Shown here: positions 1 to 64,000 of the stretch, piece after piece
Layout of the letters: every line of letters begins with the position of its first letter
How positions within the stretch are numbered: the first letter of the stretch is position 1
Origin: a virus
Taxonomy: Duplodnaviria; Caudoviricetes
Strand: one strand, 5' to 3'
IMG/VR virus record: IMGVR_UViG_3300031861_000001
Location: 11,971 to 75,970 of that record
Length of the DNA stretch: 64,000 bases
Made by a program: the position numbers and the translations under genes
The notes under the pieces: model-generated
Told to the model about the DNA's origin: nothing
Seen by the model: only the letters and a program-made list of their open reading frames with translations
Database searches by the model: none

Positions 1-384
1 ATCATCAGTTAATACCATACCGCCTTTTACTGTTGATAGTATTTTCCTATGGTGAAAGCTTATGCAATAATAGGTATTAGGTATATACATATCCTGAGTA
101 AATCTACATGCTGAATCTACTATATTCAACGGCTTTATTGGATAACATCCCTTCCATTTTATATCTTCAAAGTGAAGCCAATATCCTAAATGCCATAAAG
201 CCTGTGGGACACTTACATATATCTGTTTAGGTAAATCTATCCTTACCTTTTTCCACATTTGCCTTTTTCTAAGATATCTAGCACACATGAATATAGCATT
301 GGTACAACTATCCATTGCAACAGCATATTTAGAACCAGCATAATCTGCTATCTTATCTTCAAACTCTGTTACGTGTCTCCACAT
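1..384 (-). CDS. DegT/DnrJ/EryC1/StrS PLP-dependent sugar aminotransferase, N-terminal part (runs off the window)
   Basis: Not in the ORF track. Manual translation from ATG at 384: MWRHVTEFEDKIADYAGSKYAVAMDSCTNA...IVDSAC...SFHHRKILSTVKGGMVLTDD, open to base 1. Matches the FE..A.Y.G..YAVA..S.T.A and SF...K....GGM..TDD (PLP lysine) motifs. Confidence 0.85.
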   Translation of the reverse strand, partial: MWRHVTEFEDKIADYAGSKYAVAMDSCTNAIFMCARYLRKRQMWKKVRIDLPKQIYVSVPQALWHLGYWLHFEDIKWKGCYPIKPLNIVDSACRFTQDMYIPNTYYCISFHHRKILSTVKGGMVLTDD

Positions 385-1261
385 CAAATATCTCGCAATA
401 ATGTTTATAATTAAATTCTATTTTATCTTTAACTGTTTTAATCTTCTTTGCAAATATATCGGGCTCCATTTGCATATAAGGTTCTATTGAATCACATAAT
501 CTACTTAGGCGTCTCCAATTTGGATCAAACACTCCGCCGTCGAAACTATAATCAAATAATTCATCATATAACTCAAAACCAAGATCTTTTAACTTAGCAT
601 GAATTCCTTGACCACCCCAAACTAAGAATGGTTTCTGAAACACTATAGGCTTCCATGTTTTTTCTGTAATAAAAAGAGTCTCAATAGTTGATTCTAATAC
701 TATATCACAATTAGTCTGATAATATTCAAGGGGTACTAATTCTTGAAATCCCCGATGATCAAATTCTATCTCTGTAAGTTTTACTATGTCAAGATTAGAA
801 AACCCGTTTTTACCTTTATATTCGATTAATGGGGTGTCCGGATGCCATTTATAATATGTTTTATTAACTTTAGAATAAGGATAATTAGAATATATAAAGT
901 ATTTATTGGTGTATAATCTATCTAATAAATTATACCTGTGTTCTCTGGGAGCGGAGCATAGGCTAATAAAATTATATTTTACAGGCCCGTGAAGTACTGG
1001 ACGATTATAATATATGTCTCTACTGCGTTGACTAATTTCTGTTAGGAAAGAATAAGGATCATATAATATTTTAAGTTTATCATTCTTCAGATTACCATCA
1101 GCAGAGTGATACGTTACTTCATTAGGTAAGTCTTCTAAAAACTTAATAATATCTTCTCTAAACACCTCCCATACATCATAGACCTCTATGGGGCCTTCAA
1201 CATTTAATAAGGGTGTTAGATCTGGATTGTTAACTGTCGGTGGGTTAATATAAAATTTCAT
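359..1261 (-). CDS. Glycosyltransferase-like protein, GT10 (alpha-1,3-fucosyltransferase-like) C-terminal motif
   Basis: LESTIETLFITEKTWKPIVFQKPFLVWG resembles the GT10 E....YITEK.W.......P.V.G motif; lies next to DegT. Confidence 0.5.
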   Translation of the reverse strand: MKFYINPPTVNNPDLTPLLNVEGPIEVYDVWEVFREDIIKFLEDLPNEVTYHSADGNLKNDKLKILYDPYSFLTEISQRSRDIYYNRPVLHGPVKYNFISLCSAPREHRYNLLDRLYTNKYFIYSNYPYSKVNKTYYKWHPDTPLIEYKGKNGFSNLDIVKLTEIEFDHRGFQELVPLEYYQTNCDIVLESTIETLFITEKTWKPIVFQKPFLVWGGQGIHAKLKDLGFELYDELFDYSFDGGVFDPNWRRLSRLCDSIEPYMQMEPDIFAKKIKTVKDKIEFNYKHYCEIFDVETRNRV

Positions 1262-1272
1262 TCATAATATGA

Positions 1273-1872
1273 TTACGAATTTGTTGACATTTGTTTCTCT
1301 GGATTGTACCAGTAAAGTGATTGATGAGGATTAACTACTACGGCTTCACTTTTATAATAAAACTGTCTCATTGTAAATCGTTGTCCGCTAATTACAGGAT
1401 TAACTCCGTGTGCGTTTGTTTCACTGTGTTTAAACATTACAGCGGAATTATGTTCTGGCATATGCTCAAAAACAACATTTTCTTTTTTTTCATCATATTG
1501 ACAGTGCTTTCCACCTTCACACTCACCAAGATATACACATAAATTAACAGCGCGATGCAGTTTAATTCTATCATTCCAATTAAAATCTATATGAGGATCA
1601 AGTTGATCTTGTGATTCCATTAAAGAAACACCTTCTCCAACACTGTAGGGGTCAACAACTAAACCATCTATACCTGACTCTTTTTCAATCCATTCTATAC
1701 ATTCTTTAGAATGAAAATGTTGTCGTATCCTATTAATAAATTTGCCCTCACCGTAATATTCTTTCATATGACTATTATTACGATTAAAGTCTTTCCATTC
1801 TTTAATAGTTTTTAATTCACTTAACAGCAGAAGGTCTAAATTTTCTTTTAAATAATTTTTATAATAATTCAT
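1273..1872 (-). CDS. 2OG-Fe(II) oxygenase
   Basis: HxD (PHIDFN), RAVNLCVYL, distal H (HGVNPV) and R (RFTMRQFYY). Confidence 0.85.
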   Translation of the reverse strand: MNYYKNYLKENLDLLLLSELKTIKEWKDFNRNNSHMKEYYGEGKFINRIRQHFHSKECIEWIEKESGIDGLVVDPYSVGEGVSLMESQDQLDPHIDFNWNDRIKLHRAVNLCVYLGECEGGKHCQYDEKKENVVFEHMPEHNSAVMFKHSETNAHGVNPVISGQRFTMRQFYYKSEAVVVNPHQSLYWYNPEKQMSTNS

Positions 1873-2081
1873 GAGGGTACAATCTCATTTGTTTGCATTA
1901 AGTGCGTCAAAATACATGAACCAACGAATTCAGCATGATCTCGATCTATAATGATGAAATCACCATCTTCATCAATGATTAGAAAATTACCAGATGCTTT
2001 AAAGGTACGCACTTCAAATTGATTTGTAACACCTATAGATTCAGTATTTTCTCTTAGTTCTTCATATTTATTCATGTGCAT
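1869..2081 (-). CDS. Hypothetical protein
   Basis: ORF track; same strand and overlaps the next gene. Confidence 0.55.
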   Translation of the reverse strand: MHMNKYEELRENTESIGVTNQFEVRTFKASGNFLIIDEDGDFIIIDRDHAEFVGSCILTHLMQTNEIVPS

Positions 2082-2104
2082 GATTCATACTATAAGAATA
2101 AATT

Positions 2105-2239
2105 CTATTTTTCTGCTTCGTCTTTTTTGTCTTCAACGGCTTTTCTATGGCGTTCAATGTTTTCATCTTTTAAGGGAAAAGGAATTATTTTCGCGGGGCC
2201 TCTTAGTTCTTGAATTTTTCTACTTATCCAATCTTTCAT
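2105..2239 (-). CDS. Small hypothetical protein (44 aa, MKDWISRKIQELRGPAKIIPFPLK...)
   Basis: Manual translation. Fills the gap; its ATG overlaps the upstream TAA (TAATG). Confidence 0.55.
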   Translation of the reverse strand: MKDWISRKIQELRGPAKIIPFPLKDENIERHRKAVEDKKDEAEK

Positions 2240-3713
2240 TAGTTAACAGCAGCATACTTTAATAAGCTTTCCCATCGTGGCATGCCTGATTTCATAATAT
2301 TAATAGCTGCCGGTAAAGTTCTCATTGTTGGTTTTGAGATTTTGCCCTCTTTGGCGAGATCTAATAATCTATTTAATACGCCACTCGCTTCTGGTTCTGT
2401 TACACCTGTATCTTTAGCAATGACTGGGACAACTTGTTTCATTCTTGTTAACATCTCATTATCAGTTAAAGTTACATCAATTAATAATGAACGAGAAATA
2501 ACTGGTTAGGGATTTTATCTGCTTTTAAATTAGAAATAAAAATAACTCTACCTTTAAATCTAAATGTAGAAGGAAGCTTTGGCAGTTTACCTTCTTCATC
2601 GCCCCCCGCCATTAAAACTTCTTCAATCCCCATCTCGATATTAGCAATTACACTTGCATCTAAGGATTGATCAATAGGAACCGTATTTCTTGAAGCCCAA
2701 GATAATTCTCTAGGCTCATCACTATCTAATGCGGCCTTTAAAAGATTTTGTGATGTTATATCTCTAAATACATCATCACAATCATCAAATACTAGTAACT
2801 TTCCATTCCTATTTAAAAAGAATGACATATACAAACCAAAAGTTGATGAAGCCCCTTTTTGAATATTATATGCTGCACCTTTTCTTAAACCAGATTTTTT
2901 AATACGTTCTAGTACAGTGAACGATTTGCCAGTTCCGCCGGCGCCAGTAACTACTAAGGACGGTCTGTCGCCATTTATTACAAGATCTGCCAAATCCGCT
3001 AAGTCTTTAAATAATACATCTACAGGTACTTTATCAACTGCCCTTTCAATTTTATCTATTACTGGTTCAATACTAGATTCTGATTCACCTTTATCAGTAT
3101 CTAGTAACATAGTAACATTAACAGATCCACGTTTACCTCTAGGCAATTTAGATAATTGATACTGATTTACCTTTCTACCTAACCTACTAGCAATAGATTT
3201 TAAATCTTTAACAGATATTTCCGCTGTGCCTAATTCATGATATGCAGCACGTGCTACTGTTGATAGATCTAATGAAGCTGCATTTTCATCTATATTTAAT
3301 TTAACTTCTCTTTGTGTGGGAGATTTTAAAAAGCTCTCTAAGGCATTAACTAATTGAATAGAATTTAACCATTCAAGGCCCATTATAACTCTATCAGGCC
3401 AATTGTAGTCCTGCTCGCCTATTTTCCACTTCAACCAATAATCACAGGAAGTTATAGCCATCTGCCTTGAATTTTTCTTTTCCCAATTTAACCTAAATGC
3501 TTCGCCTGTAGTGGAAGTAAAATATAAAATGCCGATTCCTTCACCGGTTTGAGCCTTTTTAAACTGTTGCACATAATTATCACCACCATATTGATACATC
3601 TTTTTACCAACTCTTCGTTCAAGTACAGCTTTTATTCTATCACACACAGGTTGTAAAGATGTGCCTTTAAACGTAGCTTCATGTACAGATGTCTTAAAAC
3701 TTACCAATCCCAT
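2239..3713 (-). CDS. AAA+ ATPase split by a one-base frameshift near 2505 (track ORFs 2481..3713 and 2239..2454)
   Basis: Walker A GAGGTGKS, Walker B LLVFDDCD, sensor-like FISN. The -1 frame continues PVISRSLLIDVTLTDNEMLTRMKQ, containing an SR arginine-finger-like motif. One inserted base gives a ~491-aa protein. Confidence 0.75.
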
Positions 3714-3769
3714 TCTATTACTCCCATAAATTTATATTATGTATACTCTATTTATTCAAGCGAATCTTT

Positions 3770-4888
3770 CTATGGTTTTGGTTGCATCGGAAATAATTTA
3801 GCCGCATCTACTGGAAAAACTTTTAATGTTACCTCCACCTTGCGAAAAACGCGTTTTCGTATAATCGTTAATGTAACCTTATCTCCGACATTATATTTTT
3901 CTAATGCATTAGAAAATCCTAAACCATCATTAATCATCACATCATTGACACCAATAATAGTATCATAAGCTTTCAATTCTGCTGGAACAGTGCCTGGCCT
4001 TACCCATAAACCAAGAGTATTGGGCACATGGTCAGGTTTAATATTAGGATGTTCTTTTATTATTTTATCTCTAGTTTTAGAATTAATTAATCCCATAATC
4101 ATTATGCCAACCGCAGGTCTATCAACTCTGCCGGTAGCTAACATAGATTCTAAAGCCTTTTTTACAACATCTCCTCTGACTGCTATACCAACTCCAGCAC
4201 TTTCTCTAATCTTAGATATAATCATAGAATTAATTCCTACGATTTCCCCCTTCATATTCAGAAGAGGTCCGCCAGAATTTCCTTTGTTGATTGCAGCATC
4301 AGTTTGTAATGCTTTAACATAAGGATGTCTTGAATATCTTTCATTACTTGAAATAATTCCTTTAGTTAAAGTCCAAGCCATTCCCATCGGATGACCGAAT
4401 GCAAAAACTTCGGTTCCTGGTGCTAAATTTTCTATGTCATCTGCAAATTTTATATAAGATTTTGGTTTCACATCTGATATAACCTGGAGTAATGCCAAAT
4501 CCGCAAGCGGATCTAACCCAATTACATTTACATCATGAAATTCATAATCATCTACGGAATAATAAATTAATTTTATCCAATTTTGTTGATATACGCAGTG
4601 AAAATTTGTAAGTATATGTCCAGCATCATCTACGACAACTCCTGCACATAACCCATTTGATTTGAGATCCGTTTCTGGATCAACATTAGGGCTTGTAGAA
4701 AGCATAACTATAGCCTCTTTAGCCCTTTGAATAATTGTTTCGAATTTTAACGTGTCTTTAGCTTCTACTAAAGTCAGCTCTTTCGTTTGGATTTCTGATG
4801 AGTTATCTGCAGCAAATGTTGTGCTCCAGCCAAATATTAACAATAACAAAGTATAACACATCAAACCCAAAAATTTGAATTTTTTCAT
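3770..4888 (-). CDS. htrA: HtrA/DegP-family serine protease with PDZ domain and signal peptide
   Basis: Catalytic triad contexts ILTNFHCV, DPLADLALL, AAINKGNSGGPL; C-terminal PDZ-like region (YDTIIGVNDVMI...KVTLTIIR). Confidence 0.93.
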   Translation of the reverse strand: MKKFKFLGLMCYTLLLLIFGWSTTFAADNSSEIQTKELTLVEAKDTLKFETIIQRAKEAIVMLSTSPNVDPETDLKSNGLCAGVVVDDAGHILTNFHCVYQQNWIKLIYYSVDDYEFHDVNVIGLDPLADLALLQVISDVKPKSYIKFADDIENLAPGTEVFAFGHPMGMAWTLTKGIISSNERYSRHPYVKALQTDAAINKGNSGGPLLNMKGEIVGINSMIISKIRESAGVGIAVRGDVVKKALESMLATGRVDRPAVGIMIMGLINSKTRDKIIKEHPNIKPDHVPNTLGLWVRPGTVPAELKAYDTIIGVNDVMINDGLGFSNALEKYNVGDKVTLTIIRKRVFRKVEVTLKVFPVDAAKLFPMQPKP

Positions 4889-4891
4889 GTA

Positions 4892-5431
4892 CTATCCTTG
4901 AAAAATTGTTCCCAGTTCCTCCGCGGATTCTATCGGTTTTTGGCTTTGTGGCTCTTCGGGTGAATCCTGAGGCACATCTGGAATTATTGTTTTATTATCT
5001 TTTGTTTCATTATCTGGTGTCACCATGGTTGCAAAAAAACTTGGTAATGTTTTATACTCTGCAACACATTCCATTGCTTTCAACATAAAAAAGTTTCCTG
5101 TCCAATTCATATCAGTAACTTTTTTAATATATTCCTTATATTCGATTTCTTTTCTAATTTTATCCATTACACAAAAACAATGTTCTACCATTTGTCTTTG
5201 TGCCATTGGACTCGGCACCTGACTAAGAAGAGATGGATTGCTTAATATTACCCATCTTATAGTTCCTTGGTAACACGCACCTATTGTATCATAAAGAATT
5301 TGTGATGGCCAGTTATCATTATCTAATATCTTCGGAAATCCTCCTGGAGTTCGAGGCGGATCATCTTTAGCTACAACAACCCCTCCGAAAGATAAAATCA
5401 ACACAAACATTAAAATTAGATATTTTTTCAT
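4892..5431 (-). CDS. Secreted Cys-containing hypothetical protein
   Basis: N-terminal signal peptide (MKKYLILMFVLILSFGGVVVA), four Cys, 3 nt from htrA. Confidence 0.6.
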   Translation of the reverse strand: MKKYLILMFVLILSFGGVVVAKDDPPRTPGGFPKILDNDNWPSQILYDTIGACYQGTIRWVILSNPSLLSQVPSPMAQRQMVEHCFCVMDKIRKEIEYKEYIKKVTDMNWTGNFFMLKAMECVAEYKTLPSFFATMVTPDNETKDNKTIIPDVPQDSPEEPQSQKPIESAEELGTIFQG

Positions 5432-5440
5432 AGTTCCGCC

Positions 5441-6130
5441 CTATTTTATATTATTTATTTCATTAGGTCCGTGAAATACAATTGCTCCATGTGATTTATC
5501 TTGAATGAACACTTCTCTCTTTTTCCACATTCGTTCTCTTTTTTTATGATTATTTTCTTTTAAACTCATATAACTATTATGATATTCATTTAAAAACGTA
5601 TCTACCTGCATATTAATACCCTTTGAATTTGGATCATTAATATTTCTTCTTTGTTTTTGGTGCTTATACACCCATTTAATTATATTTCTAGCGTACTCAG
5701 GAGATATCATATAAGCAGTAGCCATCGGTCTGCCCATAAAAGCTATTCCCTCATCTCTCTTATAATCACTTCCTTTTTGTATAAATTGAGCTAACTTTTG
5801 TTTTATGTCATATGGTTCTGTTATTTCAGGATTTAACCGGGCATCGTGCTCGAAACAAAAAATACTTCTGTTTAATTTTACACACCTTTTCCATAATTCA
5901 AAATGAGTGCAAAAACAAGCCTTTTCCGTTCCATGTAAGGGATGTTTTAATTTTCTTTTATTTGTAGCTACTTTAAACTCTGCGAAACGCAGTTCAGGGG
6001 AAAGAGCATCAGGAGTATAAGCAGGAAAAAGAGTTAATTCAACATCAAACACATCTTTAAAGTGTTTTAGTCCTTCACTGGCATATTTCTCAGAAATTTT
6101 ATTATCTTCAATTATATGGAGAAAAAACAT
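5441..6130 (-). CDS. GT25-like glycosyltransferase
   Basis: GTEKACFCTHFELWKRCV...IFCFEHDA matches GT25 GE.GC..SH..LW......LI.EDD; AYMISPEYA and VDTFL also fit. Confidence 0.7.
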   Translation of the reverse strand: MFFLHIIEDNKISEKYASEGLKHFKDVFDVELTLFPAYTPDALSPELRFAEFKVATNKRKLKHPLHGTEKACFCTHFELWKRCVKLNRSIFCFEHDARLNPEITEPYDIKQKLAQFIQKGSDYKRDEGIAFMGRPMATAYMISPEYARNIIKWVYKHQKQRRNINDPNSKGINMQVDTFLNEYHNSYMSLKENNHKKRERMWKKREVFIQDKSHGAIVFHGPNEINNIK

Positions 6131-6136
6131 AGAACA

Positions 6137-6376
6137 TTATGACACTTGTTCAGTATAACAATTAGGACACTTTGACATTGTTTTATTTTCAGTAGATCTG
6201 GGAGGTAAATACATAGTAAAAGGTAATCTACATGTATTACATACGAAATGTCTTACTTCAGTATTCCCAACACTAAATTCGTGATCTTGTTTAACAACGG
6301 CAGGATTAGCAATATTGGCAGTTCGATAAATTCCAATATCCTGTTGCCCATATCCTTTTTTTTCTGATCCTTTCAT
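6137..6376 (-). CDS. Small zinc-ribbon protein
   Basis: CNTC...CPNC. Confidence 0.6.
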   Translation of the reverse strand: MKGSEKKGYGQQDIGIYRTANIANPAVVKQDHEFSVGNTEVRHFVCNTCRLPFTMYLPPRSTENKTMSKCPNCYTEQVS

Positions 6377-6739
6377 CTACGGCATCCATGATGGTTTGTT
6401 TTGAAAATTGTCCTGTTTAACATTAAAACTAGTAGAGCAGCCACAAGTTGATGTCGCTGTGGGATTTTCAAACCGTGGTCCCGGAGATGATAAATCTGTA
6501 CTCCAATCTATGGTTAAACCATTAGTCAATAAATGACTTTTTTTATCAACTAGAATATTTATACCAAGTGATTCAAATTCTAAATCAAATTTACTAGGTT
6601 GTGTATCAAAAGTAAGTTTATATTCATATCCAGCACATCCGCCGCCTGTAACTTGAACTCTTAGCATAGCGTCATCTGTACCTTCATCTTCTAATAATCG
6701 ATGAAAATTTTTGCTAGCGCGCTCTGTAAGATTAATCAT
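6377..6739 (-). CDS. iscA: A-type Fe-S carrier (IscA/ErpA/HesB family)
   Basis: GGGCAGYEY and CGCSTSF motifs; MINLTERA start. Confidence 0.95.
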   Translation of the reverse strand: MINLTERASKNFHRLLEDEGTDDAMLRVQVTGGGCAGYEYKLTFDTQPSKFDLEFESLGINILVDKKSHLLTNGLTIDWSTDLSSPGPRFENPTATSTCGCSTSFNVKQDNFQNKPSWMP

Positions 6740-7910
6740 GCGTTCATCTTAGCAGCAATTGCCATTTGTCGGCGTTTTTCTTTGGATTTACCTTTAAATT
6801 GAGGAGCATCTGAATCCTGAAAATCATCAATATACTTACCCATAGAAGACTTTTTAGAAAGCTTTTCATCTACTTTTTTTTTTCGTCTTTTTTCTTGGAT
6901 ATAGATTGAGTATCTTTATATGCAGGTCTTATGCCGGCTGCAAATGATGAAGATGAGAGCTTTTCATTCGTCTCGCCTTCTCCCTTTGCCATATTACGGT
7001 ACATCTTTTTCATTATAGTAGGAGTAACCTTTTCAACTTCTAGTTCTTTCATACTATCTGGTCTCAGAATCTTTCTCAAATTCATTTTAACTTGTGATGC
7101 GCTTCCTGCTTCCACAAACGTAGGTGCAATATCTGGAATGCTAACTTTGAAAAACGCTTCTTTAAAAGCTGAAATGAGCTCAGTATCTTCAACATAACCA
7201 GAATACTTATCTTTCTTAGGATGTTGATTTGGATAGCCATGTTTCTTTATCATTTCCTTCTTCTTTTTTGTTCCGACATATCCCTCATCCTCAACTTCTT
7301 CTATATTAAGACTTGGCCATCCACCCTTTTTGAAAGATTTTTCCCACGCTAATTGAGCTTTCTTTTTATCTTTTCTCTTGACGGTTATTCTATTTCTCTT
7401 CATTGTCCATGGTATTCCTGCATCATCTAATGCCATTTTTGCTTGTAGATCCTGGCTTTCCTCAAGTGGTTTTCCATCTTTGTAATGGGCGGCATGTTTA
7501 TGATCACCTCCCCCTTTACGAATCTTATCTAATTTTTTATCATCCTGATATTTACTTACAGAATATCTTTGGCCAGTTTTTGTATTTTTAATACTATACA
7601 AACCTTCATCAACCTTTTTTTCTTTTTTCTTGTCTAAAGCTTTCTTGGTCGCAGCATTAGCAACTCCGGCGGCAACTCCACCGGCTACTGCAGGAGCAAG
7701 AGATCCGGCAGCTTTTCCTACTACTGCTTTTGCGGCTTTTCTTGCTATAAAACCAGCCGCGGCACCTGCAATTGCGGGAAGTATCTCAACTATAGGTGAA
7801 TTGTCTTCTTTAAGACTGATATGATCATCTGTTTTGTTATGTGGATTTACATATCTTTCTATAATATTATGTCGGACTTGTTTTTCTATAGAATCTTTAA
7901 ATTTTTTCAT
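6736..7910 (-). CDS. Lys-rich hypothetical protein (possible head-internal protein) with a -1-frame C-terminal extension at an A10 run
   Basis: Track ORF 6870..7910. The -1 frame continues VDEKLSKKSSMGKYIDDFQDSDAPQFKGKSKEKRRQMAIAAKMNA to a TGA overlapping the iscA ATG (ATGA). Confidence 0.65.
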
Positions 7911-8296
7911 GTCTCAATACCCTGTTTTTGTTTATAGTCCACAATTGCTGCTTTTATTGCGTCTTCTGCAAGTACAGAACAATGAATTTTTACGGGCGGA
8001 AGCGATAACTCTTCAACAATTTCTACATTATTTAAAGTCGCAGCCTCTTCGATGGATCTATTTTTAACCCACTCTGTAGCCAATGATGATGCTGCAATAG
8101 CCGAACCACAACCAAACGTTTTGAATTTAGCATCCACAATTTTATCATTATCATCTACCTTAATTTGTAATTTCATTACATCGCCACATTCAGGTGCGCC
8201 CACAAGGCCAGTTCCTACATGAATATCATTTTTATCCATGCTGCCAATATTTCTAGGTTTTTCAAAATGATCTATTACCTTATCTGAATATGCCAT
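7907..8296 (-). CDS. iscU: Fe-S cluster scaffold IscU
   Basis: YSDKVIDHFEKPRNIG, GAPECGDVMKLQI, FKTFGCGSAIAASS, LPPVKIHCSVLAEDAI. Confidence 0.97.
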   Translation of the reverse strand: MAYSDKVIDHFEKPRNIGSMDKNDIHVGTGLVGAPECGDVMKLQIKVDDNDKIVDAKFKTFGCGSAIAASSLATEWVKNRSIEEAATLNNVEIVEELSLPPVKIHCSVLAEDAIKAAIVDYKQKQGIET

Positions 8297-8302
8297 AAAC
8301 CT

Positions 8303-8689
8303 CTATTCACCTTCTCTGATTAACCATTTCTCTCGTCCATCAAGACTTGTATAGAATTTTTGTCCTTCAACATCTTCCCATTTCATTCTTGTTGTACTAA
8401 TACCTTTGATCTGTTGTTCCCAACCTGCGTCGTCTAAATCATCATATTTTGGATCATCCCACATTTTAATAATTGCCATTTCTAAACTAGCTTTTCCTAT
8501 TTCAGCACCTTGAACCCAATCTTTCCATTTCTGTTTAGTCATTCTAGGATTCATTCTGGCTAACTGTAGAATTGGAACCCAGTTAATTTTAGACCACATT
8601 TTAGGTAGAACTTCGTGGGATCCTGGCTGTTTAGGTCCGCCGACTTCTGTTAAATGAGCCGTACCTACACTTCTATATCTTAATGTCAT
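8303..8689 (-). CDS. Hypothetical protein
   Basis: ORF track; same strand, tight packing. Confidence 0.6.
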   Translation of the reverse strand: MTLRYRSVGTAHLTEVGGPKQPGSHEVLPKMWSKINWVPILQLARMNPRMTKQKWKDWVQGAEIGKASLEMAIIKMWDDPKYDDLDDAGWEQQIKGISTTRMKWEDVEGQKFYTSLDGREKWLIREGE

Positions 8690-8720
8690 TGGAATCCTTT
8701 TTTAATATTTAAATTATTTA

Positions 8721-9053
8721 TCAAGAATTGGCCTTAGGTTGATTTGAATTATAATTTAAAACACTAGCCACGAATCCATGATATACAGAAAGAGCTTCCG
8801 GACGAGGAGGAGCTATCACCATTACATGTTCTTTATCAATTTCATATCGGCCCAAATGTGCATTAACTGGAAAAGCCCCTGGTTGTAATCTCTCAACATT
8901 GCGTGCTAATTCAGAATCGTATTCAATTCCCCATCGAAATGAAACTGGCTCTATCATTTCATATATATCATCTTGTTCGTTAACCTTAGCAATCACTTCT
9001 TCGCCGGTTATTAATTTTAAAACTTTAATTTCTTCATCCATTTTCATTTTCAT
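8721..9053 (-). CDS. Conserved T4-like small protein (possibly Sm-like fold)
   Basis: IKVLKLITGEEVIAKV N-terminus recalled from T4-like phage hypotheticals; sigma70 promoter upstream. Confidence 0.55.
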   Translation of the reverse strand: MKMKMDEEIKVLKLITGEEVIAKVNEQDDIYEMIEPVSFRWGIEYDSELARNVERLQPGAFPVNAHLGRYEIDKEHVMVIAPPRPEALSVYHGFVASVLNYNSNQPKANS

Positions 9054-9083
9054 TTATTATAGAGTTCATTATCATTATATTAA

Positions 9084-9112
9084 ATTATAATATATTTTAA
9101 AATAAAAATCAA
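9084..9112 (-). promoter_or_regulatory. Sigma70-type (early) promoter TTGATT-N17-TATAAT
   Basis: Minus strand: TTGATT (9112-9107), 17-nt spacer, TATAAT (9089-9084), upstream of ORF 8721..9053. Confidence 0.65.
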
Positions 9113-9387
9113 CGTCTTTTTTTAATTTTTCTGATTTCAGTTTGACCTGTTTGACGTTGAAAACCATTATGTTGATCATGCCTTTTCTTAATTTCAGATT
9201 CTCCAGTTGGTCCCTTAAAACCATCTTGTTTGCCATTTTGAAAAGCCTCAAGTAGTGCCCTCTCTGCGAATAAAGCAATAGTTTTTTCATGATCCATAGG
9301 GAGCATGGACATGATGTAATTCATAAGACTATCTCTATATCTTCTTCTACATCTAGGATTTTGTTCTAATTTTTCTGTATAGTTCAA
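9109..9387 (-). CDS. Hypothetical protein (TTG start)
   Basis: ORF track; 4 nt from rpsU. Confidence 0.5.
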   Translation of the reverse strand: MNYTEKLEQNPRCRRRYRDSLMNYIMSMLPMDHEKTIALFAERALLEAFQNGKQDGFKGPTGESEIKKRHDQHNGFQRQTGQTEIRKIKKRR

Positions 9388-9391
9388 ATGG

Positions 9392-9640
9392 TTATCCCCA
9401 CATTTGTTGTTCTAAGCGTTCTATTTGTTTGAGATCCTTACGGACATCTTTTATTCGCTGCCTCTCAGCCTCTTCACGTTTTAACCTTTTTTGCATTGAT
9501 GGTTTTACATAATATCTTCGTTTTTTTACCTCATTAAGAATACCCTCACGAGAAACAATTTGTTTTAACTTTTGTAAAGCTTTAATTACTTTCCCTTGAT
9601 TATCACGATTATCCTTATGCGAAATCTTTACTGTAATCAT
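9392..9640 (-). CDS. rpsU: Ribosomal protein bS21
   Basis: MITVKI...ALQKLKQIVSREGILNEVKKRRYYVKPSMQKRLKREEA matches the bS21 signature (AL..FK......GI..E.R.R.YYEKPS..R..K). Confidence 0.9.
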   Translation of the reverse strand: MITVKISHKDNRDNQGKVIKALQKLKQIVSREGILNEVKKRRYYVKPSMQKRLKREEAERQRIKDVRKDLKQIERLEQQMWG

Positions 9641-10319
9641 ATTCTTCCATTTCTAACCACGGTTTATCATAAACTGATTTTGGCCACTCCTTATACCAAG
9701 GACCTCCCAAGGTAAAATGAGCGGCATTAATATCTTCACGATCAGGGCAATGTTCCTCCCCAACCAACCAATTCCATTCTAAAGGAATGGAGCCTATATT
9801 CTCCTCTGAGCCTGTCCATTCTAATTGATGTAAATAACTCATAGGAGAATGAAAAATCTCCTTAATAGTTAAAGGAAACTTTTCTTTATTAAATATCATT
9901 AAGCTGGACCAATTCTTTCTGGGATAATTGACGTTTCGCCAACCTTTACGTTTTTCTTTCCCTGCCATTTTCACAGTAGTTACAGATACATATTCAGGTT
10001 GCTTACAACAATATAACATTTTACTATCATCTAATGTTTTATATAAAGATAATGGATTTTTAAAAAATAAAAAATCATCATCTACAAAAGCAACCCACTT
10101 ATGATCAGGTTTATAATCTATCAATGGAACTAAATATCTGGTCCTCGCGAAAGGATTGTTCGTTTTGGGCACCCAATAATGAGGTACATCATGTGTGGCT
10201 ACTCCAAACTGTTCTAAAGATTGTCTACATTTTCTATTCGCAATCTCTCTTCCCGGTGTATAACCAACAAAAAAATCTATCATATTGTTTTCATAATTTG
10301 ATAACAAACATTTTTCCAA
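9615..10319 (-). CDS. GT-A fold glycosyltransferase (GT8-like)
   Basis: FVDDDFLF DxD motif, RKNWSSLMIFN, IPLEWNWLVG, HFTLGGPW. Confidence 0.8.
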   Translation of the reverse strand: MEKCLLSNYENNMIDFFVGYTPGREIANRKCRQSLEQFGVATHDVPHYWVPKTNNPFARTRYLVPLIDYKPDHKWVAFVDDDFLFFKNPLSLYKTLDDSKMLYCCKQPEYVSVTTVKMAGKEKRKGWRNVNYPRKNWSSLMIFNKEKFPLTIKEIFHSPMSYLHQLEWTGSEENIGSIPLEWNWLVGEEHCPDREDINAAHFTLGGPWYKEWPKSVYDKPWLEMEEYDYSKDFA

Positions 10320-11728
10320 AGACTTATATCTTTAGGGTCATTTGCTATTTCAGTATTATTGACATAATTATACAATTCATTCATATACCCTGAAAAACCT
10401 TGTTTCTTTGGTGGGTCAAAATTGAAGACATCTTTGAATATTTTTATTAATCGTTGTTTTCCTATATCTCGTACAAAAGCATCATTATAGAATATAGAAT
10501 GATCTAAAAAGGGATTCCGTGACTCTATACAACTCATTCCTAATGCTAAATTTGCGCCAATTGCTGCACAGGGGAGAAAGGATCTTTGATCCAAATACTT
10601 ATTTGCTTGTGCTACATTATTAAATTTTGGGACATGTTTTGCTACTTGCTGTTTGTATTTATGATTTAAACTATCTCCATCTTTTCTCATTGAATACTTA
10701 GAAAGTTTATTAGTATTGTATACATCATAACCTCCAAAGATTTCATCTGCTCCTTCTCCTGTTACCATAACTTTAACAGTCGGCGCCGCTTCTTTTCCCA
10801 TTATATAATATCCTACGAAGCTCCATGTATATGGTACCATATAAGATTTATGCATATATTCGATTGCGGCTTCACACCATTCTTTTTCATTATTTCTAAC
10901 TTCTATTAAACTTGTTGAAAATCCATAATTTCTAATTTCTTGTGAAGCCAAACACTTATCTTCATTAACTGTAGTAATATGACAATCCATGCTATCTCTA
11001 TAAAGTGATGATATTATAGAACTATCAACGCCGCCAGACACAATACCACAATTTATCCTATGGCTCGAATACGCAGATTGCATATTCTTTAATAAATTGT
11101 ATACATTGCCATTGTTTATTCTTTTAGGTCTAATAACGCGCGATTTAAGAGCTTTACCGCGCATGTTATAAGTTATTATCAAACCTTTAGGAAATAATTT
11201 AATTTTCTTATAATGTGTATTGTCTAATGTATAATGTCTTAGCTGATGCCAATTTTTAAGAAAATTTTTATCTAATTTAGCGCCAACAGTAATTGCAATA
11301 GACCTTATAGTATTGCTATAGATAAGACAATTATGATTATAATAAAATAAAGGAACTTGGCCGATTGGATCTCTAATTAATGTTATTGTTTGTTTTTTCT
11401 TATCATATACTGAAATTGCATATTGGCCGTTTACATTATCAAAATCATAATCTTCTCTAGCAATCTTTTCTGCTAACCATTCTGTATCATTTGCATAACC
11501 TTTAGTCGGGGCATTATAAATTTCTCCGGAAAAAGTAAATCGAAAGCGGTCCGCATCAAATACCTGAGGACCTGGAAATTTTCCTGTTACCGAAAGAACA
11601 CTTTGATGTATAAAAACATCACTATCACTGAAAGGAAATTGATATTCACCTCTTTCATTTACATCTTCTAAATCAACTTTATTCCAATTGATTAAAGACT
11701 TATCGCTTACACCAAAAAATCCGCACAT
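10280..11728 (-). CDS. AsnB-like glutamine amidotransferase (asparagine synthetase family)
   Basis: N-terminal Ntn cysteine MCGFFG, FSGEIYN, RDPIGQVPLFY, PP-loop SGGVDSS, TGEGADEIFGGY, IESRNPFLD. Confidence 0.88.
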   Translation of the reverse strand: MCGFFGVSDKSLINWNKVDLEDVNERGEYQFPFSDSDVFIHQSVLSVTGKFPGPQVFDADRFRFTFSGEIYNAPTKGYANDTEWLAEKIAREDYDFDNVNGQYAISVYDKKKQTITLIRDPIGQVPLFYYNHNCLIYSNTIRSIAITVGAKLDKNFLKNWHQLRHYTLDNTHYKKIKLFPKGLIITYNMRGKALKSRVIRPKRINNGNVYNLLKNMQSAYSSHRINCGIVSGGVDSSIISSLYRDSMDCHITTVNEDKCLASQEIRNYGFSTSLIEVRNNEKEWCEAAIEYMHKSYMVPYTWSFVGYYIMGKEAAPTVKVMVTGEGADEIFGGYDVYNTNKLSKYSMRKDGDSLNHKYKQQVAKHVPKFNNVAQANKYLDQRSFLPCAAIGANLALGMSCIESRNPFLDHSIFYNDAFVRDIGKQRLIKIFKDVFNFDPPKKQGFSGYMNELYNYVNNTEIANDPKDISLWKNVCYQIMKTI

Positions 11729-12637
11729 TTAATATAAGAATGTTATTAATGACGATAATATTACAACAGTACACATAACAACAAGAGCTTTATAATACAT
11801 TATAATAGGTGTTTTAAAATATCTCCATCCTATGAAGCAACATTTATGAACTGGGCTCAATATATAGCCAGCATAATCTAAAGCGAAAAACCAGGCTAGA
11901 TACTGAACTCCAAAGATTGAAGTTGCTATAACTGTAAGAGCTGAAAATCTACTACTACTCCCTAAAAAGAAACTCCCAATAAAACTGATAACTGACATTT
12001 GAACGAGTGATAAACCTGATTCTGCTGCGAACTGTTGTATCTCGATTGTATATTCTTGAGCGAAATTCCCAAACACTATAATAACAGCTAACAAAATTAT
12101 CAATTGCCAATCAACCAATTTTGTAGGATCAGGGATCCCATCTTGGCGATCTGGTTTTAACTCAGCCGGCTCAATATTAACATCTTCTTCTTTAAGAACA
12201 CCGAATAAGTAAAATAAAACAACAGCTAAACACCCTACTAATAAAGGCCACATATACGTCATCATTGCCCAATACGATAAACCAAACGCGGCCATTGGTA
12301 AAATAATAGTTTTTTCTATAGGGCTCCACAAATAATAATGATGGGTAGACAGATAATCTATCATACCTAATTTTTCTCTGCTCTTACCTTCAGAAGAAAT
12401 TGTATCTAAAACGCCGGCAGAAACTGAGACTCTACCCGGAATCGGTAACACTCCTGTTAATGCACTAACCAATGCAACAACTGCCCTTTTTGATTTAACC
12501 CTATTCACCACATATTGATAGATAGGAAAAAACCAATTATAATGTTTTGCATATCCAGCAATTACCATAATACCTGCTAGATAAAATAGATACCATTGAT
12601 TCTTAATCAATAAACTTAACGCTTCATTCCATTCCAT
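11729..12637 (-). CDS. Polytopic membrane protein, ion-transporter (IT/CitMHS/DUF401-like) superfamily
   Basis: About 8-9 hydrophobic segments; LTGVLPIPGRVSVSA and THHYYLWSPIEKTIILP motifs. Confidence 0.6.
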   Translation of the reverse strand: MEWNEALSLLIKNQWYLFYLAGIMVIAGYAKHYNWFFPIYQYVVNRVKSKRAVVALVSALTGVLPIPGRVSVSAGVLDTISSEGKSREKLGMIDYLSTHHYYLWSPIEKTIILPMAAFGLSYWAMMTYMWPLLVGCLAVVLFYLFGVLKEEDVNIEPAELKPDRQDGIPDPTKLVDWQLIILLAVIIVFGNFAQEYTIEIQQFAAESGLSLVQMSVISFIGSFFLGSSSRFSALTVIATSIFGVQYLAWFFALDYAGYILSPVHKCCFIGWRYFKTPIIMYYKALVVMCTVVILSSLITFLY

Positions 12638-12639
12638 AA

Positions 12640-13311
12640 TTATCTTATAGGTTTTAATTTAACTTCATCAAGTGAAGACAGGTTAAACCAACTAGTTATT
12701 GTATACTTATTTTGAGAGTAAGGTGGATTGCCTCTATGAGTATGTGTAAATGACGCGGGCCAAATTAAAGTCATTCCTTGCTTGGGAACAATTTTTATTC
12801 CTTGTTGTAAGAACTCTGTTTCTGCTTCCCCTTCAGGAAACGTATTTAAATATGTCATTGTAGCTAATGTTCGATAAGGAAATGATAATCCATGTTCACT
12901 GTGCCATATATGATATCCGCCGCCTGGTTTAACCTCTTGCACTTTCATTTCATGAATTTCTAATCTTTTTCCATCTAAAGCAGTACCATATTCTTCGTGA
13001 TACAAATCTAAACATTCTAATGCTTTATCAAAATACTCTCTAGCGACTTTTTGTACACCTGGTTCATTTTCAAAAATTACATCACCATCAGAAAACCAAG
13101 TATGTTTGTTTTTATTTCTCCATAAAGGAATAATGGTATTTTCCTCATCAAATCCTGATCTTTCAGATTTTCCAAGTTCTAAATGAAATTTTATTATTTG
13201 TTGACAATATTCTTCTGAGAATACATCTTCAAAAGCCATAATAAAAGATTCATTGTAAACACTCGCTTCAATTTTATAATGCTTCTCCGACAACTTGAAC
13301 ACCTTCTTCAT
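12640..13311 (-). CDS. 2OG-Fe(II) oxygenase (prolyl 4-hydroxylase-like)
   Basis: GGGYHIWHSEH, RTLATMTYLN, ETEF, WPASFTHTHRGNPP, KYTITSW. Confidence 0.88.
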   Translation of the reverse strand: MKKVFKLSEKHYKIEASVYNESFIMAFEDVFSEEYCQQIIKFHLELGKSERSGFDEENTIIPLWRNKNKHTWFSDGDVIFENEPGVQKVAREYFDKALECLDLYHEEYGTALDGKRLEIHEMKVQEVKPGGGYHIWHSEHGLSFPYRTLATMTYLNTFPEGEAETEFLQQGIKIVPKQGMTLIWPASFTHTHRGNPPYSQNKYTITSWFNLSSLDEVKLKPIR

Positions 13312-14020
13312 AACGCTTATTATATGATGCTATATGAGGTTGATCATATAACGTTTCAGTTGGTAATAGATGAGTCGCATTAAATGCTACAGATCTACGT
13401 TCACCCTCACCTACAAATGGATATACAGTGTGTAATAAAGTTGATGGCCAAATATAGTGATCTCCAGGTACAGGATGTACTCTAAATGTACCTGATTCTA
13501 ATGTTAATGAATTAGCGCAATTATGAACCATTTCTAACCTGCCATCAGTCACTCCTGTTCCAACCCTAGACTTCAGACCTGTAGATTTTCGCGTATCATA
13601 TCCTGGAACTTTTAAAAATAGTGTTGATGACACAGTACATCCAGGATGCATATGTAAAGGGTTATATTCACCTTCAAACATAGAATTAACCCAAAATGCA
13701 CCCATGTGAATTTTTGTATCGGGAATCACTTTTGTGTCACCATATTGTGTTCTCTCTAAACAATAAACAACATAATCTCTAACTGTGTCTAAAGTATAAT
13801 TCTGTAAGTTGTATTTTTCGAGTTGTTGATGATTAATTTTAAATTCTTGTTCTATTTCACCAACTAATGTATCATTGGCAGGGGCTTTATTAAGGATCGC
13901 TTCATCAGTACATTTAATCCATCTATCTAATAAATCCTCACTCATTCTAATTCGTTTAATGGTAGGACCAAACGGATTATCATACTCTTCCGCATATTCA
14001 TTTTTTTTCAAAGATTTCAT
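13274..14020 (-). CDS. Putative 2OG-Fe(II) oxygenase
   Basis: WVNSMFEGEYNPLHMHP (HxH), VSSTLFLKVP, WPSTLLHTVYPF, RRSVAFN. Confidence 0.85.
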   Translation of the reverse strand: MKSLKKNEYAEEYDNPFGPTIKRIRMSEDLLDRWIKCTDEAILNKAPANDTLVGEIEQEFKINHQQLEKYNLQNYTLDTVRDYVVYCLERTQYGDTKVIPDTKIHMGAFWVNSMFEGEYNPLHMHPGCTVSSTLFLKVPGYDTRKSTGLKSRVGTGVTDGRLEMVHNCANSLTLESGTFRVHPVPGDHYIWPSTLLHTVYPFVGEGERRSVAFNATHLLPTETLYDQPHIASYNKRYEEGVQVVGEAL

Positions 14021-14352
14021 TTTTTAAAGGATGCTAAAGTCGGTCTCTTATCTTCCATTGTTCCAGATACTAGGGCAGTATTGGAATCAGGTTTTTTAAA
14101 TTTACTGGCATCCTGTGTTTCATTAGGCAATGTGCCAGCATCGTGTTGAGGTTGTATTTGTTCTTCTATTTGAGCCTGTATTTCTGCTATGCCTTCATCA
14201 GTATCAGATTTATTATTATACCTAGAATTTCGTGTATGATTTATACCTTGTTCTACATCTACAAAAGTAATATTACAGACATAATCATTCGATGTCTCGG
14301 GATCAGCACTTGCTAAATCCATTTCATTATTAATTGTCCATGTAATTGCCAT
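14017..14352 (-). CDS. Hypothetical protein
   Basis: Strong RBS AGGAGAAG upstream of the ATG. Confidence 0.65.
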   Translation of the reverse strand: MAITWTINNEMDLASADPETSNDYVCNITFVDVEQGINHTRNSRYNNKSDTDEGIAEIQAQIEEQIQPQHDAGTLPNETQDASKFKKPDSNTALVSGTMEDKRPTLASFKK

Positions 14353-14369
14353 ATCTTCTCCTATTATAT

Positions 14370-16022
14370 TTATCTATTAACAACTGTAATATATAATCCA
14401 TTCCACCACTGACTTAAATCTTCTATATCATTAAGAAATTTTTTCTCATATATCAACTTTAATCCTGCTTGTGATATACCTTCATCGGCTCCTTGTACAA
14501 CACCATCAAAATTTGCATCATCAAAAATACAAATACATGTGTCAGCAAATGCCTTACTAAAATATACTACTGCATCTCGTGTAATATCTCTTTCATGATC
14601 GCCATCATAAAAGAAAAAATCAATATCATTTATATTATCTATATTTGCATTAAACATATCACAATCAAATACAGTAACAGAATTATCACCTTTTACTGCT
14701 TTAATATTCTTAACAAACTCGTCCTTAGAATTTTCAGGCAATTCTAAATCATCTCTATGAGGTTGCATTGAACTTTGCCAATTATCTATACATGTTACTT
14801 TTATATTATTATTTAACAATGCCGCCGTTGCAGTAGCTCCATGAAATGAACCAACCTCTAAATAATGATTTGATTCTTTTGATAATACATTTATAAGGTT
14901 AACCACGCGTTGTGATGTTAAACCCGGAATATCTATCTCCACATTATTCTTAACAGAATTCACAAGCTCCCTTGTTATTAACGTTATTTTAGGATCATAT
15001 TTCATTCCTGCTTTTGCATGATAAACCTTATCACAATAATGACAATCCCAACATTCAAATCTGCATGTTTTTATTTTATCGCGCCAAATATTAATAGGCG
15101 CATCCTTTAGATTTGTATCTTCAATATATTCATTAAATGTATCAAATAATATTTCTTTATCTTCCGCATAATTTTTAATTATATGCATGGTTTCATTTAA
15201 TCTAACTGGCGCTTCTCTACCATGCATTTTAACAACATCAACGTATTCTAACAGCTCATCCCAATCTTCTCTCCATGGTGGAAAACTTGCAGTCTTTAAA
15301 GGAGTAGATGGGTCTTCGTAATCCCATTTATCACACGAAACCCTAGATATTGGATCAGCAAAATATTGTGGATTAGGTGTTGCTCTGGAATTGTTAAATT
15401 CATAATGTTCATCCATCATAGGACAATTACCTAAGCATCCCTCATTTGCAAGTAAAGATAATTTAACTCCAGCATGTTCTTTGGCTCGTTTTATTGCCTT
15501 TAATCTATCATGATCTCGCATTAAGTCGCGATCTAAATTAACATAATGAAATCCTGCTTCTCCTAAAGCAACAACTTCTCGTGGCTCTGTTACGTTTCTT
15601 AATATAGTATTCTTAATTTCTAAATCAGGAAACTCTTGTTGGATTAATCCTGTTGCTACCCAATGCGTGTGAGGTATCGTTATGCTCTGAATTACTCCAG
15701 AACTATAAACCTGCTTGAAATTTTTAATGAACAAATCTAAATTTTGTTGTGTAGGTCTCACTAAGGTATTATTAAATGTAGCAGATAAAGGAACACCTGT
15801 TGATTTCGATAATCCTATAGCATTATCTAATGCTCCAAAATGATCTTTTTCAGTCAGAAAAACATCACCCATTGCATCTTGCATGAATGGTGGCATGCGA
15901 CATGTAAAATATATGTCGTAAATGTATTCTTTATGTTCCCTTACAAATTCTAGGAAATCATTAAACTGAAATTCCGTCAGTTTTGGATTCAGGGGTATGC
16001 TGAATATTTTTTTGCTCATCAT
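14370..16022 (-). CDS. Peptidase-U32-family (Fe-S) domain fused to a class I SAM methyltransferase (Methyltransf_24-like)
   Basis: U32-like: NLDRDLMRD, LLANEGCLGNCP, VSC, KMHGRE, CRFECWDCHYC. MTase: YLEVGSFHGAT, TCIDNW, FFFYDGDH. Confidence 0.75.
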   Translation of the reverse strand: MMSKKIFSIPLNPKLTEFQFNDFLEFVREHKEYIYDIYFTCRMPPFMQDAMGDVFLTEKDHFGALDNAIGLSKSTGVPLSATFNNTLVRPTQQNLDLFIKNFKQVYSSGVIQSITIPHTHWVATGLIQQEFPDLEIKNTILRNVTEPREVVALGEAGFHYVNLDRDLMRDHDRLKAIKRAKEHAGVKLSLLANEGCLGNCPMMDEHYEFNNSRATPNPQYFADPISRVSCDKWDYEDPSTPLKTASFPPWREDWDELLEYVDVVKMHGREAPVRLNETMHIIKNYAEDKEILFDTFNEYIEDTNLKDAPINIWRDKIKTCRFECWDCHYCDKVYHAKAGMKYDPKITLITRELVNSVKNNVEIDIPGLTSQRVVNLINVLSKESNHYLEVGSFHGATATAALLNNNIKVTCIDNWQSSMQPHRDDLELPENSKDEFVKNIKAVKGDNSVTVFDCDMFNANIDNINDIDFFFYDGDHERDITRDAVVYFSKAFADTCICIFDDANFDGVVQGADEGISQAGLKLIYEKKFLNDIEDLSQWWNGLYITVVNR

Positions 16023-16839
16023 CTTTTATTTGTTCAAGTAATGCAGGCATTCTTAAATTATCAAGAACCGCGTCTGTACCATCATATTTTGTTGTTAATT
16101 GCTTATTGGCCTGATCTATTGTACCATTGAGTTTCCCAGCGAATTCTAATGCTCCTTTAAGACAATCTAATTGATCTCTTTCATCCATCAATAGGATAGA
16201 ATCTAAATTACCAGAACCTATTCGGCCGTATGAAATAATATCCATTGCAGCTTGTTTAGCCATGCGTGCTAACCAATATTTTCGGTCTTCATTTGGATCA
16301 TGTTTAATGAACCTTTTAACGTCTCCAGGATTAGGACAATAGTGCTTTACAATACCAATAAAATCAGTGATTTCTCTTTTACACTGTATTAATTTACGTT
16401 TTACATATATCATATCATACATTAAATCTTCATAATCTTGTTTGAGCATAGCCTTTTCTAACTTATCCTCAGTTCTTTTCATATCTTCAACAGTCATTTG
16501 TGCTTTAATTGCCCAACGTTTCAACTTACGATAAGACTCTTTAAAATTACCATATCGTACATCAATTTCCATAAAGCATTGTTGTACTTTTTTATAGGGA
16601 GTCAAACCTGTACCAGCAACAAAATTCATATTTGAATATGTTGACTGTCCGTTATCGAAATTTAATGCATAATTAACAATATCATGTGTATATTCATCAT
16701 CAACTATTTCATTTTTAAATTGTTGATCTAGTTCTACATCTTCTATGCCGACAGACACAACTTTATCTAATTCTTTTTGAAGGCCGTCTATATCTCCAAC
16801 ATCAAAATGTTCAAAATCTTTAATTGCTTCAACACTCAT
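15961..16839 (-). CDS. Conserved coiled-coil hypothetical protein
   Basis: TPYKKVQQCFMEI, YWLARMAKQAAMDIISYGRIGSGNLDSI; no function recognised. Confidence 0.65.
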   Translation of the reverse strand: MSVEAIKDFEHFDVGDIDGLQKELDKVVSVGIEDVELDQQFKNEIVDDEYTHDIVNYALNFDNGQSTYSNMNFVAGTGLTPYKKVQQCFMEIDVRYGNFKESYRKLKRWAIKAQMTVEDMKRTEDKLEKAMLKQDYEDLMYDMIYVKRKLIQCKREITDFIGIVKHYCPNPGDVKRFIKHDPNEDRKYWLARMAKQAAMDIISYGRIGSGNLDSILLMDERDQLDCLKGALEFAGKLNGTIDQANKQLTTKYDGTDAVLDNLRMPALLEQIKDDEQKNIQHTPESKTDGISV

Positions 16840-18347
16840 TCAGTTCCTTTATAAAATTTGTGTAAATAATCATATTGATTAGGAAAAAACCGTAAAGCGT
16901 GTTTTGTCCTATCTACATACATTGTATTGACCCATTCACCATAATCTACGACATGCTTGTCTATATTATATGTATGTTGATCATATAAGCCGTATCCATA
17001 TAGTAATGAAAACCATTGCCCTACATGAAACATTCCAAAATAACCTTTGTCACGGATCATTTCAGGTGGGTTTGGTACAAATTTATCTAGTACAATTTTC
17101 GTACTATCTGGATATGGTATTTGTTTAGTTGCTTTCCAATACGGAGTATCTTGTTTTGGAGACAGTGCGTAATGTAGAAATATAAAATTTTTAATCTCAT
17201 TTAAAGCTATATCATATTCAACATTCAAATAGTCTCTATCAAGTTCACCGTTATTATCAATCAAACATTTTGTTAAGTTATGTATTGCAAACGTTGCAAA
17301 TGAGATTCCTGTAGCTTCTAATGGTTCTACAAACCCTGCTGATAATCCTACTGCATATACATTCTTAACTGCTATTCTATCATGAGTTCCCGTTTTCATC
17401 TTTATATGATAAGCAGGAGCATCAAACTCATCTATTGCTTTCCGTAATTCTTCTTCTGCCTCATCCTTATCAATAAATTTATCTGAATAAACATATCCAT
17501 TTCCTATACGAGAATAAGTAGGGATACTCCACCTCCAACCAGAATCCATAGCATATGCTTTTGTATAAGGATGCATTTCTATATGCTTATTGGTATATTC
17601 TGTATGAATAACGACTGCATTATTATTTAGCAACGTATCTTCTAATGAATTAAAGGGTTCATGTAATGCGCCTTCTAATAATATAGATTTAAATCCAGAA
17701 CAATCAACAAATAAATCTGCGGTTATTTCTTGCTGAGATTGTGTTACTAAACTGTCTACACCTTGCTCATTAATTTTAACTTCTACAATAACATCATTAA
17801 TATGATTTACTTTACCCTTACAATGGTCTTTTAAAACACCAGCTAATTTTTCAGCATTGAAATGAAATGCGTCGTGTGGTGGATCTAAAAAACCAGGTGT
17901 ATAATCTAATGCTTGATGCCCTGCTTTAGGTGCTTTATTGTTTTTTGCTAGTGTATACGAAGGCATACATTCAAAATAGTGTTTAACTGAAGGTTTTGTG
18001 CCAAGCCAATAATTATGAAACATTACTCCTGGTCCTAAAACGCCCATTTCTTGAGTATCATTATCTACAAAGATACGATCATCAGCCCAATCAATAAATT
18101 CAACACCGTACTTATGAATGCAATCTGCTTTAAGCATCCAATCTTCAAATTTCAACCCACAATTAAATAAAAAAGGTGTAGTAAAAGGTTGAGTTCCTTC
18201 TCCAATACCTTGTTTGCTTAATGTTGAAATACGAGTAGATTCTATTAAAGTTATTTCTACATGTTCTGGTAAGTTATGAGATAAATGAGCGGCTGCTAAC
18301 CAACCAGATGAACCACCGCCTACTATTGCTATTCTATCAATTGCCAT
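16836..18347 (-). CDS. Flavin-dependent halogenase (tryptophan halogenase PrnA/RebH family)
   Basis: GGGSSGW FAD motif, IGEGT, HKYGVEF (catalytic Lys position), FVDCSGFKS, WRWSIP (WxWxIP), SAGFVEPLEATGI. Confidence 0.9.
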   Translation of the reverse strand: MAIDRIAIVGGGSSGWLAAAHLSHNLPEHVEITLIESTRISTLSKQGIGEGTQPFTTPFLFNCGLKFEDWMLKADCIHKYGVEFIDWADDRIFVDNDTQEMGVLGPGVMFHNYWLGTKPSVKHYFECMPSYTLAKNNKAPKAGHQALDYTPGFLDPPHDAFHFNAEKLAGVLKDHCKGKVNHINDVIVEVKINEQGVDSLVTQSQQEITADLFVDCSGFKSILLEGALHEPFNSLEDTLLNNNAVVIHTEYTNKHIEMHPYTKAYAMDSGWRWSIPTYSRIGNGYVYSDKFIDKDEAEEELRKAIDEFDAPAYHIKMKTGTHDRIAVKNVYAVGLSAGFVEPLEATGISFATFAIHNLTKCLIDNNGELDRDYLNVEYDIALNEIKNFIFLHYALSPKQDTPYWKATKQIPYPDSTKIVLDKFVPNPPEMIRDKGYFGMFHVGQWFSLLYGYGLYDQHTYNIDKHVVDYGEWVNTMYVDRTKHALRFFPNQYDYLHKFYKGTE

Positions 18348-19067
18348 TTAATAATAATTTAAAAAAACTATTGCTGTTAATCTAGGATGGTCACTTAACA
18401 TTTCTCCAAAATACTCTGAATGTAGAAGGGGCTTATCAAAAATGAGTGCTTTATTAAATTCATTTTTTATCTTTTCTCTTATATCAAAAAATTCATTCCA
18501 TTTATGTATCTCACCTGATGTAACAATATTTCTCATTACTTCAAAAAATTCATGAGATGATTGATCGAAACTTATAGGATTATTTGCACCTGTAAAATTC
18601 CTAAGTTTATATTTCCAAAATACAGTACCATTATCTGTATTATCATAAAACGGATTTAAATAAATTAAACATGTTTTTCCCTTTAATTCTGTATCTGTTT
18701 CATAACTAAACACATCAGGGTGCGGCCTACCATGCGGCAAATTACCATTCCAATCTTTTAAATGTTCTTTTGTAATCATTTGAAGATTAAATGTATACCT
18801 TCGTAACTTCTTTATACTTAATATTTTGTATAATGTTTTTAACGTCACATCTGCATATTCACTAATAAAAGATTGCATATGGCCTTCAAGCATAAATTCG
18901 CCATAATCATTTGGTAAACCTGCTGATATAGACCTAAGCCCAGGATATTGTTGTCCTGGTAAAACCGCATCAGGTTCTGAATCTTGAAATATAGAAAGGT
19001 CTCTGTTTATACAATTGTATAACGTATAAGGAGCCTCATAAAAATCATGTACTATCTGGATTCCCAT
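18348..19067 (-). CDS. DUF6445-like 2OG-Fe(II) oxygenase-fold protein
   Basis: IVHDFY, YPGLRS, PHPD, LIYLN, GTVFW, FNKALIFD..LLHS. Confidence 0.7.
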   Translation of the reverse strand: MGIQIVHDFYEAPYTLYNCINRDLSIFQDSEPDAVLPGQQYPGLRSISAGLPNDYGEFMLEGHMQSFISEYADVTLKTLYKILSIKKLRRYTFNLQMITKEHLKDWNGNLPHGRPHPDVFSYETDTELKGKTCLIYLNPFYDNTDNGTVFWKYKLRNFTGANNPISFDQSSHEFFEVMRNIVTSGEIHKWNEFFDIREKIKNEFNKALIFDKPLLHSEYFGEMLSDHPRLTAIVFLNYY

Positions 19068-19635
19068 AATTAAACCATGTCACTATTGAATATCGTATAC
19101 CTCTTGTTATAGGTCGAATGCCGTGTGGAAACAAAAAATTGGATGGAAAAACCATTACAGATCCTGTCCTTAATTTAGTTATACTAGCACCTTGCCACAT
19201 ATCAATTTCTCCACCTAGATAATCTTCATTTAAAGCAATAATACAAGATAAAACCCTATGATCTTTTGTTCCTGCATCTATATGAGGTTTATAATAATCC
19301 CCTTTTTTATATCGCAATAAGTCATATCCTGTATCATCCTGAATAGAATGTAATGTAGGCTGTATTTGTTTCAATTCTTCTAATAATTTTTGTAAACTTT
19401 GAAATATATTCTTATCTATTTTATTTCTTTTATCATCCGCATTGTTCAGAATTTTAGCGCCCATACACTTTCTGTAGTCCGCTCCATGATCTACTGCTTC
19501 CACATAATCCACTTCTTTATATTCGTTGATTATAGTGTCACAAAAATCTTTCGTAAATATATCATCGAATATATGAAGAAAAGCAGCTAATCGTGTATAG
19601 CCATCATAATTCAGTTTTGTTAAATTTATCATCAC
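19045..19635 (-). CDS. 2OG-Fe(II) oxygenase (P4Hc-like)
   Basis: LLRYKKGDYYKPHIDA, RVLSCIIALNEDYLGGE, FPSNFLFPHGI, RYSIVTW. Confidence 0.9.
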   Translation of the reverse strand: MMINLTKLNYDGYTRLAAFLHIFDDIFTKDFCDTIINEYKEVDYVEAVDHGADYRKCMGAKILNNADDKRNKIDKNIFQSLQKLLEELKQIQPTLHSIQDDTGYDLLRYKKGDYYKPHIDAGTKDHRVLSCIIALNEDYLGGEIDMWQGASITKLRTGSVMVFPSNFLFPHGIRPITRGIRYSIVTWFNYGNPDST

Positions 19636-20125
19636 TGTTTGGGTAATAATGATGTACTAAAGTTTCTCTTGTTTCAGCAAATTCTTTTGAACATCCATTG
19701 TTTATACATCCTATAGGAAACGACGTTATTTTATCGAATCTTTCTTCCGACCAAATCATACAATTTTTATAAACATCGTTGGGATCATCTTTAATTTTTC
19801 GCTTACAAAATATACAACCATAATTCTTATTATTATTTTTGATAACTTTAGGATGAAAGCGAAAAAATGAATTATCAAGTGGGTGAGGATTAATAACAAA
19901 ATACGTTGTCATAAACTCTTTATAGGATAAATCCTTTTTAAAGACAACATCATCTTCACGTTGTAACTTATTCATTTTATATAATTTGTATATCTCTAGT
20001 GTATTTTCATAGGTTGCATAACCAGGTGATCTACAACATGGATTCTTAATGCATTTTTCACAGGGCTGCGTACAAAATGTATTGGGATCTGATTTTAATA
20101 ATTCTTTAAGTTTATGAGGTATCAC
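19604..20125 (-). CDS. YkgJ-like Cys-rich Zn/Fe-S-chelating protein
   Basis: CTQPCEKCIKNPCC, GCIFC, NCMIW, FPIGC. Confidence 0.65.
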   Translation of the reverse strand: MIPHKLKELLKSDPNTFCTQPCEKCIKNPCCRSPGYATYENTLEIYKLYKMNKLQREDDVVFKKDLSYKEFMTTYFVINPHPLDNSFFRFHPKVIKNNNKNYGCIFCKRKIKDDPNDVYKNCMIWSEERFDKITSFPIGCINNGCSKEFAETRETLVHHYYPNSDDKFNKTEL

Positions 20126-21102
20126 TAAAAATTTAGTTTATTTCCTAAGAAAGGATTAATCACGTCAGGAGCCCACTCAGCACCTTCTTCGCCTTCTGCT
20201 GAAGGTACACCAACCCCTTTAAACCAACCCATACGTAATCCGGATTTATTTTGATTAAATGTTCCATCTGCTTCATAACCATCATGGGCTCTACCTAATT
20301 CTATTGCCTGTTCAGTAGGCATCATAATACCAAAATAATCTTCATACAAAACATTCAACTCTTTAACAGTAGTACACGCTTCAAATTTCTTTAATATTTT
20401 TTGAGATGTAACTAACATAGTAGAAAGTCTATCTTGATACTCTTCTGCTTTTTCTAATATTTTATTCGCTAAAGTAGTCTTATCAAAACTTCTTTCTGTT
20501 GCAATATAATCTAAAAATGGAGTGACATGAGATGGATCTGAATCACCATATGTCAACCATTCTCTTGCTTCGTGTTTTTGTATTTCCCAAGTAGCTGCTT
20601 CTAATTCAGAAACCTTTCTAATATATTTTAACCGATTACTATACTCGTTTTCTATAATTTCTTTAGCGAATTTATACATAAAAGAAACTGTATTAGAAAT
20701 TTCTTCAGCTGTCATTGATCTTTTAACTTTGTTACCAGACGGAGGGGGTGAATCGGAAGATCTTAATGGAAAAGTTGATTCATCATCCATTGCCCATGTA
20801 TAATGAACTTCAGGTGAGCTTTCAAAAATGCTTATTTCATCTCTAATTTCACTAAAAAATTGTATTCCTTGAATTGCTTCAGTTGCTGATACTTCTTCAA
20901 AAGACCTACCTAAACTAGGTCGTATAGTTTCTAATAAAGCTGACGATATTTTTACACATACTAATCCCATTAACGTATATTCTGCTCTACAAAACATATT
21001 CCAATCACCTGAAAGGCCGTCTTCATAAAAAGGTCTTATAGCGTCTTCATCAATGATAATATATTTAAAAGCAAAATCTGCTTCAGCAGTACGAATAGTC
21101 AT
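20125..21102 (-). CDS. Hypothetical protein (tail-fibre assembly/chaperone-like C-terminal half)
   Basis: E..TWEIQKHEAREW....TPFLDYIA..R...K..LANKIL.KA resembles fibre-associated chaperones. Confidence 0.5.
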   Translation of the reverse strand: MTIRTAEADFAFKYIIIDEDAIRPFYEDGLSGDWNMFCRAEYTLMGLVCVKISSALLETIRPSLGRSFEEVSATEAIQGIQFFSEIRDEISIFESSPEVHYTWAMDDESTFPLRSSDSPPPSGNKVKRSMTAEEISNTVSFMYKFAKEIIENEYSNRLKYIRKVSELEAATWEIQKHEAREWLTYGDSDPSHVTPFLDYIATERSFDKTTLANKILEKAEEYQDRLSTMLVTSQKILKKFEACTTVKELNVLYEDYFGIMMPTEQAIELGRAHDGYEADGTFNQNKSGLRMGWFKGVGVPSAEGEEGAEWAPDVINPFLGNKLNF

Positions 21103-22256
21103 TAACTAACTCCAACATTAGTTATAGTTGCAGCGCCCGCAGCACAACAACCCGAAGATTGACCGTAATGTCCTTTTGGCATACATGTCGCTCCCATTGT
21201 TGTCTGAGCATCATTACTATGGACATACTTTACAGTATGATTGTTTTGTTGTCCATCATAATGTCCCATTTGATAGCCCCAATCTTGACCCATTTCAGGA
21301 TTCTCTTCTCCACATGATCTTACTTTAGCAAATGTAGAAATAGTTGATCCATTAGAATCTGAAAATTTATGTTGGTGCGTTGTAACATTATTACCACTAC
21401 CCAAATAATGATGTCCATATTTTGTACTTAAACATTTACAATGTCCGTCTCCAAAACTTCCACCCCATCCGGATGAATGCCATGAATGACTTGAAAATGT
21501 TACTGCATGTTTTACGTTAGATGAAAACATCGCCCAACCGCTATTTTCTCCATGGGCTCCTGTTGCGGGTTTTCCACTTGATGGACATGATGTTACTGTA
21601 TACATTATTTCTGTTGGATAATGCATATTATTAACCTCTGTGGTGCCGCCGCCAGCATATACACCACGTTGTGATATAATTCCTGCCATGCCAGCAGAAT
21701 CTCCTATGGATGAATTAAAGTTCCAGCCACCTACGTCACCAGCATATCCGCCAGTCCCATAATCAAGTCCTTGATTTTTTGGGTCATTACCAACATATCC
21801 ATAACTAACACCTGAAGATGCAAAACCGCCAGTAGTTGTTATTTTTCTTGTTTGTCCATTTGCAAGGCTATAACTAGATAAATTAGTACCAGATGTAGTG
21901 TGTCCATTATTTTGTAAGTATCCGTTATGGTCGCTAAAGTTACCGTCTAAATATGATCCTTCTCGATCTAACTGTTCCCCACAATATAATGTTGTATCTG
22001 TTTGGTGCCATGTTTTATTTGTACATCTCCATGCATTACTTCCTTTATACCCTGCGGCCAAATAACCGTGAGTATATAAAGACCTATATCTCCATCCTGA
22101 AGCTACAGTCGCAGCTGGTCCACCTGGATAAGACCAATACGCATCACCTGATCCCGATGGAGATCCACTAGATCCTGTACCTGAATGTAAAGGAGAACCA
22201 AATGTATTCGCATCTTGATTTGGAACTACTGTATACGATCCAATTTTAAAAGCCAT
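21102..22256 (-). CDS. Gly/Ser/His/Cys-rich beta-propeller-like protein, paralogue 2
   Basis: Repeating GY..GG / W..TNK blade-like motifs; near-colinear with 22256..23401. Confidence 0.55.
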   Translation of the reverse strand: MAFKIGSYTVVPNQDANTFGSPLHSGTGSSGSPSGSGDAYWSYPGGPAATVASGWRYRSLYTHGYLAAGYKGSNAWRCTNKTWHQTDTTLYCGEQLDREGSYLDGNFSDHNGYLQNNGHTTSGTNLSSYSLANGQTRKITTTGGFASSGVSYGYVGNDPKNQGLDYGTGGYAGDVGGWNFNSSIGDSAGMAGIISQRGVYAGGGTTEVNNMHYPTEIMYTVTSCPSSGKPATGAHGENSGWAMFSSNVKHAVTFSSHSWHSSGWGGSFGDGHCKCLSTKYGHHYLGSGNNVTTHQHKFSDSNGSTISTFAKVRSCGEENPEMGQDWGYQMGHYDGQQNNHTVKYVHSNDAQTTMGATCMPKGHYGQSSGCCAAGAATITNVGVS

Positions 22257-23401
22257 TAGCTAACTCCCACGTTTGTTATACTCGCCGCCCCAGGAGCTCC
22301 ACACCCCGATGATGTACCGAAATGTCCTTTTGGCATACAGGCTGCTCCCATAGTCGTTCGCGAATCATTGCTGTATATATATTTAACTGTGTGATTATTC
22401 TGTTGGCCATCATAATGGCCCATTTGATATCCATGATCCTGACCCATTTCTGGATTTTCTTCTCCACATGACCTTACTTTTCCTGGGTTAGAAATTTTAC
22501 TACCGTTAGAATCTGAAAATTTTTGTTCGCTACTTGTCACATTATTTCCGGTACCTACATAATGATGACCATATTTTGTACTTAATGCTTTTGGTTGGCA
22601 ATCACCACAACCATCTCCCCATCCACTTGAATGCCAAGAATCATTAGATAATGTTAATCCATAACGAACATTATTTGCATATTCACACCAACCATTATTC
22701 TCACCGTGAGCACCCGTTGCTGGTTTTCCACTAGATGGGCAAGCAGTTGTAGTATACATTATTTCTGTTGGGTAATGTAATTTGCAAGTTTCTGTAGTTC
22801 CTCCACCTGACCAATAACCATCTTGATTTTTTATAGCGGCAACTCCTGATGAATCACCACATGATGTTTGAAAATTCCATCCACCTACATCGCCACTATA
22901 TCCTGCACCGCCGTAATCAAGTCCTTGATTTTTTGGGTCATTACCAACATATCCATATGATACTCCTGTAGAAGAAAATCCTCCTGTGGTCGTTATTTTT
23001 CGTGTTTGACCGTTTGAGAGACTATAACTTGATAAATTAGTTCCTGTGGTTGCGTGACCGTTATTTTGTAAATAGCCATTATGATCACTAAAATTGCCAT
23101 CCAAATATGAGCCTTCTCTATCCAGTTGCTCTCCGCAATATAACGTTGTATCAGTTTGGTGCCACGTTTTATTTGTAGTTCTCCATGCATTACTGCCCTT
23201 ATATCCAGCAGCCATATATCCGTGTGTGTATATTGATCTATAACGCCAACCAGATGCTGCAGCAGTATAGGGTCCACCTGGATATGCCCAATAACCGTCT
23301 CTGGTAGCACCATCTCCTGCATGTAATTCAGACCCATATGTATTTGCCGACATATTCGGAATAACTAAATTATTTGCGTGGGAACCAATTTTATAAGCCA
23401 T
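22256..23401 (-). CDS. Gly/Ser/His/Cys-rich beta-propeller-like protein, paralogue 1
   Basis: Long identical peptides shared with 21102..22256 (TNKTWHQTDTTLYCGEQLDREGSYLDGNFSDHNGYLQNNGH; VRSCGEENPEMGQD). Confidence 0.55.
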   Translation of the reverse strand: MAYKIGSHANNLVIPNMSANTYGSELHAGDGATRDGYWAYPGGPYTAAASGWRYRSIYTHGYMAAGYKGSNAWRTTNKTWHQTDTTLYCGEQLDREGSYLDGNFSDHNGYLQNNGHATTGTNLSSYSLSNGQTRKITTTGGFSSTGVSYGYVGNDPKNQGLDYGGAGYSGDVGGWNFQTSCGDSSGVAAIKNQDGYWSGGGTTETCKLHYPTEIMYTTTACPSSGKPATGAHGENNGWCEYANNVRYGLTLSNDSWHSSGWGDGCGDCQPKALSTKYGHHYVGTGNNVTSSEQKFSDSNGSKISNPGKVRSCGEENPEMGQDHGYQMGHYDGQQNNHTVKYIYSNDSRTTMGAACMPKGHFGTSSGCGAPGAASITNVGVS

Positions 23402-25220
23402 GATCGTGACTCTTTAATTCTGATTTTAATTTATCAATTTGTTTTTGTTGTTCTTTAATTGCTTCTATTAATAATGGAACCATTGATGCATAATCTACAG
23501 TTAAATAATCCTTACCTGACCGTGATTTTCCTTCCATATCTCTATCAAATGGTGCTAATGAAACAACTTCAGGTAAGACTTTTTGAACATCTTGTGCAAT
23601 AAGACCTACTCGCTTTTTATCAGGATTCCATTCACTCCCAACTACTTCGCTAATATTATCCACCCAATCATATGTTATACCTTTAAGTTGTGTAATTTTT
23701 TTAATAGCACTTGTTATAGGTACTTTATTCTCTTTTAATCTTTCATCTGATGCACTAGATGTAACATCTCCTGTAGCAGATATACCACCAGAAACATACA
23801 ATTTATCGCTTGGACTAGTAGATCCGATGCCTACGTTTCCAGAGGGGAGAAAGGTCATTTTAATTGTACCACTCGCACCATCACCTTGAAGAATGTCTAA
23901 TCTATTAGCACTATAATTAGTATTCAGTGACCACGTGTCTCCACCACCCCTAAGTGAAATTTCTGCCGGTCCACTAGTGTTGTAAGCATATATCTGTGGT
24001 TCCGCCGGTCCAGCTCCAAAAGCGCCTTGAACACGAACACCTGTCGATTCAACTACCATTCGCTCTGTACCACCTGTATCGAACCTGATTTTATCTTCGT
24101 CTGCTGATTCTTCCATTTGAATCTTTGTATCATTGTCAGCATCTGAGATAGCATCAGTGGAAAGACCGGATTGCATATATGTTCTGACAGTATCAACATT
24201 GGTCATCGCCATTGTACCACCATCATTAATCAAAATACCATCACCTGAAGCGAGAGCAGTAGTACCTCTTGCAGTGCCGCCATCAATCAGATTTATTTCT
24301 GTAGTTGTTACGGTCGCTCCATCCAGTATATTAAGTTCTGCTGCAGTAGAAGTTGCTCCATCCAGTATATTAAGTTCTGTAGCATCTGAAGTTATTGCTG
24401 CCAACTTTGTAAAATCTGCTTGTATAAGTCCAGAAACACCATCTAAAAGATTGAGTTCAGTTGCATCTGAAGTTATTGCTGCCAACTTTGTAAAATCTGC
24501 TTGTACAAGTCCTGAAACCGCATTTAATAAATTAAGTTCTGCAGCTGTTGATGTAACACCATCTAATATATTTAACTCTGCAGCTGTTGATGTAACACCA
24601 TCTAATATATTTAACTCTGCGGCTGTTGATGTAACACCATCTAATATATTTAACTCTGCTGTGGTAGATGTAACACCATCTAAAAGATTGAGTTCTGCTG
24701 TGGTAGATGTAACACCATCTAAAAGATTGAGTTCTGCTGCAGATGAAGTTATTGCCGCACCATTCAACTGAAAGGTTTTGCCAGAAGCAAGATTAATGTG
24801 TTCAGACGAAGTCCAAGCATCAGTTGAATTGACCCAGTTAAAAGTCTTGTCAGTTGCACCTTTGAGTGTAATACCTCCACCATCAGCGGTTATATCAGTT
24901 GGTGTTGCAACATTACCCAATTCAATATTTTTATCATCAACTGTAAGAGTAGTAGTGTCCACTGTGGTTGTGGTGCCACTAACAACTAAATTTCCTGCAA
25001 CAGCAACTGTTCCATCTGCTATTATTTTAAATCTTGACACGCCGGCGGTTGAAAATTCTAAAACATCATCGGCACTTTGAAACAAACCAGTATCTGCATC
25101 ACCAAAAGCTAAAACAGGTAAGGTGGCAGACTGCGAAGCAATAGGTCTTCGAAGTAGCAGTTGTCGTACTTGACCCTTACCTACCCTTTCACTAGTTGTC
25201 TGTAAATTTACAAATCTCAT
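23391..25220 (-). CDS. Tail fibre/spike protein with internal 13-aa repeats and C-terminal S74 intramolecular chaperone
   Basis: GNLVVSGTTTTVDTTTLTVDDKNIELG, TSTAAELNILDGV repeats, GNVGIGSTSP, SDERLKEN...LIEAIKEQQKQI. Confidence 0.85.
   Translation of the reverse strand: MRFVNLQTTSERVGKGQVRQLLLRRPIASQSATLPVLAFGDADTGLFQSADDVLEFSTAGVSRFKIIADGTVAVAGNLVVSGTTTTVDTTTLTVDDKNIELGNVATPTDITADGGGITLKGATDKTFNWVNSTDAWTSSEHINLASGKTFQLNGAAITSSAAELNLLDGVTSTTAELNLLDGVTSTTAELNILDGVTSTAAELNILDGVTSTAAELNILDGVTSTAAELNLLNAVSGLVQADFTKLAAITSDATELNLLDGVSGLIQADFTKLAAITSDATELNILDGATSTAAELNILDGATVTTTEINLIDGGTARGTTALASGDGILINDGGTMAMTNVDTVRTYMQSGLSTDAISDADNDTKIQMEESADEDKIRFDTGGTERMVVESTGVRVQGAFGAGPAEPQIYAYNTSGPAEISLRGGGDTWSLNTNYSANRLDILQGDGASGTIKMTFLPSGNVGIGSTSPSDKLYVSGGISATGDVTSSASDERLKENKVPITSAIKKITQLKGITYDWVDNISEVVGSEWNPDKKRVGLIAQDVQKVLPEVVSLAPFDRDMEGKSRSGKDYLTVDYASMVPLLIEAIKEQQKQIDKLKSELKSHDHGL
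24300..24750. repeat. Coding tandem repeat with a 39-bp unit (13 aa) plus a 78-bp doubled variant
   Basis: gttgatgtaacaccatctaatatatttaactctgc recurs every 39 nt; encodes (T/S)ST(T/A)AELN(I/L)LDGV. Confidence 0.9.
24721..25220. repeat. ~500-bp direct repeat copy A (partner 27601..28100, offset 2880, no indels seen)
   Basis: Identical 50-bp block at 25084-25133 and 27964-28013; both copies begin with ATGAGATTTGTAAATTTA. Confidence 0.85.
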
Positions 25221-25486
25221 GTGCTATCTTCTATTAAACTTGCTACTCCTAATTCACTTACTTGATGTGTATTATTTATTGTATCCATAACATCCTCATA
25301 AGTTTTTATCATGGTCATATCTTCAAATGATTGAAGGTTATAATAAACTACTGTTTTTTCTTCTAACCATTCAATCTTGTTAGTTGAAATATTGTGTGTA
25401 GCTGTTTCTTCATAATGTGTATTATCTTCAAACACAAATCCAGTAATGGACATATCTGATTTTTTGTATTCCATATAAATTTCCAT
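25217..25486 (-). CDS. Hypothetical protein
   Basis: ORF track; stop overlaps the fibre ATG (ATGA). Confidence 0.55.
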   Translation of the reverse strand: MEIYMEYKKSDMSITGFVFEDNTHYEETATHNISTNKIEWLEEKTVVYYNLQSFEDMTMIKTYEDVMDTINNTHQVSELGVASLIEDST

Positions 25487-25496
25487 TAGAATGCCC

Positions 25497-26084
25497 TTAT
25501 TGTGTAACGGTAATTGGAATTTCCGTTTTATGCTCCGGTTGATGATTATTATTGGATTGTGTTCCTAAGAACGATAAAGACTGTTCATAGTTCCCAATTC
25601 CTGCTCCAGTACCACCAATATATTTTGCATAAAAAGTAAAATGAGGTTCCCTGGCGGCATGAGCACATTTAAAGAAAAATGTGGCACCATTGTTGCCAGC
25701 ATCGGTGCTAAGATAATAGCAATTTACAGTTAATGAAACACCATATGCCCCGCCACCTGGATCTATATTACAAAATCTATAGCAGAGTGAGTGGTTTGCA
25801 CCCCCATGATCGGCAATGTGTGCGTGATTATTCGATTGCACAAGAGTAAACTTTTGAAGTATGGCAGATGAGGCATGACCTCCAGCTATATGACAATGAA
25901 TATCCCAAACTCCGGGGGTTCCTGCACTAGAATATCCTCCGGGTGAAACAAGTTTATACCATGAATACATCGTGGTGTGAGAGGGACTAACAGTTGATCT
26001 ACTGCTATGAACCCATTCTTGAACAGTAGACCCATTATCGCCTCTGAGTACTTTTTTATGTGTGATTTTCATTGTTTTCGTCAA
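25497..26084 (-). CDS. Hypothetical beta-rich virion/fibre-tip-like protein
   Basis: Within the fibre cassette; His/Gly/Tyr-rich. Confidence 0.5.
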   Translation of the reverse strand: MTKTMKITHKKVLRGDNGSTVQEWVHSSRSTVSPSHTTMYSWYKLVSPGGYSSAGTPGVWDIHCHIAGGHASSAILQKFTLVQSNNHAHIADHGGANHSLCYRFCNIDPGGGAYGVSLTVNCYYLSTDAGNNGATFFFKCAHAAREPHFTFYAKYIGGTGAGIGNYEQSLSFLGTQSNNNHQPEHKTEIPITVTQ

Positions 26085-26359
26085 TCGGGTTTTGGAATAT
26101 CGGCCTTTATTTTCTTTATGGCATCATCCCATCTAGTACCACCATCCAAACTATCATCGTATTGTAATTCAAATTGGTTTAGGTGGAAGTATGCTTCTTT
26201 TCTGTCCCTCTGATATTGAGTTGCTGCCCATACAATATCATCTGCTTTTGCCTGAGCAACCATTTCATCATAACGCTCTATTGCTTCCTCTCTTGAACCA
26301 AACATCTCTGTTAAAGCCTTTAATGACTCCTCTTCCATTTCATCAACAGGTGTTGCCAT
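26081..26359 (-). CDS. Tail-fibre assembly chaperone-like protein
   Basis: YQRDRKEAY...QFELQYDD...W.DAIKKIKADIPKP pattern typical of small fibre-associated proteins. Confidence 0.6.
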   Translation of the reverse strand: MATPVDEMEEESLKALTEMFGSREEAIERYDEMVAQAKADDIVWAATQYQRDRKEAYFHLNQFELQYDDSLDGGTRWDDAIKKIKADIPKPD

Positions 26360-26856
26360 TAGATAATTTCCGTTGAATTATACATGTGCCACGAATTTGC
26401 ACCGCCACTTGGACCGTTATGACCAACAGCACTATCAGAGGTAACATAAGCGGATTCAAAATTCTCCACTATAACATGAAACCTGCGGTAGGAGCTATGA
26501 TCGAACTTAATTTGACACCTTTCATAAGTACTATTATAATTAGCAGGATATGGAGTTCCTATACCCGTATTGTATATGGTCCCAATAGAAGGGTTACCAC
26601 TTCTTGTATGACCATGTATCAGAAAATGACCATAACTTGAGTTAGGTCCATACCAAGTCTCATGGATATGAATATGACAAGCCCCTACACCCCACCAGTG
26701 TCTGCCGTACATCAAAAAGGTACATGTACCACCACTCGCTCCGGTATATGTTGATGTCATAAATCTTTTATGGTAGCTGTTATGAGTAGTTAATGCTGCG
26801 GACTGACTGGCTGTTCTCCCACTAATCGATCCCGAATGGGTTCCAATAAAAGCCAT
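26359..26856 (-). CDS. Hypothetical beta-rich fibre-tip-like protein
   Basis: Within the fibre cassette; RBS AGGAGAA. Confidence 0.5.
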   Translation of the reverse strand: MAFIGTHSGSISGRTASQSAALTTHNSYHKRFMTSTYTGASGGTCTFLMYGRHWWGVGACHIHIHETWYGPNSSYGHFLIHGHTRSGNPSIGTIYNTGIGTPYPANYNSTYERCQIKFDHSSYRRFHVIVENFESAYVTSDSAVGHNGPSGGANSWHMYNSTEII

Positions 26857-26867
26857 TTATTCTCCTT

Positions 26868-28100
26868 CTAAACCTCTGTTAAATCTATTTTAAACTTCTT
26901 GCCCGTTTTCTTATTAATTACAAATATATTTTCATCACCCTCTTGGATAGTCCATTCTCCAGTTGTTCCGTCAATTTCGTTACCACCTTCCTTACCTTCA
27001 TTTGAAAGATGCATATCTGCAGTATATATATTTGCCCATCTTAATGAAGCAGAACCTAAATTTTGTGTATTGTCGGCGCCCGGAGTAATATGACCAGTGG
27101 AACCATGAATTGTCATTCTTGTAACTAAGTTTGCTTCGCCAGCAGAACCATTAGGACAGTTTCTAAAGTTAATATTACTATAGACTCCGTTATTACCTTG
27201 ATAAAAATTATCAACATACAGTTGGGCATCTCCAGTTGAATATCTGAATAATCCTGCTAAATTATCATTATCCTGATACCCTGCACGGAATCCCGGTTTT
27301 TGAGAATCGGCAGCAGATTGAGCATCAATTATGACATTAGTTGCTCTAGCTGAAATCAGGGTTGTTGCTGATACAGTTGCACCTGTTCCAACTGCTAATG
27401 CAGTACCGATTCCTACGTTGCCTGTAAACGTAGGACTAGCTAGGGGTGCATAAGTTGAGGCTGCTGTAGTTGAGGCTAACTTTGTGTTCATCTGTGTTTG
27501 AATAGCAGAAGTTACACCATCAGTATAATTAAGCTCTGCAGTTGTTGCAGTTACACCGTCCAGTATATTAATTTCGGATGCAGTAGAAGTTACACCGTCC
27601 AGTATATTAAGTTCTGCAGCAGATGCAGATATAGCTGCACCATTCAACTGAAAGGTTTTACCAGAAGCAAGATTAATATGTTCAGACGAAGTCCAAGCAT
27701 CAGTTGAATTGATCCAGTTAAAAGTCTTATCGGTCGCACCCTTAAGAGTAATACCACCACCATCGGCAGTTGTATCTGATGGGGTTACAACACTACCCAA
27801 TTCAATATTTTTATCATCTACTGTAAGAGTTGTACTACCGATCGTAGTTGTGGTACCACTAACAACTAAATTTCCGGAAATGGTTGTTATACCGGATGCG
27901 TCCCACTTCATTCTTGAAACGCCAGCAGTTGTTAATTCTAAAACATCATCGGAACTTTGAAAAAAACCAGTATCTGCATCACCAAAAGCTAAAACAGGTA
28001 AGGTGGCAGACTGACCATCAGCAGCTTTTCTAAGTATCATCCGTTTCTTGCTGCCTTTACCTACCCTTTCACTGGTTGCGGATAAATTTACAAATCTCAT
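26868..28100 (-). CDS. Tail fibre protein, paralogue sharing its N-terminus with 23391..25220
   Basis: Same MRFVNL...LPVLAFGDADTG N-terminus, fewer repeats, C-terminal DNTQNLGSASLRWANIYTADMHLSNE...GEWTIQEG. Confidence 0.85.
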   Translation of the reverse strand: MRFVNLSATSERVGKGSKKRMILRKAADGQSATLPVLAFGDADTGFFQSSDDVLELTTAGVSRMKWDASGITTISGNLVVSGTTTTIGSTTLTVDDKNIELGSVVTPSDTTADGGGITLKGATDKTFNWINSTDAWTSSEHINLASGKTFQLNGAAISASAAELNILDGVTSTASEINILDGVTATTAELNYTDGVTSAIQTQMNTKLASTTAASTYAPLASPTFTGNVGIGTALAVGTGATVSATTLISARATNVIIDAQSAADSQKPGFRAGYQDNDNLAGLFRYSTGDAQLYVDNFYQGNNGVYSNINFRNCPNGSAGEANLVTRMTIHGSTGHITPGADNTQNLGSASLRWANIYTADMHLSNEGKEGGNEIDGTTGEWTIQEGDENIFVINKKTGKKFKIDLTEV

Positions 28101-28453
28101 GTACTGTCTACTAATAGATATGAAAGAAAAACATTAACTGATGTGGCAGTATCTGACCATACCTTTAATATATCTGATTCTTCTAAAATGAGCTTGCTGC
28201 TATCTAGGATATCTAATGTGGAATTAACGGAAACGCCAACGTCATTTATAAAAATTATTGCATTTGTGGAAGCACTACTATCTGTTAGTTCTACAGATAT
28301 TTTGATGTCGGCTGAAGCATGCTTATTAGTTACATGTATACCAATTAAAACACACCTTGAACTATTTCCACTTGGACATGTTAAAACTGTTGTGGGGCTG
28401 CCGGAACTATTACTTATATCCTCTACCCAAGCATTTTTAAATGTATTTGCCAT
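28097..28453 (-). CDS. Small virion structural protein
   Basis: MANTFKN...KLILEESDILKVWSDT pattern common beside tail fibres. Confidence 0.6.
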   Translation of the reverse strand: MANTFKNAWVEDISNSSGSPTTVLTCPSGNSSRCVLIGIHVTNKHASADIKISVELTDSSASTNAIIFINDVGVSVNSTLDILDSSKLILEESDILKVWSDTATSVNVFLSYLLVDST

Positions 28454-28463
28454 TTAATCTCCA

Positions 28464-28673
28464 TCATCCAAGTGCAATAGCTAAAGCAAGCGCATCTGAC
28501 TCCGCTTTGTTTAAAACCTCAGTTCTTAACGTAGTTCCTAACTGAGATGAATTTGCTATGAGTGTATTATTTATTTTATATGATTTGGAGGATGCGAGAT
28601 CCACATCACCGGTGCATTCTGTATCACCTGTTATTTTTATTCCGTTGGCTACTTCAAATACTCTTACTGCCAT
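28464..28673 (-). CDS. Small fibre-associated protein
   Basis: Ends ALALAIALG, a terminus typical of such proteins. Confidence 0.55.
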   Translation of the reverse strand: MAVRVFEVANGIKITGDTECTGDVDLASSKSYKINNTLIANSSQLGTTLRTEVLNKAESDALALAIALG

Positions 28674-28678
28674 ATCGT

Positions 28679-30007
28679 TTATACGCTAAAGAAGGTTGCT
28701 TCTACCTTGGCTACTATAGAAACGCCGTCCGCGTTGGCAATATTCATTCCTATGTGAGTTGAGCCTGCAGTATCACCTGAACCATCGGTTGTATTAAAAG
28801 TTATGGTCGTGCTAATTGCATGACCTAACGTACCATATTCGTTATTTTCTACTGCACCGCTTCCACTTTCACAAAATAAATACTTATGAACCGCTGTTTC
28901 ATTAGTACCCGCCTTCATTTTCAAAATTACCTCTCCAGCGGAATAACTAGCTATAGGAATTTCAAATAGCCATGCGTTCGCATTGTGGGCGATAGTGGAC
29001 GAAGCCACTAAAGTTCGGGTAATATCTTTTTGATACCAATCAGTATGAACTGTTAAATCACCACCAATTACAGTAGCTTTTGCGACCCCCAGTCCACCAG
29101 ATGATAGTAATTGTCCTGTTGTATTAGATGTGGCATTTGCGGTTCCGTCTGCATGTACAACATTAGCAAAAAGAGATAATGCTACTCCTATACCACCATC
29201 AGTTTGAATTGAACCAGATGTTCCACTTGTTGAATCTGTTGTGCCTTCAACTACTATAGCATCTTGGGCTGTTACTGTACCTTGATTCGTATCAACATAA
29301 TCTGAAACAGTTATACTGCCTGTTGATAATCCGCCAGAAGTAGTTTGAACAAATGCAAATTCATCTTCCGATTCATCCCATACAAAAGCGACGTTCGCAG
29401 AAGTCCCCCTGTTGACCATAAGTCCTTGGTCATGCGTAGGAGCAACGGAATCACCATTTGCAGATAAGGTAATTAAAGGATCACTAACACTTAAATTCGT
29501 TGCATTAACATAAGTAAGGGCACCATCAACAAATAAACTTCCATCAATAGCTACATTAGCTGAAAATGTAGCGTCTCCGGATGCAGCAAATTCTTTAACT
29601 TTAAGACCACCAGTTGTATTCGCAGCTAATATTACAGCTGCACTTGCACCACTAGTATCATTAGAAGAGGTAATTGCGTGTGTATGCGAAGAAGTAGTAG
29701 CAGCATCTGTAGTAACAGCAGTTAATGTATCTGGAGTTCCTAATGTAATTGTTTGGGTATCAGTTCCAACTCCACCGCCTGCTTTGGCGGAAACAGTAAT
29801 ACCATCACCAGCTACTACTGATTCTAATTCTCCTGCATCTATTTCTGCTTTTACTTGGGCATATGTACGAGAATGGACATTAGAATTATTGTCCATTTCC
29901 AGAATTTTACCGTTAGTTGCTACGGCGCCATCGGTAGGAGTATTAAGAAGAGTTAAATTCGCATCTGATTTTAAACCACCTCTTACCCTAAACTGTTGTT
30001 GTGCCAT
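28679..30007 (-). CDS. Tail fibre-like virion protein
   Basis: VNATNLSVSDPLITL, GLMVNRG...FVWDESEDEF, GGLGVAK repeats, C-terminal YGTL domain. Confidence 0.75.
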   Translation of the reverse strand: MAQQQFRVRGGLKSDANLTLLNTPTDGAVATNGKILEMDNNSNVHSRTYAQVKAEIDAGELESVVAGDGITVSAKAGGGVGTDTQTITLGTPDTLTAVTTDAATTSSHTHAITSSNDTSGASAAVILAANTTGGLKVKEFAASGDATFSANVAIDGSLFVDGALTYVNATNLSVSDPLITLSANGDSVAPTHDQGLMVNRGTSANVAFVWDESEDEFAFVQTTSGGLSTGSITVSDYVDTNQGTVTAQDAIVVEGTTDSTSGTSGSIQTDGGIGVALSLFANVVHADGTANATSNTTGQLLSSGGLGVAKATVIGGDLTVHTDWYQKDITRTLVASSTIAHNANAWLFEIPIASYSAGEVILKMKAGTNETAVHKYLFCESGSGAVENNEYGTLGHAISTTITFNTTDGSGDTAGSTHIGMNIANADGVSIVAKVEATFFSV

Positions 30008-30028
30008 TGACTAAATTCCTCAGATGTT

Positions 30029-31054
30029 CTATGAATCTGGTGCGTTCGTGCACACTGTTCGATGAACAGTGACTACTTGTTGATCGGAAGAAGTAGTAAC
30101 TTTTAACCGAACATTATTTGCTGTTATATCTGACGCAATGCCAGGACTCATTGTAATTGCGCCTAATTCCACTTCTCCATAAACTGTCAATGCTGTATCT
30201 GTTCCATCATGTACTAATGCCACTTCCCCTGTCCAATATGCTTTATTACCCACAGTATAATCTTCGCAGGAGACGATATACTTAGCGGTTCGATAAGTAT
30301 TTATATTAAAGGTATCCGCAACTACTTGACCAGCAACAGCTTGAATAGTTCTTGTTGTAGAATATACTATTTCAGTATTAACTGTGAAAGTTCCTATGGT
30401 CTGAAAATCAGTAAATGATAAAACATTTACATCAACAGATCTCCAAGCCTCCAATCCCTCATTATATTGCCATATCTCATTATTTGCATACGATGATGCT
30501 GCAACGTCTGATAAATCCCCCATTACACTAGTAGAAAGATCCACTGATGATGTAGTTGATGGATCACCAGGTTGCCATTTACCTGTGTTAGTATTCCATT
30601 TTAAAATATATCCATTTTGAACTCCTGCCAGCGTGACATCAGTTAATTGAGATATTTTTAATTGATCTGCAAAAGCTAGTAATCTATTACCAGTAATTTG
30701 TGTAGCGCCGATAATAGTATTAGAACCAAAATCTAAATATTCGGCTCCGCCAACTTCTGTTATTCCAAGAGATCTAGTAGATAATGTTAAGGTATTTCCT
30801 TGAAGAAATAAATCACCAAAAGGTTGAGTATTAGAACCTAAGCCGGCAGGTTTTTGTCCAGGTTCCGGAGCCTTAGGTTTTAAGTTGACTGTTAGATTTT
30901 CTAAATCAACTATGCCTAAATGAACTATAGTATCATCTGCAGCAACGCGTGTAAGTGTTGCCGAAGGTGCTTTTGCACCATCAACTAATGAAACTCCTCC
31001 ACCAGAACTAACTACTGCTTCAACAGATCCGATATTTAAATTCGCTTCTGCCAC
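30029..31054 (-). CDS. Virion structural / fibre-like protein
   Basis: QLTDV...LKWN..TGKWQP repeats; C-terminal DTF...YRTAKY..YGEV domain. Confidence 0.7.
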   Translation of the reverse strand: MAEANLNIGSVEAVVSSGGGVSLVDGAKAPSATLTRVAADDTIVHLGIVDLENLTVNLKPKAPEPGQKPAGLGSNTQPFGDLFLQGNTLTLSTRSLGITEVGGAEYLDFGSNTIIGATQITGNRLLAFADQLKISQLTDVTLAGVQNGYILKWNTNTGKWQPGDPSTTSSVDLSTSVMGDLSDVAASSYANNEIWQYNEGLEAWRSVDVNVLSFTDFQTIGTFTVNTEIVYSTTRTIQAVAGQVVADTFNINTYRTAKYIVSCEDYTVGNKAYWTGEVALVHDGTDTALTVYGEVELGAITMSPGIASDITANNVRLKVTTSSDQQVVTVHRTVCTNAPDS

Positions 31055-31064
31055 TCACACTCTC

Positions 31065-31448
31065 CTAACTTTCAAGTAATAATTTATTGCCGGTTTCTAA
31101 AAGAGTTGCGCCCTTGGGACTAGCTGTTGGACTTAATGTTAGCTGTCCCTGAATAACTCGTCTAGTTATATCATATGTTGAATTATTAATAACAACATCG
31201 TAATTATAGCGGCCTGGTGAAATATCATCAGATACAGACCCCAGTAATTTTATTTGTAACTTTCCGGCTGCTGCGTCTGTTACGGTTGGGGTAAATTTGT
31301 ATACCTTATTAGCTCCGACCCATTTTTGAAAATAAGCCTCAACTGTATAACCTGTTAAATCAGTTGCGTTGCCACTATCATCTTCAACTGTTAATGTTAA
31401 AGTATAATCAGAACCTTGGTCTACAAATACATTTACAATAGATGCCAT
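31065..31448 (-). CDS. Ig-like virion/baseplate protein (BppU-N-like)
   Basis: FVDQGSDY...DLTGYT...GRYNYDVVI...RVIQGQLTLSP. Confidence 0.7.
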   Translation of the reverse strand: MASIVNVFVDQGSDYTLTLTVEDDSGNATDLTGYTVEAYFQKWVGANKVYKFTPTVTDAAAGKLQIKLLGSVSDDISPGRYNYDVVINNSTYDITRRVIQGQLTLSPTASPKGATLLETGNKLLLES

Positions 31449-31466
31449 ATAATTCTCCTTATATAA

Positions 31467-31474
31467 TATTTATA
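31467..31474 (-). promoter_or_regulatory. T4-type late promoter TATAAATA
   Basis: Exact consensus, followed by RBS AAGGAG before the ATG at 31448. Confidence 0.85.
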
Positions 31475-31487
31475 AGAATTATGGACC

Positions 31488-32210
31488 TCATCTATTAGTG
31501 AATAAAGTCTCATATAAAAACTCTCTTTCGCCTTCATATTGATATTGTTTGGGCTCTAACTCATATATAATTTCTGGTTCTTGATTGCCAACTAACCATT
31601 GATGCTGCAAAGGCAACCAGCCTTGTCTAAGATGACGGCAAAAAGCATCGCGATGTGTCCATACAGTATACTTAGCCCCTCTTTGAATTCTAAAAGATAT
31701 ATGATGATCGGAAGCATTACCATTTGGCCATGTCTTCAATGGATAATCTAATAATACCTGTTTTTTAAAACTACTAATCGCAAAAGAGGCAACACTTGTC
31801 TGTCTTATAAAACCTTTAGATAAAACATCATCGACATTTTCCCATTCTGGATAATCTTGTCTTTCTGGCCAAGGTAAAGGAAAATTTTTAAATATCCCAT
31901 AACAAACATTAGATTCTTTGCTCATACGACCTCCCTCAAAATGCATATTTAACCAACCTGTATAAACATCATAATTTGGAGCATTCATTAATACATCATC
32001 AATAGCTCTTTTATAAACAATTAAATCATCTGAACTAATTAAATAATGGGTATAGTCTGAGTTACGAACAAAATGATTCATTTGATCGCATACTTGCGGT
32101 TCATTAAAAGCTCTAAACCAGACACGCGGAATGTTAACATTTTGTTTAACAGACTTAATTGGATCAACCATCATACGTGGCTGCATTTGCATTAAAACAG
32201 GTTTGAACAT
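31488..32210 (-). CDS. GT-A-like glycosyltransferase
   Basis: YTHYLISSDDLIV (DxD-like), ASDHHIS, HRDAFCRHLR. Confidence 0.5.
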   Translation of the reverse strand: MFKPVLMQMQPRMMVDPIKSVKQNVNIPRVWFRAFNEPQVCDQMNHFVRNSDYTHYLISSDDLIVYKRAIDDVLMNAPNYDVYTGWLNMHFEGGRMSKESNVCYGIFKNFPLPWPERQDYPEWENVDDVLSKGFIRQTSVASFAISSFKKQVLLDYPLKTWPNGNASDHHISFRIQRGAKYTVWTHRDAFCRHLRQGWLPLQHQWLVGNQEPEIIYELEPKQYQYEGEREFLYETLFTNR

Positions 32211-32869
32211 TTTGTAATTAAATCTGTTTCTTCTTGGTCAGTCATTTGCGTAAATAATGTGCCTTTTTCAACGGCAGGATAACCCCGCGCATATATATCT
32301 GTTTGCTCAAACTTCTCAAGAGCTTCCCTTAAAATTTTTGGTTGTTGACTAACTAATCGCTGATGTATATGATATATCTTATCATCCTCAAATACTGGAA
32401 TTTCTTCTTGTAAAATTATTCGACCTCGATCAACATATTCATCAATAAAATGTACAGTTAATCCTTGTGGCATATCATGATACAATGCCCATTTAATATT
32501 ATCTAAACCTCTATTTTCCGGAAGCAGACCAGGATGAATATTAATAATACCGATTGAATACTTATCAATTACTTCTTTTGATAATATTCTTGCGCCACCA
32601 ATAATTCCTAACTCACCTGCATCAACATCTTTATGTGGTATAACAATATAAGGTATATTAAATTTATCACAAATATCTTTTGTATGAATAGTATAACAAT
32701 TATTAGCACTTAATTTAATAATATCTTCTCTAAGATCAAGCTCAATTAAAGGAGCAGCATAAACTTTACCAATCTTAAATCCATTAATAATTAATTCTAA
32801 TAAAATATCAACAGTTTTACGGTGTCGACAATCATATGTAAATAAATTTATCAACATAACTATTCCCAA
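32192..32869 (-). CDS. 10-formyl-THF-dependent formyltransferase (Formyl_trans_N; sugar N-formyltransferase-like)
   Basis: IINIHPGLLPENRG, LTVHFIDEYVDRGRII (Asn/His/Asp catalytic set); lacks the PurN SGxGSN N-terminus. Confidence 0.8.
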   Translation of the reverse strand: MGIVMLINLFTYDCRHRKTVDILLELIINGFKIGKVYAAPLIELDLREDIIKLSANNCYTIHTKDICDKFNIPYIVIPHKDVDAGELGIIGGARILSKEVIDKYSIGIINIHPGLLPENRGLDNIKWALYHDMPQGLTVHFIDEYVDRGRIILQEEIPVFEDDKIYHIHQRLVSQQPKILREALEKFEQTDIYARGYPAVEKGTLFTQMTDQEETDLITKCSNLF

Positions 32870-33579
32870 AAATATTTATCATGAATTTTAAAATTAGAAC
32901 AATCTCTCTTATGATTGCCTGTAAACATATCATAGTCTAAACGTAAATTGGTTGCTTTCATCCAGTCTTCTAAGAATATACGATTTCTAACAGGAAGTCT
33001 ATTTACACATATTTCTTCGGATGGAGCATGACTATATTCTTGGGTTGTTTCCAAACCTACGATCCAATTTCTGCTTGAGACTTCCATTGTTTGTAATCTA
33101 AACTTTTCAAGAGGTATTGAGCCGTTATATTGTTTATGTTGCCAATTACCTATTTCAGATGAAAAAGCTGTATAAAAATAATACCTGTGAGTGTGATGAT
33201 TGAGTGGGGGTGCGGCGGCTTGCTGTCCGGGTAGATCCCATCCTTTCGGGCGTAATTGGGGCTTAAATTTTACTAATACATGTTTTACGTGAGAAATATC
33301 ATGTGGTCGATATTTATTAATCACTCCATCATCTTCTACCCATATGTCAGCTAATTCATAATCACATGCATTTATAACCCAATTTCCCGAATCATTGAAA
33401 GCTTTATCTTCTAAAAAATCAGCATCATCTGGAACATTCATTCTGTTGCGACCGGGTATATTCCAGGAATAATCAAACAAATCTTTCTCGGAACGTCTGG
33501 ACCAATATGTATATCGTTCTAGACCTATTCCTCTGGCCGCTATAGAAACACCAGGACCACTAACATAAATTTCCATCAA
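32860..33579 (-). CDS. Unknown protein, tandem copy B
   Basis: Paralogue of 33576..34328. Confidence 0.7.
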   Translation of the reverse strand: MMEIYVSGPGVSIAARGIGLERYTYWSRRSEKDLFDYSWNIPGRNRMNVPDDADFLEDKAFNDSGNWVINACDYELADIWVEDDGVINKYRPHDISHVKHVLVKFKPQLRPKGWDLPGQQAAAPPLNHHTHRYYFYTAFSSEIGNWQHKQYNGSIPLEKFRLQTMEVSSRNWIVGLETTQEYSHAPSEEICVNRLPVRNRIFLEDWMKATNLRLDYDMFTGNHKRDCSNFKIHDKYFWE

Positions 33580-34328
33580 AAATACTTATCATGAATTTTA
33601 AAATTAGAACAATCTCTCTTATGGTTACCTGTAAACATATCATAATCTAAACGTAAGTTGGTTGCCTTCATCCAGTCTTCTAAGAATATACGATTTCTGA
33701 CGGGAAGTCTATTTGCCGTTGTTTCGCACATATCATAGCTATGTTCTTGTGTTGTTTCCAGACCTACGATCCACAATCTCTTCTGTATCTCTATTATTTG
33801 TAATTTAAACTCCGTAATAGGTATTGAACTATTATATTGTTTATGTTGCCAATTACCTATTTCAGATGAAAAAGCTGTATAAAAATAATACCTGTGAGTG
33901 TGATGATTAATCGGAGGCGACAATTTGTTTATATTCTCTATACTGTAGAAAGCGTACTCGGCTTGCCTATCATTTCCTCGTTCTTTGCCCTTTAATGTGC
34001 GTAATTCAGGTTTAAATTTTACTAATACATGTTTTACGTGAGAAATATCATGTGGTCGATATTTATTAATCACTCCATCATCTTCTACCCATATGTCAGC
34101 TAATTCATAATCACATGCGTTTATAATCCAATTTTTATACGGCTCATTCCATGCTTTATCTATTAAAAAATCTGCATTATCTGGAACATTCATTCTGTTG
34201 CGATCTGATATATTCCAAGAATAATCAAACAAATCTTTCTCGGAACGGTCGGTCCAATACATATAGCGTTCCACACCTATTCCTTTGGCCGCTATAGTAA
34301 CACCGGGACCACTAACATAAATTTCCAT
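33576..34328 (-). CDS. Unknown protein, tandem copy A (probable start MEIYVSG at 34328; the track extends it to 34355)
   Basis: Shares identical DNA blocks of 107 bp (33263-33369 / 34012-34118) and 77 bp (33125-33201 / 33832-33908) with copy B. Confidence 0.7.
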   Translation of the reverse strand: MEIYVSGPGVTIAAKGIGVERYMYWTDRSEKDLFDYSWNISDRNRMNVPDNADFLIDKAWNEPYKNWIINACDYELADIWVEDDGVINKYRPHDISHVKHVLVKFKPELRTLKGKERGNDRQAEYAFYSIENINKLSPPINHHTHRYYFYTAFSSEIGNWQHKQYNSSIPITEFKLQIIEIQKRLWIVGLETTQEHSYDMCETTANRLPVRNRIFLEDWMKATNLRLDYDMFTGNHKRDCSNFKIHDKYF

Positions 34329-34332
34329 AAAA

Positions 34333-35202
34333 TCATGTGCCCCATCTATTACCAAATAAATCTACATGTAATCTGGGCGAATATTTGAAGCCATGTTTCA
34401 TTGCCATTTCAGCAACATTGAATTTTGTATCTTCTAACATCTCAGCTGTGCCGCCGCATGGCATTAAATAAATATCTATATAAGATTCCCACCGACTGTA
34501 GGTAAGTTCTATTTGCTTAATTTCTTCAATATCCTGTTCATCTTGAACGACAAATTTTAAATACAAATGTGAATTTTGTACTTCTTTATATTGGTGCCAA
34601 TTTTCAGGTTTAATTGCTTTAAAACCCAATTCACCACTTATACTTAATTTTGGACTACATGACCATGTAATATGATGATCCATTAAACTATACTCATGTA
34701 ACCATTTAAGAAATTTATCCGTTAAAGCAAATGTACTATTTGTTTCAAATGTAATATTTTTAATATGTCTGAATGAAGGATGGTCTAATAAATCTGGTAA
34801 TTGTTTTTGCCACATCATTGGCTCACCACCTGTAATTACCAAATGAATATCCTGTTTATTATCTTCATAATACCATTTTTTATCTGGACAAAGATCTATT
34901 AGTTTTTCTGCTAATATATCATGTTCTTCAAATGTTGATAGATGCATATATTCTTTTGCCCAACTTGCAGAACTATCACATCCTATTTTCATTACAGGTA
35001 ATTCTTCAATACTCTTGTATTGACTGACATCAAGATTTTTCCAAGGCATTTCATCTCGTGGAATTAATTGTCCTCTGGGTTGTCCAAATCCAGGACACTC
35101 AAAATTACATCCAAATAATCTTAAAAATACACTCGGTGTACCTACAAATCTTCCTTCGCCCTGAATGCTATAAAACATTTCAGAATATCTAAGTTTTGAC
35201 AT
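34333..35202 (-). CDS. queE: 7-carboxy-7-deazaguanine synthase (radical SAM)
   Basis: EMFYSIQGEG..VGTPSVFLRLFGCNFEC, CDS, ITGGEP, YSPRLHVDLFGN. Confidence 0.92.
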   Translation of the reverse strand: MSKLRYSEMFYSIQGEGRFVGTPSVFLRLFGCNFECPGFGQPRGQLIPRDEMPWKNLDVSQYKSIEELPVMKIGCDSSASWAKEYMHLSTFEEHDILAEKLIDLCPDKKWYYEDNKQDIHLVITGGEPMMWQKQLPDLLDHPSFRHIKNITFETNSTFALTDKFLKWLHEYSLMDHHITWSCSPKLSISGELGFKAIKPENWHQYKEVQNSHLYLKFVVQDEQDIEEIKQIELTYSRWESYIDIYLMPCGGTAEMLEDTKFNVAEMAMKHGFKYSPRLHVDLFGNRWGT

Positions 35203-35348
35203 TATCCTTTTTCTAACTCCTTAACTCGATGTTTTAAAGTAGAAATAGTAGTATGAATATGTCCCATTTCCTGTGGTTCAAGTTTTGATTTCAAATGTTC
35301 TATTTCTGCTTTGAGTACTGCGATATACGTTTGTATTGCTTTATCCAT
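35202..35348 (-). CDS. Small hypothetical protein (48 aa, MDKAIQTYIAVLKAEIEHLK...)
   Basis: Manual translation; stop overlaps the queE ATG. Confidence 0.6.
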   Translation of the reverse strand: MDKAIQTYIAVLKAEIEHLKSKLEPQEMGHIHTTISTLKHRVKELEKG

Positions 35349-35359
35349 AAATTCCTGTT

Positions 35360-35890
35360 CTATTCATCTACTTCGAATAAGTCCTCACCCCATTCTCTGT
35401 GTCCTTCGCGCCAAGCCATGTTACTTTCTGTTTCACGTACTTCTATTCTATAACACCAAAGTCTTTCGGCTTCTCCAGGACCCCACATATCAGGAATGAA
35501 TACTCCGTTTATATATTTGTATAACATAGAAGACATTCCTTCACATCCAAGTTTTGGCAATACAGTAAGTTTTGCAATACCTCGTTCTTGTAACTGTTTA
35601 TAAAGATCCATTTCTGGTTCATCTTCTGCTACTAATAATGTATGATCAAATTGCTCGTCTAAGAAACTTTTAAGCTCTCCTAAACCACCGTAATCTACAA
35701 CCCAGTTTCTAACATCTAAATGATCTGTGCCGAAAAAGAATCTCATACTAAAACTATAACCATGAATAACATTACAATGACTATCAGCTAGGTATTGTCT
35801 ATATGCGCAAGGAAACTTATCAACATATTCCTTTGTGCTATTATATTTGTATATTCTTGGTTCTCTATTCCCTAAAGTTACTGTACTCAT
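35360..35890 (-). CDS. queD: 6-carboxy-tetrahydropterin synthase (probable start MSTVTLG at 35890)
   Basis: FPCAYRQ, HCNVIHGYS, VVDYGGL, FDHTLLVAEDEP, IEVRET. Confidence 0.9.
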   Translation of the reverse strand: MSTVTLGNREPRIYKYNSTKEYVDKFPCAYRQYLADSHCNVIHGYSFSMRFFFGTDHLDVRNWVVDYGGLGELKSFLDEQFDHTLLVAEDEPEMDLYKQLQERGIAKLTVLPKLGCEGMSSMLYKYINGVFIPDMWGPGEAERLWCYRIEVRETESNMAWREGHREWGEDLFEVDE

Positions 35891-36038
35891 ATACTTCCTC
35901 CTCTTCATTCTCCTCATCAAAATTAATGTAATTATTGGCTAATTCTTTACTAAATTGCCGTCGTTTTTTAGATTGTTTATCTAAAATATCTTTGCTAAGC
36001 TTTTCCTTAGTTTTTTGTTGCTTATATGACTTTGCCAT
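35865..36038 (-). CDS. Small hypothetical protein (57 aa, basic N-terminus, acidic C-terminus)
   Basis: Manual translation MAKSYKQQKTKEKLSKDILDK...EENEEEEVYEYSNFRE; fills the def-queD gap. Confidence 0.5.
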   Translation of the reverse strand: MAKSYKQQKTKEKLSKDILDKQSKKRRQFSKELANNYINFDEENEEEEVYEYSNFRE

Positions 36039-36550
36039 AATTCGGGGCTCTTAATTTTTAGTTGTTTAAGATTAGTCCTGCGTTTTTTTCTAGCACTTTG
36101 CAAATGCATAATTTTAGCTCTCTCATAAAAAATTCTTCCTTTCATATGATCCATCTCGTGTAAAAAAATACGCGCGGACAGATCTGAAAAATAACCTGTA
36201 AAATTCTCACCAGAAGCATTTTCCCATGATGCTGATAAACTTTTCGGCCTTAATATTTTAACATATAATCCTGGATAACTCAAACATCCTTCTGTTTCAT
36301 AAACTAATTCATCGGATACTTCTATTATTTCTGGATTAAATATCGCCATTGATTGGCCTTCATGATTCATTGAAAATACTTTATATTTGTATCCTATTTG
36401 ATTTGCTGATAATCCCACACCATTATAGTGATACATACCTTCAATCAATTCATCTTGAAGTTGACGAGCATCCATTGGAGGAGCCAGACGGCTAAATGGA
36501 ATGGTTTCTTGAATAAGTAAATTATGTTCTTCTGGTACTAATTCTCTCAT
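35981..36550 (-). CDS. def: Peptide deformylase
   Basis: GVGLSANQIG, EGCLS, HEMDH motifs. Confidence 0.95.
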   Translation of the reverse strand: MRELVPEEHNLLIQETIPFSRLAPPMDARQLQDELIEGMYHYNGVGLSANQIGYKYKVFSMNHEGQSMAIFNPEIIEVSDELVYETEGCLSYPGLYVKILRPKSLSASWENASGENFTGYFSDLSARIFLHEMDHMKGRIFYERAKIMHLQSARKKRRTNLKQLKIKSPELWQSHISNKKLRKSLAKIF

Positions 36551-38259
36551 ACTATTATACTGAAATTTTTACGTTTTTCGAATTTCATATGAACTCTAAA
36601 TTTATCATATAAAGTATCACCCTTATGAGAAATTACAAAAACATTTGTAGAGGTTCCCTGTTCATTCACAATTTTCATAAACTCATCTGTACCTTCACCA
36701 TCTAAAGAACTATCAAATACTTCATCTAAAATTAATAAATTTGTATTAACAGAATTTTTTAATTTAGCAACTGCTCTCCATGTAAATAATAATGCTAAAT
36801 CAATACGCATCTTCTCTCCTTCACTGAAAGAATCATACGTAAAATCATCTCTATATCTTGACTTTATTTCTTCATTGAAGTTCTCGTCTAAATTAAAAGA
36901 TACAAAGAAATTCATTTGAGTTAAATATTTGTTGATTAATTTATTCATAATCGGCAAATATTGTTTAACTATCCTTGCTTTAATACCCTCATCCTTCAAA
37001 ATATTTTTAGCCGTAAGATGTAATTCATTTTCTTCTAAAAGCTCTTCTCTTTTTAAATCAATTTCTTTTAATTCTTTTTCAATTTCTTTTAATTGTTTCT
37101 TTTCTTCTTTTATATCACCTGTATCATTTTCCGTTGCTTTAATTTCTTTTTCAATCTTTTCAATATATTGATCAATTGCACTTACGCTATTATTGATTGA
37201 TTGTGTTTTAGTCTGGTGAGATTGTATGTCTTCTTGAATTGATTGTATTGCAGAAAGTCTTGCTCTAACTGTCTCCAATTGTTTATCAATTTCTGAGACA
37301 GCATTCTCAAATTCTTCAATCTTTTTTTGTTTTTCTTTAATTTCTTTGTGTTTGAAAGCGTGGTCGATATTTTGCTTACACGTCGGACAGTCATCGTTTG
37401 ACTCAAAGAAGGAGATACTCTTTTGTTCGGAATCAACATTTCGGAGGATTGAACGTTGGTATTCTGAAAGCTTATCATGTTTATCACTTACTTGGTTCGC
37501 GTCGTTTAATTGTTCTAATAATTCAGATACTGTATCATTAATATCAGCCATCTCTTTCGATAAAGTTGTTTTTTGATCTAAATTATTTTTAATATCCTTT
37601 TCAAATCTTTTAACTAAGTTTTTTGTTTTGTTTTTTAATTGTATTATATAGTCTTCTTTTAAGTCTATTTTATTTTGGGCCAAATCTTTAGAATTCTTAT
37701 TTGTGTCTAATTGTAATTTATTTTCAACCGTGTATGTTCTTAATATATTAGACATAGATGAAAAAACTTGAATATCTAAGAGATCCTCTATAATAGCTCT
37801 TCTATCTTGTGCTCTCAATTGCATGAAAGGAACAAATGAAGAATTGCCTAATATTATAATCTGTGTAAAAGATTTATAATTTAATTTTAAAATACTCTTT
37901 TCTAAATATTCTTGAAAATCCCTTATATTCGCATCTTGTTGTAATGGAACGTTATCAACCTTTATTTCAAATAAATTAGGTTTAATGCCTCTACGAACAA
38001 ATATATGTTTTTTCCCAATCAAAAATTCTATTTCAACAATACACGCCTTTTCGTTGATTGAATTTACTAATTGAGGTTTATTAATTTTACGAAATGGTTT
38101 CCCAAATAAACTGAATGTTACCGCATCCAGCATGGTACTTTTACCGGCACCGTTTTCACCTGTAATTAAGGTCGTTTGAGACCTGTCCAGTTGTATATCT
38201 GTAAACACATTGCCGCTACTTAAAAAGTTTTTGTAGCGAACGGTTTTAAATAAGATCAT
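36547..38259 (-). CDS. gp46: gp46 recombination endonuclease subunit (Rad50/SbcC-like)
   Basis: GENGAGKST, CPTC zinc hook, FSEGEKMRIDLALLF, LILDEVFD. Confidence 0.97.
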   Translation of the reverse strand: MILFKTVRYKNFLSSGNVFTDIQLDRSQTTLITGENGAGKSTMLDAVTFSLFGKPFRKINKPQLVNSINEKACIVEIEFLIGKKHIFVRRGIKPNLFEIKVDNVPLQQDANIRDFQEYLEKSILKLNYKSFTQIIILGNSSFVPFMQLRAQDRRAIIEDLLDIQVFSSMSNILRTYTVENKLQLDTNKNSKDLAQNKIDLKEDYIIQLKNKTKNLVKRFEKDIKNNLDQKTTLSKEMADINDTVSELLEQLNDANQVSDKHDKLSEYQRSILRNVDSEQKSISFFESNDDCPTCKQNIDHAFKHKEIKEKQKKIEEFENAVSEIDKQLETVRARLSAIQSIQEDIQSHQTKTQSINNSVSAIDQYIEKIEKEIKATENDTGDIKEEKKQLKEIEKELKEIDLKREELLEENELHLTAKNILKDEGIKARIVKQYLPIMNKLINKYLTQMNFFVSFNLDENFNEEIKSRYRDDFTYDSFSEGEKMRIDLALLFTWRAVAKLKNSVNTNLLILDEVFDSSLDGEGTDEFMKIVNEQGTSTNVFVISHKGDTLYDKFRVHMKFEKRKNFSIIV

Positions 38260-38576
38260 TCAGTCTCAGCTAAAAATTGTGGTTTTAACTTATCACCATT
38301 TTCAAATTGATATTCGGCTTGTTTTAGCTGATATTTAAGAGCTTTATTTACTAATTGATTAAATGTTATATCCTCTTCATGAGCCATTAACATTAAATCA
38401 AATAATTCTTTTTCAGGTAAATCTATTTCTACAGATTCTTGTTTATCTTCTTTATTTTTGAGATCGGACTGGTCTTGTTGCATAAAAATTCTCTCGGCTT
38501 CTTTCAACGAACAATTATGTTCTCTAGCTATTTCTGGTAAACGCTCACCATAAAACCAGGATGCGTTATCACTCAT
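38256..38576 (-). CDS. Hypothetical protein (possible ribbon-helix-helix C-terminus)
   Basis: LMLMAHEEDITFNQLVNKAL. Confidence 0.55.
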   Translation of the reverse strand: MSDNASWFYGERLPEIAREHNCSLKEAERIFMQQDQSDLKNKEDKQESVEIDLPEKELFDLMLMAHEEDITFNQLVNKALKYQLKQAEYQFENGDKLKPQFLAETE

Positions 38577-38577
38577 A

Positions 38578-39621
38578 TTATTCTAGGGTTAAGGATTCAT
38601 TATACAGGTTTCTCATCAAAATGTCAAGTCTTTTTTTATTAACAGTTGTATCTAAACCTTCAATATATGTGGATAAAATTGTCATGGTATCTTGTGCTTC
38701 ATCAACGATATCATCAGTGTCATCAAGTTCAGCAAATGCCTCAACCACACTAATATCACCAACTCCAGATTTATACATTTTATCCAAAACAAGATCAAAA
38801 AGAAACGGATTCGTTTTATTTTCAACAATAATTTTTATATAACATTGTTGCCAATCATCAAAATCCATTTGATTGACTTCTTCAGGGGTCCATTCTAAAT
38901 CATTATAATAAAATTTATGAAACATTTCATAAGGATTTTGAATGAAAGTCAATTCTCTTGAATCATGATTAAAAATATGGAATCCACGAGGATCCTTATA
39001 ATCCATCCAATTTGTCTGATAGGGATTACCTGTATAATAAATGGTTCCATTATCACTTTTATGATGAAAGTGTCCACTAAACACCATATCAAATTTTTCA
39101 AATAATTTACGATCTAATCCTTCTGTGCAGAATTGGCCTCTAATCATTTCGAAACCGCTGATTTCAAAATGACCAAATAATACTTGATGTTCTGTATTTT
39201 TTATTAAATTGATACTTTCTTCATAATTATCATTACATACCCATGGCATCAAAACACAATTTTCCATTTCAATTGCATTTGTAAATACCTTAATATTATC
39301 ATATTCCTTTAAAAGTAATTCAACTGAATTCACTTCATTTGTTGTCTTATAAAAGGTATCGTGATTACCTGCTAACATCCAACATTCAAGATTATTCTCT
39401 TTTAAGGGATCAAAGAAATATTTTTTAGCATCATATAATGTTTTATAGTTGACAAACTTTCGTCTATCAAATACATCACCCATATGAATAACATGTGATA
39501 TGTTATGTTCTTTTAAATAAGGGAAAAAAATATCTTTATAAAACTTAGCAAAAAAATTACTAAAGGCTAAGCTATCGTTTCTGGCACCGAAATGAGTATC
39601 GGTAATAATAGCTGATATCAT
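38578..39621 (-). CDS. gp47: gp47 recombination nuclease subunit (Mre11-like)
   Basis: ITDTHFG, HMGDVFD, AGNHD, GHFE, SGHFH. Confidence 0.97.
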   Translation of the reverse strand: MISAIITDTHFGARNDSLAFSNFFAKFYKDIFFPYLKEHNISHVIHMGDVFDRRKFVNYKTLYDAKKYFFDPLKENNLECWMLAGNHDTFYKTTNEVNSVELLLKEYDNIKVFTNAIEMENCVLMPWVCNDNYEESINLIKNTEHQVLFGHFEISGFEMIRGQFCTEGLDRKLFEKFDMVFSGHFHHKSDNGTIYYTGNPYQTNWMDYKDPRGFHIFNHDSRELTFIQNPYEMFHKFYYNDLEWTPEEVNQMDFDDWQQCYIKIIVENKTNPFLFDLVLDKMYKSGVGDISVVEAFAELDDTDDIVDEAQDTMTILSTYIEGLDTTVNKKRLDILMRNLYNESLTLE

Positions 39622-40202
39622 GTGGTTGGTTCAGCCTCTACCATATAGGGCATTAATGTATTAGCACCTTTACTAGGTTTTTTTGCCTTTTTTGCTTTTG
39701 CTTCTTCAAAGTCACCTACAAATTTATACATATTTGCCTTTTGCTCTTCAGATAAAACTTCGTAATTAAACGCGCCATCTGAATCGTGTTCTGAAAGTAC
39801 AACACTGTCCGATAACATACCATTGTTATGTATGGACTTGTATTTTATATATAATTGTTTCTTTTCTTTTTGAATACGTCTTATAAAGGCAAAATAAATG
39901 ATTTGTGTAAAATATGAAAAGGGATTGGATGATTTTTCCGGGTTAAAGTTATGGGCAGCTTGAACACAATTTTCAATGCCATCAGATATCATTTCATCTC
40001 TAAATGCATAATTAACAAAGTTTGGTCTTAAACTTAATCTTTCTGCTATCTTCATAAAACACTCTCCAATATAATCTGGTATAATTGGTACCAATTCTTC
40101 AGAATCCTTTTCCTTCACTTCCGCACAATAATTTTTATAAGCAACCATTTCTAGATGGAACTTCTTATTATCTACATAATGTATTGATTTCTTTTTGGCC
40201 AT
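39618..40202 (-). CDS. gp55: gp55 late sigma factor
   Basis: HYVDNKKF, YIGECFMKIA, DEMISDGIENC, NPFSYFTQI. Confidence 0.97.
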   Translation of the reverse strand: MAKKKSIHYVDNKKFHLEMVAYKNYCAEVKEKDSEELVPIIPDYIGECFMKIAERLSLRPNFVNYAFRDEMISDGIENCVQAAHNFNPEKSSNPFSYFTQIIYFAFIRRIQKEKKQLYIKYKSIHNNGMLSDSVVLSEHDSDGAFNYEVLSEEQKANMYKFVGDFEEAKAKKAKKPSKGANTLMPYMVEAEPTT

Positions 40203-40205
40203 AAT

Positions 40206-40349
40206 TTATTTCCCTTGCCCCCTGTATCTTTTCCAGTTAGCTCTTTGAGATTTATTTTTAGGTGTACTCCGTCGAGATTTACCGATACTGGTTCTCTTTT
40301 TTCCACCTATTTTTTTACTAAAGGTTATACCTTGTCTACTTCTTGCCAC
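40206..40349 (-). CDS. Small basic protein (47 aa, GTG start, ends RYRGQGK)
   Basis: Manual translation MARSRQGITFSKKIGGKKRTSIGKSRRSTPKNKSQRANWKRYRGQGK; fills the gap before gp55. Confidence 0.65.
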   Translation of the reverse strand: MARSRQGITFSKKIGGKKRTSIGKSRRSTPKNKSQRANWKRYRGQGK

Positions 40350-41706
40350 GTGCCTTTTTGCTTACTTTCTTTTTAGGTTTAATTTTAGGTTTAGCTTTTG
40401 TTAATGCTTCCTTGATAACTTTTTTCACTGGGGCCTTTTTAATAGGTGCTTCCTGTGAAAAGCTTCCGGATATTTCATCTTCCGCATTTTCTGCTTGTAA
40501 TTCAACTTCTATCTTCTTTTTGATAGGTAAAATATTACTCAAATCTGCTTTTGTAGCTTTATTTGCATCTTTGATTAGTGCTTCTTTGTAAACAACAGCA
40601 GTATGTGAATTAAAAGAATCTACATCAGATTCTAACTTTTGCATTTTTTCAAGATTATTATAATTAGTTACTTTCCAGTAAGCAATAGATTTTTGCATTG
40701 TACTTCTAGTAGATAAATCATCAATATCAACATCTGCAATATGAGTTGGTTCAAACAATCTAATTGCTTTATTGTGAAATTGACAATGTTGTGCTGAATA
40801 ATCTCTATGAAGAACCATGCTTCTTGGAGGAAAAATTGTAACTGTAGGAGTTCCAATATGTTGTGCTAAGTACGAAAAACCACCCCTTGATGATACTAAC
40901 ATTGTAGCTTTAGATATTTTTGTAAACAATTGATTTGGTGTCATGGAATAAGTAAGATATTCTAAACTATAACCAGCTTTCTTTAAAGCTTTTTCTAAAC
41001 TACTCCAATATGCGTTAACTTCCTTTTCATCTTGTGATATCATTTTATCACCAATATTTGCAAAAGAATAATTGTCTATTAAATTCCAATCCCTAGGAGG
41101 TGAATATCTGTAAATAACAACATTCTTTTCTTTAGGAAGTGTCCACTGTAATTTTGTAGGAAACCACTCCATTTGCATTGAAAGAGGAACAAACCAATAT
41201 TGTTCTAAATTAACAGGAACATATTTGCTCCACATTCTTCGATAATTTCTATCAGTATGTTTCATCAATGCCTTACCACGAAAAGCACTTTTATATGTTC
41301 TCAAAATATTCCCAAATGACCGACGAATTTTAACATACTGATATTCAATATTTGATTGCCACTGTTTATGAATCAAATATTCAATCTTATCAATTGTTGT
41401 TTCTTTATTATTAAAACCTTTTTTATAATGAGTATCGTCAACTAAAATTTTTATTTTAATAGGTCTTAATTCATTTAACCATAACCAATAATTTAAATTA
41501 CAAGAAATATCACCGTATCCAAAATCAGTAACACAATTAATCCATCTGGACAAATCTAAACCAATAGTATTTTTAAAAACAGAATCAATACTAGTTGTAT
41601 GGATATATTCATGTTCTAGTTGATGATAAGGTGTCCACCTATTACTGGGTAATAAGATCTTATCATCATCGAACAATACTTCAATAGCTTTCTTTTTAAT
41701 AGACAT
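40336..41706 (-). CDS. GT-B glycosyltransferase-like protein (GT9-like C-terminal motif) with Lys/Pro/Ala-rich tail
   Basis: FGYGD near the N-terminus, ISKATMLVSSRGGFSYLAQHIGTPTVTIF, tail KKAPVKK...KPKKKVSKKARGKK. Confidence 0.55.
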   Translation of the reverse strand: MSIKKKAIEVLFDDDKILLPSNRWTPYHQLEHEYIHTTSIDSVFKNTIGLDLSRWINCVTDFGYGDISCNLNYWLWLNELRPIKIKILVDDTHYKKGFNNKETTIDKIEYLIHKQWQSNIEYQYVKIRRSFGNILRTYKSAFRGKALMKHTDRNYRRMWSKYVPVNLEQYWFVPLSMQMEWFPTKLQWTLPKEKNVVIYRYSPPRDWNLIDNYSFANIGDKMISQDEKEVNAYWSSLEKALKKAGYSLEYLTYSMTPNQLFTKISKATMLVSSRGGFSYLAQHIGTPTVTIFPPRSMVLHRDYSAQHCQFHNKAIRLFEPTHIADVDIDDLSTRSTMQKSIAYWKVTNYNNLEKMQKLESDVDSFNSHTAVVYKEALIKDANKATKADLSNILPIKKKIEVELQAENAEDEISGSFSQEAPIKKAPVKKVIKEALTKAKPKIKPKKKVSKKARGKK

Positions 41707-41735
41707 ATTATACCCTATTTCTGGAATAAAATCAA
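41707..41735 (-). promoter_or_regulatory. Sigma70-type promoter TTGATT-N17-TATAAT
   Basis: Read directly; the -10 box abuts the ATG at 41706. Confidence 0.55.
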
Positions 41736-41750
41736 GGGTTTATTTTTTCC

Positions 41751-41779
41751 TTGACATTTTATTAAAAATATATTATAAT
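41751..41779 (+). promoter_or_regulatory. Perfect sigma70 promoter TTGACA-N17-TATAAT, antisense to uvsW
   Basis: ttgaca 41751-41756, 17-nt spacer, tataat 41774-41779. Confidence 0.7.
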
Positions 41780-41811
41780 TAATATGTTGTCGCCACAGGG
41801 AATATATTATT

Positions 41812-43260
41812 CTAAAATCCAATGTGAAACATACGATATTTAAATTGTTGTTCATTATATTGTGAAATTCTTTCTTTAAAATGTTTAAGTGTATAATTGG
41901 TATACGACTTATAACATAAATCATCAGCAATATCATATAATGTAGCTTCTTCCTTTTTACTTCCTTTTCTTAATCCTCTACCTATTGACTGTAAATTTCT
42001 TATTTTAGATTTACTAGGGCTAGCAAAAATGATATTATGAAGATTCCTAATATTAATACCAGTGCTAAAGGTACCAAAGCTTGCGATAATGATAGCATCT
42101 TTTTCTGATTCAGTAATTCTTCTGACTTCTTCTCTTTCAGATCCATCTACTCCTCCATGAATGAAAAACACTCTTCTATTACTATTTACCTTTTCTAGTA
42201 TTATATTATATAATATTTCTCCATGTTTTTCAACGAATTGATATAATAATAATGTATTTCCTTTTTGATCACATGCAAGGTTTCGAATAAAATTATTTCG
42301 TTTTGTATGATTAATGAGGAAGGCAATTTCATCTTGATAACTAAATTTTTTAGCTTCTAACTTTTCCGCTTCACTATATCTTAATACTATACATTGTATT
42401 GAAAATTGAGCTAAGTATCCTGCATCAATTAAATCTTTAGTTTGTGTTACTTGATGAACAGGACCAAATAATCCTTCAAGAATTAATTTATGTGTTTGTG
42501 AATCGTCCAGGGTTCCTGTAGTTCCAAATTTCCAACGACAGTTTTTTAGCTTGCTCATTACTGAGGTCAAAGACTTTGCTTTAAATAAATGTGCTTCATC
42601 CCCAATCATAAAGCTAAACTCATTAAAATAATTTTTTGGCAAATCATAGATAGATTGCCAAGTAGAAATTACGACTTGTTTATTAGTTTCTTTTTCTGCG
42701 CCGGCTGTGATTACATGGCAATGTTCGGAAACATTCCAGTCGTCACTATATTCTTGAAAATCTGTATACATTTGTTGTGTTAGCGATACAGTTGGCACCA
42801 CTATTAAACTCCTCGTATTAAAATACCGTAATAACAAATATATAATAAAAGACTTACCAGACGCTGTAGGAGATAAAAGTAAACATCTATCCATATTAAT
42901 ACAGTGTCTAACAGCCTGTAATTGATAATCTCTCGGAGTTAAGTTTAAATTAAGACGTTCACAAAATCTAGTGCAATCAATATCACTAAAATTATTATTC
43001 CCGAGCGTAATGCTTTCATCAATTTGTAACTCATAGTTCCCTGCTTCACAGAACTTTTTAACGTATTCATATAATCCATAGTACAGTTGTCTTTTTCTAA
43101 CATCGAATAATCTTATTTTTCCATCCCAAAAACCATTTCTATAAGATGGAGTAAATTTTGCATTTGGAATTTCAAACGTAAAATAATCATTTAACTCTGC
43201 TGCTTGTGAAGCATCACAGTCAATGAATATATGAACATCATCTACTTTACGTACCCTCAT
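41812..43260 (-). CDS. uvsW: UvsW SF2 helicase
   Basis: SPTASGKS, GDEAH, GTTGT, FSTGINI, QSIGRGLR. Confidence 0.96.
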   Translation of the reverse strand: MRVRKVDDVHIFIDCDASQAAELNDYFTFEIPNAKFTPSYRNGFWDGKIRLFDVRKRQLYYGLYEYVKKFCEAGNYELQIDESITLGNNNFSDIDCTRFCERLNLNLTPRDYQLQAVRHCINMDRCLLLSPTASGKSFIIYLLLRYFNTRSLIVVPTVSLTQQMYTDFQEYSDDWNVSEHCHVITAGAEKETNKQVVISTWQSIYDLPKNYFNEFSFMIGDEAHLFKAKSLTSVMSKLKNCRWKFGTTGTLDDSQTHKLILEGLFGPVHQVTQTKDLIDAGYLAQFSIQCIVLRYSEAEKLEAKKFSYQDEIAFLINHTKRNNFIRNLACDQKGNTLLLYQFVEKHGEILYNIILEKVNSNRRVFFIHGGVDGSEREEVRRITESEKDAIIIASFGTFSTGINIRNLHNIIFASPSKSKIRNLQSIGRGLRKGSKKEEATLYDIADDLCYKSYTNYTLKHFKERISQYNEQQFKYRMFHIGF

Positions 43261-43700
43261 GATCCCATTGTAAATTTTAAAAAGTCAATTGCAGATCTTA
43301 TATTATATCCTCTAGTATTTAGGGACTTGATAATTGATTCTAAAAATTCCACTTTAAGTTTTGTATATTCTAATTTTTCATCTGCTTTAATCAAATCTTC
43401 ATCCCCTGCAAGATATGTTTCTATTTTAGGTTCATATCCTTTAATTATTTTGAACATAAATGGTTCCCAACCAAGTTTTTCTAATTCTTCCTGACTCATT
43501 TTACCTGCGTAATAAATGGTCTTTATTTTTAGAAGTTTCTTTTTTTCATAGAATAATTTTTTTTGTTGGAGGGCTTCATCATTATATATTCCCAAATATT
43601 TACTGTGGAGGTTAGGAATCTTTAACAGTTCTACATCTAATTTTGTATCATCGAGTTGACAATCTTTTTGCCAAATCTCTTGAATTTCACTTAATTTCAT
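43257..43700 (-). CDS. uvsY: UvsY recombination mediator
   Basis: IPNLHSKY, RGYNIRSAIDFLKF. Confidence 0.9.
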   Translation of the reverse strand: MKLSEIQEIWQKDCQLDDTKLDVELLKIPNLHSKYLGIYNDEALQQKKLFYEKKKLLKIKTIYYAGKMSQEELEKLGWEPFMFKIIKGYEPKIETYLAGDEDLIKADEKLEYTKLKVEFLESIIKSLNTRGYNIRSAIDFLKFTMGS

Positions 43701-43704
43701 ATTA

Positions 43705-44229
43705 TTATTTGTCTGATGGATTTAACCTTGTCATTTCGTAGTAGTTATATTGAAAAGAGATATCTGCAGTTAAATATGTGATTTCTGATGCTGTTATATC
43801 CATACTAATGGATGATATAGTTTTGGGCCATACATCAAAAAAATCAAATCTTAATGCTGGATTTTTGGAACCGGTAAGAATAAACAAAGATGCATTTGTT
43901 TTAATTTTTTCTGCTATTTTAGCTCTTGCATATTGTCGAAAACTTTCAGGCTTACCTAATCCAATTATCCATTGTTGAATTTCCTGCCAATTGTGCATAT
44001 ATTCATCAACAATCATTGTTATAGAAAATTCATCATATGTAAGATTATCGCCGGCTACCCAATGTTGCCTGTGAGGAGTTGCTACTGGAACTTCTGAAAT
44101 AGAAACTCCAGGTATATTTGCAGTTTGACAGTAAAATTGTGTTTCAGGTAGATTTGTACATACAAACCTAAAACCGGTAGGTGAAAGGTAATTAATATTA
44201 TCTGGTTGTTTTACAGCAGTGGTAACCAT
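43705..44229 (-). CDS. gp3: gp3 tail completion / terminator protein
   Basis: NYLSPTGFRF, FYCQTANIPG, GDNLTYDEF, F.DVWP..I. Confidence 0.88.
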   Translation of the reverse strand: MVTTAVKQPDNINYLSPTGFRFVCTNLPETQFYCQTANIPGVSISEVPVATPHRQHWVAGDNLTYDEFSITMIVDEYMHNWQEIQQWIIGLGKPESFRQYARAKIAEKIKTNASLFILTGSKNPALRFDFFDVWPKTISSISMDITASEITYLTADISFQYNYYEMTRLNPSDK

Positions 44230-44246
44230 TTAAACTTTCTGGACAC

Positions 44247-44280
44247 AAAAAAAGGGTAAGGAATTCTAGACCCCTTACCC
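44247..44280 (-). terminator. Rho-independent terminator after gp23
   Basis: GGGTAAGG-11 nt loop-CCTTACCC followed by T7 on the minus strand. Confidence 0.85.
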
Positions 44281-44281
44281 T

Positions 44282-44289
44282 TATTTATA
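44282..44289 (-). promoter_or_regulatory. T4-type late promoter TATAAATA (for gp3)
   Basis: Exact consensus. Confidence 0.8.
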
Positions 44290-44309
44290 CCACTTAATTT
44301 AATACAAGA

Positions 44310-45638
44310 TTACATCAAGTTTGTAACTAGACATCGTCTGTAATAAACGTTTGTGTTATATGTGAGTGATCCATCACTGGATGCAGCGGTTCCTGTTGAG
44401 AAAGGATTCGATACCATTCCGTATCGTGTTTTGAATCCAATCTTTGGCTGGAAGGAATTCTCACCAACCGCACGTACCATTTGTAGTGGAACGTATGGGC
44501 AATAGAAAAGTCCTGCGTCATAAGCTGACGAACCTTTATATCCAATCACAAACCAATTTGTATCTTGGATTGTAGCATATGGATCAACATATACTTTGTA
44601 ACGACCATTAAGAGTACCAGCAAAAGTTGATTGTGTATCATCAACATTCAACGATCCACCTGGAACGGCAGATTGATAATCAAGTACACCAGCCATTTGC
44701 AATGCGGAAGCAACATCCGAAGAAGTCATAAGGATATTACCTTTTCCTCTACGTGTGTCGTGCCCGATAGCATTAGCTTCGCGCTCAATCTGGAACATTA
44801 GTCCCTTAAATTTTTCAACCATCCAACGACCGTTTGAATCAACATCCATATCGAATGTCCCGGCTGTGGCTACGTTGTTCTGGGCACCAGTTTTGGCGTT
44901 ACCATAAATTGTTCGGATAACTTCGCGGTTAATTTCCGATAGAATCTCTGAACTTAAAATATTAGAAAGTTCAGTTTCAGCATCAAGACCATGAATTGCT
45001 TTTAAGTCTTGAGCCAATTCCATTGTATATTCGCCTTTAAGTGCGCGTGTTTTCGCTGTAACAGTTACCTTATCGATTGAAAAGGCCATTTCAGCAAAAG
45101 CATTTGCAGCACTATCGCCCATTGCTTCACCTAAAGTCGTAGTCATTCCACGACCTGGGAGATATGCAAGTGAACTAGTTGAGGCAGCCGCAGGGTTACC
45201 ATTGGAAGTGTGTGCTGATGTTGCAGCAGCGTTTCCACCAGTAATACCGGAATCAGCTTCACTGAAAAGTGCTTCTGAACCAGTTTGACTAGCATAACGG
45301 GACTTCATGGCGAAAATTAAGCCAGTAGGACCTGTCATAGGTTGAACACCGCAAACATCGTATGCGATTAAGAGAGGCATACTTCTGCGAACCAAGGAAA
45401 TAAGTACTGGGTCATAACCTTTGATATTTCCAGCAGTAGTACCCATACCGGCACCAACTGCGTTCGTAGGAGAACTCTCAAATAAAAGCGAAGACCCGCC
45501 TTCTTCCTGAATTGACTTCTCTTCATTCTCTAACAGAACTGCTGTAACAGCTTTCCTGTAAGAATCTTGAATTGCGGGAAGATCAGGATGGTCGAGTACA
45601 GGACCCCACTTCTCTTGTAAATTTTCTGACAAAAACAT
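44310..45638 (-). CDS. gp23: gp23 major capsid protein
   Basis: LQEKWGPVLDH, YDPVLISLVRR, VQPMTGPTGLIFAM, FYCPYVPL, FQPKIGFKTRYG. Confidence 0.98.
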   Translation of the reverse strand: MFLSENLQEKWGPVLDHPDLPAIQDSYRKAVTAVLLENEEKSIQEEGGSSLLFESSPTNAVGAGMGTTAGNIKGYDPVLISLVRRSMPLLIAYDVCGVQPMTGPTGLIFAMKSRYASQTGSEALFSEADSGITGGNAAATSAHTSNGNPAAASTSSLAYLPGRGMTTTLGEAMGDSAANAFAEMAFSIDKVTVTAKTRALKGEYTMELAQDLKAIHGLDAETELSNILSSEILSEINREVIRTIYGNAKTGAQNNVATAGTFDMDVDSNGRWMVEKFKGLMFQIEREANAIGHDTRRGKGNILMTSSDVASALQMAGVLDYQSAVPGGSLNVDDTQSTFAGTLNGRYKVYVDPYATIQDTNWFVIGYKGSSAYDAGLFYCPYVPLQMVRAVGENSFQPKIGFKTRYGMVSNPFSTGTAASSDGSLTYNTNVYYRRCLVTNLM

Positions 45639-45684
45639 CGTTATCTCCTGAATGTTTTATTATAAACTATTAAAGTTGTTATTA

Positions 45685-46974
45685 TTATCTAACTTGTCGT
45701 GAAATAGCCGACATGTATCTATCCATTCCCTCTTGTAAATGAGTGGGAGTGGTTTCATCATCACTTGATGTTTCTACATCTTCGATACTCGCTGACTTGT
45801 CTTCTGTTGGAAAATAATTTTCCTTCAGTACTTCAACCTTCTGTTCAAAGTCATCTGCATCTTCAGCATCTACATTTTCAGCCAATTCCGCTACTTTTTC
45901 TTTTTGGGTTTCAGTTAAGTCTTTTGTAATAGCACCTAAGACTTTATCTTTTTTAAACTTTGTAAGTTCTGTTTGAACTTCTATGTTCTTTTGGATCTGA
46001 TTGTTAAGTTGCTCTTCCAATCCTTCTACTTTTGTGAACAGATCGTCAACAACATCAACTTTCTCTTCTGGGATTGTAATATAGTGCTCTGTAAACAGAT
46101 CTTTAAGACCAACTAAGAATCCTTCAGTCAATTCTGTGCGAATTCCTTTTTCAATGGCAAGTTTATTTTCCTTGACCCATTCTTCAGAAACGTAGTTAAG
46201 ATAGCTGTCTACCTTATTAACAATTTCTTCTTTGTATTCGTCGATCTCTTCTGCAAGTTGAGTTTGAATTTTTTCTTCGAGCTCTTGCTCTTTCTCAACT
46301 ACTATTTGATTAACTTTAGCTTGGACGGCTGCTTCAAAGATAGTACTAGCCTTTTCTTTGAAAGCATCTGAAAGTTCTTCACCTTCAGTTAACGCATCGA
46401 TATCATCTTGAACATCAAGAGGTTTGGTGTCAGTTTCTTCCTCCGTATTCTCTTGTATGCTTAGGGAACCAAGAATAGATTCGAAATTTGCGGCAATCTG
46501 ATCTTTTTTCAATTTGCCTAATTTTTCATAAACAGCAGCCATCATTCCGGCTTTTGTTTTAGGCTGTAGATCTTCTTTTACCTTATCCATTGGTTCGCCC
46601 TTATCAGAGTTTTTAGCTTTACCCTTAACTGGGTTACCCATGGCTGTTCCGGAGCCTTTTACTTGGTTTGGATCAGCAGGTTCAGAACCGTGGTCACCTT
46701 CTACTTTTTCAGCAGAATCGCCTTTTCCGGGTTTGGGTTTATTGTCCGCCTCTTGTACCTTTTTGCGTGCTTCCTGAACAAGACCTATCTCTTCCAATAA
46801 CTCATCTGTCTCTTGGGAAGATAGACCTTCTTCTACGCATCGTGTTTTAATTTGTTCAACGAGCTCTTCCCTTGCCTCGCCGTCTAATTCCAATGCTTGT
46901 TGAGCTAAAGTTTCTAGTTCATTCACACTATTGGCAAGAGACTGCTGTTTTTGGACAGTTTCTTGTTCAGACAT
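45685..46974 (-). CDS. gp22: gp22 prohead core scaffold
   Basis: FKEKASTIFEAAV, YLNYVSEEW..EN.LAIE.GIRTE, position. Confidence 0.93.
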   Translation of the reverse strand: MSEQETVQKQQSLANSVNELETLAQQALELDGEAREELVEQIKTRCVEEGLSSQETDELLEEIGLVQEARKKVQEADNKPKPGKGDSAEKVEGDHGSEPADPNQVKGSGTAMGNPVKGKAKNSDKGEPMDKVKEDLQPKTKAGMMAAVYEKLGKLKKDQIAANFESILGSLSIQENTEEETDTKPLDVQDDIDALTEGEELSDAFKEKASTIFEAAVQAKVNQIVVEKEQELEEKIQTQLAEEIDEYKEEIVNKVDSYLNYVSEEWVKENKLAIEKGIRTELTEGFLVGLKDLFTEHYITIPEEKVDVVDDLFTKVEGLEEQLNNQIQKNIEVQTELTKFKKDKVLGAITKDLTETQKEKVAELAENVDAEDADDFEQKVEVLKENYFPTEDKSASIEDVETSSDDETTPTHLQEGMDRYMSAISRQVR

Positions 46975-47007
46975 TTACAATCTCCTATGAATATTAATTA
47001 CTGTATA

Positions 47008-47015
47008 TATTTATA
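47008..47015 (-). promoter_or_regulatory. T4-type late promoter TATAAATA (for gp22-23)
   Basis: Exact consensus. Confidence 0.85.
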
Positions 47016-47018
47016 AAA

Positions 47019-47672
47019 TTAAAGTCTTGATAAAAACTTTTCAAAGGAGTCAACGTAAATAGAATCGTCCCTGTTCTTTTTAGCAAATTCTTTAACTATA
47101 TCGTTTTTGATTTCTTGAACTTCAGCTTCTTTTAAAATGCCGTTTTCCCAAATCCATTCTTTGCCTTCCATTATGCCTTCTACGAAAGCCATGGGGGCTG
47201 ATGGATCTGCGACAATATCTCCAGCTGTTGCAAGATGAAAATCATTTTGTACTATTTGAGCACCACCTGCAGTTTTCAGAGAACCCATTCCTCTGGAACT
47301 TACACCTAATTTCGCACCTTCGTCAATTAGGTTTTTAACAATTTTTCCGTATGGAGTTTCCATAATTTTCGCCTTACCCATAAAATTGGGGCCATCTTGT
47401 TTTAACTCTTTAATCATGTGTGAAACTCTTTCCAGATTAATTGTAGGGCCATCTGGATGACCTAGTTCGCCGAATGCCCTATTTGTTTTAATGTATTGGT
47501 TACTATAGCGATCTACTTCTTTTGCCATAGTTTCCATAGGGTAAATGCGACCATTTCGGTTTTTTTGTTCTGCTTGAAGAAAAACGCCTTTAATGAAATA
47601 ATTCTTTTCTTTTCCCTCTGGTGATTCAACCAAAGTTTCGACATTTTCGTTAATTTCGCATATTAGCTTCAT
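47019..47672 (-). CDS. gp21: gp21 prohead protease
   Basis: NRNGRIYP, GELGHP, LGVSSRGMGS, DIVADPSAP. Confidence 0.96.
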   Translation of the reverse strand: MKLICEINENVETLVESPEGKEKNYFIKGVFLQAEQKNRNGRIYPMETMAKEVDRYSNQYIKTNRAFGELGHPDGPTINLERVSHMIKELKQDGPNFMGKAKIMETPYGKIVKNLIDEGAKLGVSSRGMGSLKTAGGAQIVQNDFHLATAGDIVADPSAPMAFVEGIMEGKEWIWENGILKEAEVQEIKNDIVKEFAKKNRDDSIYVDSFEKFLSRL

Positions 47673-47681
47673 CGTTTTTCC

Positions 47682-47948
47682 TTAATAACTTGATCGTGCT
47701 ACTGGTGTATATTGAGCATTCGTAACACTACACTTAATGAATTGGTCTGCGTCTTTTTGTATAATTTGAGTTACACTTGCCGGTAATGAAATAGACCCAA
47801 CTACTGTTCCGTTAGTATTACCTTCAGTTCCATCACTATCTATGATAGTAATTAATGTAACAGCGGTAGTAGTTACTGCCACAGCAGTAGCGTTTCCTAA
47901 ACTTAAATTTGTTGCTGTACTAACAGTATTTGCAGCTTTTAATTTCAT
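47682..47948 (-). CDS. Hypothetical head-region protein
   Basis: Between gp67-like and gp21; has its own late promoter. Confidence 0.6.
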   Translation of the reverse strand: MKLKAANTVSTATNLSLGNATAVAVTTTAVTLITIIDSDGTEGNTNGTVVGSISLPASVTQIIQKDADQFIKCSVTNAQYTPVARSSY

Positions 47949-47975
47949 ATCTATATTTCCTAAAGTGTATAGTTT

Positions 47976-47983
47976 TATTTATA
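47976..47983 (-). promoter_or_regulatory. T4-type late promoter TATAAATA
   Basis: Exact consensus, overlapping the upstream stop codon. Confidence 0.75.
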
Positions 47984-48278
47984 CGAATCTTTTCCTTTGC
48001 ATTGCTTTGTTTGCAGCCACACGTTTCTTGGCAGTTTGGGCAGTTTGTGATGGATCCTCATCCCATCCAACCCATTTACCGTTTTTATCATAACCACGAT
48101 TAGCCAACTCTTCTAATGCTGCTTTTTTAGCGTTAATTTTTCCATTTGCTATAGCAATCACAAGCTTCATATGCATTGTTTGGAACATAAATTCAGGATT
48201 TTCTTCATCACTGATTTCATTTAACTCTTGACGTTGATCTGTTGGTAAAAAAGATTCCCTATTATACTTAAACATCAT
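47979..48278 (-). CDS. Hypothetical head-region protein
   Basis: ORF track; lies in the prohead core cluster. Confidence 0.6.
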   Translation of the reverse strand: MMFKYNRESFLPTDQRQELNEISDEENPEFMFQTMHMKLVIAIANGKINAKKAALEELANRGYDKNGKWVGWDEDPSQTAQTAKKRVAANKAMQRKRFV

Positions 48279-48441
48279 CTTCCTTAAACATTGTTTCTAC
48301 GTGATCTTTTTTAAGTTCCGTTACTCTATTAGTAGAATTAGTTGATAGAACATCTTGTACAGTTGTACGTGCTTTATAATCTCTACCTGCAATAATATCG
48401 TCTATTATTGTTGCTACTATTTCTCTACCTTTATTTTCCAA
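48268..48441 (-). CDS. gp67-like prohead core protein (TTG start, 57 aa)
   Basis: Manual translation (M)ENKGREIVATIIDDIIAGRDYKARTTVQDVLSTNSTNRVTELKKDHVETMFKEDDV, directly after the portal gene as in T4. Confidence 0.55.
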   Translation of the reverse strand: MENKGREIVATIIDDIIAGRDYKARTTVQDVLSTNSTNRVTELKKDHVETMFKEDDV

Positions 48442-50143
48442 ACCTGCGCTCTTTCTTATTTAGGTTATAAAGACTTTTCAATGATTTTTCCCCTGTGAGT
48501 AATTCAGGTTTAACATCTTCACCTTTGGCTTGCATTCCTTGTGATGTTGCTAACCCTTGATCCTGTCCTGCTGCTGTAAATGGTTGTCCTCCTGTATTTG
48601 GATCGGCACCAGGCACAACATTAATTTTATTTACAGCTGGAACTGCTGGTGGCATTCCTGATTGAGGTGGGTATTGATCGCCTTCACCTTCTGCTTCTTT
48701 TTCTTCTTTTTTAATTTGTTTTTCAATATTCTTTTGTTCTTCAGGTGTAAGTCTAAGAATCCTATCTTTAACAAATTGTTTAGAATAATAATTTCCAACT
48801 AATTCTTCTACATCTCTCATCATATTTAATCTATCAGCCATTAACTCTTGTTGTTTCAATTCAGCAAAATGATTATCGGCTGCATAATTGAATCTAAGAG
48901 TTTCTTTTAACTTAGGCCATTCAGATGTATGAATAACATTTTTAAGAATCAGTTGTTTTTCCAATATTTGATAAAACAAATGGGAAAACCTTATTCTAAT
49001 TCTGTCAATGAATCTTGAAAATTTTAATTCATCTCTACTAATTTCAGATGCTCTACCTAAAACAAAAGGTGTATCAGCTTCTAATCGCGATAAAGGAACA
49101 TTTAATGATTGATATAACTTCCTTCTAAAGTAATCAACATCTTCCATTTCACCTAGATTCTGTCCGCCAGGCAAAGTAGAAATTTCTGTTCCTCTTCCAC
49201 CTTCTCTTCGTGGAAGCCAATAATCTTCTAACATTGACTGGTGCCTTCTATCATCTTTTACTTCACCAGTTGAAGCATTATATACTAATTTATTTTTATA
49301 CCGAGTCATTATATCTTTAAGATATTGCTCAGCTTTTTGTTTAGGTAAGTTTCCTACATCAATATAAAATATACGTCTTTCAGGTGCTCTTGCTATTCTA
49401 TAAATTACAACAGCATCTTCCAACATCCTTAGTTGATTTAACGACTTAATGGCTTTATGTAAATGGGAAATAACAAACTTCTTATCTTTTGTCATTATAC
49501 CCGAATGGGCCATAATGATAGAATCAACAGCTACCTTAACACCCATTTGACTTGGGGTTAATAATCCTTTTTCATTAAACAAATAATATTCTTCAAATCT
49601 GGGCAATTTGAATTCTGACGGTGTTTGCCTTGGGTCTGGAATTATTTGTCTAACTTTTTTAATTTTAAAAGAATCAATTAATCTTAATTCCTGAATTCCT
49701 TTATCAGTATTTTTTGGATCTATCATTACATGATAAAAAATCCTACCTTCAATATACCATCTCTTAAAAATATCATATGCTTGATTATTAAAATCAAGTA
49801 ATTTTAAGATAAGTTCAAATTCATCTGCAATTTTATCTTGGAGATTTTTTGATAAACCGGTGTGTGTTAGATCTAGGTCAACAGGATTTCGTGCTTGATT
49901 AGTAATTATGGCTTCTTGAATAATATTTTCAACTGCCATATCACATTCGGGATGTTCGCCCATATCCCTATATTTCATAATTAAGTCAGCATCAGTTTTT
50001 GCAACTGCTTCTAAATCAAGATAAGAAGCGAAAGCACCACCTGCCGAAGTGGCTTCAATAGCGCCTTCTTGATTTTCGGGGAAACTAAGAGCAGGTAAGT
50101 CTTGTTTCTTTTCTCTCTCTATATTAAATCCAAAAAGTTTCAT
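48431..50143 (-). CDS. gp20: gp20 portal vertex protein
   Basis: HPECDMAVENI, WYIEGRIFYH, LRMLEDAVVIYRIARAPERRIFYIDVGNLP, WLPRREGGRGTEI. Confidence 0.98.
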   Translation of the reverse strand: MKLFGFNIEREKKQDLPALSFPENQEGAIEATSAGGAFASYLDLEAVAKTDADLIMKYRDMGEHPECDMAVENIIQEAIITNQARNPVDLDLTHTGLSKNLQDKIADEFELILKLLDFNNQAYDIFKRWYIEGRIFYHVMIDPKNTDKGIQELRLIDSFKIKKVRQIIPDPRQTPSEFKLPRFEEYYLFNEKGLLTPSQMGVKVAVDSIIMAHSGIMTKDKKFVISHLHKAIKSLNQLRMLEDAVVIYRIARAPERRIFYIDVGNLPKQKAEQYLKDIMTRYKNKLVYNASTGEVKDDRRHQSMLEDYWLPRREGGRGTEISTLPGGQNLGEMEDVDYFRRKLYQSLNVPLSRLEADTPFVLGRASEISRDELKFSRFIDRIRIRFSHLFYQILEKQLILKNVIHTSEWPKLKETLRFNYAADNHFAELKQQELMADRLNMMRDVEELVGNYYSKQFVKDRILRLTPEEQKNIEKQIKKEEKEAEGEGDQYPPQSGMPPAVPAVNKINVVPGADPNTGGQPFTAAGQDQGLATSQGMQAKGEDVKPELLTGEKSLKSLYNLNKKERRFGK

Positions 50144-50176
50144 AATATATTTCTATTTAAATGTTCTGAATGCAAA

Positions 50177-50722
50177 TTACTTGATATTTGCTTGTTCATG
50201 GGTATAGTAATCATACTGCCAATCTACCGTGAATTCTTGAATTGTATTCCCTGAATCCCAACTAAGATCAATAGCTGATATATTTGATGGCCACGCTCCT
50301 ATGATTTTCCACTCTTGATCTTTTTCGCCATCTTTTTTAAACATTTTTAATGTCATTTGAGTCGTATATTTGGTTCTCGAACTAAAAATGTCCTTTTTGG
50401 CCACATTAGATTTATGACCATTAAGTAGTACCATCCATTTTTCAAGTGCGGCCTTCAGAGTATGCCCTTCATCATTGACAACTGTGGTAGACAAAGCAGG
50501 AAATTCTCTGCTTTCTCCGGCAACTTTTATATTGCGGCCAAAATAAGGCACTTCAATTGGGGTTAGCATAGAAGGAGGAATCTGAGCTCCCTTACACAAA
50601 TATTTCCAATCTGAAGTTGCACCACCACCGGGAACTGTTCCCAAGGTCATTTCCATGAGATTAGTTCTGGCTCCACCACCAATTAATTTGCTTGTGAATG
50701 TACTTATTCTAAAATCTGCCAT
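50177..50722 (-). CDS. gp19: gp19 tail tube protein, copy 2
   Basis: GGGARTNL, LCKGAQIP, YFGRNIKVAG, FTVDWQYDYY. Confidence 0.9.
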   Translation of the reverse strand: MADFRISTFTSKLIGGGARTNLMEMTLGTVPGGGATSDWKYLCKGAQIPPSMLTPIEVPYFGRNIKVAGESREFPALSTTVVNDEGHTLKAALEKWMVLLNGHKSNVAKKDIFSSRTKYTTQMTLKMFKKDGEKDQEWKIIGAWPSNISAIDLSWDSGNTIQEFTVDWQYDYYTHEQANIK

Positions 50723-50734
50723 GTTTAAAAATCC

Positions 50735-51295
50735 TTATGCGCCGGTAGTTACTCCGGTATGTTCCCAATAATCATAAGCCCAAGTAACTGTGTATTCCAT
50801 TATTGCATCATTTGGGTCCCAATTGACATCAACTTGATCCAAGGAAGTAGGAAAACAATTTTCAAACTTATATATTTGATCGTCCCCACCAGTTTTACTA
50901 TATGTTTTCACACTCATATCCGCAATATAACCTGTAAGTTTATTTAACATTGTAGAATCACGAACGTTGCCCTGATGAGAATTTAATTTATTCATCCAGC
51001 TTTCTATTTGGTTTCTGATTGGATAACCTTCATCATTTATAATGGTTGTGGTTAAGTCCTCAAAAGTTCTATTTCCTGGAATTTTTACTGCTCGACCAAA
51101 ATAATTTACGGTTGTAATGCCTAAAGCATTTGCCGGAATTTGCACACCCTTACACATAAAGGTCATGCCTGGACTTACTCCAGTTGTTGATGTATCTCCT
51201 TTAAGAGTAATTGCTACATCGAAAAGGGTAGCTCTGGCGCCCCCTTTAGTTAGTTTTGATATAAAACTATTTTGTCCATCTACTACAAATGCCAT
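50735..51295 (-). CDS. gp19: gp19 tail tube protein, copy 1
   Basis: GGARATLF, MCKGVQIP, YFGRAVKIPGNRTF, YTVTWAYDYW. Confidence 0.92.
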   Translation of the reverse strand: MAFVVDGQNSFISKLTKGGARATLFDVAITLKGDTSTTGVSPGMTFMCKGVQIPANALGITTVNYFGRAVKIPGNRTFEDLTTTIINDEGYPIRNQIESWMNKLNSHQGNVRDSTMLNKLTGYIADMSVKTYSKTGGDDQIYKFENCFPTSLDQVDVNWDPNDAIMEYTVTWAYDYWEHTGVTTGA

Positions 51296-51327
51296 TTAAA
51301 CCCCTAATATTATTGTATAATTATCTT

Positions 51328-51335
51328 TATTTATA
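51328..51335 (-). promoter_or_regulatory. T4-type late promoter TATAAATA (for gp19)
   Basis: Exact consensus overlapping the gp18 stop codon. Confidence 0.8.
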
Positions 51336-53526
51336 CAGCATTCACAACTTCTTCAAAATCTACACCACTTCGTACTGCAACAAAATTGAGCAAGATGAAG
51401 TTAATGGATTTCGTAGGTTTAATGAATATGCTACCAATAAACTCGTTTCGATCTATAACTTCTTGTGTATTATTTGATTCGTCACAAATTACAGAAAAGT
51501 CTGTGATACCACCTCTTCCTTGAATATCTCTGAGAAATGGTTCTACTGACGAAACAAAAGATGCTCGTGTGAAATCATCGTTGAACTCAAACATTGAGAA
51601 CTGTGCGAAATTAGCAATGGATTTTTCCAAAGTAATGAACAATCTACGTACATTAATTCTATCAAACGCTGAAGGTTTGGCCAATAATGTTTTATCACCA
51701 AATAGTAACGTTCCTTGTCCTGAAAAAGAAACAACTGGATTTACACCATTTTTATAAAGATTGTCTCTTTCTGTTTTATTAGGATTCCATGCAAGCCGTG
51801 CTACACTTTTTACTTGACCTCTATTGAAGCCAGCTGGCGAAAAGAAGAAATCTCTTTCTAATGTTGTTCTTACAACAAGGCCAGCTACATCTGGATTTAA
51901 TGGAATATATCTAAACGTATCATTATACTTGTCATATTGATATTTCCATCCAGAATCTATAACTGCATATGAAGTACTGGGCAAATTATTTCTAAAATCA
52001 TTAATTGCTGTAACTTCTCCGCCGTCATTATTAACAACATCACTTTGCTCTGGGCTAATAAACACCATGCAATCTTTGCGAGTTTCTGCAATATTACTAA
52101 TTAAGTAACTTGCAACTACGGAAGAACAAGAACCACCAAGTATTAATGAAATATCTATATCTTCTGAAGATTTAAATTTATCATACCCGGTAATTGTAAT
52201 AGCATCAGTTAATGTTTGTCCATCAATACCACCTGTCATACTTGCATTAACAGTAATTCTATTTTGTGTAAATGCAGGTTTTGAAGCGGCATTAGCTGAC
52301 GCTCCCCATGCTGCGGTATTGGGTGCAGTATCTGCGTCTGTTCCGGTGGGATGTTTCATCCACCAAATATATTTAGATTGTCTATTAATAGCTTCTTTAT
52401 AAAAAAGAGCTTGACCATCTTCTGATTTAGCATCTGAAGCAACGGATAAAGCTGGGAATGTTTCTAATACTGTTCCCTTAACACCTGTCCATTCTCCGTC
52501 TTCATCTACTACAACTACATGAACTTCATCTTGTATTACACCTCTTCGAGTTGCAAAATCCGAAGTAAGTGGTGCATAATCAAATACACTTGCAAATTCC
52601 CACTCTCGTGAATATGCAATCGAACCGGCTATTGCTGTGGAACTTGGTGATATGGCTGTTTTCAAAGCTGCGCTTGTATTACTTGTAATAGAATCCAATT
52701 CATGTGTTTCTCCACCAATTGAAATCTTATCACCTACTGTAAGCTGTATATCAAAATAAGTTCCTGTTCCTGTCATCACTTTTCTTGCGGCATCTGAAAC
52801 TTGAACTGTTCCCATTGCAGCCGTGGCTGGTTCAGAATAATGTGAACTTTTCATTCTTGTATATACTGGCGTACCAGTAACATCGGTATTACTTGAAGAT
52901 TGCACAGTCATTGAAGTGTCTGATGCAATAGCAGTTACTAAGAAATAGGTGCCGCCAACATCATGTTTAATTATATCGTTAACTTGTAATTCTGTAGTAT
53001 ACGATGTTGATGTTCCTGATACAGTTCCTTCTGTTCCAGAAAAGGAAGTTGTCATGGTTCCTGTCAATGCTGCTTCTGCAATGTCAGCTCCACATAATCC
53101 GACTTTAAGTGAATTACCTAATTCGCCTGCAAATTTTGCTGCGAATTCTCCGTAATTATCAGATGCTCCGGACCCACCAAATTCGGTGTAATATGTATTG
53201 TAATAGGTTTCGGAACTTTTAATTAAGACAGTATTTGCCGCATCTGTCGTTGCGTTATATGCTGATGAATTTGCTACTCGAACAACATTTAAATTTTGAC
53301 CATAGGCTAAAAAATTCGCCGCTGTGAAAAAAGATAGATATGTTGAAGAGTCAGGCTTCTGGAAATTTTCTACGAGTAGATCTTCACTGCTTACATTAAC
53401 AAGTTGGTCTAAGGGTCCCCAGCGAAAAGCCCCAGCAAAAGCACCTGCAGTTGTTCCAGTCTCAGGCACAATTGTAGTTAAATCAATCTCACGTGTAACT
53501 ACACCTGGACTTACTGTAAATGCCAT
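51331..53526 (-). CDS. gp18: gp18 tail sheath protein
   Basis: SPGVVTREID, FRWGP, SPAGFNRG, FDRINVRRLF, IKPTKSINFI. Confidence 0.98.
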   Translation of the reverse strand: MAFTVSPGVVTREIDLTTIVPETGTTAGAFAGAFRWGPLDQLVNVSSEDLLVENFQKPDSSTYLSFFTAANFLAYGQNLNVVRVANSSAYNATTDAANTVLIKSSETYYNTYYTEFGGSGASDNYGEFAAKFAGELGNSLKVGLCGADIAEAALTGTMTTSFSGTEGTVSGTSTSYTTELQVNDIIKHDVGGTYFLVTAIASDTSMTVQSSSNTDVTGTPVYTRMKSSHYSEPATAAMGTVQVSDAARKVMTGTGTYFDIQLTVGDKISIGGETHELDSITSNTSAALKTAISPSSTAIAGSIAYSREWEFASVFDYAPLTSDFATRRGVIQDEVHVVVVDEDGEWTGVKGTVLETFPALSVASDAKSEDGQALFYKEAINRQSKYIWWMKHPTGTDADTAPNTAAWGASANAASKPAFTQNRITVNASMTGGIDGQTLTDAITITGYDKFKSSEDIDISLILGGSCSSVVASYLISNIAETRKDCMVFISPEQSDVVNNDGGEVTAINDFRNNLPSTSYAVIDSGWKYQYDKYNDTFRYIPLNPDVAGLVVRTTLERDFFFSPAGFNRGQVKSVARLAWNPNKTERDNLYKNGVNPVVSFSGQGTLLFGDKTLLAKPSAFDRINVRRLFITLEKSIANFAQFSMFEFNDDFTRASFVSSVEPFLRDIQGRGGITDFSVICDESNNTQEVIDRNEFIGSIFIKPTKSINFILLNFVAVRSGVDFEEVVNAV

Positions 53527-53575
53527 CTTCTTCTCCTATAAATCATTAAGTTCATGTATTATTAGTTACTAAGAT

Positions 53576-53583
53576 TATTTATA
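53576..53583 (-). promoter_or_regulatory. T4-type late promoter TATAAATA (for gp18)
   Basis: Exact consensus; RBS AGGAG before the ATG. Confidence 0.85.
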
Positions 53584-53595
53584 AACAAACGGGGT

Positions 53596-55248
53596 TCAGA
53601 AAAAAACATTGTGACCTGTATCTTCTAAAATTCTATCAGTTCTTTCTACTTGCCATCTATTTCCTTCATCATCTACAATTTCTTCTTCCTCTAATCCGTC
53701 ATCTATAATACCAAACGGTAAATAGCTTTCTTCAATTTCTTTCATTTTCTCTGAATACATCTTTTCACGTAAATCAACATTTGTTAATTCTTTATAATAT
53801 TCTTGGTTAGTTAACCACGCAAAGATGACTAACGTGATTGCTAAATCATCATGATGTCCTTCCTCAGCTTCATATGAATCTTTTTTGGCTGAAAAAGAAG
53901 TAAGTTCATATATTACATCATAATCTGTTATAATTAACTTATCTTCTTCAATCAAGTTTTTTAATGTAGCACAACCTAGACGTTTAACTTGCTTAGTAGT
54001 TCTTACTCCCCATTGTGAATTCTTACCAAAACCACCACCCAACTGTTGTCCACCTCTACCTTTCCAAGTCATCATCATCATATTTTCATATTCTAAATCT
54101 TGGTGTAAGGTAACTGCTACTTGTTCTCCTATATCATTTACTTCAACTAATACATATGCCTCATTATAATGTTTAGCTACCTTATAAATTACGTTAGGAT
54201 ATAATAACGGTGATATAGTATCACATCTATATTTTGCTACAAGTTTATAAGGAACTTCAGTCGAATCTATAACTGTGAATGCAGAATAATCTAATCCTTG
54301 TCCTCTGGCTGTATCAACAACTAAAGTATATGAATGTTTTTCTATTGGATTTTCGAATATATCTATAAAATCTTGTGAATGTATTGGTGTCTTAAAAGGC
54401 ATGGATCTTAATTTAGATCCTGATATAAGTGTTTGTGTACTACCAACAAATTCTGTTTCGAATTCTTGTGAAAATTGTCTTTCACTAGTATTTCGAATGG
54501 TCTCTTCTTTCCATTTGGCATCTCTGCCTGGAATTTCAGACCAGTGAACTTCAATAGGTAAATAATTACTTCTTTTTTCTTCTGAATCTACCCACATCTT
54601 ATAGAATTGATTTAATCCTAAGGGTGTAGATACAATAAAGACTTTAGTAGTTTGTCCAGAAGAAATAGTTGGATATACTGAAGTAAAAAATTCTTCTGCC
54701 AATTCCTTTGGAACGTGAGCGAACTCATCTAAGAAAATTATATTAAAAGATGATCCCCGGATTGCAGATGATGATGTAGCTGCAGCTAATATTTTTGAAC
54801 CATTCTCTAATTCTATATTACCTTTATTCCATGCTAATATGCCTTGTTGTAACCACATAGGCAAATTTTCATAAGATAGTTTTAATCTATCTAATAATTC
54901 TCTAGCAAGAGCACCTTTATTAGCCAGAATACATACATGTGTATTTTCATTAAAAAGTATGTAATGTAAAAAGAAAGCAATAATAGTGGTAGATTTGCCT
55001 GATTGTCGAGGCATCTTACAAATCACAAATCTATTATCGTGAAATGTTTGTACCATCTTCGTTTGAAAAGGATAGAGATTGAAATCTACTAATCCTTTAT
55101 CAACATGAATAATTTTTACATATTTTTTAATAAAATAGACTGGATCGTCTTGACATTTTATATATTCTGCTAATTGTTCTTCGGAAAATTCTACCGGAAC
55201 ATTAGCAGATTTTAATTTGGGATTACCAAGATAATGTGTACTAGGCAT
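53596..55248 (-). CDS. gp17: gp17 large terminase
   Basis: YLGNPKLK, PRQSGKST, IFLDEFAH, STPLG, DTARGQGLDYS, HDDLAI. Confidence 0.98.
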   Translation of the reverse strand: MPSTHYLGNPKLKSANVPVEFSEEQLAEYIKCQDDPVYFIKKYVKIIHVDKGLVDFNLYPFQTKMVQTFHDNRFVICKMPRQSGKSTTIIAFFLHYILFNENTHVCILANKGALARELLDRLKLSYENLPMWLQQGILAWNKGNIELENGSKILAAATSSSAIRGSSFNIIFLDEFAHVPKELAEEFFTSVYPTISSGQTTKVFIVSTPLGLNQFYKMWVDSEEKRSNYLPIEVHWSEIPGRDAKWKEETIRNTSERQFSQEFETEFVGSTQTLISGSKLRSMPFKTPIHSQDFIDIFENPIEKHSYTLVVDTARGQGLDYSAFTVIDSTEVPYKLVAKYRCDTISPLLYPNVIYKVAKHYNEAYVLVEVNDIGEQVAVTLHQDLEYENMMMMTWKGRGGQQLGGGFGKNSQWGVRTTKQVKRLGCATLKNLIEEDKLIITDYDVIYELTSFSAKKDSYEAEEGHHDDLAITLVIFAWLTNQEYYKELTNVDLREKMYSEKMKEIEESYLPFGIIDDGLEEEEIVDDEGNRWQVERTDRILEDTGHNVFF

Positions 55249-55458
55249 TTAGCTGTTTAATAATTTTTTCCAATCAGTAGCGCCGTTTGCATCTTTAGGA
55301 GCAAGTTTTAAAAACTCTGCACTGGACTCTGATGTATCTGTTCTTTTTCGAGTTACTATTCGTGTTTTTGTAACTTTATTTACTGTTCGGCCGCCAACAC
55401 TGCTGTATGATTTTCTATGGATAATTTTTTCCTGAACTTTAATATTTTGCATATCCAA
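55249..55458 (-). CDS. Hypothetical protein
   Basis: ORF track; abuts gp17. Confidence 0.5.
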   Translation of the reverse strand: MDMQNIKVQEKIIHRKSYSSVGGRTVNKVTKTRIVTRKRTDTSESSAEFLKLAPKDANGATDWKKLLNS

Positions 55459-55464
55459 TATTCC

Positions 55465-55986
55465 TTATCTTTTATGGCTAGACTTATGATTTGCCATTGC
55501 TGCTCTTGCCCGTTTCATTCTAGCGGGCTCATCTCTTTTAACTTTCCTTTTGTGCACTATTGTTTTTCTATTTACTATAGCCTTTTTCATTTCTTTCCAC
55601 TTTTTTCTTTTAAGCATTCCACCTGCGCCGCTAGCCTTCATAATCGCTGCTGGAATTACCTCTCTTTGTGCTTTCTTTAAAGCGGACTTTTGAATCTTCG
55701 CACCAGTTTTTCTTTTTAACTGGGACCTCTTCTTTTTTCTTTTAACTGAAGCTAATTTATTTTTCCGTTTAGCTAATCTACCCAATTTTTTCATTCTGCC
55801 TACATATGCAGCTTGGGTTTCTTTTTCGTCTAATAAATCTTCTGTTATTTGATCTTCGGTGAGTTGTTCGGCCCATTCAATTAGGTCTTCTAATGTTATC
55901 GCATCCTCTTCAAGATCTTCTTCAATTTCTAATAAAAAATCATCATCTGCTAATTCATTATCCAAATATTCATTAAATTTTAACAT
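55465..55986 (-). CDS. Bipartite acidic/basic protein (prohead core or internal-protein-like)
   Basis: D/E-rich first ~55 aa, K/R-rich remainder; N-terminus MLKFNEYL. Confidence 0.6.
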   Translation of the reverse strand: MLKFNEYLDNELADDDFLLEIEEDLEEDAITLEDLIEWAEQLTEDQITEDLLDEKETQAAYVGRMKKLGRLAKRKNKLASVKRKKKRSQLKRKTGAKIQKSALKKAQREVIPAAIMKASGAGGMLKRKKWKEMKKAIVNRKTIVHKRKVKRDEPARMKRARAAMANHKSSHKR

Positions 55987-55992
55987 GTTAAC

Positions 55993-56322
55993 CTAATTAC
56001 TTATTAACTGTTGAATAACTGCAGCAACTATAGTACCTATAATAGCAACAGCAGTAGTTATTATTATTCTATTTTGTTTAAAATGTTGTTCTATTGATAA
56101 AGCTTTCATTTCATCCATACTATCTTTCATTTTGGAAATTCTTTCATGAATAATAACATTACTTTTATCAATAGTATCTTGTAATTGTTGATACTTCTCT
56201 TCCAAACGCTGATACCTCTCCGCGCATAAGTCTACATGTGCCTCTAAGTTTTCTTTTTCTAACATGGCCGGTTTCTTATGTCTCGTTCTATTTTTAACTG
56301 TTTTAAGTAACTGTGCTACCAT
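55993..56322 (-). CDS. Coiled-coil protein with C-terminal transmembrane helix
   Basis: LEAHVDLCAERY coiled coil; IIITTAVAIIGTIVAAVI. Confidence 0.6.
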   Translation of the reverse strand: MVAQLLKTVKNRTRHKKPAMLEKENLEAHVDLCAERYQRLEEKYQQLQDTIDKSNVIIHERISKMKDSMDEMKALSIEQHFKQNRIIITTAVAIIGTIVAAVIQQLISN

Positions 56323-56680
56323 TAGTTATTTGAGCTCCTTCTTTATGTTCCGGATCTTCTTTATCTTTAAACCAGTAGTCCGTTGCTTTACTGAGCACCG
56401 CCACATACGCTCCGGTCATAATATTTATTAGATCGCGAGATGCCGTCGGCAAGTCTTCCATAAAGAGTAGCCATATTAAAAATAAAAAAGTTAGTACCAC
56501 AATTAGGGATAATGTAAATCTTGCCCACCAATTCATTTTCTTCCGGCGTTCTGTTCCTTCATATTGTAATGCTTTCACTGGATCACTTTCCCATAATTTT
56601 TCTTCAGATTGCTGAATCATTTCATTACTAGTATTTATTTTATTGTCACCTTGACGATCTTTTCTACTTAATATTGTCAT
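56303..56680 (-). CDS. Two-TM holin-like membrane protein
   Basis: FTLSLIVVLTFLFLIWLLF and LINIMTGAYVAVL..DYWF. Confidence 0.55.
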   Translation of the reverse strand: MTILSRKDRQGDNKINTSNEMIQQSEEKLWESDPVKALQYEGTERRKKMNWWARFTLSLIVVLTFLFLIWLLFMEDLPTASRDLINIMTGAYVAVLSKATDYWFKDKEDPEHKEGAQITNGSTVT

Positions 56681-56701
56681 TTTTTTCCGCCCCTTATATC
56701 A

Positions 56702-56709
56702 TATTTATA
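56702..56709 (-). promoter_or_regulatory. T4-type late promoter TATAAATA
   Basis: Exact consensus upstream of the ORF starting at 56680. Confidence 0.8.
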
Positions 56710-56728
56710 GTTTTTAATTCCTGCAAAT

Positions 56729-57358
56729 TTATCTCAACAATGCAGGTATGGGTATATTATCTACTATGAAAGTTCCGACCTGGCCTTGAAGTAAGAACAC
56801 TATTATAGCAGCGAACATTCCCCAAAGAAAACTCATATAAGACCATTTGAGAAACCTATACTTATTAAGTGCAAGAACTTTTCCTTGTCCGTAAATATCT
56901 CCTGCCATGGCATCATATACTCTATCATCAGTCATCAATGATTTTGCATAATCTTTTTTGTATTCATCTATCGGCAAATGTGCGAAATGTCCAAAAAACA
57001 AAGGATTGAATAAAGGAGATTTCCTATCTATTTCCTTAGAACCTTTCTTTTTAGGATAATCCGTATTTGGAATAATTGCAAAAATCGCAAATAATAAAGA
57101 GAAAAAACTACCAACGGCAAATGATAATAGAGGCCATTTCATCGTTTCATTATCTAAATTTGCAATAGTAATTGAAAATACAATTGATGCAACGGTAATC
57201 ATTATATTAGCTTTTTGATCTGCCATCAATACTAATCTCATTTGATTACCATGATTAACACGTAGAATATTATCTACAGCAGTACGATTTTCTGGTATTA
57301 GCTCAAAATAATTTATATGAGATTTAGAATTTTTTGAATATTGAGTGCTGTGTGACAT
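56729..57358 (-). CDS. Pycsar effector-like transmembrane protein (PycTM/DUF5706)
   Basis: MADQKANIMI, paired TM helices ending AIIPN, LFFGHFA, M..DIY...KVL...KYRFLKWSY followed by a TM helix. Confidence 0.75.
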   Translation of the reverse strand: MSHSTQYSKNSKSHINYFELIPENRTAVDNILRVNHGNQMRLVLMADQKANIMITVASIVFSITIANLDNETMKWPLLSFAVGSFFSLLFAIFAIIPNTDYPKKKGSKEIDRKSPLFNPLFFGHFAHLPIDEYKKDYAKSLMTDDRVYDAMAGDIYGQGKVLALNKYRFLKWSYMSFLWGMFAAIIVFLLQGQVGTFIVDNIPIPALLR

Positions 57359-57360
57359 GA

Positions 57361-58227
57361 TTAAAACTTATATTTTGTCTTGGACCCATTAATCAAATAA
57401 TCAACGGCTTTTAATGTGGACACATATTTTGCTATGGCATGAGTTAATCCATCGGTTTTTGAGATTAAACCATTATCATTATCTGGGCCCCAATCTAAAT
57501 CCTGACTATCTATAAAAAGTCCGGTATGACGATAAGGCCAAGGAGGAGTAAAAGGGATAGGATCGCTACGGCGAACCACGCGCCAATGAGTGGGTTGGCT
57601 ATCAAGAACTTGAGCAGAAACTTTTGGTGATCCGTAAGAGAAAACTTGAACATTCTTACCTCTCTTATGAAGCCACATTCCTATTATTTGTGCAACGGCT
57701 CCACCTAAACTGTGACCTGTAACGTGTACAGTATGTTCAAGGGGATATGTAAGTGTCTGTCCTTGAATAGTATTTCTTCCTGTCGTAGTTGAAGTATCTA
57801 TAATTTGCATTATATTTACCGCAACATCTCTAAATCCTTTATGAAGTTTGATTCCTGTACGTGCATCATCTACTAATCTTACATCAATATCAGATAGTAC
57901 ATTTGCATCATTTGCCGTACCCCTAATAACAATTATTGATATTCCACTTTCTTGTTTTACTTCAAACGCAACTTCATCTTTTTGATCACCGCCACTATCG
58001 TAAATTGCTTTACAATATTCAGCATGTTCAATGAGAGATTTTAATGAAACTGGTAAATTTGATCTATTCCCACTACCTAAATCATTATTTTTATCAGCTA
58101 CGTTTTTTGCACAACTATTAAATAGTAGAAGAAGACTTATTATTAGCGTGAATTTCTTTATGTTTATTAAATGACGTCGCCCCAAGGATTGCCCCGAATG
58201 AAAGATGAAACATTGCACCGCTTTCAA
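57361..58227 (-). CDS. Class 3 lipase, probable lipoprotein (true start likely downstream of the track start)
   Basis: IIVIRGT, LHKGF, VTGHSLGGAVA (GxSxG), SYGSPKV, DPIPFTP, H; lipobox-like LLLFNSC. Confidence 0.85.
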   Translation of the reverse strand: MKAVQCFIFHSGQSLGRRHLINIKKFTLIISLLLLFNSCAKNVADKNNDLGSGNRSNLPVSLKSLIEHAEYCKAIYDSGGDQKDEVAFEVKQESGISIIVIRGTANDANVLSDIDVRLVDDARTGIKLHKGFRDVAVNIMQIIDTSTTTGRNTIQGQTLTYPLEHTVHVTGHSLGGAVAQIIGMWLHKRGKNVQVFSYGSPKVSAQVLDSQPTHWRVVRRSDPIPFTPPWPYRHTGLFIDSQDLDWGPDNDNGLISKTDGLTHAIAKYVSTLKAVDYLINGSKTKYKF

Positions 58228-58410
58228 GTGTCAAGGGAGCCCATCGTGTTACACCTTCTTTTAAACAATCATGTGTATCACAATATCCTGCCATCAACAA
58301 ATTCCATATTAAAGGTGCAACAAAAAAATCAATTAAACAAATAAACAAATAAACAAGTGCTGCCCAATCTCGCCAGTACTCTTTTATTGTAGCGTTAACT
58401 TGCAATTGCA
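58118..58410 (-). CDS. Holin-like protein (GTA 3-TM holin-like family; probable start MQLQVN)
   Basis: WRDWAALVYLFICLIDFFVAP...WAPLTL..GAMFHLSFGAILG. Confidence 0.6.
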
Positions 58411-58619
58411 TCTTCCAATGTTGCAATAAGTTTAGCTTTATTGTGTCGTCTATCTAATTCAACACCAACTGTTCTGCCGTATGTTTCCAATTGTTTTTTG
58501 GTCATACTTTTTAAATTTACCTTTTTTTCTGATATGTGTTTTTCTTCAGGTTTCTGAGAATTATCACCTATACCTTCATTATTAAATATTGACTTAATTA
58601 TATTTCCAATCCAAGACAT
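58395..58619 (-). CDS. Small protein with Rho-N/HeH-like helical motif
   Basis: LKSMTKKQLETYGRTVGVELDRRHNKAKLI. Confidence 0.6.
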   Translation of the reverse strand: MSWIGNIIKSIFNNEGIGDNSQKPEEKHISEKKVNLKSMTKKQLETYGRTVGVELDRRHNKAKLIATLEDAIAS

Positions 58620-58651
58620 ATCATCCTTTCATAATTATTAATTAAAAAATC

Positions 58652-59785
58652 CTATTTTAATGGAGGCGCATATAATAATCCACCTTCTGTATACAATTTA
58701 TTTAGTCCTCGCGATAACGCAAGAGGAGTATTTTTACCTACATTTCGTTCATAAATTTCTGCATAATTACCAACTTGTTTGATAACTTCATATGCCCATT
58801 CTGATTTTAACCCTAACTTAGCTCCAAGATGAGGATGATCAATTCCATTTATTTCGCCCATAAATCTTTGGATCATTGGATCTATATGATTTTTAAAATC
58901 ATCAATATTTTTTGAAGTAATACCATACTCTTCTGCTACGAATAAAACGTAAATTGTCCATCGAATAATATCAGACCATTGCTGGTCTCCATATTTTGTT
59001 ACTGGACCAAGAGGTTCTTTTGAAATAATTTCCGGAAGAATTATATGTTGTTCCGGGTGTTTAAAACTTAATCTATTAGAAGCTAATGCAGAACGATCTG
59101 TACCATACATATCACATTTACGATCTATGTAATAATCTTTAGGCTTATCACCTACTGGTACTTCAACAGGAATATAATGAAGAAAATGTTTTTTAAAAAA
59201 ATCTTTAATATTTTTTGCAGCTGTCCCATGTGTACTATAACATATTCTTGCACCAACCATTTGTTTTGCTGAAGATACCCCAAGAGTTTTTCGAACAATA
59301 AACCCTTGACCATCATAATAAGTGGTAGGTAAAAATTCTAATTTTTTAAGAACATTTCTAGTATAGGTATATGTAGTATTAGCAGATAATATATCTATAG
59401 TACCATCAATTAAATAACTAAATCTAGTTTTACCATCCACCACTTCAAACTCGATCGATTCTTTATTAAGAAATACTGCTGTTGCAACAGCTCGACAAAT
59501 ATCAATATCAAAACCTACAAACTCTAATCGACCTGACTCCGGATTCCAAATCTCTTCACCAAAACCAGGAAACGCATCTTTGCCACCACATATTAAGTGA
59601 CCACGTGCTACTACACGTTTAAATGTTGAACCATAAGTGGGATTGTATTCAGGTAGGATAATTTCAACAGTATCTTTTTGTGGATTGCGTTCTTCATTTG
59701 GATTGCCTTCGGCTGGAGAACCTACTACGGTCAGCCAAAAAACCCACACTAAAGCAACTATAGTTTTTCCAATAGGTATCCACAT
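58652..59785 (-). CDS. aapJ: General L-amino-acid ABC transporter substrate-binding protein (AapJ/BztA family)
   Basis: RGHLICG, PGFG, GFDIDICRAVATAV, YYDGQGF, ISKEPLGP, GDQQWSDIIRW, QVGNYAEIYERNVG, RGLNKLY..GGLLYAPP. Confidence 0.93.
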   Translation of the reverse strand: MWIPIGKTIVALVWVFWLTVVGSPAEGNPNEERNPQKDTVEIILPEYNPTYGSTFKRVVARGHLICGGKDAFPGFGEEIWNPESGRLEFVGFDIDICRAVATAVFLNKESIEFEVVDGKTRFSYLIDGTIDILSANTTYTYTRNVLKKLEFLPTTYYDGQGFIVRKTLGVSSAKQMVGARICYSTHGTAAKNIKDFFKKHFLHYIPVEVPVGDKPKDYYIDRKCDMYGTDRSALASNRLSFKHPEQHIILPEIISKEPLGPVTKYGDQQWSDIIRWTIYVLFVAEEYGITSKNIDDFKNHIDPMIQRFMGEINGIDHPHLGAKLGLKSEWAYEVIKQVGNYAEIYERNVGKNTPLALSRGLNKLYTEGGLLYAPPLK

Positions 59786-60222
59786 TACTGCAAAGCTCGA
59801 TAAATTGTTAGAAGTTCATCGTCTGCTATTGGAGTAGGCATAGTATAAAATCGTTGATGACCAACCAACATATATGCTTTAATATCAGAAAAACTAGGAT
59901 ACTTGGTAAGTAAATTATGAAGTAAATAATCAGGACTTAAATGACATGAAGCACATTGATTATCTTTAGCAAACACTCTGGTAGCCTTTTTAAATCTTTC
60001 TGATTGTACCAATACAGAATTAAGATCTTTTTCCATCCATGTTACTCTTTCATCTATATCTGGAATTATCAAAAAAATTAAATAAATCAATAATCCAATA
60101 ATAACATATATCCATATTTTACTAGAAACTACTAAATCTTTAGTTTCTATTTCAATTTCTTTTACCGGCTCAAATTTTCCTTCTGTTTGTCTTTCTTCGT
60201 CTTTGTGTTTTTGTGCCATCAA
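59785..60222 (-). CDS. Membrane-anchored c-type cytochrome-like protein
   Basis: Single TM helix, then a CASCH (CxxCH) motif and downstream Met/His candidates. Confidence 0.6.
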   Translation of the reverse strand: MMAQKHKDEERQTEGKFEPVKEIEIETKDLVVSSKIWIYVIIGLLIYLIFLIIPDIDERVTWMEKDLNSVLVQSERFKKATRVFAKDNQCASCHLSPDYLLHNLLTKYPSFSDIKAYMLVGHQRFYTMPTPIADDELLTIYRALQ

Positions 60223-60575
60223 TCAATCCTTTCTTTTGATACGCCTTTTAACTTTTTAGTGATTTCTGCTGTAAACCACTTTAATACAATTGGAATACTT
60301 ATATTAGAAGTTAGTCCAAATAAATATCCTATTGGAAATTTATATGTATTATATGAAGCTAATTGAGGAACGTTTTCAAATACCAGCCATATTAAAATAT
60401 AACCGGTAACGGACATACCCATATTAATAAAAAGATCAAATAATATTAAAATAATATTTTTTTGATACTTGTCTTTATTATCGTGTCTATAATTGAATAA
60501 AAATATGAACAACGAAGAGAATAATATAATTCCAAACATTGTCAAATTGACTGCACTAAAAAGTGAATCCATCAA
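60219..60575 (-). CDS. Three-TM membrane protein (holin-like)
   Basis: Three hydrophobic segments and a basic C-terminus. Confidence 0.55.
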   Translation of the reverse strand: MMDSLFSAVNLTMFGIILFSSLFIFLFNYRHDNKDKYQKNIILILFDLFINMGMSVTGYILIWLVFENVPQLASYNTYKFPIGYLFGLTSNISIPIVLKWFTAEITKKLKGVSKERID

Positions 60576-61036
60576 ATCTCCTTGGATTTCTGTTTCAGTA
60601 ACTTCTGAAGATCAGCTGTGCTTCCTACAAATAGTGCATTTGTGACATTTTGAGGAGATCCTAATACTTCATCCGACATACTTTTTTTTGTTTTATGTAA
60701 TCCCATTAATTCTTTACTGGCATTTGTTAACTTGTCAATAAACTGACCTACTACTTCATATGCTCTAGGATGTTCTGTTTCCCTAGCAACTTCAAGTAAG
60801 CCCTCCATGGCGTCAGACCCTCTCTCTATTATACTGTATATATTTTCACGTGCATACTGAAAATCAGTATCTGTATCATCATGTGTTTTATCAGGTGTCT
60901 TATATTTAACAGGTTGATTTTGAGGTACCGGTGCGATCTTAAATACTTCATCTAACTTTACATCTACTGATTTTGGATCAACCTGTTTATCAATCACTTT
61001 ATAATTTTCCATTTTATCTTTACTCATTTGTACCAC
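60572..61036 (-). CDS. gp16: gp16 small terminase
   Basis: DFQYARENIY, EHPRAYEV, NALFVGSTADLQKLL. Confidence 0.93.
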   Translation of the reverse strand: MVQMSKDKMENYKVIDKQVDPKSVDVKLDEVFKIAPVPQNQPVKYKTPDKTHDDTDTDFQYARENIYSIIERGSDAMEGLLEVARETEHPRAYEVVGQFIDKLTNASKELMGLHKTKKSMSDEVLGSPQNVTNALFVGSTADLQKLLKQKSKEI

Positions 61037-62015
61037 CGAATGATTGTATATCTAATGTACCACCGTATGTATCAATACCAGTAGCTGGATCCCATTCAAG
61101 ACCTTCTGCAAAGAAATCCCTTGTTTCTGTTGGTTCGTAATCATCATCTCCTGGAGTCAATTCAGGGCCAATCGTAGTTGTATATCTTGACTTTACCAAG
61201 GCTGCATTAATATCTGTTCTTGTTGATTCTAACATAAATTTAGAATTATCTTCATTTAATAATTCATCCCTACCTTTTCCGAAACCAGTATCTGATTCTA
61301 ATATAATTCTATCAATATCTATTGAATCTGGATCTCTATATGGTAATATATGAAAGTTAATAATTGATGTACGTATTAAACCTGTTGGTACGTTATCACT
61401 GCCGTCACCAAAACCTTTGCCTTTAATGTTTGGATACAAATAACCTTTAATTGTAAAATCTAAAGTCCAAACTATTGCTCTTCGTGATTGATAGTCCCCT
61501 TCATATGAATCTTCTAAATTAACACCATTTAAAACAATAGGAAGATCTATTTTAATTCCCATTGTTGGAAGAGCATTTATAGTTACTGTAAAATCCGGAC
61601 TGAAAAATGGTAATATTTGTTCAACTATTTGTGTTCCATCATCTGCGTTCTTTACAAAACAAGACAGCGTAAAAGCATAATCATATGGAACTGGGCTTCT
61701 AACAACCCCTAACTGCCCTTTCCACATAGCTTTATTTTGGTTAAGGGGATGCAACATTCTCTCGGGACTGTATGACATGGAAGTCATTTCGAAGCCCATC
61801 CTCGGCAATTGCATCCCCACCTTTTTGTCTAGATTAGCATCACCTGTTATTCTGGTCATAAACTTTTGTTTAGGGCCATATGCTAAAGGAACTTTTAAAG
61901 TTTCGACAACATCCCCAGAACTATTTTTACGCATTACGTAAATGTCGTTAAAAATCGTTCCGAAAATTGAGACATATTTTCTTGTTAATCCGTGATACCA
62001 ATACTGTCCTAACAT
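61020..62015 (-). CDS. gp15: gp15 tail sheath stabiliser / completion protein
   Basis: FGTIFNDI, VPLAYGPKQKF, LPRMGFE, QIVEQILPFF.P, WTLDFT.KGYLY. Confidence 0.95.
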   Translation of the reverse strand: MLGQYWYHGLTRKYVSIFGTIFNDIYVMRKNSSGDVVETLKVPLAYGPKQKFMTRITGDANLDKKVGMQLPRMGFEMTSMSYSPERMLHPLNQNKAMWKGQLGVVRSPVPYDYAFTLSCFVKNADDGTQIVEQILPFFSPDFTVTINALPTMGIKIDLPIVLNGVNLEDSYEGDYQSRRAIVWTLDFTIKGYLYPNIKGKGFGDGSDNVPTGLIRTSIINFHILPYRDPDSIDIDRIILESDTGFGKGRDELLNEDNSKFMLESTRTDINAALVKSRYTTTIGPELTPGDDDYEPTETRDFFAEGLEWDPATGIDTYGGTLDIQSFGGTNE

Positions 62016-62860
62016 TAAAAACTTCCTTCACTAAATGGATTTCCTTCACTAAAGTCTATAATACCATCAGCAACTGTTTGTATTGTCTGATTATTAGCAG
62101 TTGCATCACCAGCAAATTCTGTTGATGTAGCACCTAATGTTGCTGTCACTCCTGAAGTGCTGCCTGTAATTGTTTCAGTTGCACTAAAAGTACCAACAAT
62201 ATTTGTAACTCTTAAAATATTCCCTCCGGCTTCAGAGCTTTGAATTTGTAATATTTCTCCAGTTGCATATGAACTAGCACCAGTAATAGTTTCGTCTGTT
62301 GTAAAAATTCCTGAATTGGCCGAAAATGGATATTCTACTGAATATGCGTTTTCAACTTCTACTGCATCTATTGCAGTAACACCTGTATCAATATCTTCAG
62401 AACTATATTCAAACAATTCACAACTTAAATCATAAACTGGAAGTTTTCCTGCTTGATAGAAAACAGCTTGATGTTCCACAAATTGAATTTCAAATAACTT
62501 TTTGGTCATATCAAACCAAATTAAATCTCCTTCAAGTGGTCTAGAAGATAAACCTGTTCCCGCCCAAGTACGTCTTGCAACAGAAAAAGTTACTTGTTCT
62601 CTAATCTCTAATCCAAACCTACCAACAAATGCTCCTTCGCCTTCAAACCCATCCGTATTTTTAATATACATTTCTATAGGAACTGCTGAATTAAAAGATG
62701 AAGTAGGATCTTCACCGTATATATTATCTACATTATTTTTAGTTCTAGGCAAATAAGATACTTCATGGCCAAAAATATGCACAGCTTCTACCATTAAATC
62801 TTCAAGAAGATTTTGTTCATTTGTATGACTAAATTTTTGAAAATAATTACTTGTCGGCAT
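62015..62860 (-). CDS. gp14: gp14 neck protein
   Basis: EQNLLEDL, YLPR, IEMY, EGDLIW, CELFEYSSE, DFSEGNPF. Confidence 0.95.
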   Translation of the reverse strand: MPTSNYFQKFSHTNEQNLLEDLMVEAVHIFGHEVSYLPRTKNNVDNIYGEDPTSSFNSAVPIEMYIKNTDGFEGEGAFVGRFGLEIREQVTFSVARRTWAGTGLSSRPLEGDLIWFDMTKKLFEIQFVEHQAVFYQAGKLPVYDLSCELFEYSSEDIDTGVTAIDAVEVENAYSVEYPFSANSGIFTTDETITGASSYATGEILQIQSSEAGGNILRVTNIVGTFSATETITGSTSGVTATLGATSTEFAGDATANNQTIQTVADGIIDFSEGNPFSEGSF

Positions 62861-63218
62861 CGTCAGCCTTTTCGTCCGTCACTCTAATTCTTAAAATCGA
62901 TTTTCCATTAATAGTAATATCACCCTTTTCATTTTCACCAATTTCCTTTACTTCTATTCTTCTATTTTTAAATTTTCCACCAAGAACAATATCACCAACT
63001 TCTATAGGCAAATTAATTTCTTCATCAAATGATAATATTTTTCCTTTGTTTCTAGGATCAAGTTTAATATTTCTAATACCAAATCTCATTTGCAAATTTT
63101 TCTTTTTCGTATCATCAGAGGCCATGTGATCAAGATCATCCCAATAGTGTTGCATTTGGGTAATTTTTTGTCTTTTCCTCATGAGATTTTCATCAACAAA
63201 TTTTTTAAAAGATTTCAT
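62847..63218 (-). CDS. Hypothetical, possible capsid-internal protein (probable start MKSFKKFVDE at 63218)
   Basis: The ATG at 63218 overlaps the upstream TGA (ATGA); CTS-like N-terminus. Confidence 0.6.
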   Translation of the reverse strand: MKSFKKFVDENLMRKRQKITQMQHYWDDLDHMASDDTKKKNLQMRFGIRNIKLDPRNKGKILSFDEEINLPIEVGDIVLGGKFKNRRIEVKEIGENEKGDITINGKSILRIRVTDEKADDADK

Positions 63219-63433
63219 TTTGCTTTGAGTTCTTGTTGTTCTTGAGTGCTTAAACCTAATTTTTTCCATTTATCTTTTTTATCTTTTAATTCTTTTGATC
63301 TAATATCTGGAGCAAGTTGGGCGCTTTTAGGTTTTTCTGGTTCCGAACAACGTGCTTTAAGAGCTGGATTTTTAACTCCGCCAGGAACATCACAGAACTC
63401 AGGTCTTTCTATAAAAGTTTTAAATGTTTTCAT
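63215..63433 (-). CDS. Small hypothetical, possible capsid-internal protein
   Basis: MKTFKTFIE resembles the T4 capsid-targeting sequence MKTYQEFIAE. Confidence 0.6.
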   Translation of the reverse strand: MKTFKTFIERPEFCDVPGGVKNPALKARCSEPEKPKSAQLAPDIRSKELKDKKDKWKKLGLSTQEQQELKAK

Positions 63434-63434
63434 T

Positions 63435-64000
63435 TTATCCTACTATAAAATCGTCAGGTAATTGATACTTAGTATAAATTTCATCATCTAACATTTGTAT
63501 TTCTGTGGTTGCATCATCAAAAATTTGTCTACCATTTAATGTTGTTCCACCGGGTAATTGCATACCTTCGTACTTTAATAAATTAGATCCCCATTGTCTT
63601 TTAAATATTGCTGTTACATATTTCTTTAACCAAAGATCATTATATGCATCAGTTAAGTCTTCTGGATCTACAGCTTTATAACATTCAAATAATAAGTATT
63701 TGTTAACAGTTAATTCTTTATCCCAATCAATATCAAGATAAATTTTATCTGAATGTCTATTAAATCTAAATGAGGGTGATTGATTAAATAAATTTTCTAT
63801 CAAACTTAAATGTTGCATTGCCATAGTATAGCCCGAAAGCTGTTGTTTGCTCAAATCAAATATATCATTTAATCTTAATTGATATCTTACATCAAACATA
63901 TTAATATTTCCAGATGTTGAATCTATAGGAAATACTCCAATAATGCTTTTAATAGCTTCACCAACTGATATGTATTCATTAGTAATATCAGTTGCTGTTA
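63435..64000 (-). CDS. gp13: gp13 neck protein, 3' part (5' end outside the window)
   Basis: MFDVRYQLRLND, FNRH..KIYLDIDW, QWGSNLLKY.G..LPGG..LNG; the frame is open to base 64000. Confidence 0.93.
   Translation of the reverse strand, partial: TATDITNEYISVGEAIKSIIGVFPIDSTSGNINMFDVRYQLRLNDIFDLSKQQLSGYTMAMQHLSLIENLFNQSPSFRFNRHSDKIYLDIDWDKELTVNKYLLFECYKAVDPEDLTDAYNDLWLKKYVTAIFKRQWGSNLLKYEGMQLPGGTTLNGRQIFDDATTEIQMLDDEIYTKYQLPDDFIVG

What the first reader, a model, noticed from the sequence alone, without database searches (positions are those of the whole stretch)
56729..57358. Orphan Pycsar-type effector (PycTM/DUF5706-like) in a lytic phage's late region
Seen: the motif pattern of the PycTM effector, with no nucleotide cyclase gene anywhere in this window. 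It is translationally coupled behind a lipase and flanked by holin-like genes. Known: Pycsar pairs a cCMP/cUMP cyclase with PycTM, which kills infected cells at the membrane. Inference: the phage may use it as a cyclic-pyrimidine sponge or dominant-negative inhibitor, as a weapon against co-infecting phages, or as a repurposed lysis component.
Basis: partly seen in the sequence, partly recalled or inferred. Interest (0 to 1): 0.76.

Follow-up and report, generated by a model that had tools for sequence, protein, structure and literature searches.

The report
Cyclase-less PycTM-family protein in phage cassette
An uncultured marine T4-like phage carries an intact, strongly conserved membrane protein of the family named after the bacterial Pycsar suicide effector, but with no signal-making cyclase; it is the last gene of a four-gene cell-envelope cassette, so it is more likely a channel the phage runs itself than a decoy against host immunity.

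Summary
ORF 56729-57358 (-) encodes a 209-aa, three-helix membrane protein. It matches Pfam PycTM (PF18967) at 75 bits against a cutoff of 27, and it keeps every family-invariant residue. No class III/PycC cyclase was found on the 76-kb contig, on 10 larger related contigs, or in about 105 related viral loci. All of these contigs are fragments (12-62% complete).

The lipase coupling is real here (2-nt spacer) but is not conserved across the clade. The conserved partners are three upstream genes: a 118-aa membrane protein, a membrane-anchored CxxCH protein and an AapJ-type amino-acid-binding protein. Together with the PycTM-like gene they form a tightly coupled, apparently late-transcribed cassette. 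It occurs in at least 157 viral contigs, is under strong purifying selection (dN/dS about 0.1) and sits on varying genomic backgrounds.

The phage proteins form one clade, not nested in the cyclase-linked cellular branch. Most close cellular relatives also lack a nearby cyclase, and the domain is also found fused to HD or EF-hand domains.

Function is unproven. My best reading (about 0.45) is a phage-timed inner-membrane channel. The decoy or sponge reading is weakly supported.

This scan has already met the same clade on other phage DNA (e1-5729016, e1-5772127, e1-5830372) and read it similarly. I found no paper describing it.

The parts
56729..57358 (-). PycTM-family (PF18967; 'pJV1-SpdB3 3TM') membrane protein, 209 aa. 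TM helices at about 50-68, 78-96 and 172-199, with a cytosolic insert at 97-171.
   Evidence: Pfam and PADLOC matches; hydropathy; AF2 model at pLDDT 90.2; family-invariant residues kept; dN/dS 0.107.
58652..59785 (-). AapJ-type periplasmic amino-acid-binding protein, 377 aa, with an N-terminal signal or anchor. Third gene of the conserved cassette.
   Evidence: PF00497; TIGR01096 at E = 3.5e-33; PDB 4z9n at E = 3e-78; present in 47 of 50 loci; directly abuts PycTM (-4 to +13 nt) in 41 of 46 loci.
59785..60222 (-). 145-aa protein with one TM helix (36-54) and a C-terminal domain carrying an invariant CxxCH motif. Putative membrane-anchored c-type cytochrome. Second gene of the cassette.
   Evidence: CxxCH invariant in 37 unique sequences. 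Atlas feature similarity to c-type cytochromes is 0.90, a lead only. The AF2 model is poor. The stop overlaps the SBP start by 4 nt in 40 of 45 loci.
60219..60575 (-). 118-aa multi-pass membrane protein, first gene of the cassette. It overlaps the small-terminase stop by 4 nt in the window.
   Evidence: Hydropathy; 41-44 loci; dN/dS 0.084; no Pfam or PHROG match. The atlas holin-like hint at 0.86-0.89 is a lead only.
57361..58227 (-). Class 3 lipase with a lipoprotein-like N-terminus. It is inserted here between the SBP and PycTM genes. The true start is probably internal to the listed ORF.
   Evidence: PF01764 at E = 6e-19 and phrog_21992. Position varies among relatives.
58118..58426 (-). 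102-aa two-helix membrane ORF that always lies directly upstream of, and overlapping, the lipase. Together they form a mobile two-gene unit.
   Evidence: tblastn hits in 16 loci, always abutting the lipase. No PHROG match.
58395..58619 (-). 74-aa ORF between the SBP and the 2TM-lipase pair. Found only in the closest relative.
   Evidence: Weak PHROG match at the C-terminus.
56702..56709 (-). T4-type late-promoter-like motif TATAAATA, 19 nt downstream of the PycTM stop. It marks the 3' boundary of the cassette's transcription unit.
   Evidence: All 9 window copies are on the coding strand. The same motif follows PycTM in many relatives, and it precedes TM118 where gp16 is not the upstream neighbour.
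60572..61036 (-). Small terminase subunit (gp16-type), the upstream flank of the cassette.
   Evidence: phrog_445 at E = 2.4e-40.
53596..55248 (-). Large terminase subunit (gp17-type), the downstream flank of the island.
   Evidence: PHROG terminase large subunit; 58% identity to cyanomyovirus gp17.
55993..56680 (-). Two small single-helix membrane ORFs (125 aa and 109 aa) downstream of PycTM. They belong to the variable part of the island.
   Evidence: Hydropathy. Conserved only in L002. Only weak PHROG or Pfam hits.

Best explanation
Shown: the gene encodes an intact member of the PF18967 family, to which the Pycsar and Pucsar membrane effectors belong. It has three membrane helices and a conserved cytosolic insert, and it is under strong purifying selection. 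In a large clade of uncultured marine T4-like phages it is the last gene of a four-gene cassette: a small multi-pass membrane protein, a membrane-anchored CxxCH protein, a periplasmic AapJ-type binding protein, and the PycTM-like protein. The cassette genes are tightly packed. It lies among late structural genes, is bracketed by T4-type late-promoter motifs, and keeps its composition while its flanks change. No cyclase accompanies it.

Inferred: like its characterised relatives, which are hexameric inner-membrane channel formers that are toxic when active, it assembles into an oligomeric channel in the host inner membrane. Here the phage makes it on its own late schedule. It would permeabilise or depolarise the membrane, in a holin-like, lysis-timing or ion-channel role. 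It may work together with the other cassette proteins, and it does not depend on a dedicated cyclic-pyrimidine signal. Whether it is still gated by a nucleotide, for example a host cNMP, is open.
For: Identity: Pfam 75 bits against a cutoff of 27; PADLOC PycTM models; full-length alignment with all invariant residues D47, K49, P97 and K166; 3TM topology and a confident AF2 model that fits the published EcPucTM protomer description (bioRxiv 10.64898/2026.08.12.744502).

Selection: dN/dS of 0.107. The cytosolic parts are as conserved as the TM helices.

Cassette: present in 41-47 of 50 loci, at higher identity than gp15, gp16 and gp18. Gene junctions are -4 to +13 nt. It is intact in 16 of 16 large loci despite different flanks.

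Late timing: position between verified TerS and TerL. All 9 TATAAATA motifs are on the coding strand. The motif precedes TM118 where gp16 is absent and follows PycTM.

No cyclase.

The family works without cyclases elsewhere: 68 of 76 cellular loci have none within 6 kb; HD and EF-hand fusions exist; SpdB3 is toxic in E. coli and self-interacts on a plasmid with no cyclase (PMC4447253).

A cell-wall hydrolase lies in the same island in one sublineage.
Against: No experiment or structure shows pore formation for this protein.

No endolysin is adjacent in the window. The hydrolase is absent from G000, G011 and G003.

The cassette is restricted to one phage clade, so it cannot be the general lysis system of marine T4-like phages.

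The roles of the SBP and the CxxCH protein do not follow from a simple holin model.

Late expression is inferred from position and motifs, not measured.

Conserved cytosolic motifs could mean that ligand gating is retained, which would leave the signal unexplained.
Confidence: 0.45

Rival explanations
1. Envelope transport or redox complex. The PycTM-like protein is the membrane subunit of a non-lethal machine built with the periplasmic amino-acid-binding protein, the c-type-cytochrome-like protein and the 118-aa membrane protein. This would be an auxiliary metabolic or sensing module that alters uptake or respiration of the infected cell, not a killing pore.
For: The four genes are always together, tightly coupled and similarly constrained. 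In cellular aap operons the SBP is followed by membrane permeases, and here a membrane protein takes that position (established knowledge of aapJQMP). The closest cellular relatives L059-L061 sit in an operon with K+-channel-type proteins. Many cellular homologues are housekeeping-linked.
Against: There is no precedent for PF18967 proteins acting as transporters. Characterised members, and SpdB3, are toxic or defence-linked. No ATPase or permease homologue is in the cassette. In the window a lipase pair is inserted between the SBP and PycTM genes without apparent harm, so strict adjacency is not needed.
Confidence: 0.2
2. Phage-borne exclusion or abortive device. The protein remains a cyclic-nucleotide-gated killer. 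It is triggered by cNMP made by a host cyclase or induced by a second, competing phage, and so removes co-infected cells or blocks superinfection.
For: The family core motifs in the cytosolic region are retained. A cyclase-linked cellular clade lies in the same 47-member group of the tree. PucsarTM protects strongly against T4-like phages.
Against: No cyclase lies within 8-10 kb in about 105 viral loci, nor on 11 larger contigs. The charged residues specific to the cyclase-linked clade are not kept. Exclusion genes are usually early or constitutive, whereas this gene sits in a late unit. The lineage looks strictly lytic, so there is no prophage stage in which to protect a host.
Confidence: 0.15
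3. Anti-Pycsar decoy. The protein soaks up cyclic pyrimidines, or co-assembles with the host's PycTM and poisons its pore.
For: It has the same family and architecture as the effector. Phage sponges against nucleotide-signalling defences are well known, and Pycsar is reported to be antagonised by phage sponges (PMC13712596).
Against: Its position suggests late expression, too late to stop an abortive response. The closest cellular relatives are at most 48% identical and come from taxa that are unlikely hosts, which makes mixed hexamers unlikely. The TM helices are highly conserved (TM1 0.94), which a soluble-ligand sink would not need. The constant partnership with three envelope proteins is unexplained by this idea. 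No membrane-protein sponge is known (own knowledge).
Confidence: 0.1
4. An ordinary complete Pycsar-like module whose cyclase lies in the unsampled part of the phage genome.
For: All contigs are fragments, 12-62% complete.
Against: Known systems keep the cyclase and effector adjacent. G000 extends about 69 kb downstream of the gene and G011 about 72 kb upstream, together about 80% of a roughly 180-kb composite genome if the two are collinear, and neither has a cyclase.
Confidence: 0.05

Closest known systems
PycTM / PucTM effectors of Pycsar and Pucsar (PF18967; 'pJV1-SpdB3 family 3TM'; EcPucTM cryo-EM hexamer, bioRxiv 10.64898/2026.08.12.744502)
   Same: Same Pfam family, well above threshold. 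Same length class. Three TM helices with a helical cytosolic insert plus a small beta element. Family-invariant residues are kept.
   Different: No adjacent or detectable cyclase. Encoded by a lytic-type phage in a late structural region. Fixed partnership with three envelope proteins. It forms its own clade outside the cyclase-linked branch and lacks that branch's specific charged residues.
SpdB3 of Streptomyces conjugative plasmids (pSVH1/pJV1; PMC4447253)
   Same: According to the 2026 preprint's naming, a member of the same 3TM family, carried by a mobile element and working without a cyclase. It is toxic when expressed in E. coli and self-interacting, and it acts within a multi-protein envelope complex.
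   Different: It functions in intramycelial plasmid spreading alongside the TraB DNA translocase in Gram-positive mycelia. I did not align SpdB3 with the phage protein here.
Cyclase-less cellular PF18967 proteins (Lysobacterales, Thermoanaerobaculia and others) and HD- or EF-hand-fused forms
   Same: 32-48% identity over the full length. Most have no cyclase within 6 kb. They show that the module works with other inputs.
   Different: They are chromosomal, with housekeeping or ion-channel neighbours, and none has the TM118, CxxCH and SBP partners.
Phage holins and pinholins
   Same: Small oligomerising inner-membrane proteins made late by the phage. A roughly 15-Å hexameric channel, as reported for EcPucTM, would resemble a pinholin-scale lesion.
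   Different: No sequence or profile relation. No adjacent endolysin or spanin in the window. A large conserved cytosolic domain is atypical for holins.

Membership tests
PF18967 / pJV1-SpdB3 3TM family (PycTM, PucTM) | Profile match above the curated threshold over the whole domain | tested here: met
   75.3 bits against a cutoff of 27.2, profile positions 7-107 of 107. PADLOC PycTM at 56.7 bits over positions 22-152 of 160.
PF18967 / pJV1-SpdB3 3TM family (PycTM, PucTM) | Three TM helices with a cytosolic, mostly helical insert between TM2 and TM3 | tested here: met
   Hydropathy gives 50-68, 78-96 and 172-199. AF2 model at pLDDT 90.2 has helices 26-66, 74-95 and 144-201 plus a short beta element. 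This matches the description of EcPucTM.
PF18967 / pJV1-SpdB3 3TM family (PycTM, PucTM) | Family-invariant residues (ADxKA..., FFGH, K-Y-R...SY) | tested here: met
   D47, K49, P97 and K166 are invariant across 80 sequences and are kept. 37 of 69 columns conserved in the cyclase-linked clade are kept.
PF18967 / pJV1-SpdB3 3TM family (PycTM, PucTM) | Hexameric channel assembly | not testable with these tools
   No multimer prediction is available. The PucTM coordinates are not in the local PDB copy.
Pycsar / Pucsar defence system (as a system) | Adjacent PycC- or PucC-type class III cyclase | tested here: not met
   None at E <= 1 on G000 or on 10 related contigs. None in about 105 viral loci totalling about 836 kb. 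Caveat: no complete genome was available.
Pycsar / Pucsar defence system (as a system) | Activation of the effector by cCMP, cUMP or cGMP | not testable with these tools
   The ligand site is unresolved even in the published structure.
Pycsar / Pucsar defence system (as a system) | Protection of a bacterial host against phage (abortive infection) | not testable with these tools
   This needs an experiment. The gene is phage-borne in a lytic-type T4-like genome.
Phage holin | Match to a holin family profile | tested here: not met
   No holin family in Pfam or PHROGs for this ORF.
Phage holin | Genetic linkage to an endolysin | tested here: inconclusive
   A SleB-type hydrolase lies 2.7 kb downstream in L031/G001 and in G002. 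It is absent from G000, G011 and G003. No T4-type lysozyme was found.
Phage anti-defence sponge | Small soluble early protein that binds the signalling nucleotide | tested here: not met
   This is an integral membrane protein in a unit that appears to be late. Binding itself could not be tested.

The most novel reading that the evidence does not exclude
The four cassette proteins form one phage-built envelope machine. In it, a periplasmic amino-acid-binding protein and a membrane-anchored c-type cytochrome report the nutrient or redox state of the infected cell to a PycTM-type hexameric pore. The phage would then time membrane permeabilisation, and so lysis, by the host's physiological state rather than by a cyclic-nucleotide signal. 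This would be a defence effector rewired into a sensor-gated lysis clock.
Probability: 0.1. Interest if true: 0.8.

Novelty: new variant of a known kind. Interest (0 to 1): 0.5.

Why it matters
PycTM-type proteins are known as the killing arm of bacterial cyclic-nucleotide immunity. This case shows the same module fixed, abundant and strongly selected in a large clade of ocean phages. It appears in nearly 2,000 90%-identity protein clusters, mostly from marine metagenomes, and in at least 157 viral contigs. It has no cyclase and always travels with three envelope proteins.

If the phage uses it as its own membrane channel, that would be a clear case of an immune effector family also serving the virus. 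It could also point to the still unidentified lysis or membrane-control genes of marine T4-like phages.

It is also a caution for annotation: a PF18967 hit alone does not indicate a Pycsar system.

Tried and rejected
1. **Cyclase searches:** PF00211, PADLOC PDLC00734 and PDLC02367, and a local class III HMM. Nothing in any phage-type sequence.

2. **Deposited phages:** tblastn of PycTM, TM145 and TM118 against 50,697 deposited phage genomes gave no match. The SBP gave only distant hits.

3. **Fold searches of the PycTM model:** Foldseek against PDB and BFVD gave nothing at E <= 1e-3. VIA-align wide gave only generic helical bundles at Z <= 10.5, below the level that is meaningful for helical proteins. 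A PDB sequence-profile search gave nothing. The PucTM entry cited in the preprint is not in the local copies.

4. **CxxCH protein:** the AF2 model was too poor (pLDDT 61) to use for fold search. The PDB sequence search gave only E = 0.46 to cytochrome c550.

5. **TM118 as a holin:** only an atlas feature hint of 0.86-0.89, with no Pfam or PHROG support, so I did not adopt it.

6. **XoxJ/XoxG-like pairing of the SBP and cytochrome:** considered and dropped, because the SBP is AapJ/LAO-type by NCBIfam and PDB.

7. **Lipase as the functional partner:** rejected, because its position varies and it travels with its own 2TM gene.

8. **Bacterial or archaeal origin of MAG hits L052-L055:** rejected. 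They come from four different phyla, carry the phage cassette, and one is identical to a viral contig.

9. **Tool and alignment limits:**
So contexts of metagenome representatives, and the 110-kb contig carrying P0105, could not be examined.
- The first 80-sequence alignment was too diverse for the genome scan.
- The careful tree search did not finish, so the quick IQ-TREE result was used.

Full report
**Observation.** The window encodes a 209-aa ORF at 56729-57358 on the minus strand, exactly as reported.
- It matches Pfam PF18967 (PycTM) at E = 6.2e-21, 75.3 bits against a gathering score of 27.2, covering profile positions 7-107 of 107.
- It matches three PADLOC PycTM models, the best at E = 9e-16 and nearly full length, and more weakly the CBASS '2TM effector' models.
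- It has no PHROG or NCBIfam family.
- Hydropathy gives three membrane helices (about 50-68, 78-96 and 172-199) around a 75-residue soluble insert.
- An AlphaFold2 model built on 80 homologues is confident (pLDDT 90.2). It shows long helices at 26-66, 74-95 and 144-201, plus a small beta element and short helices in the insert.
- This fits the published description of the EcPucTM protomer: three TM helices, a mainly helical cytosolic region and a beta appendage, assembling into a hexamer with a channel of about 15 Å (bioRxiv 10.64898/2026.08.12.744502).
- In alignments with cellular relatives the phage protein aligns end to end and keeps every invariant position (D47, K49, P97, K166 and others).

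So the family assignment is sound.

**Genome.** The window is the last 64 kb of a 75,970-bp IMG/VR viral contig that CheckV rates at 42% complete.
- 103 of 107 major ORFs are on the minus strand.
- The flanks of the island were verified: head-tail adaptor, head closure protein, tail sheath stabiliser (gp15-type), small terminase, then the island, then large terminase and tail sheath.
- TerL is about 58% identical to cyanomyovirus gp17 and has no closer cultured relative.

This is an uncultured marine T4-like myovirus, and its host is unknown.

**Cyclase.**
- No class III or PycC-type cyclase was found on the contig (PF00211 and PADLOC PDLC00734 and PDLC02367, all at E <= 1).
- None was found on ten larger contigs of the same clade.
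- A local class III cyclase HMM, run on six-frame translations, found none in about 105 related viral loci totalling about 836 kb. The same HMM readily found cyclases in cellular loci.
- All viral contigs are fragments (12-62% complete), so absence from a whole genome is not proven.
- G000 extends about 69 kb downstream of the gene, and G011 extends about 72 kb upstream. If the two phages are collinear, roughly 80% of a 175-180-kb genome has been seen without a cyclase.
- Known Pycsar and Pucsar systems keep the cyclase and effector adjacent.

**The real context.** The lipase coupling is real in this window: the lipase stop TAA, two bases, then the ATG. It is not the conserved feature.

- *Core cassette.* Across 50 related viral loci the constant neighbours are three upstream genes:
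  - a 118-aa multi-pass membrane protein (60219-60575);
  - a 145-aa single-helix protein whose C-terminal domain carries an invariant CxxCH motif (59785-60222);
  - a 377-aa AapJ-type periplasmic amino-acid-binding protein (58652-59785; TIGR01096 at E = 3.5e-33, PDB 4z9n at E = 3e-78).
- *Conservation.* These genes and the PycTM-like gene are 57-88% identical among loci, whereas gp15, gp16 and gp18 are only 40-55% identical.
- *Gene junctions.* The junctions are tight:
  - CxxCH protein to SBP overlaps by 4 nt in 40 of 45 loci;
  - SBP to PycTM is -4 to +13 nt in 41 of 46;
  - TM118 to the CxxCH protein is -20 to +8 nt in 44 of 44.
- *Selection.* Median dN/dS is 0.08-0.16 for all four genes, and 0.107 for PycTM.
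- *Flanks.* The cassette is intact in 16 of 16 large loci, but its flanks vary. They are TerS and TerL in many loci, a MotA-like membrane trio directly after PycTM in others, and still other genes elsewhere.
- *Lipase unit.* The lipase travels with a previously unlisted two-helix ORF (58118-426, conserved in 16 loci). This pair sits after PycTM, before the cassette, or, as here, between the SBP and PycTM genes.
- *Downstream ORFs.* The small membrane ORFs downstream of PycTM are conserved only in the nearest relative and match no holin family.

**Timing.**
- All nine TATAAATA motifs (the T4 late-promoter consensus, from established knowledge) in the window lie on the coding strand, upstream of genes such as gp18 and gp19. 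One lies 19 nt after the PycTM stop.
- In relatives where TerS is not the upstream neighbour, the motif lies about 80 nt before TM118. In many loci it follows PycTM or overlaps its 3' end.
- I infer that the cassette is a late transcription unit ending with the PycTM-like gene. This was not measured.

**Family breadth.**
- The protein has 1,970 relatives among 90%-identity clusters. The top 120 are all at least 80% identical, so the gene is very abundant in marine metagenomes.
- It has 1,268 relatives among 50%-identity representatives. Typical cellular ones are 30-45% identical over residues 23-191.
- Some carry N-terminal HD or EF-hand domains.
- Of 76 cellular loci from species-representative genomes, 8 have a class III cyclase within 6 kb, some of them divergently adjacent. 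These cyclases match PADLOC PycC models at about 72 bits. The other 68 do not.
- The neighbours of the other 68 include PrmC, KatG, LysR regulators, oxidoreductases and, for the closest gammaproteobacterial relatives, K+-channel-type proteins.
- In a quick maximum-likelihood tree of 103 sequences, the phage proteins form one clade (SH-aLRT 99) on a long stem. They sit in an unresolved 47-member group that also holds the cyclase-linked clade. The phage clade is not nested in that clade.
- Of 69 columns conserved in the cyclase-linked clade, the phage clade keeps 37. These are the family-wide core. It does not keep that clade's specific charged residues.
- Four 'MAG' contigs assigned to Chloroflexota, Nitrososphaerales and two flavobacterial lineages carry the phage version. 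They are mis-binned phage DNA, and one is identical to a viral contig.
- The 2026 preprint names the family after SpdB3 of Streptomyces plasmids. That protein is toxic in E. coli, self-interacts and acts in a multi-protein envelope complex without a cyclase (PMC4447253).

**Interpretation.** Three things are firm: the family identity, the purifying selection, and the cassette context without a cyclase. The mechanism is inferred.
- *Phage-timed channel (0.45).* The best-supported reading is that the phage makes an oligomeric inner-membrane channel late in infection for its own purposes: permeabilisation, depolarisation or lysis timing. A SleB-type cell-wall hydrolase lies in the same island in one sublineage, but not on this contig, so a classical holin-endolysin pairing is not established.
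- *Non-lethal envelope complex with the SBP and the cytochrome-like protein (0.2).* This is the main rival, because of the constant partnership.
- *Retained nucleotide-gated exclusion role (0.15).* This cannot be excluded.
- *Decoy or sponge (0.1).* This lacks positive support and fits poorly with a late, membrane-embedded, partner-bound protein.
- *Hidden cyclase (0.05).* This is unlikely.

**Novelty.** I found no paper on a phage-encoded member of this family. 'DUF5706' returned nothing, and the 'PycTM' papers concern bacterial systems only. No cassette gene has a close homologue in about 50,000 deposited phage genomes. This scan has already reported the same clade on other phage contigs with similar conclusions (e1-5729016, e1-5772127, e1-5830372). 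I reproduced the key points independently here. I class it as a new variant of a known kind: a known effector family in a new, cyclase-free viral setting.

**Limits.**
- No complete genome of the clade was available.
- No multimer modelling could be run.
- The PucTM structure is not in the local PDB copies.
- The CxxCH protein's fold could not be confirmed.

Noticed in passing
window 58118-58426 (-) with 57361-58227 (-): A 102-aa two-helix membrane ORF overlaps the listed start of the lipase gene and was missed by simple ORF picking. It is conserved in 16 loci, always directly upstream of the lipase. The pair moves as a unit to three different positions around the cassette. It could be a membrane-protein plus lipoprotein-lipase module acting on the outer membrane.
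   Followed up: partly
window 59785-60222 (-): A phage-encoded, membrane-anchored protein with an invariant CxxCH haem-binding motif, present in at least 37 unique sequences. It has no Pfam family and no homologue in deposited phages. It is a possible virus-encoded c-type cytochrome.
   Followed up: partly
L152 8810-10488; also L041, L045, L159, L166: The three-gene MotA/ExbB-like membrane trio lies about 66 kb away on this contig (G000 1060-2736). In several relatives it sits immediately after, or within a few kb of, the PycTM cassette. This suggests a shared 'envelope gene' hotspot.
   Followed up: no
L052, L053, L054, L055 (genome contigs): Contigs binned into MAGs of Chloroflexota, Nitrososphaerales and two flavobacterial lineages carry the phage cassette. 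L053 is identical to viral contig L037 across the gene. These are likely mis-binned phage DNA in public MAGs.
   Followed up: partly
L104 3338-5422 (-), L106 3448-5433 (-), L061 10115-12169 (-): Cellular PycTM homologues of one clade sit next to class III cyclases of 660-695 aa. The N-terminal regions of these cyclases weakly match defence-protein models (PD-T4-6, SduA/DUF4263, PDC-M60B). They may be Pycsar-like systems with an added sensor domain.
   Followed up: no
L059 2982-7195 (+): In the closest gammaproteobacterial relatives the PycTM-like gene follows a Castor/Pollux-RCK protein and an Ion_trans K+-channel-type protein in one apparent operon, with a cyclase about 5 kb away.
   Followed up: no
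L031 10760-15249 (+) (contig G001): In one sublineage the gap between PycTM and TerL holds a DUF3293/SAM-lyase-like gene, a Zeta-toxin-type kinase with an NT5C-like C-terminus, a SleB-type cell-wall hydrolase (PF07486, E = 6e-23) and two unknown genes.
   Followed up: partly
proteins P0237, P0246, P0264 (HD-PycTM); P0160, P0157 (EF-hand-PycTM): The PF18967 domain occurs fused to N-terminal HD phosphohydrolase or EF-hand calcium-binding domains. This shows that the membrane module is coupled to inputs other than a cyclase.
   Followed up: partly
window, 9 sites (for example 53576-53583, 51328-51335, 56702-56709): All nine exact TATAAATA motifs lie on the coding strand, although the total count is not above chance (13.8 expected). 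This is consistent with T4-type late promoters.
   Followed up: partly
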